32,000 nucleotides of DNA, from the NCBI RefSeq assembly GCF_003231495.1, contig NZ_PQWO01000005.1:210001-242000 (forward strand). The letters run 5' to 3'. Shown here in pieces: positions 1-32,000 of the stretch. Positions within the stretch are counted from its first letter, which is position 1; every line of letters begins with the position of its first letter. The notes beneath the pieces are model-generated. The model saw only the letters and a program-made list of their open reading frames with translations, was not told the origin of the DNA and did not search any database. The position numbers and the translations under genes were made by a program. The stretch comes from Acaryochloris thomasi RCC1774 (GTDB lineage Bacteria; Cyanobacteriota; Cyanobacteriia; Thermosynechococcales; Thermosynechococcaceae).

Positions 1-1507
1 TCAAGCAGCCCACAACTCCAGAAGCAACCAGCTCAATTCCGGCTAGCCGCAGATTTGCTATGGGGGGCAGCAGCGCCAAGCTGGTCATCAAGAAAGGCGT
101 CAGTAGCGTCACCACCATCAAGATCACCATCGGCACAGCCATCGCCCAGGCTACCTCTGGGGTCCGTTTTGTCTTGGGCTGAATATCCCCTAAAAAGACG
201 AGGCGAAAGACGCGAATCAGGTTGATGGCAGACAGAACATTTACAAACAGCACGACCACCACGTACCAAGGTTCATAGGCTTCAAAAATGGCGATGCCCT
301 CTTCTAAAGCCCAGAAGCCGCCCAACGGGAATAAACCGATCAGACCCAGTGAGCCGATGATGTAAGACATTGTGGTGACCGGCATCCGTGACCATAGACC
401 GCCTAAACCTCGCAGGTCCTGACTATTGGTATTGAGAATAATGGCCCCGACGCACATGAATAGCAGACCCTTTGCGATCGCATGGGTCAGCAATATCAAC
501 AGCGCCACATTGGTCCACTTCAGCCCCACCGCCATAAACACAAGACCCAGGTAAGCGCTACTGGAGTGGGACAGGGTGCGCTTGAGGTCGATTTGTGCGA
601 TCGCCATCATCGACGTACCGATAGCCGTCACCGCCCCGACAATGATCAGCGCATCTTGCGCGATGGGAGACAGCGCAACCAAAGGCTGCAGCTTAATTAA
701 GATATAGGCACCACAGGACAGCACCACCGTATTTCGCATGATCGATGCTGGGTTTGCCCCCTCCATCGCCTCGTCAAGCCACAGATTGAGCGGGAACTGC
801 GCGCACTTGCCGATTGGACCTGCAATTAAGCAGAAACCCAAAAACGTTGCCACGATGGGCGATAAATTTGCAGTCTCCTTCCATTCATACAGCTCAGGAA
901 AGTTGAGAGTGCCGGAGAAAGTCGCCAGCGACACCATCCCCGACAGCAGCAAAATATCACCGACCCGCTTGGTTAAAAACGCATCTCGGGCCGCCGTAAC
1001 CACCAGCGGCTGAGCATACCAGAAACCCACAATCAAAAATGTCGAGAGCGTCAGCATCTCTAATAGGGCATAGCTCAACAGCAGCGAATCGCTAATGGCT
1101 AAACCGCTTAACGCCCCCTCAAAGAACCCCATCAAAGTGAAAAATCGAGCGACGGACCAGTCTTTTTCCATGTAGCCCAGCGCGTAGAGCTGAGCCAGCA
1201 AACTCATGCCCGTCACCAACTCCATCACCCCCAGCGTCGTGGATGAAAGATGAATCCAAAACGTGAAGTCAATATCTGCAACCTGCAGCCAAGGAAATTT
1301 GAGCGTAACGTCAGCAAAATGCAGCGATGCCTGAAACGCCAAAGTTCCATGCGCGAACGCCAGCAGCGTCATCAATAGATTGACGTAGGCTGCGGGTCTT
1401 GGTCCCGTTCGCTTCACCAATCCCGACGCCCACGGAATCGAAAGGGCCGAACCAATAAAGCAATAAATCGGAATTAACCAGCTTGTTTGTAGGAGCAGTT
1501 GACTCAT
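1..1507 (-). CDS. ndhF: NDH-1 antiporter-like subunit NdhF, CO2-uptake (NdhF3/NdhF4) class; 3' end runs off the window
   Basis: Missing from the ORF track because no stop codon lies in the window. The reverse complement from the ATG (complement of 1505-1507) reads MSQLLLQTSWLIPIYCFIGSALSIPWASGLVKRTGPRPAAYVNLLMTLLAFAHG...KCAQFPLNLWLDEAMEGANPAS...LTHAIAKGLLFMCVGA and stays open to base 1 (about 502 codons). These are NuoL/NdhF family motifs. I associate the RTGPRPAAY N-terminus with NdhF3/F4 rather than NdhF1. F3 versus F4 cannot be resolved by eye; the position beside the ccm genes favours F3. Confidence 0.85.
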   Translation of the reverse strand, partial: MSQLLLQTSWLIPIYCFIGSALSIPWASGLVKRTGPRPAAYVNLLMTLLAFAHGTLAFQASLHFADVTLKFPWLQVADIDFTFWIHLSSTTLGVMELVTGMSLLAQLYALGYMEKDWSVARFFTLMGFFEGALSGLAISDSLLLSYALLEMLTLSTFLIVGFWYAQPLVVTAARDAFLTKRVGDILLLSGMVSLATFSGTLNFPELYEWKETANLSPIVATFLGFCLIAGPIGKCAQFPLNLWLDEAMEGANPASIMRNTVVLSCGAYILIKLQPLVALSPIAQDALIIVGAVTAIGTSMMAIAQIDLKRTLSHSSSAYLGLVFMAVGLKWTNVALLILLTHAIAKGLLFMCVGAIILNTNSQDLRGLGGLWSRMPVTTMSYIIGSLGLIGLFPLGGFWALEEGIAIFEAYEPWYVVVVLFVNVLSAINLIRVFRLVFLGDIQPKTKRTPEVAWAMAVPMVILMVVTLLTPFLMTSLALLPPIANLRLAGIELVASGVVGCL

Positions 1508-1849
1508 CAAAATGTCCAGAGAGATGGCAGTTTGTAACCCTTCACCCGCACCTATTCTCTCTAGGCAGTACAGTCAAAGGCGGTCTCCAATCCATGACGC
1601 GACTGGGAGACGACCAGCTTCCAATTTCATTCCTTATCAAGGCCCGACGCCCTGCCTGAAAACGGAGGCTAGCGTTAACCATTATTTCACGTAACTTTAC
1701 GTTTCTCTAAGCTTTGCCTAAGAGGCGCGACCAATTTTCACAGATAACCCACCGCCCCGCAGGCACCCTGAGTATATTTGCTCACCGCCCGTCATCCCTA
1801 AACTACGGCGCTTCGGGGGGTTGAAGTGTCTAAATTTACTTTATTAGCT

Positions 1850-1879
1850 TTGCTGATGTATGAAATTTGAAAATATAAT
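1850..1879 (+). promoter_or_regulatory. candidate sigma70-type promoter for the ccm operon (TTGCTG, 18 nt, TATAAT)
   Basis: A perfect TATAAT at 1874-1879 is paired with TTGCTG at 1850-1855, about 175 nt upstream of the ccmK2 ATG. It overlaps the palindrome ATATAA-N7-TTATAT (1873-1891). This rests on sequence pattern only. Confidence 0.3.
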
Positions 1880-2053
1880 CCACTCTTATATTGCCAAAGG
1901 AACATCTCTAATCATATTCTTAAGTTGGTGTTAAGACTTGCAACTACGGCGCTGAGCGCCAACCCAGTATTGCCAAGAACTATCACAGCCCTGATGTCCA
2001 GCGAGATGTTGACATCGGGTTTAAACCTGTAAAGCATTTCTGTGGAGGAAATT

Positions 2054-2362
2054 ATGCCAATTGCTGTTGGAATGGTGGAAACAAAAGGCTTCCCGGCTGT
2101 TGTTGAAGCCGCCGATGCGATGGTTAAAGCTGCCCGCGTCACCCTAGTCGGTTACGAGAAGATTGGCAGCGGTCGCGTGACGGTTATTGTTCGAGGCGAT
2201 GTCTCTGAGGTTCAGGCGTCTGTTTCTGCTGGCATTGAGAACGTTAAGCGCGTTAACGGCGGCGAAGTGCTCTCAACACACATCATCGCGCGTCCCCACG
2301 AAAACCTGGAATACGTACTGCCGATGAGCTACACAGAATCGGTGGAGCAGTTTAGAACCTAG
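2054..2362 (+). CDS. ccmK2: carboxysome shell hexamer protein CcmK (short, CcmK2-like, 102 aa)
   Basis: Single BMC domain: [58 protein letters not shown] prefer the ATG at 2054, with GGAGGA at 2044-2049, over the GTG at 2042 used by the track. The order short K then long K matches the ccmK2-ccmK1 layout known from Synechocystis. Confidence 0.93.
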
Positions 2363-2466
2363 ATGATGCTGGCGATTTGGTGATTTTTTGGATCCACAGC
2401 GTGCAGATCCCCACCCATCGCTACCTCATCGTTTTTAGAACTCAAACTTGCAAGGGAGAAAATTAA

Positions 2467-2808
2467 ATGTCAATTGCTGTAGGTATGGTAGAAACCTTAG
2501 GTTTCCCAGCCGTTGTTGAAGCTGCTGATGCGATGGTCAAGGCCGCGCGAGTCACGCTGGTCGGCTACGAAAAAATCGGAAGCGGTCGCGTCACCGTAAT
2601 TGTTCGAGGCGATGTCTCCGAAGTTCAGGCCTCTGTCGCTGCTGGAATCGAGAACGTGAAGCGCGTTAATGGCGGTCAGGTGTTGTCTACACACATCATT
2701 GCCCGTCCGCACGAGAACCTCGAGTACGTGCTGCCGATGCGCTACACCGAAGAAGTGGAGCAGTTCCGCGAGAGCGTTCAGGGTATCCGCCCTCTCCCTA
2801 GGGCGTAA
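2467..2808 (+). CDS. ccmK1: carboxysome shell hexamer protein CcmK (long, CcmK1-like, 113 aa with C-terminal tail)
   Basis: The BMC domain is almost identical in protein sequence to the upstream paralogue, plus a C-terminal extension [19 protein letters not shown] lies upstream of the ATG. Confidence 0.93.
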
Positions 2809-2814
2809 GATTCG

Positions 2815-3108
2815 ATGCAGCTTGCAAAAGTTTTGGGCACCGTTGTCAGTACTCAAAAAGATCCGAGCCTCACCGGCTGCAAGCTGTTGCTATTGCAGTT
2901 CATTGACGAATCTGGCGAGCTACTTCCGAGTTACGAAGTGGCGGCAGATTTTGTCGGAGCGGGAACGGATGAGTGGGTGTTGGTGAGTCGTGGCAGCGCG
3001 GCTCGCCAGAGTGAACGCAGTGATGGTCGTGCCCTAGATGCCCTAGTGGTGGCGATTGTTGACACGGTCACGGTGAATAATAGCTCGCTGTACAAGAAGT
3101 ATCAGTAG
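2815..3108 (+). CDS. ccmL: carboxysome vertex pentamer protein CcmL (EutN/CcmL family)
   Basis: 97 aa, MQLAKVLGTVVSTQKDPSLTGCKLLLLQ...WVLVSRGSAARQ. This is a typical EutN/CcmL fold sequence in the canonical position after ccmK. Confidence 0.92.
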   Translation: MQLAKVLGTVVSTQKDPSLTGCKLLLLQFIDESGELLPSYEVAADFVGAGTDEWVLVSRGSAARQSERSDGRALDALVVAIVDTVTVNNSSLYKKYQ

Positions 3109-3148
3109 GCTTCCCCCATCGGTTCTGTCCAGTTAGGAGATATCTATC

Positions 3149-5128
3149 ATGGTGGTTCGACATCCTGCGGCCCCGTCGCAGCGTTCAGCCAACCCCAATA
3201 TTGATCCGACGGCCTCTATTCATGCCTCTTCTCCCCTGGTGGGAGATATTCGCGTTTCAGCCAATGTTGTGATTGGTCCGGGCGCGTCGATTCAGGCAGG
3301 CAAGGGTCAGTCTTTTCACATTGGCCCCTCAACGAACGTTCAAAACGGCGTTGTGATTCAGGGCTTAGAACAGGGACAAGTGCAGGGTAAGGATCAGCAG
3401 TCGTATTCGGTGTGGATTGGTCAAAACACATCGATTACCCACATGGCTCTGGTGCATGGGCCGGTCTCTATTGGCGATAGCTGCTTTATTGGATTTCGCT
3501 CAACTATTTTCAATGCTCGGGTGGGGGATGGCTGCATCGTGATGATGCACGCCTTAATTCAGGATGTTGAGATTCCGCCGGGCAAGTTTGTGCCGTCAGG
3601 GGCCGTGATTACGACCCAAGAGCAGGCCGACCGCCTCTCTGATGTCCAGTCTGCTGATGTTGAGTTTGCCAGCCGCATTGCCGGCGTTAATCAAGCCGGT
3701 TCTCATCCTGAAGAAAAAGCAATTCGTAATGAAAGTCGTCAACCGTCCTACCAAGGGGGCAATCAATTGAGCCATTCCTCAAGTTCCGATATTTTGTCTC
3801 AGGTTCAGCAACTGCTGCGCCAGGGCTATCAAGTTAGTACTGAGTTTGCCAACGCGCGCCGATTTAAGGCCAATGCCTGGAATACAGGGGGTGCGATCGC
3901 ATCCAATCAAGCATCATCTGTAATGTCAGAACTTGAATCTGTCCTAGCGGAGCATCAAGGCGAGTATGTTCGCCTCGTAGGCATTGATCCTCAAGCCAAG
4001 CGTCGCGTTCTCGAAACCGTTATTCAACGTCCCGGCGAAGAAGTGAACGTGAGTTCGGGGTCACAATCATATTCAGCTGCCCCCGTTCGTCCTGCGGCCC
4101 AGCCCGCCTTTAACAAGCTGAAGTCGACAGATGTTGCCGGTCAGGTCCGCCAGCTTCTCAATCAGGGATATACGATTGGGACCGAGCATGCCAGCCCGCG
4201 TCGGTTCAAGGCTAATGCCTGGCATACCTGCTCTCCCATTAAGTCCCAGCGGGAAGCCGATGTTTTGATTGGCCTGGATGAGTGCGTTGCTGAGCATCCC
4301 GGTGAGTATATTCGTTTAATTGGGATTGATGCTCAAGCCAAGCGACGGGTTGCAGAAATTATTATCTATCGCCCCGTTAAGGGAGCTTCTCCCCAGGCAG
4401 CGAAGAATAACGCTGCGCCCATCTCTCGATCTGCTTCCGGGTCTTCTTCTGCGCCTGCAGCAAATGATCCCTATCCTTCAGTGGACCCTGATATCGCCAC
4501 TCGCGTGCGTCAGCTTCTGGGCCAGGGCTATCGAATTGGGACCGAACATGCCAGCCCACGGCGGTTCCGTGCCAATGCCTGGAATAGCTGCGCTCCCATT
4601 GAATCTCAACGTCCTGCAGAGGTAATGGCGGCACTGGAAGCCTGCGCTGCTGAGCATCCCGGTGAATATATTCGCCTGATTGGCATTGATACTCAGGCAA
4701 AGCGACGCGTTGAAGAGCAGATTATTCAGCGTCCGGGTGAGCAATCTTCTTCTCATTCTGCAGGTAATGCTGGGCGGAATGGGTATTCTTCATCTTCAGC
4801 AAAGCCTGGGCCACCAACCTACAGCCAGTCCTCTAGCATGGGTTCGTCTTCTCCGAGAGCCACGACCGCTATCCAGTCAGACGTGGCCTCTAAGGTGCGT
4901 CAGCTATTAGCGCAGGGACACAAGATCGGGACCGAACATGCCGATAAGCGACGGTTCCGCGCCAATGCTTGGCATAGCTGTGCGCCCATTGAAGCGAAGC
5001 AAGAATCTGCTGTGATGTCAGCGTTAGAGAGCTGCTTGAATGAGCATTCGGGTGAGTATGTTCGTATCGTGGGCATTGATACGAAGGCGAAGCGGCGGGT
5101 GCTGGAATCGGTGATTCAAAGACCCTAG
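3149..5128 (+). CDS. ccmM: carboxysome organising protein CcmM (gamma-carbonic-anhydrase-like N-domain plus four RbcS-like SSUL modules)
   Basis: 659 aa. The N-terminus is a left-handed beta-helix gamma-CA-like domain ([11 protein letters not shown]...[39 protein letters not shown]). Four repeats of the type VRQLLxQGYxIGTEHAxxRRFxANAW...[17 protein letters not shown] follow, separated by S/P/A-rich linkers. Confidence 0.95.
3788..5125 (+). repeat. four tandem SSUL (Rubisco small-subunit-like) coding modules inside ccmM
   Basis: The modules start at 3788, 4130, 4490 and 4880 and end at 4033, 4375, 4735 and 5125. The repeats are visible at both protein and DNA level, and they generate several spurious ORFs in other frames of the track. 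Confidence 0.9.
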
Positions 5129-5149
5129 CGTTCTGTTATCTGAGCGCTG

Positions 5150-5674
5150 ATGGAGATGCCCATGAATCAGGTCCAGATGAGCGGGGATGTGGTTGTTGAT
5201 GGAGATGTTGCGATCGCAACCAATGTCCTCCTCCTCGCCGATCCCGGCAGTCGGTTGGTGATTGGTGCGGGTGTTTCCATTGGCACCGGTAGCATTATTC
5301 ATGCCCATCACGGCACCTTAGCCATTGGTGAAGGGGCAACCCTCGCCTCTGAAGTGTTAGTGGTGGGCAAAGGCCGGATTGGTAGCCGAGCTAACATCGG
5401 CCCTAAAACTACAATATTCAACGGCAACGTCGAGCCGGGACAGGTGATTCCCGCCGGTTCACTGTTGGGTGAGTTAGGTCGTCAAAGTGCTGCATCCCCC
5501 GACGCCACGGTTGCACCGCCTGAAGAACCTGCTAGATTTAATGAACCGGCCCCGCCGAATGGGTTAGTTTCGGGGTACTCGACCACATCTTTAGCGCAGA
5601 CCTCCGTGGTCTTTGGGCGAGATCATATCGAACGCATGTTGAACAAACTGCTACCCCATCGGCCCGGTTCATAA
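5150..5674 (+). CDS. ccmN: carboxysome assembly protein CcmN
   Basis: 174 aa. It has an N-terminal hexapeptide-repeat beta-helix (VVVDGDVAIATNVLLLADPGSRLVIGAGVSIGTGSIIHA...), a P/A-rich linker and a C-terminal amphipathic segment VVFGRDHIERMLNKLL that resembles the CcmN encapsulation peptide. It sits in the canonical position after ccmM. Confidence 0.88.
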   Translation: MEMPMNQVQMSGDVVVDGDVAIATNVLLLADPGSRLVIGAGVSIGTGSIIHAHHGTLAIGEGATLASEVLVVGKGRIGSRANIGPKTTIFNGNVEPGQVIPAGSLLGELGRQSAASPDATVAPPEEPARFNEPAPPNGLVSGYSTTSLAQTSVVFGRDHIERMLNKLLPHRPGS

Positions 5675-5691
5675 CCCTTCTGAGATCTTCC

Positions 5692-6432
5692 ATGACCGGA
5701 CAGGAGCAGACCCAAAATCAATGGCGTGATACAGCCTTAGGATTAGTCTCGACCCAGAGCTTCCCGGCCATTGTGGGTATTGCCGACACGATGCTAAAGT
5801 CTGCCAGCGTTGCCCTAATTGGGTATGAAAAAATTGGAGGCGGCTACTGTACCGCCATTGTGCGGGGACGCACCGCTGATGTGCGTTTAGCCGTCCAGTC
5901 TGGTGTTGAGATGGCTGAGCAGTTTGGACAGAGAGCCACCAGTTTAGTCGTGCCTCGCCCCTTGCCTAATTTAGAAGCGGTATTGCCCATCAGCGGTCGT
6001 CTGTCGCAGCTTGCTCAGGGCGGCGGCAATAGTCAGTTGAGCCATCTAGCTGTGGGGCTACTAGAAACCCGAGGATTTCCGGCGATGGTAGGGGCTGCCG
6101 ACGCCATGCTAAAGTCTGCCGACGTGCATTTAGCGGCTCACGAAAAAATTGGATCAGGGTTGTGTACTGCTATTATTCGCGGAACGGTGGCGAATGTGGC
6201 CGTCGCCGTTGATGTAGGGATGCATGAAGCCGAGCGTATTGGTGAACTCACCGCCGTCATGGTCATTCCTCGACCGCTGGACGATCTCGAACAGACCTTA
6301 CCGATTGCGAGCTGCTGGATTGAGAAGCCGATGGAGATTCCATTAAAGATCGAAGAGAAGGTACAAGAGACCGAAGAACTCTTGATTGCATTGCCTGATC
6401 TGCAGCAGCTTCAAATTCCAGACGATCGCTAG
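5692..6432 (+). CDS. ccmO: tandem-BMC-domain carboxysome shell protein CcmO
   Basis: 246 aa with two BMC domains (LGLVSTQSFPAIVGIADTMLKSASVALIGYEKIGGGYCTAIVRG and VGLLETRGFPAMVGAADAMLKSADVHLAAHEKIGSGLCTAIIRG). Confidence 0.9.
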   Translation: MTGQEQTQNQWRDTALGLVSTQSFPAIVGIADTMLKSASVALIGYEKIGGGYCTAIVRGRTADVRLAVQSGVEMAEQFGQRATSLVVPRPLPNLEAVLPISGRLSQLAQGGGNSQLSHLAVGLLETRGFPAMVGAADAMLKSADVHLAAHEKIGSGLCTAIIRGTVANVAVAVDVGMHEAERIGELTAVMVIPRPLDDLEQTLPIASCWIEKPMEIPLKIEEKVQETEELLIALPDLQQLQIPDDR

Positions 6433-6464
6433 CCAAATTCCTATATCTGCGCTTCGCTCTAGCT

Positions 6465-6490
6465 ATCTGGGGGCGGATTCACCCCCAGAT
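6465..6490 (+). terminator. stem-loop downstream of ccmO (possible operon terminator or RNA-stabilising hairpin)
   Basis: A perfect 9-bp stem, ATCTGGGGG (6465-6473) with CCCCCAGAT (6482-6490), encloses an 8-nt loop 33 nt after the ccmO stop. It is followed by an A-run rather than a T-run, so it is not a textbook intrinsic terminator. Confidence 0.45.
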
Positions 6491-6538
6491 AAAAGACAAC
6501 TAGAATAGGAGCGTCAGTCAATTTTGGATTTGTCAGCC

Positions 6539-6778
6539 ATGAATGCAAGTAAGGTTGGCCGACGCGGGCAAATCACAATCCCGCATGGGACTTGTCAGGC
6601 ACTAGATATACAAGAGGGAGATTGTCTTGCTTTTGTTTACAGGGGGGATGAAGTGATCCTGTAGCCTTTGAAGCGCACCCTATCAGATTTTCGAGGCAGT
6701 GTTACAGTCTCTGGTCCTCAGGGCTTTGACGCGATTCGACAACAGGTGCCAATCTCTAAAGCTTTGACTGCACGGTAG
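6539..6778 (+). pseudogene. AbrB/SpoVT-fold (MazE/VapB-like) antitoxin gene interrupted by an in-frame TAG
   Basis: Below the ORF-track size cut-off. The ATG at 6539 gives MNASKVGRRGQITIPHGTCQALDIQEGDCLAFVYRGDEVIL, then a TAG at 6662-6664. The same frame continues PLKRTLSDFRGSVTVSGPQGFDAIRQQVPISKALTAR to the TAG at 6776-6778. The GQITIP...GD...F...VIL pattern is the looped-hinge-helix signature. No toxin gene follows. Confidence 0.55.
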
Positions 6779-6849
6779 ACTCAGAATAGCAGCAGGGTAC
6801 TTTAAAGACAGAAACACATGGCACATAGAGAAGACTGACGCCCATAAAC

Positions 6850-7476
6850 ATGGACAGTAAAGATCAATATACTCAAGAATTTCGTTCTGCAACGGAGTTC
6901 CCGAAAACTATAGATGGGCTGGATAGCTCTGAAGCAGATTTGATGTATCGAGAGATAAGGGCTTACCTCGTACGTACAAACCGAAGCCAAGGACAGCTGA
7001 AACGGTACAACAACGACTATAGAAGCGATATTAAAATCTATAAGACTGAGATAACAGAGCTTCAAAACACTACCAGTCGTCTCCAGCTTGCCATTAACAG
7101 CCTTGCCGCTCAAAAACAAGAAATTTTTCAAGAAAAAGTTGAAGCTATCAATTTACTTGAGGAAGAGATAGGTAACCTCAGCAGCCATCTAGATACTTTG
7201 TCAAATGCGTTTGACGGTATCGTTGGTTTTGACTCTCCAAACGCCCAATGGGGATCTCAAAGTTTCACTCAGAGAGTCTTTGCATTTCTGAAATCTGTTC
7301 GTCAAATTGTTCAGTGGTGGCGAAGAGATAATCCTCAGCCTGTAGTAGAGGGATCTCAGGGAAATGTTTTGCCTTCAGTGATTCAGAATGGCACAAACGA
7401 TGATCGCATAGAAAACCCAAGAATGCATACTGACCCTGCCTCTATTAATAGGGCGCTCAGAGATGATACGGGTTGA
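6850..7476 (+). CDS. hypothetical coiled-coil protein (208 aa), no family recognised
   Basis: Long ORF in an AT-richer segment. The central part is heptad-like (IKIYKTEITELQNTTSRLQLAINSLAAQKQEIFQEKVEAINLLEEEIGNLSSHLDTL). No clear SD sequence. It is followed 9 nt later by the next ORF. Confidence 0.55.
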   Translation: MDSKDQYTQEFRSATEFPKTIDGLDSSEADLMYREIRAYLVRTNRSQGQLKRYNNDYRSDIKIYKTEITELQNTTSRLQLAINSLAAQKQEIFQEKVEAINLLEEEIGNLSSHLDTLSNAFDGIVGFDSPNAQWGSQSFTQRVFAFLKSVRQIVQWWRRDNPQPVVEGSQGNVLPSVIQNGTNDDRIENPRMHTDPASINRALRDDTG

Positions 7477-7485
7477 ATATAAGTC

Positions 7486-7878
7486 ATGGGAAAGAAAAGA
7501 ATTAATGCTCTCTTGAGCAAGTTAAAGAACAATCACCAAAGTGATGTTGAAAACTCTGCCTATATATATGGGCTTGCTCAAGGTGCTGTAAATCGTTTGG
7601 AAGAAGTGGCTGAGCAGCACGTAGATGACACCCTTTTGTTCAGTGAACAAGAGCTGCCCCCAATCGATAAGGAAGAATTAAAGCGAAGGTACGATAGCTA
7701 CATTGGCTGTAGAAGAGCTGCTAAGGAATTAGGTATTCACTTTAGCAAGACACCATCATGGGAAAAGTTAATTTGTGCTTTCAGGTATAGTGAGGCGCTC
7801 AGAAATATTTGCTATCACTATGCCGATCAGAATCCACATCCCTTACTCAATGGATTCACGGTAGATATAGAATTCTAA
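7486..7878 (+). CDS. hypothetical protein (130 aa), no family recognised
   Basis: The ORF lies 9 nt after the previous stop and shares its AT-rich composition, so it is a probable two-gene unit with 6850-7476. Confidence 0.5.
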   Translation: MGKKRINALLSKLKNNHQSDVENSAYIYGLAQGAVNRLEEVAEQHVDDTLLFSEQELPPIDKEELKRRYDSYIGCRRAAKELGIHFSKTPSWEKLICAFRYSEALRNICYHYADQNPHPLLNGFTVDIEF

Positions 7879-7900
7879 ATGACCAAGGTTGGGTAGAGAA

Positions 7901-8716
7901 TCAGCGATCCCTTCCACTCATCTCATCGTCCTGAGCTGCTCGACGAACCGCTTCAACCTCAACCTTCAACTGCTTAGCAATCTGCTCAACCGTCATTCCC
8001 GCCTTCAGTAACACAGGAACCGTAACAGCCAACATTTCTGCCCGACCCTCTTCTCGGCCCTCTTCTTTGAGTTCTTGAGCAATTCGAGTCTCTTTCAATG
8101 TAATGTCCAGCATAGCTTCAACCTCTTCACGACTGAGATTCGCAAATTTGTAAACTGCGATTGTGGTGATTACATCAATTATCTCTTTTTTAGCAAGAAT
8201 CCCGGTATCCTCTTGCTTGACCTGTTGGATAAGCTGCTTGGCCTGTTCCGCAAGTTGGGCCTCGGGGGCAATCGTCAACTGCATCAAACTAACCCCGGCA
8301 TTCTTCTGATCGAGAGCGCCTAACTCATCCAAGTAAAATCGCTGCACTTGCGGACTATCCAATAGAGAGCGGTGGATGGTGGTGTTTGCTGGCTCTAGGC
8401 TCCGAGATGGATAAATCACGATGCCTCGCCAGTCATCGTATAAATATGGATTGCGATATAGGTACAGCAGTGCCTCCGCGAAAAAGCGGTGATACAGCAA
8501 TTCATCGGGCTGAAACTGGAACTCTGCGAAATAGATCACTTTGGGAGAGGCATTCTCAGGAGGTAGAAAGACCCCGTCGATGCGAAAGTTGGGTTCTTTT
8601 ACTTCAATAGATTCGAAGCGATAGCCCCTGACCTGATCGGGTGGATGGTCTAGCAGAGTGAACAACAGACTGGGGAAGCGTTGAAAAATTTTGTAGAAAA
8701 TGGCGTCGCGTTTCAT
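7901..8716 (-). CDS. Rpn-family recombination-promoting nuclease / putative transposase (cyanobacterial DUF2887 N-domain, DUF4351-like C-domain)
   Basis: 271 aa. The N-terminus is DAIFYKIFQRFPSLLFTLL...FRIDGVFLPP...VIYFAEFQFQPDELLYHRFFAEALLY (PD-(D/E)xK-like D...E.Q core). The C-terminal charged helix region is ELKEEGREEGRAE...GMTVEQIAKQL. This matches the multi-copy cyanobacterial Rpn/YhgA-like family as I remember it. Confidence 0.7.
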   Translation of the reverse strand: MKRDAIFYKIFQRFPSLLFTLLDHPPDQVRGYRFESIEVKEPNFRIDGVFLPPENASPKVIYFAEFQFQPDELLYHRFFAEALLYLYRNPYLYDDWRGIVIYPSRSLEPANTTIHRSLLDSPQVQRFYLDELGALDQKNAGVSLMQLTIAPEAQLAEQAKQLIQQVKQEDTGILAKKEIIDVITTIAVYKFANLSREEVEAMLDITLKETRIAQELKEEGREEGRAEMLAVTVPVLLKAGMTVEQIAKQLKVEVEAVRRAAQDDEMSGRDR

Positions 8717-8893
8717 AGGGAATGAATTTCCATTTGGTCTAATCCAGAGGCATAGAAAGATTCTTATCGATGATGGTGGTAAAGCGTGGAGTGCCGCAGC
8801 TTCAGGCGTAAGATTGGCGTATTCAGCATTTAGGAATTTAAGAAGGCAATATATGCTTATCTTCTGTTTTATGCGCCGACAGGAGGGTTGAGT

Positions 8894-9862
8894 ATGGATG
8901 TGAGTTTAATTATCTCCAACATTCTTAATCCCCCGGTTTTATTCTTTTTCCTAGGAATGACGGCGGTTTTAGTCAAGTCAGACCTTGAAATTCCGGCCCC
9001 TATTCCTAAACTATTTTCTCTCTACCTTTTACTGGCAATTGGCTTCAAAGGGGGCGTCGAACTCACTAAAAGCGGCATCAATCAAGAGGTGGTCTTAACG
9101 CTACTGGCGGCCATGATTATGGCGAGTTTGGTGCCCGTTTATACCTACTTCATTCTCAAAATTAAGCTGGGTGTCTACGACGCGGCAGCGATCGCAGCTA
9201 CCTACGGCTCCATTAGTGCCGTCACCTTTATTACCGCCAGCGCCTTTTTGACCGAACTGGGCATCGACTTTGACGGGTTCATGGTCGCCGCCCTCGCACT
9301 TATGGAATCACCAGCCATCATTGTGGGCTTAATTCTGGTGAATCTCTTTGCCATCGCCGACGACCGTGATTTTGCTTGGTCTGAAGTTTTGCGAGAAGCC
9401 TTTCTCAACAGTTCGGTCTTTTTGCTCGTGGGCAGCCTGATTATTGGTGCCTTAACGGGTGAGCATGGTGAAGAGGTGTTAGCCCCCTTTACCCAAGGGC
9501 TATTCTATGGCGTGCTCACCTTCTTTCTGCTGGATATGGGCCTCGTCGCGGCCAAGCGGATTAAGGACTTGCAGAAAACGGGTACATTTCTGATTTCCTT
9601 TGCCATTTTGATCCCCATTGTTAATGCTGCCATTGGCATCCTGATTGCCCGTCTAATTAACATGCCCCAGGGGGATGCGCTGCTGTTTTCAGTACTGTGC
9701 GCTAGCGCCTCCTATATTGCCGTGCCCGCCGCGATGCGGATGACGGTACCGGAAGCAAACCCAAGCCTGTATGTGTCCACAGCGCTGGCGGTGACGTTCC
9801 CCTTCAATATTATTGTGGGGATTCCGCTGTATCTGTACGGCATTGAGCTGTTATGGAGATAA
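8894..9862 (+). CDS. sbtA: sodium-dependent bicarbonate transporter SbtA family permease (short, about 322 aa form)
   Basis: Polytopic membrane protein with an SbtA/DUF897-type sequence: NPPVLFFFLGM...GFKGGVEL...ATYGSISAVTF...ESPAIIVGL...ASASYIAVPAAMR. I prefer the ATG at 8894 (AGGAGGG at 8881-8887) over the TTG at 8888. It is followed by a PII-like gene, as expected for sbtAB. Confidence 0.88.
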   Translation: MDVSLIISNILNPPVLFFFLGMTAVLVKSDLEIPAPIPKLFSLYLLLAIGFKGGVELTKSGINQEVVLTLLAAMIMASLVPVYTYFILKIKLGVYDAAAIAATYGSISAVTFITASAFLTELGIDFDGFMVAALALMESPAIIVGLILVNLFAIADDRDFAWSEVLREAFLNSSVFLLVGSLIIGALTGEHGEEVLAPFTQGLFYGVLTFFLLDMGLVAAKRIKDLQKTGTFLISFAILIPIVNAAIGILIARLINMPQGDALLFSVLCASASYIAVPAAMRMTVPEANPSLYVSTALAVTFPFNIIVGIPLYLYGIELLWR

Positions 9863-9866
9863 AACA

Positions 9867-10178
9867 ATGCATTTAGCCAAAAAAGTTGAGATCGTTGCTA
9901 ATTCCTTTGAACTTGCCAAAATTTTAGAAAAACTAGATCAATCCGGTGTTCACGGCTATACGGTGATGCGCAATGTGGCTGGGAAGGGTTTGTTCAGCGG
10001 CCCTCAAGATTTAGATTTCACGATGCTGGATGGGATTTACATCATGGCGTTTTGTCTGCCGGATCAGGTTCAAGATGTGGTCGGTAACGTCCGCCCCCTG
10101 CTCAATAAGTTTGGTGGTGCCTGCTACATCTCTGATGTGATGGAGGTTCGCTCTACTAAGTGTGTCGCCTCTCTGTAA
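9867..10178 (+). CDS. sbtB: PII-like signalling protein SbtB
   Basis: 103 aa from the ATG at 9867, 4 nt after the sbtA stop; the track ORF at 9813 begins inside sbtA. KKVEIVANSFELAKILEKLDQSGVHGYTVMRNVAGKG is the ferredoxin-like PII fold with a T-loop region. Confidence 0.85.
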   Translation: MHLAKKVEIVANSFELAKILEKLDQSGVHGYTVMRNVAGKGLFSGPQDLDFTMLDGIYIMAFCLPDQVQDVVGNVRPLLNKFGGACYISDVMEVRSTKCVASL

Positions 10179-10235
10179 TGTCATGAGGGTTTGCGCTCTA
10201 GGAGGCAGCCCTCCCGTAGTCTTTGGAGTCTGAAT

Positions 10236-10928
10236 ATGAATCAAAACTCTAGCGCTATCGGTCGTCGAGACTTGATTAAGCTTGTCTCTGTAGGGGCTTT
10301 GGGGTTAGCCAGTCGTCCCTTATGGAAAGCTCAGCCCGCTCAAGCGGTGATGCTCCCCAGCCCCAATGCTGCCCTTAAGCAGCTCATGGCAGGTAATCAA
10401 CGCTTTGCTCAGCACAAGCCGACCTATCCTGACCAGACGGTAGAACGATTGCAGGAGGTGGCCCAGTCCCAGTCTCCCTTTGCGACCGTTCTAACCTGTG
10501 CCGACTCCCGCGTACCTGTCGAAATTCTCTTTGATCAGGGGATTGGCGATATTTTTGATGTGCGTGTCGCAGGCAACATTGCGACCCCGGAGGTCATCGG
10601 TAGTATTGAATACGCTGTTGAGCTACTGGGCACCCCACTATTAATGGTGCTAGGTCATGAGCGCTGCGGTGCGGTCACTGCTGCTGTGAAATATGAGCCG
10701 CTGCCCGGTGATATCGGGACTTTTGTCGATGCGATTCTGCCTGCAGTGGAACGAGTGAAGGATCAACCGGGTGATACCGTAGACAAGGCTGTCGCGGCCA
10801 ATGTGGTTTACCAAATTGAGAAGCTGCAGCGATCGCCTTTGATTAAGATGCGATCGCAAGCTGGCAAACTCAAGATCGTGGGCGGCCGTTACGACCTAGA
10901 CTCCGGGCAGGTAAAGTTGATCGCTTAG
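10236..10928 (+). CDS. beta-class carbonic anhydrase with a twin-arginine (Tat) export signal (EcaB-like)
   Basis: The ATG at 10236 (GGAG at 10225-10228) gives MNQNSSAIGRRDLIKLVSVGALGLASRPLWKAQPAQA, which has an RRxLIK Tat motif, a hydrophobic core and an AxA site. The beta-CA zinc motifs CADSRVP and GHERCGAV follow. The track start at 10191 adds 15 unlikely residues. Confidence 0.88.
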   Translation: MNQNSSAIGRRDLIKLVSVGALGLASRPLWKAQPAQAVMLPSPNAALKQLMAGNQRFAQHKPTYPDQTVERLQEVAQSQSPFATVLTCADSRVPVEILFDQGIGDIFDVRVAGNIATPEVIGSIEYAVELLGTPLLMVLGHERCGAVTAAVKYEPLPGDIGTFVDAILPAVERVKDQPGDTVDKAVAANVVYQIEKLQRSPLIKMRSQAGKLKIVGGRYDLDSGQVKLIA

Positions 10929-10968
10929 TTTCCGCTCTGTCGATTGTTGTTAGTACGATGAAAATCGA

Positions 10969-12675
10969 ATGCCCCCCTCACGGTTAAAACTAGTCAATGG
11001 ACTGCATTTCAAGAACCTCCGAGGGGACTTTTTTGGTGGCATAACGGCAGCAATTGTCGCGCTCCCTTTAGCGCTGGCTTTCGGCGTTTCTTCAGGGGCG
11101 GGCGCAATTCACGGTCTCTACGGCGCTATCTTTGTTGGCTTCTTTGCAGCCCTATTCGGGGGTACGCCTTCTCAAATTTCAGGTCCGACCGGGCCAATGA
11201 CGGTGGTGATGGCGACGATTGTGACCACGCTGACGGCTAAGTACGGCGTTGATGTGGGCTTGGGGATGGCCTTTACCGTCGTCATGCTGGGCGGCATCTT
11301 TCAAATTTTGTTTGGGGTCTTCCAGCTCGGTAAGTTTATTACCCTGATGCCCTACACCGTGATCTCTGGCTTTATGTCAGGGATTGGCGTCATTATCATT
11401 CTGCTGCAAATTGGTCCCCTGCTGGGGCAAGCCGCTTCAGGCAATGTGGTGACATCCGTGGTCGAGATTCCTGCCGTACTTGCCAATATTGAACCGACTT
11501 CAGCGGGGTTGGGGCTGCTAACGCTAGCCATTGTATTTTTGTGGCCGCCTAAGTTAACGCGGGTTGTTCCGGCCCCTTTGCTGGCCCTGGTGATCTGTAC
11601 GCTGCTGTCAGTGTTTGTGCTGCCGGATAATCCTGACGTGCGGCTGATCGGTGAGATTCCTGCGGGGCTGCCTAGCTTTCAACCTCCAACCTTCAACGTT
11701 GCCGTTCTCAAAGAGATGTTGGGCTACGGTATTATGCTAGCGACCTTGGGAGCCATCGATTCGCTGCTGACTTCGCTAGTGGCCGACAACGTCACCCAGA
11801 CCCAACACAATTCAGACCGTGAACTAATCGGACAAGGAATCGGTAATTTTTTGGGGGGCCTCTTTGGCGGCTTGCCGGGAGCCGGGGCCACGATGCGAAC
11901 AGTGATCAACGTCCAGGCCGGTGGGAGAACGCCGCTCTCGGGGATGGTTCACGCGCTGGTGTTGTTGATTATTGTGCTGCAGGCTAGTAGCCTGACTGAG
12001 CCGATTCCGCACTCCGTTTTGGCCGGCATCTTGATCAAGGTCGGCATTGATATTATCGATTGGGCTTTCTTAAAGCGAGCCCATAAGCTTTCGCTCAAAG
12101 GGGCAGGGCTGATGTATCTGGTTCTGTTCCTGACGGTTTTCGTGGACCTGATCACGGCGGTGGCTGTGGGAGCCTTTATCGCTAATTTGCTGACGGTGAA
12201 GTCGTTGACCGATCTGCAGGTGAAGGACATGAAGACGATCGCAGACCCCACCGATGACGGATCGTTAACCGAAGCAGAACAGGATCTGCTGACCCAGATG
12301 AAGGGGCAAGTCTTGTTGTTCTCGCTGGGGGGGCCGATGAGCTTTGGGGCGGCGAAGGCGATCTCTCAGCGCATGAAAATCGTAGAGAAATATGAGGTGA
12401 TTATTCTCGATCTGAGTGAGGTGCCAAGGGTGGGGGTCACGGCCTCACTAGCTATTGAGAATATGCTCAAGGATGCCACTCGAAAGGGACATGCTGCTTT
12501 TCTGGTGGGTGCGAATGGTCAGGTGAAATCGCGCTTGAAGCACCTGGATATTCTCCATGACCTACCCGAGCATCACTGGTCAAATAATCGTCTTGAAGCG
12601 CTGCAACAGTCTTTTAAGTTGGTTCAAAACAACTTAGGGGGAATGACTGCGATGACAGATTCTCCCGGTGGATAA
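10969..12675 (+). CDS. bicA: SulP-family bicarbonate transporter BicA (membrane domain plus C-terminal STAS domain)
   Basis: 568 aa. SulP signatures are present (GDFFGGITAAIVALPLALAFGVSSG...ISGPTGPM...DSLLTS), and the C-terminal STAS region is VLLFSLGGPMSFGAAKAI...VIILDLSEVPRVGVTASLAIE. The CCM gene context supports BicA over a generic sulfate permease. Confidence 0.8.
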   Translation: MPPSRLKLVNGLHFKNLRGDFFGGITAAIVALPLALAFGVSSGAGAIHGLYGAIFVGFFAALFGGTPSQISGPTGPMTVVMATIVTTLTAKYGVDVGLGMAFTVVMLGGIFQILFGVFQLGKFITLMPYTVISGFMSGIGVIIILLQIGPLLGQAASGNVVTSVVEIPAVLANIEPTSAGLGLLTLAIVFLWPPKLTRVVPAPLLALVICTLLSVFVLPDNPDVRLIGEIPAGLPSFQPPTFNVAVLKEMLGYGIMLATLGAIDSLLTSLVADNVTQTQHNSDRELIGQGIGNFLGGLFGGLPGAGATMRTVINVQAGGRTPLSGMVHALVLLIIVLQASSLTEPIPHSVLAGILIKVGIDIIDWAFLKRAHKLSLKGAGLMYLVLFLTVFVDLITAVAVGAFIANLLTVKSLTDLQVKDMKTIADPTDDGSLTEAEQDLLTQMKGQVLLFSLGGPMSFGAAKAISQRMKIVEKYEVIILDLSEVPRVGVTASLAIENMLKDATRKGHAAFLVGANGQVKSRLKHLDILHDLPEHHWSNNRLEALQQSFKLVQNNLGGMTAMTDSPGG

Positions 12676-12707
12676 TGGAGCTATTCAAGACCAAGGTCGG
12701 TCTGGAG

Positions 12708-13130
12708 TTAACGGAACCAGTTCTCAATCTTTAACCGCTGAAAGTCTTGGTAGTCCGATTCATTGCGCGTCACTAGCGTTAAGTTGTTGATGATTGCGAT
12801 CGCAGCTATTTGCCCATCTATGTAGGGTGGAGTGCGGCCTATTGTTGCTAAACGTGAGCGCTCTGCGGCATGACATTTGGCGGCTGAATCATCGTAGGAG
12901 AAAATTTGTAATGTCCGTGATACAGAGGTCATGGCGTAGTCTTCAAGTTTTTGACGACGTTTGGAGCGGGGTAAACGATAGCAGCCAAATAGAAGTTCAT
13001 GCAAAACAACCGATGCTGTCGCAATTTCTGAGCGATTTTGCTTGAGTTTTTCTAAGACTTGAGGATTGGGCTGTAGTTTTGTCGCTTCGGAGAAAATGTT
13101 GGTATCCAGCAGAAAGACGGCAGCGGTCAC
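12708..13130 (-). CDS. vapC: type II toxin VapC (PIN-domain ribonuclease)
   Basis: 140 aa. The PIN acidic residues sit in FLLDTNIF, LHELLFG, IDGQIAAIA and TRNESDY. There is a 4-nt overlap with the upstream antitoxin gene. Confidence 0.85.
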   Translation of the reverse strand: MTAAVFLLDTNIFSEATKLQPNPQVLEKLKQNRSEIATASVVLHELLFGCYRLPRSKRRQKLEDYAMTSVSRTLQIFSYDDSAAKCHAAERSRLATIGRTPPYIDGQIAAIAIINNLTLVTRNESDYQDFQRLKIENWFR

Positions 13131-13405
13131 AGCTCGACCTCACGCCCCGGAGATTGATCCCGAATATCTTTAAAGACTTCATCAGGATCTAGATCGAGCT
13201 GCTCTCGTTCAAGTTCCTCGCGGAATTCGACTAGAGAATCCCAGAAGTTGGACTGTCCTGTAGAGATGCGATCGTATTGGTCAGCAGAGAGCAGCATGGC
13301 AACCCGCTTACCACGCCGAGTAATCTCTATGGGTGTGCCGTCTTCGGCATCATGGATAATCTTGGCAAGCTGATCACGAGCTTGAGCAATGGAGTACTGA
13401 TTCAT
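13127..13405 (-). CDS. type II antitoxin, Phd/YefM family
   Basis: 92 aa. MNQYSIAQARDQLAKIIHDAEDGTPIEITRRGKRVAMLLSADQYDRI is the Phd/YefM N-terminal fold, followed by an acidic C-terminal tail. A direct TGGCTAT repeat lies in its upstream region (13411-13430). Confidence 0.8.
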   Translation of the reverse strand: MNQYSIAQARDQLAKIIHDAEDGTPIEITRRGKRVAMLLSADQYDRISTGQSNFWDSLVEFREELEREQLDLDPDEVFKDIRDQSPGREVEL

Positions 13406-13475
13406 AGATTAAATGGCTATTAACTTGGCTATCTGAGTATAGCAACCATTTTGTAGAGCCATTTGGCTCCATGAT

Positions 13476-13808
13476 CTAAAGCAGTGCTGCATTTACTAAG
13501 TCTGACTCAGAGGGTGTTTTGAGGTTCAATTGAGGCTGAAGCGTGCGAATCAAAAATGCTTCGGTTTCCCAAACGAGGTGGGGGGAGATCTCTAGATAGG
13601 CTAATCTAGGCTGGTCTAAAAGGCTGGCAGGGGAATATTTGTGATGGCTCATCCATCTTTTTCGTAAATTGGCGGTGCCGCCTACGTAATGAATATGGTG
13701 ACAGGCGTCAATGATCAGATAGACGCAGGCTATTTCAGGAAAGTCCTTCTTTGCTGAGAGGGACATCGAAGGGAGCTTACTAACATCGATATACTCAGTC
13801 GGGTTCAC
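13476..13808 (-). CDS. minimal GIY-YIG nuclease domain protein (110 aa)
   Basis: ACVYLIIDACHHIHYVGGTANLRKRW supplies the GIY and YIG elements plus the catalytic Arg. ETEAFLIRTLQPQLN supplies the Glu and Asn. Its GTG start at 13808 overlaps the TGA stop of the upstream gene (GTGA). Confidence 0.7.
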   Translation of the reverse strand: MNPTEYIDVSKLPSMSLSAKKDFPEIACVYLIIDACHHIHYVGGTANLRKRWMSHHKYSPASLLDQPRLAYLEISPHLVWETEAFLIRTLQPQLNLKTPSESDLVNAALL

Positions 13809-14113
13809 AGGATAAACTCCTTGTTTGCCGCGATTTGATTGAGGCTAATCTCACATATCTCTTCGACGAGCTGATCCTGAAAATCTAGCAGTTTGTGGAG
13901 CGTCCCATCAATGCTGTCTGCTGCACCATCCCAGACTGGAATGCCTTGGGCAATGTTCTCTAATAATTCGATCGCCCTGACCCAAGAGGCTTTACGGCGC
14001 ATATCAAGGGTAGAAAGTGCGCTGTGTTTCTTCTTCAGGGCTGACGTTGTCTTTACCCCTGCTAGTCGATAGGCTTGCTGTTTGAGCTGCTGTTGTGTCA
14101 CAGAATTTGCCAT
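13805..14113 (-). CDS. hypothetical protein (102 aa), middle gene of the GIY-YIG operon
   Basis: The ORF is packed 2 nt after the upstream stop, and its own stop overlaps the downstream start. No family recognised. Confidence 0.55.
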   Translation of the reverse strand: MANSVTQQQLKQQAYRLAGVKTTSALKKKHSALSTLDMRRKASWVRAIELLENIAQGIPVWDGAADSIDGTLHKLLDFQDQLVEEICEISLNQIAANKEFIL

Positions 14114-14115
14114 TT

Positions 14116-14859
14116 TTAAAACTGGGCCATTTCGCGTAGCTCAGGATTCTTGATTTCCTCAGCATAGCGTTGGACATTTTGAAGTTTGACTTTGAGTGTG
14201 CCGATCTCTTTCTGCAGGTCTACATTTTTGGCTTTCTGTGTGTTGAAGTGGCCTTTGTAAGATCCTAGAGACTGATTGTTTTTGGCAAGTCTTGCGCGAT
14301 GCTCCTTTTCTTTGCCTAGATCTTTTTCCAATGCTTTGATTTTTGTTAGGGCTTGTTCATAGTCTTGGCGGATGCGATCGCACTCTTCTCGCAGTTCAAG
14401 ATTAGCCGTCTTTAGAACTGAGTTGACCTGCTCCCAATCTCGATTGTCTTGAACGAGCGTTTCATTGATCTTCTCAAGCCGCTTGATATAGTCTTCCTGC
14501 TCATCTTGCTGGATAGCCTTTTCCTTCAGTAGTTTCTTGATTTCTTTCTGAGCTTTTTCGTACTTAGCCTTTTTCTCTAGCAGCTGATTGCGTTGCTCTG
14601 CAACCTGATATTCCCGGTGGCGCAGCGGCTTCATCGTCGCCGTGTAGTGAAGGGCATGATAGGCCGCGACGCGATCGGCTCCCTCTAGCGCCTGAAATTC
14701 AGCAGACTCCAGCAAATCATCGTAGTTGGTGCAGCGGTGCCGTAACTCGTAGACCGGCATATCTTCAGAGCTGAGGATTAAGACTCTGTTCCGCAGAGCT
14801 ACTTGACTGCTCCAATATTGATATTGAGGATGATCTTTAGGGTCGCGGCTGGTCGCCAT
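14116..14859 (-). CDS. hypothetical protein: about 100-aa N-domain plus long coiled coil (247 aa from the ATG at 14859; the track uses TTG at 14871)
   Basis: The N-terminal region contains VYELRHRCTNYDDLLESAEF. From memory this resembles the RHxxTxYDxLL signature of DUF2293 (unverified). The C-terminal 150 aa are K/E-rich heptads (KAKYEKAQKEIKKLLKEKAIQQDEQEDYIKRLEKINE...). Confidence 0.55.
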   Translation of the reverse strand: MATSRDPKDHPQYQYWSSQVALRNRVLILSSEDMPVYELRHRCTNYDDLLESAEFQALEGADRVAAYHALHYTATMKPLRHREYQVAEQRNQLLEKKAKYEKAQKEIKKLLKEKAIQQDEQEDYIKRLEKINETLVQDNRDWEQVNSVLKTANLELREECDRIRQDYEQALTKIKALEKDLGKEKEHRARLAKNNQSLGSYKGHFNTQKAKNVDLQKEIGTLKVKLQNVQRYAEEIKNPELREMAQF

Positions 14860-15034
14860 GGAACTATACAAAAGGATACGCTAACCAGATAGTACCCAGA
14901 CAAATATCTAGCCAAATCAATTCAATCAGCTAAAAATATCGAAACAGTATTACCACAGAAATCTAAATTTTTCTGATAGTAAGAGTTGCGTATTTGCACT
15001 GAAACATACGGCCATAAAGAGATGCTATGAGTTA

Positions 15035-15066
15035 GAAAAAGAGGCTGGCCTAAAGCTAGTTAGGCC
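15035..15066 (-). terminator. probable intrinsic terminator of the DUF29 gene
   Basis: A perfect 7-bp stem, GGCCTAA (15047-15053) with TTAGGCC (15060-15066), overlaps the stop codon. On the minus strand a TTTTT run follows 6 nt later (A-run at 15036-15040 on the plus strand). Confidence 0.45.
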
Positions 15067-15676
15067 AAAAATTATCATCCAGTATTTGAGATTCTTGGTA
15101 GGGACACAATGTCGGAAACACTTCAATCGATTTTCGAGTCTCTCTTGCTGCGCCCTTTCTTGCCCTCGTATAGCATTCGTCTAAAGACTCAGATATGAGG
15201 GCCTTAAGACTAGGACTGTCTTTGAGTAAATCTCTGATCCCGTCTCTTTGTTTATCAATGGATCTAGCCCAACTATTCTCGTTCCATGAATTTTCAGTTT
15301 GCGGGTAAGACCTAAACTCAGGCTGATATTGCCACTTAAGCAAGTGAAGCAGTAACTCAGACAACCGGCTTTGAAGCTGGCGTCTATCCCTTCTAGCCAA
15401 GTCCTGTATCTCTTCAATCAGACTCTCTAACTCGATGTTGCTGAATTTTCGCTGCTGCAATAACTGAGCCGTTGTCTCAGCCCAAGTCACAAAGTCCTGC
15501 TCATACAGAGTCGTGGAAGAATCAGAATCAGCACCATTGGCTGAACGATGTCTAGAGTCTGGCAGCACCTTTCCTGCTGCATCATGCAGGTGCGGAATCG
15601 TTTTATAAGGTGGATTGGCTTGCTCTTCAGGCATGGCTTGTTTTCCTGTGTCTGCCCGTATTTTTCTGACTTGCAC
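15056..15676 (-). CDS. DUF29 domain protein with an N-terminal extension
   Basis: LYEQDFVTWAETTAQLLQQRKFSNIELESLIEEIQDLARRDRRQLQSRLSELLLHLLKWQYQP...FPTLCPYQESQILDDNFWP is the cyanobacterial DUF29 pattern. About 46-60 extra N-terminal residues precede it, with alternative starts at 15676 or 15634 and no closer in-frame start seen. Confidence 0.75.
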   Translation of the reverse strand: MQVRKIRADTGKQAMPEEQANPPYKTIPHLHDAAGKVLPDSRHRSANGADSDSSTTLYEQDFVTWAETTAQLLQQRKFSNIELESLIEEIQDLARRDRRQLQSRLSELLLHLLKWQYQPEFRSYPQTENSWNENSWARSIDKQRDGIRDLLKDSPSLKALISESLDECYTRARKGAARETRKSIEVFPTLCPYQESQILDDNFWPN

Positions 15677-15743
15677 TGCTTATCCCAAGTTTAGCGGATG
15701 GTTTGCGGAACCCGGTGGGCCTGTATCGCCCTAGGATAAGGGG

Positions 15744-16622
15744 ATGTCGATCAAACAAATGTCAGGAGGAGCAGGGCCATTCATTGCTCTGTTGTGTGGA
15801 GCGGTAGGGATTGGCTTTGCTCCGATTTTAGTTCGCTTGAGTGAGGTGGGGCCTTCTGCCACGGCCTGCTATCGCTTGCTGCTTGCTCTCCCGTTTTTCT
15901 GGGTGTGGATGCAAACCGAGTCATCGGAGAATGTAAAGCGACCCACGGGCCTAGCCTTAGTTATTTCAGGAGCCTTTTTCGCTGCTGATCTGGCCGTGTG
16001 GCACTGGTCGATTCAGCTCACGTCAGTGGCAAATGCGACGCTATTGGCAAACTTTGCCCCCATCTTTGTCGTGCTAGGAAGCTGGCTGATCTGGGGTCAG
16101 CGTTGCTCTCGTTCATTCTTTGGGGCGGTGATCCTGGTTCTGCTGGGGGCCTGTTTGCTGGTCAGCGCAAGCTTGAAGCTGGATGCTCAATATTTGTGGG
16201 GAGACGCCCTTGGTCTGCTGACGGCGGTTTTTTATGCTGGCTATATGTTGTCCGTCGCTCGCTTGAGGGTGCAGTTTTCAACGGTGGTGGTCTCGCTGTG
16301 GACAAGCCTAGTCGGGGGAGGATTGCTATTGCTCATTGCGCTCATGACTGGAGATCAGATTTTCCCAACTACGCTACAGGGATGGCTGGTGCTCGTTGCT
16401 TTAGCAGTGATTTCTCAAGTGCTGGGCCAGAGCTTAATCATCTATGCCTTGGCTCACTTGCCGACTGCTTTTTCGTCTTTAAGTTTGCTGCTGCAGCCGG
16501 TGGTGGCGGCGCTGTTGGCCTGGGCTTTATTCAAGGAAGCGCTCGGACTGTGGCAGGGGGTGGGTGGCATGATTGTATTGCTGGGTATTGTATTAGCGCG
16601 CCGCACCGAGAGTCCGGCTTAG
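15744..16622 (+). CDS. DMT superfamily (EamA-type) transporter, 10-TM size
   Basis: 292 aa and highly hydrophobic, with two EamA-like halves (IALLCGAVGIGFAPILVRL... and ...LSLLLQPVVAALLAWALFKE). Confidence 0.75.
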   Translation: MSIKQMSGGAGPFIALLCGAVGIGFAPILVRLSEVGPSATACYRLLLALPFFWVWMQTESSENVKRPTGLALVISGAFFAADLAVWHWSIQLTSVANATLLANFAPIFVVLGSWLIWGQRCSRSFFGAVILVLLGACLLVSASLKLDAQYLWGDALGLLTAVFYAGYMLSVARLRVQFSTVVVSLWTSLVGGGLLLLIALMTGDQIFPTTLQGWLVLVALAVISQVLGQSLIIYALAHLPTAFSSLSLLLQPVVAALLAWALFKEALGLWQGVGGMIVLLGIVLARRTESPA

Positions 16623-16638
16623 CGATAGGGATAATTTG

Positions 16639-17703
16639 ATGACGCCAACGCCTCAATTCACAGATCAGCCCTGGAATGAAATCTACAGCGACATTATTGA
16701 TGTGCGATCGCAAGCAGAATTTGCCCAAGACCACATCCCTGGAGCCATCAACCTCCCGGTTCTCAACGACGACCAGCGGGCGCAGGTGGGAACGGTGTAT
16801 AAACAAGAGTCGCCTTTTAAGGCCCGAAAGTTGGGAGCCGCTCTCGTCTCTGAAAATATAGCGATCCATCTACAGCAGTACTTCGCTGACAAGCCCAAGG
16901 ATTATCAGCCGCTGATCTATTGCTGGCGAGGTGGACAGCGCTCGGGCAGCATGGCGCTGGTGTTAACCCAGATTGGCTGGCGAGTGACGCTACTCAAAGG
17001 TGGATATAAGACGTATAGAGCCTGGGTGAGATCGCAACTCGAAACCCTCCCCGAGCAGTTTGAATACCGGATCTTGGCAGGATTGACGGGATCGGCTAAA
17101 ACGCTCATTCTGCAAAATCTATCAGCCCAAGCCCTCGATCTGGAAGGACTTGCCAACCATCGTGGCTCACTGCTCGGTGTGCTATTCGATTCACCCCAGC
17201 CCACACAGAAAGGGTTTGAATCTCGATTGTTAGCGGCTCTCCAGAAGTTAGATCCCAGTCAACCTGTATGGCTAGAGGCTGAAAGCAACAAGATTGGTCA
17301 GGTGTATCTACCTCAAGCGCTGTGGAAGAAGATGCAGGTCTCGACGGGGGTGGAGTTGAAAGTGGGGACTTGCGATCGCGTGAATCATTTACTAGCTGAA
17401 TATCCGCAATGGATTGAGAACCCCGAGCAACTAAAGCAAAAATTGGATCGCTTGATCTCTCGTCACGGCAAGGCCCAAGTTCAGCATTGGGCGACTCTCA
17501 TTAATACTCAGCAGTGGTCAGCATTTGTCCAGTCAATGTTAGAGGACCACTATGATCCGGCCTACAGTCGATCTTTCCAGCAGCAGTATCCGCAGGTGAA
17601 TCAGACTTATGAACTATCGGATTTATCATCCGTAAGCTTAGAAAAACTTCAGGCTCACTTATCGGGGGAAAAACTGTCTATTCAAACTAATAGCCCCGAT
17701 TAA
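16639..17703 (+). CDS. selU: tRNA 2-selenouridine(34) synthase MnmH/SelU
   Basis: It has an N-terminal rhodanese domain (IIDVRSQAEFAQDHIPGAINLPVLNDDQRAQVGTVYKQ), a catalytic loop IYCWRGGQRSGS, then a P-loop region GLTGSAKT. ATG at 16639 (the track starts at TTG 16636). Confidence 0.8.
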   Translation: MTPTPQFTDQPWNEIYSDIIDVRSQAEFAQDHIPGAINLPVLNDDQRAQVGTVYKQESPFKARKLGAALVSENIAIHLQQYFADKPKDYQPLIYCWRGGQRSGSMALVLTQIGWRVTLLKGGYKTYRAWVRSQLETLPEQFEYRILAGLTGSAKTLILQNLSAQALDLEGLANHRGSLLGVLFDSPQPTQKGFESRLLAALQKLDPSQPVWLEAESNKIGQVYLPQALWKKMQVSTGVELKVGTCDRVNHLLAEYPQWIENPEQLKQKLDRLISRHGKAQVQHWATLINTQQWSAFVQSMLEDHYDPAYSRSFQQQYPQVNQTYELSDLSSVSLEKLQAHLSGEKLSIQTNSPD

Positions 17704-18049
17704 CCCAATAATGCCAGTCTTCGATCGCCTGCTGCGTTTTGGCTTCTGCTGCTGGTGCTTCTACCTCGATTAAGGGCACAGCGAATTCGTCCCCCTCAAA
17801 GGCAATTTCCACAAACATTTCCTGTTCGCACTCTTCTTCGGTGGCCATGCCGACCACTTCCACCGCCTCATGTTTCTCTGCAGTAGAATTGCGCTTTTGA
17901 TTAACGCGAATGGCTGGGAATGGGAATTGCATTGTGTCTTGCAAGTAGTAGTACCAACCCATAACTTGCTCTTCTGAGTCATAGGCATCCACGACAATTT
18001 GCATTGTGATGCGCTCTTCGCGCTCAGGGTCTTGGGCAATATTGGTCAT
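17687..18049 (-). CDS. acidic small protein, CcbP-like calcium-binding protein family (from memory)
   Basis: 120 aa. VVDAYDSEEQVMGWYYYLQDTMQFPFPA...MFVEIAFEGDEFAVPLIEVE...QAIEDWHYWVNRGY matches the pattern I recall for cyanobacterial proteins annotated as calcium-binding (CcbP family). Its 3' end overlaps selU convergently by 17 nt. Confidence 0.5.
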   Translation of the reverse strand: MTNIAQDPEREERITMQIVVDAYDSEEQVMGWYYYLQDTMQFPFPAIRVNQKRNSTAEKHEAVEVVGMATEEECEQEMFVEIAFEGDEFAVPLIEVEAPAAEAKTQQAIEDWHYWVNRGY

Positions 18050-18253
18050 ACAACGAGCTCAACCAGCGTCAGTATTGTATCAGCGCGATCGAAGATCCAG
18101 TGTATTGGAGTCAAGTCTCTATCTTCTCAAGATAAAGTTTTAAATTGTGCACGTTCTGGATGACGAATATCTATATCGTGCAGGGCAACCTATTGAAGTA
18201 ATGAGTATTTTTAGTATCTATTGATACCGTTTCATAAATCCTGGAGCACTGAG

Positions 18254-18469
18254 ATGAAAAGAGTTGTGATGGCCCTAGGGGCTGCTGTTGTATTGAGCAG
18301 TGTTGGCGGCATGAGCGAAGCAAAAACGAACAGAAGTGATTCTGCACAAAGAGATAGTCTTACGTCTAGCGGTGGCGTGAGTCTACCCATTCTGTATGGC
18401 GTCATGGGTGCCGTGATGCTAGGTACCTTGGGGGGGATGACCTATATGTTTGTCAAGCCTGCAAAATAA
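18254..18469 (+). CDS. small membrane or secreted protein (71 aa)
   Basis: The ATG at 18254 gives MKRVVMALGAAVVLSSVGGMSEA (signal-like), with a C-terminal hydrophobic helix LPILYGVMGAVMLGTLGGMTYMF. The track start (TTG 18221) is less plausible. Confidence 0.45.
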   Translation: MKRVVMALGAAVVLSSVGGMSEAKTNRSDSAQRDSLTSSGGVSLPILYGVMGAVMLGTLGGMTYMFVKPAK

Positions 18470-18475
18470 GTTGTC

Positions 18476-18988
18476 CTAAGCTTCAGAGGGCTGTGGCCAT
18501 AGATAAATGAGACCTGAAATCAGCGTTAATGCGATCGCAAGTCCGTAGCTCAGCAGCGTCGGTAATTCCCAGCTTGGGGGCAGGGGTGCAATCAGCAGAG
18601 AAACGGCCACAATTTGGCTGACGGTTTTGGCTTTGCCCCATAGATTCGCGCCCGAGATTTGGGTTTGCTGCACTCGCCAACCTGCGATCGCAAGTTCACG
18701 CGTCAGCAGCACCGCCACAGTCCAGGCCGGAATTTGCTGAAGGTCCACCAAGGCAATTAGCGGACAGAGAATCAACAGCTTATCGACGAGGGGATCAAGG
18801 AACTTACCTAGTTCAGTTACCTGGTCAAAGCGACGGGCAACATAGCCATCCAGCCAATCGGTTAGCGCAGCGAGCAAAAAGACCCCCAGACAGATCCAGT
18901 GCGCCATTGGATCGAGTGTTTGGAGGCCATAGAGCAGAATGGGGACGGCCAGCAGCCGAGAAGCCGTAATCCACGTTGCTGGAGTCAT
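18476..18988 (-). CDS. pgsA: CDP-diacylglycerol--glycerol-3-phosphate 3-phosphatidyltransferase
   Basis: 170 aa. The CDP-alcohol phosphatidyltransferase motif appears as DWLDGYVARRFDQVTELGKFLDPLVDK, and the protein has several TM helices. Confidence 0.85.
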   Translation of the reverse strand: MTPATWITASRLLAVPILLYGLQTLDPMAHWICLGVFLLAALTDWLDGYVARRFDQVTELGKFLDPLVDKLLILCPLIALVDLQQIPAWTVAVLLTRELAIAGWRVQQTQISGANLWGKAKTVSQIVAVSLLIAPLPPSWELPTLLSYGLAIALTLISGLIYLWPQPSEA

Positions 18989-18997
18989 AGTATTTGC

Positions 18998-21900
18998 CTA
19001 GAAACGAATTCGATACTCCAGAATGCCGAACGCTTCTCCATCAGTACTGACAGCGCTACGAATCCGCAACTGATCATTAATTTCGTAGCTGAGATTAAAG
19101 AGAGTGGGCTCATCTAGATCGCTGATGATCTGCAGCACTGAAGCTGAGAAGCTATTGGTGAGGTCGTAGCCCACCTCGGCTCCAAACTCTAGCGTAGATC
19201 GGTTGCGGTCATCTTCGTTGGGAATTAACACCGGAAAGACCCTAAAACTGCCGCGACTGCCCAATACATCATCAAAAAGCCCTTCAACCCCTGTAAGAGC
19301 AGCGGTACTGGCAAGGTTCACCAGAGCAAGCTGTGTATCACCTTCCTCTAGTGATTCGGTCACGCCGCCCCCGAGGAGCGCAAAGATCTCACCTTCCGTG
19401 CGGCTGGGGGTGCTGTCTAGCTCTAGAACCCGATCGAAATTACGGGTGAGTTCACTGGCGCGCCCTTCCACGCTGGCCCGTACCCGCACTGATTCAATAT
19501 TGCCCACCGGATTGGTCTGCAGCGCACTGCCTTCATTAAGCGTGGACAGGCGGCTGGCGACGCCGTCGGTGACCGTCGTGACCATGCCCAGACTGAGATA
19601 GGGATCTAGCCCGAACTGCGGCGTGAATTGGGCAAAGTTCTCTCGCCGCCGATCCAAACGAAATCGGCTGGTGAAGAGATTGACGGTGCCGCGACGAAAG
19701 TTAAGAACCCCCTCAGGGCTAAGGTTGTCAATGGAGCCGTTGAGAATTACGTCTCCCGCCGCCGAAAAACTGAGAAGGGGGGGTTGAGCCACGCGCACCG
19801 TGTCCGTGACCGTCACTTTTAAGTCTTTAAACCGTAGCGGCATCGCATTCTCGACCGTATCTGGACTGCTGCCGACGGTTCCCTGTGGGCTGGTTTCCGG
19901 CAGAATCACCTGTCCTTTAGAGAGGGTGATGCCGCCCCCCAGTTGCGGTTTGAATGCCGTGCCCGTGACGATTAAGTTGCCACCAATTTGGCCGCGATAG
20001 AGCCCCTTGAGGCTCAAATCAAGGTTGCGGAGGCTGACCTGAAGCTGATCGGTGCTGCTAGACGCGTAGAGCGGTAGACTCCCGGAGGCCCTCAGGATTC
20101 CTTGGCTGTAACGACCGCTGAGGTTCTTGGCAATGGCGATGCGATCGCGTTCAAATCGAATATCGCCTGAGACGTTAGTGAGCGGCTCATCAAGAGCCTG
20201 GGCCGCAATGATGGCGTTGTTGACCTGTAAACTCCCCGTGACCTGAGGCCGAGCAACGGTTCCCTGGGCTACAACGTTGAGATTGCCCTGACCTTCCCTC
20301 CAGGCCACCTGATCGGTAAATAGATTCAAGACTGAAAGACCCTGATCACGAACGGCTAACCGCACATTGAGCTGGTCGCTCTCTGGGGCAACCGTTGCGA
20401 ACGGGAGCTGATAGGGAATATTGCCGGTCAGTGTAATCGGTTCAGGACTGCTGACATTGGCTGAACCATCGAACTGCAATCGGCCTCGGCTGTAATTGAG
20501 ATCGGCTTGGGCCTGCTGCACCGGAGTTCTATCTAAAGCTGCCTCTGTGACTGAAAAGCGTCCGCGAACCTGGGGGTCTGCCAGTGTTCCGGCCAGCGTT
20601 GCCGCCCCTTCTAAAGAACCTGAGACCTGAAATGGCAACTCTAAAAACTGGTTGAGGGGCTCAATCGGAACATTGGCAAAGGTCAATTTCCCGCCCTGGC
20701 GCTCGCCGCCCACCTGGCCTTCGAACTTGGCAATGCTGTCGCCTGAGGCCGCCTGCAGGGTGTCAAAGGTGAACGCTGTATCTTGCCACTGCCCCTGGAC
20801 CACGATCTGGTCTAGGCTGTAGGGCTGCCATTCAATGTAGCCACTCTTGAGATCAAAGTCACCCTGAAAACCTCGCGCCGTCGATCCCTGGAACTGAATC
20901 TGCCCCACAAGTTGTCCTTCTAAGTCTTCTAGGGGCGGAAAAGGACTCGCTTCTTCCTGCTGTTCTTTCTCTTTCGCAATGAGCTGCTCTATTTCTGTCA
21001 GGCGCTGCAGTTGCGTGAACAGTGGGGCATTGGGTAGGCCCACGGGTACCGTTGTCACATCGGCCGCTGAGCCAAGGGCCGTGAGTTTGTTGTCCAGAGT
21101 CAAGATTTGCCAAGCGGGCACTAAATCGGCTAGCTGGCCGCGCAGTACTTCGATTTCTCCTGATGTTTCAAAGTTGTTGCCAGGGGCGACGCTGGCCGTC
21201 AGTCGGTAACGGCTGTCTCGATAGATTAGATCGGCATCAGTGACGGAGGCTACGCCTTTGGCATAGCGGAGAGACCCAGCAAAGGATTTTCCGAGTAGCT
21301 TGCCGATGCCGGGGCGGTCGATGGCAAACTGTCCCTGCAGGGCGGCGGCGCGGACGTTGGCGGTGAAATCACCTGAAGCCAGTCCAGAAACGGTGCCAAG
21401 GTTGTTGGCGGCCTGGAGGTTGAGCACCTCTAACGGAAACTGGCGCAGCGTTACCCGCAGATCATTGCCCTGAGATCTGCCCAAAGCAATGGCCTGATCG
21501 CGCTTGATGTCGAAAGAACGAGGGAGCTGATCGGGACCGAGGGCGAGGGAGATGCGATCACGAGTCCCTTTCAGCCGCAAATCTAAACCCTGTTCGGCTC
21601 TATATCGAATCGGCCCGCTCAATGGTTCAAAAGCCAGCCGCGTTACGGCCAACTGATTGACGCGCAGCGTCGCGAATAAGTTAGGGGCCGCCACCGTGCC
21701 CGTGAGCCGACCATCCAGATCGGCTCGTCCTGTCAACGGAACAGGCGTGATGCCCTGTGCCTGGAGTCGGCTCAGATCGTATTTTTGAGCTTGGACATTA
21801 AGCGCTAAGGTTGTGAGCTGTAGTCCCTCAGGGCCGTCAAGGTTGACCCCAATCTGGCCACTGGCTAAGAAGTTAGGAGCCGTAGCTCGCTGAACCAAAA

Positions 21901-24220
21901 GTTGCTGTCCATTCCAGCCCACCTGAGCGTTAATGGGATCTTCGACCAGATTAATACCTTCTGAAAACCGCAGCCGCCCCACGCCTTGAGCATTGTTGAG
22001 GCTAAACGTTGAGAAGGGAGCTGTTAAAGCAAACTGTCCCGTCATCTGCCCCCGTAGCGTCGGGTCATAGGCGGGCAACGAGAGACCCGGAATTTCCACG
22101 TTGGCCTGCACCCGATCCCTGGGAATATCGATCAGACCGTTGATGTTGAGATTACCGCCCGGTAGCTGAGTGACCACGTTCTGCAGGCGCGCGAGCTGAT
22201 TGCGAATGATCACCTGCCCCTGGGTGGGGAATTCGCCCTCCAGCGCCTGAAATTCAACCTTTGTTTCGACTTCTTCTGCCGGACCTGACAGAATAATGGG
22301 TCCCTGTACTGGGCCAATTGCAAACCCCGGATCGGCATTGTAAAAACGAGCGACAGCATCCCCAGGGATGTTCTGAGCCTGTAACAATCCCTTGATTTGT
22401 CCTCCTGGTCGCAGATTGTAGCCCACGGCTCCTGTGATTTGTCCGCCTGGCGTGGGCGTCCCTACAATATTTCCGATGGTCAGGTTGGGAGCCTGTAAAC
22501 GGAACTGAGCCGTTAGCCGGTTAAAGGGGACCTCGTCTAGGATCGTCGTCCCTGGCGCGACCATATCTCCTGTCAAAACGGGGTCACTCAAGGCCCCAGT
22601 TACGCGAATATTGCGAGCCTGTACTTTGCCCTGTACGGGAAAAGGCAGTTTCGTCAGTCCCAGTTCGCTGAGGGCTAAATTGGTCTCCATGACCGCCGTT
22701 CTGCCCATTAGGTTAAAGCCGCGTTTGGGATCAATCCAGCCCCCGCCTTGGATCGGGATTTTTCCGTAGAGGGCGGTGGTGTTCTCAAAGCGAGTGGTTA
22801 ATCCCCGCAGCCGCAGTCGGCCGTTCGCTTGGCTGAAGGGTTGAGGGAGGCCCTCAATCTGTCCGGCGACATTGTTGAGTGTAGCGGTGCCCTGCAGGTT
22901 CGGTTGACTGCCTCTTGTAAGTTTGACGAGCAGGTTGACGTTCGCCTGACCCTGACGGAGACGAACCGGTAGATTGTAAGCCTGATCAAGGATATTGGCG
23001 CTGAGGTTGCGACCCTGCACTAATAGATTCAACTGCGGCCAGATCAGCGATCTCTGGTCCTTGAGCGCAATCAGCGCGGCACCTTTCGTTCTGAGGCGTC
23101 CGCCAGAGGCCAAGTTGCCCCGCAGATCAAACTGCACCTGCTGCCGAGGCGTGCCTAAAAATTTGAGGGTGCCGTTGACGCGTCTCAAGTTCTGACGCTG
23201 CTGGCGGTTGTTGTCTAAAAATAGATCCTCAGGTACCCAAACGTTGGCGTCTTGTGCCTGAACGTCACCGGTAATTTTGGGGAGCACCTTAGGCCGATAT
23301 TGGACCTGCAGATCAGTCTGCAGTCGCCTGGCTTGGACTCGGATATTCTCGGAGGTAACGGTGGTGTCAGCGGCCTCAATTTGACCCTTGTAGGCCAGAG
23401 TTAGGGGTTGCTCAGGCTGATAACGAGCCTCTAAGTTACCGCTCACTCGCCCCGATTTAATGGTAATCGGTAAGGTTGGCGCGAGGTCTAGTAGGGGCGG
23501 GACATCTAGATCTTTCAGACTTGCCCATAGCTTCAGGGTTTGTTCGGGTTGCTGCCAGTCAGCTTTAAGGGTGGCCTGCCCACCAGAATCAAGTGTGCCG
23601 GTGGCGTTCAGCCGTAGTGTCTGGTTCTTGTTAGCGAGCGCAAGGGTTCCATTGAGGGGATTGAGCTGCCGGGCCGCTTTGCCCCAAGGCTGCACCTTGA
23701 TCTGCCCCTGGCGTAGCCGGACGGTTTTAATCTCTGTTTTCAGCCAGCTTTTACTGTCTTGGGGAGGCGTGAGTTGGGTGGTTAACCACTGTCCCTCTTG
23801 ATTCTGATCGAGGTACAGGCGGGGATTAATGACGGTGATGTCTAGGTCAATGGTGCGGGTCCACAGAGTCTTCCAGAGGTTGAAGTTGGCTTTAACCGCG
23901 TCGATCTCAACTGAATCTCTGTCGAGGGTGGTACGGCCATTGAGCGTTTGTTCATGGGGGGGAATGCTGGAGGGGCCGATGGCGATGCCGGTAAGGGAGT
24001 AGCCGGTGACGTCCCCTACGTTGACGGGGCGGTTAAGAGATTTGCTGAGGTCCTTGGCGATGGTGGGAGCCAATTCCTGTTTGACGAAGCGATCGCCCCA
24101 CCAAAGACCACCGCCTATGCCTAACAGCAGGAGGCTAAGCACGGGTCTAAACTTACGTCTAGGACGGGTTGGAGGCGAGGAAGTAGGGGGAGTCTCTACT
24201 TCGGAGGAAGGGTCTGACAT
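18998..24220 (-). CDS. tamB: TamB-domain translocation and assembly module protein (cyanobacterial TamB / Tic236 homologue)
   Basis: 1740 aa. An N-terminal anchor (VLSLLLLGIGGGLWWG) is followed by a very long repetitive beta-rich body and a C-terminal DUF490-like end ...FGILEYRIRF. pgsA lies 9 nt downstream on the same strand. Confidence 0.85.
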   Translation of the reverse strand: MSDPSSEVETPPTSSPPTRPRRKFRPVLSLLLLGIGGGLWWGDRFVKQELAPTIAKDLSKSLNRPVNVGDVTGYSLTGIAIGPSSIPPHEQTLNGRTTLDRDSVEIDAVKANFNLWKTLWTRTIDLDITVINPRLYLDQNQEGQWLTTQLTPPQDSKSWLKTEIKTVRLRQGQIKVQPWGKAARQLNPLNGTLALANKNQTLRLNATGTLDSGGQATLKADWQQPEQTLKLWASLKDLDVPPLLDLAPTLPITIKSGRVSGNLEARYQPEQPLTLAYKGQIEAADTTVTSENIRVQARRLQTDLQVQYRPKVLPKITGDVQAQDANVWVPEDLFLDNNRQQRQNLRRVNGTLKFLGTPRQQVQFDLRGNLASGGRLRTKGAALIALKDQRSLIWPQLNLLVQGRNLSANILDQAYNLPVRLRQGQANVNLLVKLTRGSQPNLQGTATLNNVAGQIEGLPQPFSQANGRLRLRGLTTRFENTTALYGKIPIQGGGWIDPKRGFNLMGRTAVMETNLALSELGLTKLPFPVQGKVQARNIRVTGALSDPVLTGDMVAPGTTILDEVPFNRLTAQFRLQAPNLTIGNIVGTPTPGGQITGAVGYNLRPGGQIKGLLQAQNIPGDAVARFYNADPGFAIGPVQGPIILSGPAEEVETKVEFQALEGEFPTQGQVIIRNQLARLQNVVTQLPGGNLNINGLIDIPRDRVQANVEIPGLSLPAYDPTLRGQMTGQFALTAPFSTFSLNNAQGVGRLRFSEGINLVEDPINAQVGWNGQQLLVQRATAPNFLASGQIGVNLDGPEGLQLTTLALNVQAQKYDLSRLQAQGITPVPLTGRADLDGRLTGTVAAPNLFATLRVNQLAVTRLAFEPLSGPIRYRAEQGLDLRLKGTRDRISLALGPDQLPRSFDIKRDQAIALGRSQGNDLRVTLRQFPLEVLNLQAANNLGTVSGLASGDFTANVRAAALQGQFAIDRPGIGKLLGKSFAGSLRYAKGVASVTDADLIYRDSRYRLTASVAPGNNFETSGEIEVLRGQLADLVPAWQILTLDNKLTALGSAADVTTVPVGLPNAPLFTQLQRLTEIEQLIAKEKEQQEEASPFPPLEDLEGQLVGQIQFQGSTARGFQGDFDLKSGYIEWQPYSLDQIVVQGQWQDTAFTFDTLQAASGDSIAKFEGQVGGERQGGKLTFANVPIEPLNQFLELPFQVSGSLEGAATLAGTLADPQVRGRFSVTEAALDRTPVQQAQADLNYSRGRLQFDGSANVSSPEPITLTGNIPYQLPFATVAPESDQLNVRLAVRDQGLSVLNLFTDQVAWREGQGNLNVVAQGTVARPQVTGSLQVNNAIIAAQALDEPLTNVSGDIRFERDRIAIAKNLSGRYSQGILRASGSLPLYASSSTDQLQVSLRNLDLSLKGLYRGQIGGNLIVTGTAFKPQLGGGITLSKGQVILPETSPQGTVGSSPDTVENAMPLRFKDLKVTVTDTVRVAQPPLLSFSAAGDVILNGSIDNLSPEGVLNFRRGTVNLFTSRFRLDRRRENFAQFTPQFGLDPYLSLGMVTTVTDGVASRLSTLNEGSALQTNPVGNIESVRVRASVEGRASELTRNFDRVLELDSTPSRTEGEIFALLGGGVTESLEEGDTQLALVNLASTAALTGVEGLFDDVLGSRGSFRVFPVLIPNEDDRNRSTLEFGAEVGYDLTNSFSASVLQIISDLDEPTLFNLSYEINDQLRIRSAVSTDGEAFGILEYRIRF

Positions 24221-24434
24221 TATGGCGCTCGCGGGGTGGGCGAGTGTAGCGGTTATATATAGTAGATGTTCTGGGTGTGAGTTGGGTGTGACCCGGCTTG
24301 ATTGTTTGCTAAAACTCTACAGGAGGAACCAGCGCTTGCTATCATGGCACAGAAAAATGGTGCTTAGATTAATCGGCTCTTTAAAGCCTAAATCGGTCAA
24401 GATCGTGCACACTGACCTTTAGCCAGACGAAATC

Positions 24435-24812
24435 ATGGAAGTGTTTGTTCTGCTTTTCAATGTGGGGACTGATAATGAGGGCATTCATACGCTCAAGGTC
24501 AACCCGCCGGATGGAGAAGATATGGTGCTGGCGTTTGAGGCTGAGGATGATGCGACCCGATTTGCGGTGTTGCTAGAGGCCCAAGATTTCTTGGAGCCGA
24601 CGGTGGAACCGATTGATGAAGAGGAAATCAAGGCGATTTGTTCGCAGTCGGGATTGGGGTACAAGTTTGTTCCTGAGGGCCAGTTAGAAATCCCGCCTGA
24701 GCAAAATATGGATGCAACGCTGTGGCAGGAGAATCAAAAACCGGAGCCGGCTGGCCCGCCGCAGGATAACCTGGATGATATCCGGCGGCAGCTAGAGAGA
24801 TTGCTAGAGTGA
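24435..24812 (+). CDS. DUF3110 domain protein
   Basis: 125 aa. VFVLLFNVGTDNEGIHTL...LAFEAEDDATRFAVLLEAQDF is the conserved cyanobacterial/plastid DUF3110 pattern as I recall it. Confidence 0.65.
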   Translation: MEVFVLLFNVGTDNEGIHTLKVNPPDGEDMVLAFEAEDDATRFAVLLEAQDFLEPTVEPIDEEEIKAICSQSGLGYKFVPEGQLEIPPEQNMDATLWQENQKPEPAGPPQDNLDDIRRQLERLLE

Positions 24813-24837
24813 CCAACCGTTTCGCAATTGGAGTTTC

Positions 24838-26340
24838 ATGGTTGGCTATCTACTAATTCTGTCAATCATCATCTTGGGGGGAGTGATTGCGACACTGGGC
24901 GACCGAATTGGGTCCCGTGTTGGTAAGGCGAGACTAAGTTTATTTAACCTGCGTCCGAAGAAGACGGCGGTGTTGATTACGATTTTGACGGGGAGCGTAA
25001 CGTCGGCAACCACGATGGGGATCTTGCTGGCTACGAATGGTCAACTCCGGGATGCTATCTTTCGGATCGGGACTATCCAACGTCAGCTCCGTACGTTCAG
25101 GGCTGAGCGGGATGAGGTGCTGCAACAGAAAAATCAAAGTGAAGATGAGCTTGCGATCGCAAGGGCTGAATTAACCGAATCAGTGCGGCGACTGCGGGCG
25201 GTCAATCGTACCCTGCGGACTTCGGTAAGCCGTCAGCGAAAAAGCGAAGCGAAGCTGCAGCAGTTTCAAGCACGATTTCGAGAGGCCCAGAACACTCTGA
25301 GAAAATCGACCACGCAGGCGAGGGTGTTGCGATCGAAAATCTCTCGCCTCGTCTCTGAAGAACGCCAGATTCAGGCTGAACGGCAGCGCCTTCTTCAGCA
25401 GCGTAATCAAACTCAGAAACGACTGCAGGGAGTAGAAGCACAGCGCCGTCGATTGGCAGATGCTATTGCCACAGCTCGAACGCAGCTTCAGCAGGCGGAA
25501 GTACAGCAACAGCAGTTTGAAGCCGCCGTCGTAGAGGCTCAAGCTCAGCTTCAGCAGGCCAATGCCCAGCGAGGCGATCTTCTGCAGCAGCGATCGCAGC
25601 TGCAGAAAGACGTGGCGACTTTAGAGCGCAACCGCCAGCGCCTTGAAAGAAATGTAGAAGCGCTTTTGATTGGGTTGCGGCGCGGCAATATTACTATCCG
25701 TACCGGCCAAGTGCTGTCTTCTGGGGTGGTTGAGGACATCGATACCCGTGAGGAGGCTCTCGAAGTGCTTAACACTCTCCTCAGACAGGCTCGAACCGCC
25801 GCCATTGTGCTCATCAATCCCCCAGACCTAGCCCCAGATCAGCAGGTCGTGCAAATTACGAGTCAGTCCGTTGAGCGAGTCGTCAGCCAGGTTAGCGATG
25901 GCAAGCCCTACCTGATTCGGATTTTAGCAGCAGCCAACTATCTAGAAGGAGAGGAGACTGTCCTGGTGGCACCTCAATTGGCCGTGAATCGCTTGGTGCT
26001 TGAATCGGAAGAGACTCTGGCCGTGACGTCCTTGACCCCTGAAGCTTTATCTGATGAACAGATTCTTAACCGCCTCAATATTCTGTTCTCAGATGCTAAT
26101 CAGCAGGCCATTCAGTCAGGGGTGCTGCCCGATCCCCTGACCGGGACCGTTGGCTCATTCCAGCAAATCGAGCTATTTAGATTTGTCTTGGCCCTCAAAG
26201 ACCGTAATGATAACACCCCTGTTTCCATTCAGGCGATCGCACCTAACCCTGTTTTCACCGCCGGTCCATTGGTGCTGCAGCTCGTTGCTCTCAAAGGGCA
26301 AGAAGTGATTCTACGCAGTGGTGATCCCGCCACGCCCTAA
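24838..26340 (+). CDS. DUF3084 domain protein (N-terminal TM helices, long Q/R-rich coiled coil)
   Basis: 500 aa. The N-terminus MVGYLLILSIIILGGVIATLGDRIGSRVGKARLSLFNLRPKKTAVLITILTG is typical of cyanobacterial DUF3084 proteins. Confidence 0.65.
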   Translation: MVGYLLILSIIILGGVIATLGDRIGSRVGKARLSLFNLRPKKTAVLITILTGSVTSATTMGILLATNGQLRDAIFRIGTIQRQLRTFRAERDEVLQQKNQSEDELAIARAELTESVRRLRAVNRTLRTSVSRQRKSEAKLQQFQARFREAQNTLRKSTTQARVLRSKISRLVSEERQIQAERQRLLQQRNQTQKRLQGVEAQRRRLADAIATARTQLQQAEVQQQQFEAAVVEAQAQLQQANAQRGDLLQQRSQLQKDVATLERNRQRLERNVEALLIGLRRGNITIRTGQVLSSGVVEDIDTREEALEVLNTLLRQARTAAIVLINPPDLAPDQQVVQITSQSVERVVSQVSDGKPYLIRILAAANYLEGEETVLVAPQLAVNRLVLESEETLAVTSLTPEALSDEQILNRLNILFSDANQQAIQSGVLPDPLTGTVGSFQQIELFRFVLALKDRNDNTPVSIQAIAPNPVFTAGPLVLQLVALKGQEVILRSGDPATP

Positions 26341-26392
26341 CGCTCTCTTCGCTAATTTGTTAGCTTATGTGTAGTCGTTACGAATACGTTTA

Positions 26393-26941
26393 ATGATAAA
26401 ACTGGTTGGGATGAGTGGAAGTTTGCGATCGCAATCTTACTCATTTGATGCTTTGAAGCTAGCGCTCAAGAGAGCAGAGGCCTTAGGGGCTGAAGTGGAG
26501 ATACTAGACCTGCGAACGCTGAACCTCCCTTTCTGCAAAGGTGAAGATGACTACGCAGGCTATCCAGATGTTGTCAAGCTGAGGCAGGCCGTGCGCCAAG
26601 CTGATGGCTTGATTTTAGTGACGCCGGAATATCACGGCGGCGTCAGCGGCGTTTTGAAGAATGCCTTAGACCTACTGAGCTTTGAGCACTTGTCAGGCAA
26701 AGTTACCGGAGCCATCAGCGTTCTGGGCGGGCAGGCCAACAGCAATGCGCTCAATCAACTGCGACTGATCACGCGTTGGGTTCATGCCATGATGATTCCA
26801 GAGCAGGTCGCCATCGGCCAAGCTTGGCAAGCCTTCGATGCCAGCGGCAATCTCCAGGACCCCAAATTAGCGGAGCGGCTTGATAAATTTGTGGATAGCC
26901 TTGTTATCACAACCCAAAAGCTTCGCCCCAGTCAAAATTAG
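26393..26941 (+). CDS. NADPH-dependent FMN reductase family protein
   Basis: 182 aa with flavodoxin-like motifs MSGSLRSQSYS and LILVTPEYHGGVSGVLKNALDLL. Confidence 0.8.
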   Translation: MIKLVGMSGSLRSQSYSFDALKLALKRAEALGAEVEILDLRTLNLPFCKGEDDYAGYPDVVKLRQAVRQADGLILVTPEYHGGVSGVLKNALDLLSFEHLSGKVTGAISVLGGQANSNALNQLRLITRWVHAMMIPEQVAIGQAWQAFDASGNLQDPKLAERLDKFVDSLVITTQKLRPSQN

Positions 26942-27108
26942 AGTCAAAGCGCGCAGTACTTTTTCTGTGTAAAGAAAACATCCGTGTTTTTACGGTGTGT
27001 CTTTCGCCGATATTTAAGAGAATATCCGTATTTTCGCGGTTAATGTCTTTGAAACTAGGGTTTACTATAGATTCATTGGGCTGTCATACCCCCCGCATTA
27101 GCCCAGCC

Positions 27109-27209
27109 AAGTCTCCGAAATGGCAACTTGTTCCGAAAGGGCAAGGCGCAAACCAGCGGGCCTAAAAACCATCTTAGGGGTATGGATGCTGCTGGTTCCG
27201 AAGAGACTT
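27109..27209 (+). promoter_or_regulatory. GEMM-I (c-di-GMP-I class) riboswitch-like aptamer, copy 1
   Basis: The P1 strands are AAGTCTC (27109-27115) and GAGACTT (27203-27209). Between them, in order: GGCAA; hairpin CTTG-TT-CC GAAA GG-G-CAAG with a GNRA loop; GCGCAAACC; and a second helix carrying CCTAAA and TATGG, the two halves of the 11-nt GAAA-tetraloop receptor. The block order matches my memory of the Vc2 aptamer: GGGCAAACC-hairpin(GAAA)-GACGCAAAGCC-UCCGGCCUAAACC. Confidence 0.7.
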
Positions 27210-27225
27210 TACTTCATTAAGCAAG

Positions 27226-27260
27226 GGCCTTTACCTTCTGGGTAGGGGCCTTTGTGTTTT
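27226..27260 (+). terminator. intrinsic terminator of riboswitch copy 1
   Basis: GGCCTTTACC (27226-27235) pairs with GGTAGGGGCC (27241-27250) in 10 bp including two G-U pairs, with loop TTCTG. It is followed by TTTGTGTTTT. Confidence 0.75.
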
Positions 27261-27412
27261 AGAACAGAGGTGCCGCAGCGCACGACCGTATAATCCCGGA
27301 AGCCGAGAGTCTGGAAAATAGCTGAAAATCCGTATTTTCACGCTTAAAAGCTGAAAATAAAGATTCTAATATGGATTCATCGGGCTGTTATACCCCCCAC
27401 ATTAGCCCAGCC

Positions 27413-27513
27413 AAGTCTCCGAAATGGCAACTTGTTCCGAAAGGGCAAGGCGCAAACCAGCGGGCCTAAAAACCATCTTAGGGGTATGGATGCTGCTGGT
27501 TCCGAAGAGACTT
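27413..27513 (+). promoter_or_regulatory. GEMM-I (c-di-GMP-I class) riboswitch-like aptamer, copy 2
   Basis: The sequence is identical to copy 1 over the whole 101-nt aptamer. Confidence 0.7.
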
Positions 27514-27529
27514 TACTTCATTGAGCAAG

Positions 27530-27565
27530 GGCCTTTACCTTCTGGGTAGGGGCCTTGCTTGTTTT
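27530..27565 (+). terminator. intrinsic terminator of riboswitch copy 2
   Basis: The stem is the same as in copy 1 (GGCCTTTACC with GGTAGGGGCC), followed by TTGCTTGTTTT. It ends 78 nt upstream of the next start codon. Confidence 0.75.
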
Positions 27566-27643
27566 CGCGGTCGTCTTGATCACCAACCAGCGTTAGAGTT
27601 GTGAGGGATAAAAACAGCGATCGATAGGAGGCAGCGCAGGTTT

Positions 27644-28012
27644 GTGACACCCGCAGAATTTTTGCTGCTACTCATTTCAATTGCGTTCAGTGGCGCAGGG
27701 CAGTTTTTCCTAAAGTCAGGTGCCCTGCAGCTCGGCAAAGTCACAGGTACCAACCTGCTGAGTCACGTGCTCAGCATTGCGACGACGCCCGCTTTGTTGG
27801 TGGGACTGGCCTGCTATGCGTTCGGTGCCATTAGCTATATCATGCTCTTGACCCGCGTCAGTCTTAGCGTTGCTGGTCCTGCTGCCTCGCTGATTTATCT
27901 CGTCTCAGTTTTGTTGGGCTACTTTGCTTTTCAAGAAGCCATTTCCCTGAGCCGCTTAGTAGGGCTAGGCTGCATCGTTTGTGGCGTCATTCTGATTGCG
28001 TGGCAGCGGTAG
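27644..28012 (+). CDS. small 4-TM EamA-like (half-size DMT, ArnE/ArnF-like) membrane protein
   Basis: 122 aa from a GTG start, with AGGAGG at 27626-27631. LLLISIAFSGAGQFFLKSGALQLG...LTRVSLSVAGPAASLIYLVSVLLGYFAFQEAISLSRLVGLGCIVCGVILIAW is a single EamA-type domain. Confidence 0.65.
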   Translation: MTPAEFLLLLISIAFSGAGQFFLKSGALQLGKVTGTNLLSHVLSIATTPALLVGLACYAFGAISYIMLLTRVSLSVAGPAASLIYLVSVLLGYFAFQEAISLSRLVGLGCIVCGVILIAWQR

Positions 28013-28079
28013 TCTCGTGTTGTAAATGTATGCAGTCTCAAAGTAGATATGTGATCATAGAATCAAATGTCTCGCGTCA

Positions 28080-28496
28080 ATGTCCACGTATTGCAACGAA
28101 AGCCTGTATTCACAGTTGTTGTCTTTATGGAGTGCCAGGTCAGTGATCACCTCTAAACTATTTCCCTTCGCTATTTTTTGTGTGTTTGCGGGTATTGCCT
28201 GTCCTACGCAAGCTCAGTCTTTGGACCCCGTTGAACAAACTTTAGTTGAGCAGGGTATTAGAGACGTCCTGTCTTCTCCTGGCGGCCTCTTGACGGTCCC
28301 TAATTCTGCAGGCGCAAATAGGCCGCAAAGTGCGCCTCCTACAAAAGCCGCTGAGTACGAATATGACGCAGAAAAAACAGCCAAGGGTTGTGGTGAGCAG
28401 CAGAACGACGAACTCACCTTTTCCAGTCAGGGAGAATATGGGCCTGAAGATATCGGTAGTACCGCTAGCCAGTCCTTTGAATCCTCTGATTGTTGA
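28080..28496 (+). CDS. hypothetical secreted acidic protein
   Basis: There is a hydrophobic signal-like segment KLFPFAIFCVFAGIACPTQAQS, then a low-complexity, acidic, probably disordered sequence. The start codon is uncertain and no family was recognised. Confidence 0.4.
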   Translation: MSTYCNESLYSQLLSLWSARSVITSKLFPFAIFCVFAGIACPTQAQSLDPVEQTLVEQGIRDVLSSPGGLLTVPNSAGANRPQSAPPTKAAEYEYDAEKTAKGCGEQQNDELTFSSQGEYGPEDIGSTASQSFESSDC

Positions 28497-28502
28497 GTCT
28501 GA

Positions 28503-29363
28503 ATGAGCACTCCACCGATTCAATGGTATCCCGGCCACATTGCTAAAGCTGAAAAGGCACTCGTGGAGCAGCTCAAGCGGGTTGATGTTGTCTTAGAAGT
28601 GCGAGACTGTCGCATTCCCCTCGCCAGCCGTCATCCCCAAATTGCCCAGTGGATTGGCGAGAAAGCCCATATTCTCGTGATGAATCGCGTTGATCTGATT
28701 CCTGTGAGTGCGGTGGATCGATGGCGAGAGTATCTCAAAGCCCAGGAGCTGACGCCTTATTTTACCGATGCGCAACATGGTAAAGGCATCGCGGCGGTTG
28801 CCAAAGTCGCTCAAGCTTCAGGGACTCAGGTCAATCAGCGCCGCCAAAAGCGAGGAATGCGCCCTCGAGCCGTGAGAGCGGTTGTTGTGGGATTCCCTAA
28901 CGTGGGCAAATCTGCCCTGATCAATCGTTTGCTGAAGCGGCGCGTGGTTCCCAGTGCGCCTCGCCCCGGCGTCACGCGGCAGCTACGGTGGATTCGCCTG
29001 TCTGACCAGCTAGAAATCTTAGATACACCCGGCGTTCTGCCGCCGCTCTTAGAAGATCAAGATGCGGCCTATAAGCTGGCGATCTGCGACGATATCGGCA
29101 CTGCTGCCTACGATAATCAATTGGTTGCCGCCACGTTCATTGAACACCTCCAGCGGCTTCAACTGCAGAGTATCCCAGGATTTTGTTTGCAAAACCCGCT
29201 CCAGTCCCGCTATCAGCTAGAGCCTCAAGCGACCGGTGAAGAATATTTAGAAGCTCTAGCGAACAAACAGCATCAAGGCGATATTGAACGAACCGCGCAT
29301 CAGATTCTGACAGACTTTCGTAAAGGAAGGCTAGGCACGCTGCCCTTAGAAGCACCACCATAG
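28503..29363 (+). CDS. rbgA: ribosome biogenesis GTPase A (YlqF/RbgA), circularly permuted GTPase
   Basis: IQWYPGHIAKAEK is present. The G4 motif MNRVDL precedes G1 GFPNVGKSALINRL and G3 LDTPGV, which is the permuted order. Confidence 0.88.
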   Translation: MSTPPIQWYPGHIAKAEKALVEQLKRVDVVLEVRDCRIPLASRHPQIAQWIGEKAHILVMNRVDLIPVSAVDRWREYLKAQELTPYFTDAQHGKGIAAVAKVAQASGTQVNQRRQKRGMRPRAVRAVVVGFPNVGKSALINRLLKRRVVPSAPRPGVTRQLRWIRLSDQLEILDTPGVLPPLLEDQDAAYKLAICDDIGTAAYDNQLVAATFIEHLQRLQLQSIPGFCLQNPLQSRYQLEPQATGEEYLEALANKQHQGDIERTAHQILTDFRKGRLGTLPLEAPP

Positions 29364-29456
29364 CCCTGTCTTTTTACTAAGAATCATCGCCAAGCGTCAC
29401 CTGACCCCTTAAACTGAAAAACTGTTGACCTTTAGTCGAGCTGACTTAAATTCACT

Positions 29457-30182
29457 GTGCGAAAAATTGCGATCGCTGGCAACTGGAAAATGCATAAAAC
29501 CCAGGCCGATACCCTGGAGTTTTTGCAGACCTTTCTACCTCTGCTTGAGGCCACCCCTGAGGATCGAAGCGTCATTCTCTGTGTGCCCTTTACTGACCTA
29601 GGAACGCTTTCTCAGAACCTGCACGGTAGCCGAGTACAGGTAGGTGCCCAGAATATGCATTGGGAATCTGAAGGGGCCTATACCGGTGAAATTTCTGGCT
29701 CAATGCTGACTGAACTGAGCGTCCGTTACGTCATTATTGGTCATAGCGAACGTCGGCAGTACTTTGGTGAAACGGATGAGACGGTCAACCTACGCCTTAA
29801 AGCTGCTCAGAAGCATAAGCTCACGCCCATTCTCTGTGTCGGTGAGTCCAAGCAACAGCGAGATCAGGGTGAAACAGAAGCACATATTCTCAGTCAGCTC
29901 AAGCATGGGTTGGATGGCGTTGATCAAAACAACCTAATCATTGCCTATGAGCCGATCTGGTCCATCGGTACTGGGGACGTTTGTGCATCAGACGAAGCAA
30001 ACCGAGTCATTGGTCTGATTCGCTCTCAATTGACGAATAAAGATGTCACCATTCAGTATGGTGGCTCCGTTAAACCGGGCAATGTGGACGAAATAATGGC
30101 CCAGCCCGAGATTGACGGAGCGTTAGTCGGCGGTGGTAGCTTGACCGGCGATAGTTTCGCCAGAATTGTTAATCACCAGTAG
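29457..30182 (+). CDS. tpiA: triose-phosphate isomerase
   Basis: Motifs [29 protein letters not shown] and YGGSVKPGN are present. GTG start at 29457. Confidence 0.95.
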
Positions 30183-30213
30183 TCTGCTGATCGATCCTGG
30201 TTAAGAAGGCTGG

Positions 30214-30870
30214 TTAAGAAGGATCCATCTGTAGTCCCTGCAGAACGGCAGGTAACTGCTTATTATTCTGCTGCCAAAGCGCTTCCTTAAGCAAAATTCG
30301 ATGCTTTTTGAGGCGGGTCAAACGGCCTTCTTGCTCAAATTGCTTCAGTAGACGGGTGGCCGTTACGCGTGTGATGCCTGTGATGTCAGCGAGAAGCTGG
30401 TGAGTGAGCCGTAAATCTAGCATTTTTCCCTGTTCGACATCGCGGCCGAAGCGGGCAGCTAGCCACTGCAAAAATTTCAAAAGCCTTAAGGGCGCGCGCT
30501 TATAGCCAATAATACTGAGGAATTCTTCCATGCAGCGAATCTGGAAGTACATGGCGTCTTGAACATTGTTTTGGGTTGGCGATACTGCCTGAACTTCTAC
30601 TGCCGTTAAGCATTCCATCTGGAAGGGCTTAATTTGAGAGAGGGGGCGTCCGACGATATCGCCGTCACCCCACACGCCTAGCGTGATTAGGTCACCTTCA
30701 TCATTCCAGGTGAGTGTGCGGACAAAGCCCTCGTCAATGCGCCATAGATTTTCAGCAGATGGCGGCAAAATGTCTCCTTGCTTGAAGGCAAGATCATGAT
30801 TGAGGCTGGAAGATACTGGCATAAGGCAAAACCCTTCTTGAGAGTGATGCTGAGGTGTGCATTGTTTCAC
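30214..30870 (-). CDS. Crp/Fnr family transcriptional regulator
   Basis: It has an N-terminal cNMP-binding-like barrel (FKQGDILPPSAENLWRIDEGFVRTLTWNDEGDLITLGVWGDGDIVG) and a C-terminal HTH (LTHQLLADITGITRVTATRLLKQFEQEGRL). The start could instead be Met17 (30822). Confidence 0.8.
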   Translation of the reverse strand: MKQCTPQHHSQEGFCLMPVSSSLNHDLAFKQGDILPPSAENLWRIDEGFVRTLTWNDEGDLITLGVWGDGDIVGRPLSQIKPFQMECLTAVEVQAVSPTQNNVQDAMYFQIRCMEEFLSIIGYKRAPLRLLKFLQWLAARFGRDVEQGKMLDLRLTHQLLADITGITRVTATRLLKQFEQEGRLTRLKKHRILLKEALWQQNNKQLPAVLQGLQMDPS

Positions 30871-31084
30871 AACTGAGCGTCACATGTTCCTAACTAGCTT
30901 TGTGCACGTTTTCCTCAATGAGATCGGTACAGATTCGAGAAGGTCCTTGTAGAATCAACCTCGAGAGAGAATAACTGCTCAATATCTCAAGAGACTACTC
31001 CGCATAGATGAAGATGTAGTGAAAGTGGTTGACAATGTGCCGTAAGCTCTTGGTGAAAAAGATTTATGGTGGGACGGGCAGCCA

Positions 31085-31135
31085 AAAATACCGATAGCCG
31101 TGGGAGGTCGATGACGCCACAACTATCGGTATTTT
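31085..31135 (-). terminator. intrinsic (bidirectional-looking) terminator downstream of the peroxiredoxin gene
   Basis: There is a perfect 13-nt inverted repeat, AAAATACCGATAG (31085-31097) with CTATCGGTATTTT (31123-31135). On the minus strand the stem ends in a TTTTT run. It starts 41 nt after the prx stop. Confidence 0.7.
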
Positions 31136-31175
31136 AAGAGTGAGAAAACTTGCGGTGCTTTCTTCTGGTCTGGTG

Positions 31176-31781
31176 TTAGACGGTGGCGAAGTAATCTTTT
31201 GATTTGACGGGATCGGGGTTCATCGTTTGCGCCCCTGGGGTCCACCCTGCAGGACAGACTTCGTCAGGATTGGCTTGGACGTGCTGAATGGCCTGTAAAA
31301 TGCGGAGAGTTTCGTCTACGCTGCGCCCAAATGCAAGATTGTTGACGGTTGCGTATTGAATGACACCGTCTTTGTCGATGATGAACAAGCCTCTGAGGGC
31401 AACACCGGCTTCAGGTTCCAGAACGTTATAGGCCGTGCTGATTTCTTTTTTGATGTCAGAAATGAGGGGATAGTTGAGGTCACCGACGCCACCAGATTTG
31501 CGATCGGTTTGAATCCAGGCTAGATGAGAGAACTCACTGTCAACGGAAATTCCGAGCACTTCTGTGTTCAGGGACTTAAATTCTTCGTAGCGATCGCTGA
31601 ACGCGGTGATCTCTGTGGGGCAAACAAAAGTGAAGTCTAAGGGATAGAAAAAGACAACAACATACTTGTTGCCACGGTAGCTCGACAGCTTAACATCTTG
31701 AAACTCCTGGTCGTATACTGCCGTGGCGGTAAAGTCAGGGGCGGTCTGACCGACCCGTAGGCACCCATTGTCTTCAGTCAT
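31176..31781 (-). CDS. typical 2-Cys peroxiredoxin
   Basis: 201 aa. The peroxidatic Cys lies in [15 protein letters not shown] and the resolving Cys in EVCPAGW. Confidence 0.92.
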
Positions 31782-32000
31782 AAATCAGTTACTCCTTACA
31801 GGATGGAATAGATCTGCGCTCACCACACCTCAGTCACAGAGATGGAGCCAAACGCTGAAACCATCATACTGTTAATAAACGGTTACATTACGCCTGAGTT
31901 GTGCTGAGACGTAATGCTAGGTCAAATACCGCTGTTTGAAGGAGCGTTTCTAGCTAGAGATTTCAGATAAGAGGGGCTTGAAGAGCCAGTTGAGGCCGAC

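Follow-up and report, generated by a model that had tools for sequence, protein, structure and literature searches.

Riboswitches of the c-di-GMP-I (GEMM-I) class and related riboswitches are known to act in both directions, as ON and as OFF switches (PMC9262584, PMC9481103). Cd1, which lies ahead of the flagellar operon of Clostridioides difficile and acts on transcription as an OFF switch, has an aptamer and a terminator that can coexist, whereas in the ON switch pilM the two structures are mutually exclusive (Landgraf et al., PMC9262584). The roles of the ligand-contacting nucleotides G20, A47, and C92, numbered as in Vc2 of Vibrio cholerae, have been described (PMC4744006, PMC5888326, PMC9481103); a G at the discriminating position is associated with c-di-GMP and an A with cGAMP (PMC9481103). 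Among tandem classes c-di-GMP-I is also the commonest, and 347 doublets and 12 triplets have been catalogued (PMC9481103). One triple-tandem c-di-GMP-I riboswitch has been characterized experimentally (PMC4759541), and a "pseudo-cooperative" logic has been published for tandem riboswitches (PMC9481103, PMC4759541).

Two c-di-GMP-I aptamers occur in tandem in Acaryochloris thomasi RCC1774 (Cyanobacteriota, Acaryochloridales). They belong to the same aptamer family as Cd1, and the locus shares with it a downstream, non-overlapping terminator that can coexist with the aptamer, as well as a candidate antiterminator composed of the 3′ strand of the closing helix P1 and the 5′ arm of the terminator (PMC9262584). 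In contrast to Cd1, the host is a cyanobacterium, the gene downstream is small and EamA-like, there are two cassettes, and the putative antiterminator is weaker. As in the Bc3-5 triple tandem of Bacillus thuringiensis and the doublets and triplets catalogued by Sherlock et al. 2022, complete c-di-GMP-I riboswitches with their own platforms lie in series before one gene, and a more switch-like response is expected (PMC4759541, PMC9481103). Unlike the catalogued tandems as described, the A. thomasi repeats carry a promoter-like region and an inverted repeat, and the units may fire independently. Vc2 has in common with both units the GAAA tetraloop, an 11-nt-type receptor, the equivalents of G20, A47, and C92, and the order of the conserved blocks, which a preliminary description of this DNA had pointed out and the Rfam alignment reproduces; the A. 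thomasi sequence is nevertheless similar only at the family level, and Vc2 is without a comparable terminator platform or tandem copy. The same description mentioned stacked riboswitches in other classes. Stacking is indeed known, but c-di-GMP-I itself already provides abundant cases, so neither the stacking nor the architecture is new.

We propose, with a probability of about 0.8, that the locus consists of two tandem cassettes, each a complete c-di-GMP-sensing transcription-attenuation riboswitch, for which Cd1-type OFF logic is suggested. Each cassette would consist of a conserved inverted repeat adjoining a putative weak promoter of the sigma-70 type, followed by a 5′ leader hairpin, a GEMM-I aptamer, and an intrinsic terminator. 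Bound c-di-GMP would lock P1 and leave the terminator 5′ arm free, allowing the terminator hairpin to fold and end transcription; in ligand-free RNA, pairing of this arm with the P1 3′ strand would create an antiterminator and the polymerase would read through. Transcripts from the upstream promoter would pass two c-di-GMP-gated terminators, with less leak and a steeper response expected, and those from the inner promoter would pass one only. If active, the inner promoter would dilute the steepening by two riboswitches in series.

Two c-di-GMP-I Aptamers Upstream of a Membrane Protein Gene

The aptamers lie in a leader of 700 nt (26942-27643 of the window, the whole 32-kb stretch of DNA that was analyzed), between an FMN-reductase gene (26393-26941; Pfam FMN_red) and an ORF of 122 aa (Table 1). 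Elsewhere in the window are genes for CcmM, SbtA, a SulP/STAS transporter, and TamB, which fits a cyanobacterial chromosome. With Rfam 15 at gathering thresholds, exactly two matches are obtained across the window, both to RF01051 (c-di-GMP-I, GEMM-I), at 44.6 bits apiece against a gathering score of 35. Both cover the model in full (positions 1-87 of 87); the E-value is 9e-6 when the whole window is searched and 2e-7 when an 801-nt region is. When 26900-27700 is scanned permissively (E up to 10), the only match beyond RF01051 is a meaningless one to the trpB-motif (E = 9.8), and the control families c-di-GMP-II (RF01786) and ykkC (RF00442) are not listed. The resemblance to RF01051 is thus far beyond chance. 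The preliminary description had read the leader as two complete GEMM-I units in tandem, and this reading holds because both aptamers score above the curated threshold and are each followed by a separate expression platform of the terminator type.

The elements that it named are all in place: the P1 strands AAGTCTC and GAGACTT, and within them GGCAA, a GAAA-capped hairpin, GCGCAAACC, CCTAAA, and TATGG, the last and CCTAAA being the halves of the 11-nt tetraloop receptor. P1 closes a junction of two hairpins, one capped by GAAA and the other bearing the receptor. An RNAalifold run on nine homologous units recovers all aptamer helices (P1, the GAAA hairpin, and the receptor helix) together with the leader hairpin and the terminator. 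In pair counts over the nine units, 98.9% of alignment cells are paired, against 33-56% with slid partners. P1 shows one compensatory pair (C-G in place of U-A in four sequences) and the receptor helix five one-sided changes, all of which keep pairing. No aptamer pair is broken; most are invariant because the clade is narrow and of low diversity, so covariation adds little beyond the Rfam score, on which family membership therefore rests.

Both units are on the + strand and, with their expression platforms, occupy the 5′ leader location typical of the family. The leader had been described as ORF-free. Mechanical ORFs of 41-56 aa do overlap the aptamers; what stands is that coding use is unsupported, with neither third-position bias nor a Shine-Dalgarno sequence. 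A duplicated 41-aa small ORF was considered as an alternative identity of the aptamer and rejected on these two grounds and because the substitutions track RNA pairing; at codon positions 1, 2, and 3 the homologues have 2, 4, and 5 substitutions.

Table 1. Features of the tandem riboswitch locus (positions in the window).
Feature	Position	Strand	Sequence or basis
Extra inverted-repeat copy	26981-26995	+	TCCGTGTTTTTACGG; just past the FMN-reductase stop codon; also listed as terminator-like by scan
Unit 1 promoter-like region	27025-27068	+	Conservation in alignment of nine units; 17-nt spacer
Unit 1 inverted repeat	27025-27039	+	TCCGTATTTTCGCGG
Unit 1 -35-like hexamer	27040-27045	+	TTAATG
Unit 1 -10-like hexamer	27063-27068	+	TACTAT
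Unit 1 5′ leader hairpin	27076-27106	+	Stem TTGGGCT/AGCCCAG; invariant C-rich loop; CATACCCCCC
Unit 1 aptamer including P1	27109-27209	+	Rfam match 27112-27202
Unit 1 P1 strands	27109-27115, 27203-27209	+	AAGTCTC/GAGACTT
Unit 1 GAAA tetraloop	27135-27138	+	Follows GGCAA
Unit 1 receptor halves	27161-27166, 27181-27185	+	CCTAAA, TATGG
Unit 1 terminator-like hairpin	27223-27260	+	5′ arm 27223-27236; loop TCT; 3′ arm 27240-27253; tract TTTGTGTTTT
Unit 2 promoter-like region	27329-27372	+	Conservation; 17-nt spacer
Unit 2 inverted repeat	27329-27343	+	TCCGTATTTTCACGC
Unit 2 -35-like hexamer	27344-27349	+	TTAAAA
Unit 2 -10-like hexamer	27367-27372	+	TAATAT
Unit 2 5′ leader hairpin	27380-27410	+	RNAalifold, pair counts
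Unit 2 aptamer including P1	27413-27513	+	Rfam match 27416-27506
Unit 2 P1 strands	27413-27419, 27507-27513	+	
Unit 2 terminator-like hairpin	27527-27566	+	Tract TTGCTTGTTTT; simple scan flags 27528-27556
Shine-Dalgarno sequence	27626-27631	+	AGGAGG, read from sequence
Regulated gene	27644-28012	+	122-aa EamA/TMEM234-type half-size DMT membrane protein; protein domain and homology matches

Terminators and Switching Direction

Each aptamer is followed by a hairpin and a U-tract, as the preliminary description had claimed, with other dimensions: the stem has 14 bp including G-U pairs rather than 10, and begins 13 nt after P1 rather than 17. The hairpins have energies of -23.9 (unit 1) and -22.1 kcal/mol (unit 2), within an overall range of -17 to -27 kcal/mol. 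Of the alignment cells in the 14 pairs, 97.9% are paired (27-65% after sliding), and changes on both sides occur in six pairs; the terminator hairpin is well supported by these compensatory changes. A simple terminator scan flags unit 2 and leaves unit 1 unflagged because the extended stem of unit 1 consumes part of the U-tract, which is interrupted.

The terminator does not overlap with the aptamer, and the minimum-energy fold of the full unit contains both. Moreover, in 10/10 homologues the terminator 5′ arm can base-pair with AGRGRCUUU, a segment made up of the P1 3′ strand and two further nucleotides, with 87.8% of cells paired compared with 36-76% when slid. These two features, which match the design of Cd1, are the basis for predicting an OFF switch, which is tentatively favored at slightly better than even odds. 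The candidate antiterminator is the local minimum-energy fold in half of the ten homologues. In A. thomasi its helix includes an A-C mismatch, and the local minimum-energy fold is a different one. The covariation of the candidate antiterminator does not exceed column composition (476/500 shuffles do at least equally well). Ensemble folding of transcripts ending before the terminator 3′ arm, carried out for a conserved antiterminator, gives no consistent partner of the 5′ arm across the homologues, with energy differences of only 0 to -2.8 kcal/mol.

The same elements could work in reverse, c-di-GMP preventing termination, so that the membrane protein would be induced at high c-di-GMP. Such an ON switch is possible, at odds clearly below even. 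Both directions occur among c-di-GMP-I and related riboswitches (PMC9262584, PMC9481103), and the proposed antiterminator, besides having no covariation of its own, is weak (-4 to -9 kcal/mol, compared with -17 to -27 for the terminator). In A. thomasi, folding of the shortened transcript favors, by only 1.3 kcal/mol, a different helix, to which the GAAA hairpin contributes its 3′ strand as partner of the terminator 5′ arm. Known ON designs, however, overlap the terminator with the aptamer, as in pilM (PMC9262584), whereas here the two are 13 nt apart and coexist.

A Duplicated Cassette with Promoter-Like Regions

The two units form a direct repeat (27020-27252 and 27324-27556) with a period of 304 nt and 91% identity over 233 nt. 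The copies are near-identical between about 27070 and 27262, with greater divergence on the upstream side; the repeat extends further than had been stated. The repeated unit of about 240 nt contains, in order, an inverted repeat, promoter-like hexamers, the leader hairpin, the aptamer, and the terminator hairpin. Because the promoter-like box, the inverted repeat, and the leader hairpin are inside the repeat, a whole promoter-riboswitch-terminator cassette appears to have been copied, and the arrangement is a duplicated cassette rather than merely two aptamers in one leader, with the promoter part being putative.

The inverted repeat has the consensus TCCGTATTTTC(G/A)CG(G/C). The 32 kb contain exactly three occurrences, all inside a stretch of about 360 nt, and none of 100 shuffles reaches this count. 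The third copy (26981-26995) may be a protein-binding site or a terminator-like hairpin of the FMN-reductase gene. Across the aligned homologous units the inverted repeat is conserved, the -35-like hexamer takes the form TTAAnn, and the T, A, A, and T of the -10-like TAnnAT are invariant in 9/9 units, in a flank that averages 68% identity. A consensus promoter scan flags neither promoter-like region because of the poor -35; promoter function in both units is inferred from this conservation. The leader hairpin (seven pairs, 98% of cells paired, no varying pair) is likewise invariant in 9/9 units. An 8-nt perfect complementarity between its loop (CATACCCC) and the aptamer (GGGGTATG) was rejected as support, since dinucleotide-shuffled leaders do equally well in 213 of 2000 cases.

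Alternatively, each unit could be transcribed on its own. Unit 1 would then mainly yield a free-standing RNA of about 185 nt that ends at the unit-1 terminator and could serve as a c-di-GMP-binding decoy or a trans-acting, riboswitch-derived sRNA, and unit 2 alone would control the gene in cis. Each unit indeed keeps the inverted repeat and the invariant TAnnAT at 17-nt spacing from a -35-like hexamer, the duplication takes in about 100 nt upstream of the aptamer, and both copies are intact in two species (see below). Against this, the promoter sites are putative and unscored by the scan, and the unit-1 hairpin of the second species has a poor U-tract (CCTTAGCTTGTAGG), which favors read-through into unit 2. 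Separate units are therefore unlikely. A broader proposal would make the locus the first described cyanobacterial c-di-GMP riboswitch lineage, with a duplicated cassette whose upstream copy, in addition to gating the gene, could be an autonomous sRNA terminated in a c-di-GMP-dependent manner (ligand decoy or trans-acting) and whose inverted repeat adds protein-level control; taken together, this is rather doubtful.

History of the Duplication

Two aptamers 304 nt apart in one leader, each followed by a terminator hairpin, represent a tandem of same-ligand riboswitches. Gating in series would require both on one transcript; unit 2 keeps its own conserved promoter-like box. A related uncultured cyanobacterium, represented by two assemblies (L083, L084), has the tandem form as well. 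Over 150 positions of leader and aptamer, units 1 and 2 differ at four positions in A. thomasi and at nine in L083. The sequence on the upstream side of A. thomasi unit 1 most resembles the single-copy homologue L087, the region upstream of its unit 2 is closest to L083 unit 2 (36 differences, compared with 46-51), and the downstream tails of the unit-2 copies of both species match the single-copy tail. The flank pattern and the difference counts are consistent with a single duplication in a shared ancestor and later homogenization in A. thomasi; apparently, the two species share the tandem form by descent. Both L083 copies exceed the RF01051 gathering threshold and their substitutions keep pairing, which argues that both tandem copies are maintained by selection.

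The near-identity of the A. thomasi copies (four differences in 150 positions) would also be expected of a neutral and fairly recent tandem repeat, or of an assembly artefact, with one copy functionless, and several related contigs break within the aptamer, indicating that the repeat troubles assemblers. This explanation is improbable: the flanks differ (91% identity over 233 nt, with divergent promoter regions), so that no collapsed or duplicated read artefact is involved, and the tandem is present in two independent assemblies of the second species. There, the copies differ at nine positions, every aptamer substitution keeps pairing, and both pass the threshold. The affinity of the unit-2 upstream region to that of the second species (36 vs. 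46-51 differences) likewise indicates an old, retained duplication.

Ligand Specificity

The specificity position, equivalent to G20 of Vc2, is G27122 in unit 1 and G27426 in unit 2, in both cases an unpaired G directly 5′ of G-C pairs in the Rfam alignment; it is a G in 9/9 sequences. The equivalent of A47 is A27150, the first A after GCGC, and that of C92 lies within the CC of TCCGAA (27197-27202). All three equivalents are invariant in the nine units. The Vc2 numbering was obtained by counting on the Vc2 sequence and from the literature (PMC4744006, PMC5888326). The preliminary description had left the ligand open between c-di-GMP and 3′3′-cGAMP, to be decided by a junction purine; owing to the G at this position, c-di-GMP is the predicted ligand of both units. 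GEMM-Ib is characterized by an A at this position, where both units and all homologues have G. That the aptamers sense 3′3′-cGAMP instead is highly improbable, for although both ligand classes share the fold and the Rfam model and more than one nucleotide can set specificity, the discriminating position is G in 9/9 sequences, and G is tied to c-di-GMP and A to cGAMP (PMC9481103).

The Regulated Gene and Distribution Among Relatives

WP_110986038.1 of A. thomasi RCC1774, annotated as ArnE or "EamA family transporter," matches the 122-aa product at 100% identity; it was found by homology search, exact look-ups of this product and of the FMN reductase having returned no record. The matches of the product to ArnF/ArnE are far under the NCBIfam cut-offs (41 vs. 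99 bits), and a profile search against PDB sequences gives only a marginal DMT/LicB match (E = 0.086); there is only a hint of a possible role as a lipid-linked sugar flippase. The protein family is widespread in cyanobacteria, with 377 relatives among species-representative genomes, and the gene context in other cyanobacteria varies and is uninformative for function.

The comparison covered 80 orthologous loci and further contigs found through exact-protein look-ups. RF01051 is present upstream of the ortholog in at least six further distinct sequences (39.7-45.5 bits), and among the loci examined it is found only with the closest orthologs, with at least 80% protein identity to A. thomasi. 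It is single-copy in L001 and L002 (81% identity), L087 (89%), and L088-L091 (80%). The two copies of the second species (93-94% identity; L084 is the same as L003) are 319 nt apart, and the contig of L081 (92%) begins within the aptamer. The Rfam search finds no RF01051 match upstream of the ortholog in 57 loci of other cyanobacterial lineages (L004-L060); in L061-L080 the aptamer is absent by a regex screen only, and L093 (82% identical) has no riboswitch in 252 nt of upstream sequence. In L088-L091 the linkage of riboswitch and gene is kept where the flanking genes differ. The association is thus genuine, with the riboswitch travelling together with the gene, and is restricted to a narrow clade. 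In related genomes, five contigs start inside the aptamer, as is typical of assembly breaks caused by repeats, which hints at more multi-copy cases. Pattern scans of metagenomes for the aptamer core returned no match and then two, both in coding-like GC-rich DNA without Rfam support and attributed to chance.

Implications for c-di-GMP Signaling in Cyanobacteria

Cyanobacteria use c-di-GMP extensively, in light-dependent motility, aggregation, and the control of cell size. To our knowledge, few cyanobacterial c-di-GMP effectors have been described. According to a 2023 review, no c-di-GMP riboswitch had been identified in cyanobacteria (PMC10124867), and a 2026 Rfam screen of 202 cyanobacterial genomes lists eight riboswitch families, with c-di-GMP-I not among them (PMC12873609). 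The literature searched contained no published cyanobacterial c-di-GMP-I riboswitch, and automated pipelines may already label these elements. The significance of the locus is limited in that both the family and its occurrence in tandem are familiar, a standard Rfam scan is enough to detect the locus, and the clade is narrow. Its modest interest lies in an RNA effector of c-di-GMP in a phylum for which none is described, and in a duplication of the cassette type. The riboswitch of the A. thomasi clade would represent an RNA-level output of c-di-GMP signaling in cyanobacteria. It would point to a small EamA/ArnE-like membrane protein as a function under c-di-GMP control, possibly in the cell envelope, and could provide a native part for c-di-GMP reporters in these organisms.

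Repeats and hairpins upstream of the aptamers

The -35-like hexamer in the promoter-like region of each of the two tandem c-di-GMP-I riboswitch units is adjoined by an inverted repeat, TCCGTRTTTTYRCGS. The window contains exactly three copies of this motif, each a perfect match, and all of them fall in a stretch of about 360 nt. Single-copy homologues keep this repeat in the form CGTA-N4-5-TACGG, and it is probably a site, here predicted, for the binding of a dimeric transcription factor. In the spacer separating units 1 and 2, a perfect TATAAT (27289-27294) lies inside the string GACCGTATAAT, and the same string recurs in the inter-unit spacer of L083, a related uncultured cyanobacterium that also carries tandem riboswitches; this element may be an additional promoter element or a remnant. 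The loop of the leader hairpin, CATACCCC, is perfectly complementary over 8 nt to GGGGTATG in the receptor helix of the aptamer, a pairing that is not significant because complementarity of equal length arose in 213 of 2000 shuffles.

Features of the window and of related loci
Feature	Position	Remarks
Inverted repeat TCCGTRTTTTYRCGS	26981-26995, 27025-27039, 27329-27343	exact copies
5' leader hairpin	27076-27106, 27380-27410	invariant; one ahead of each aptamer
138-aa ORF	28080-28496	3' of EamA-like gene; hydrophobic N-terminus
CcmM with RbcS-like repeats	3149-5128	carbon-concentrating
SbtA	8888-9862	carbon-concentrating
SulP/STAS BicA-like transporter	10969-12675	carbon-concentrating
TamB-family protein	18998-24220	1740 aa
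Yfr1 (RF01116)	L030 5301-5363; L034 3469-3531; L035 5217-5279; L054 5261-5323	

Neighboring genes

The 138-aa ORF gave no family match and may share a transcript with the EamA-like gene that the riboswitches control. At the equivalent position in L083, in the single-copy homologue L087 and in two further relatives (L081, L092), ORFs of comparable length without a Pfam domain are called, and ylqF and tpiA come next. The cyanobacterial sRNA Yfr1 is found about 2.2 kb 3' of the EamA-like ortholog in several genomes of Symploca and Caldora. The CcmM, SbtA, SulP/STAS and TamB-family genes have no relation to the riboswitch finding.

Riboswitch copies in related cyanobacteria

In L083 (2153-3001), no FMN-reductase gene separates the DUF3084 gene from the riboswitches, and a 68-aa ORF called across the second aptamer is probably spurious. 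Five contigs from related cyanobacterial assemblies (L081, L082, L085, L086, L092) begin with bases that fall within a c-di-GMP-I aptamer. Repeats are typical break points of short-read assemblies, and contigs that start in this manner therefore suggest that these five genomes likewise carry at least two riboswitch copies.
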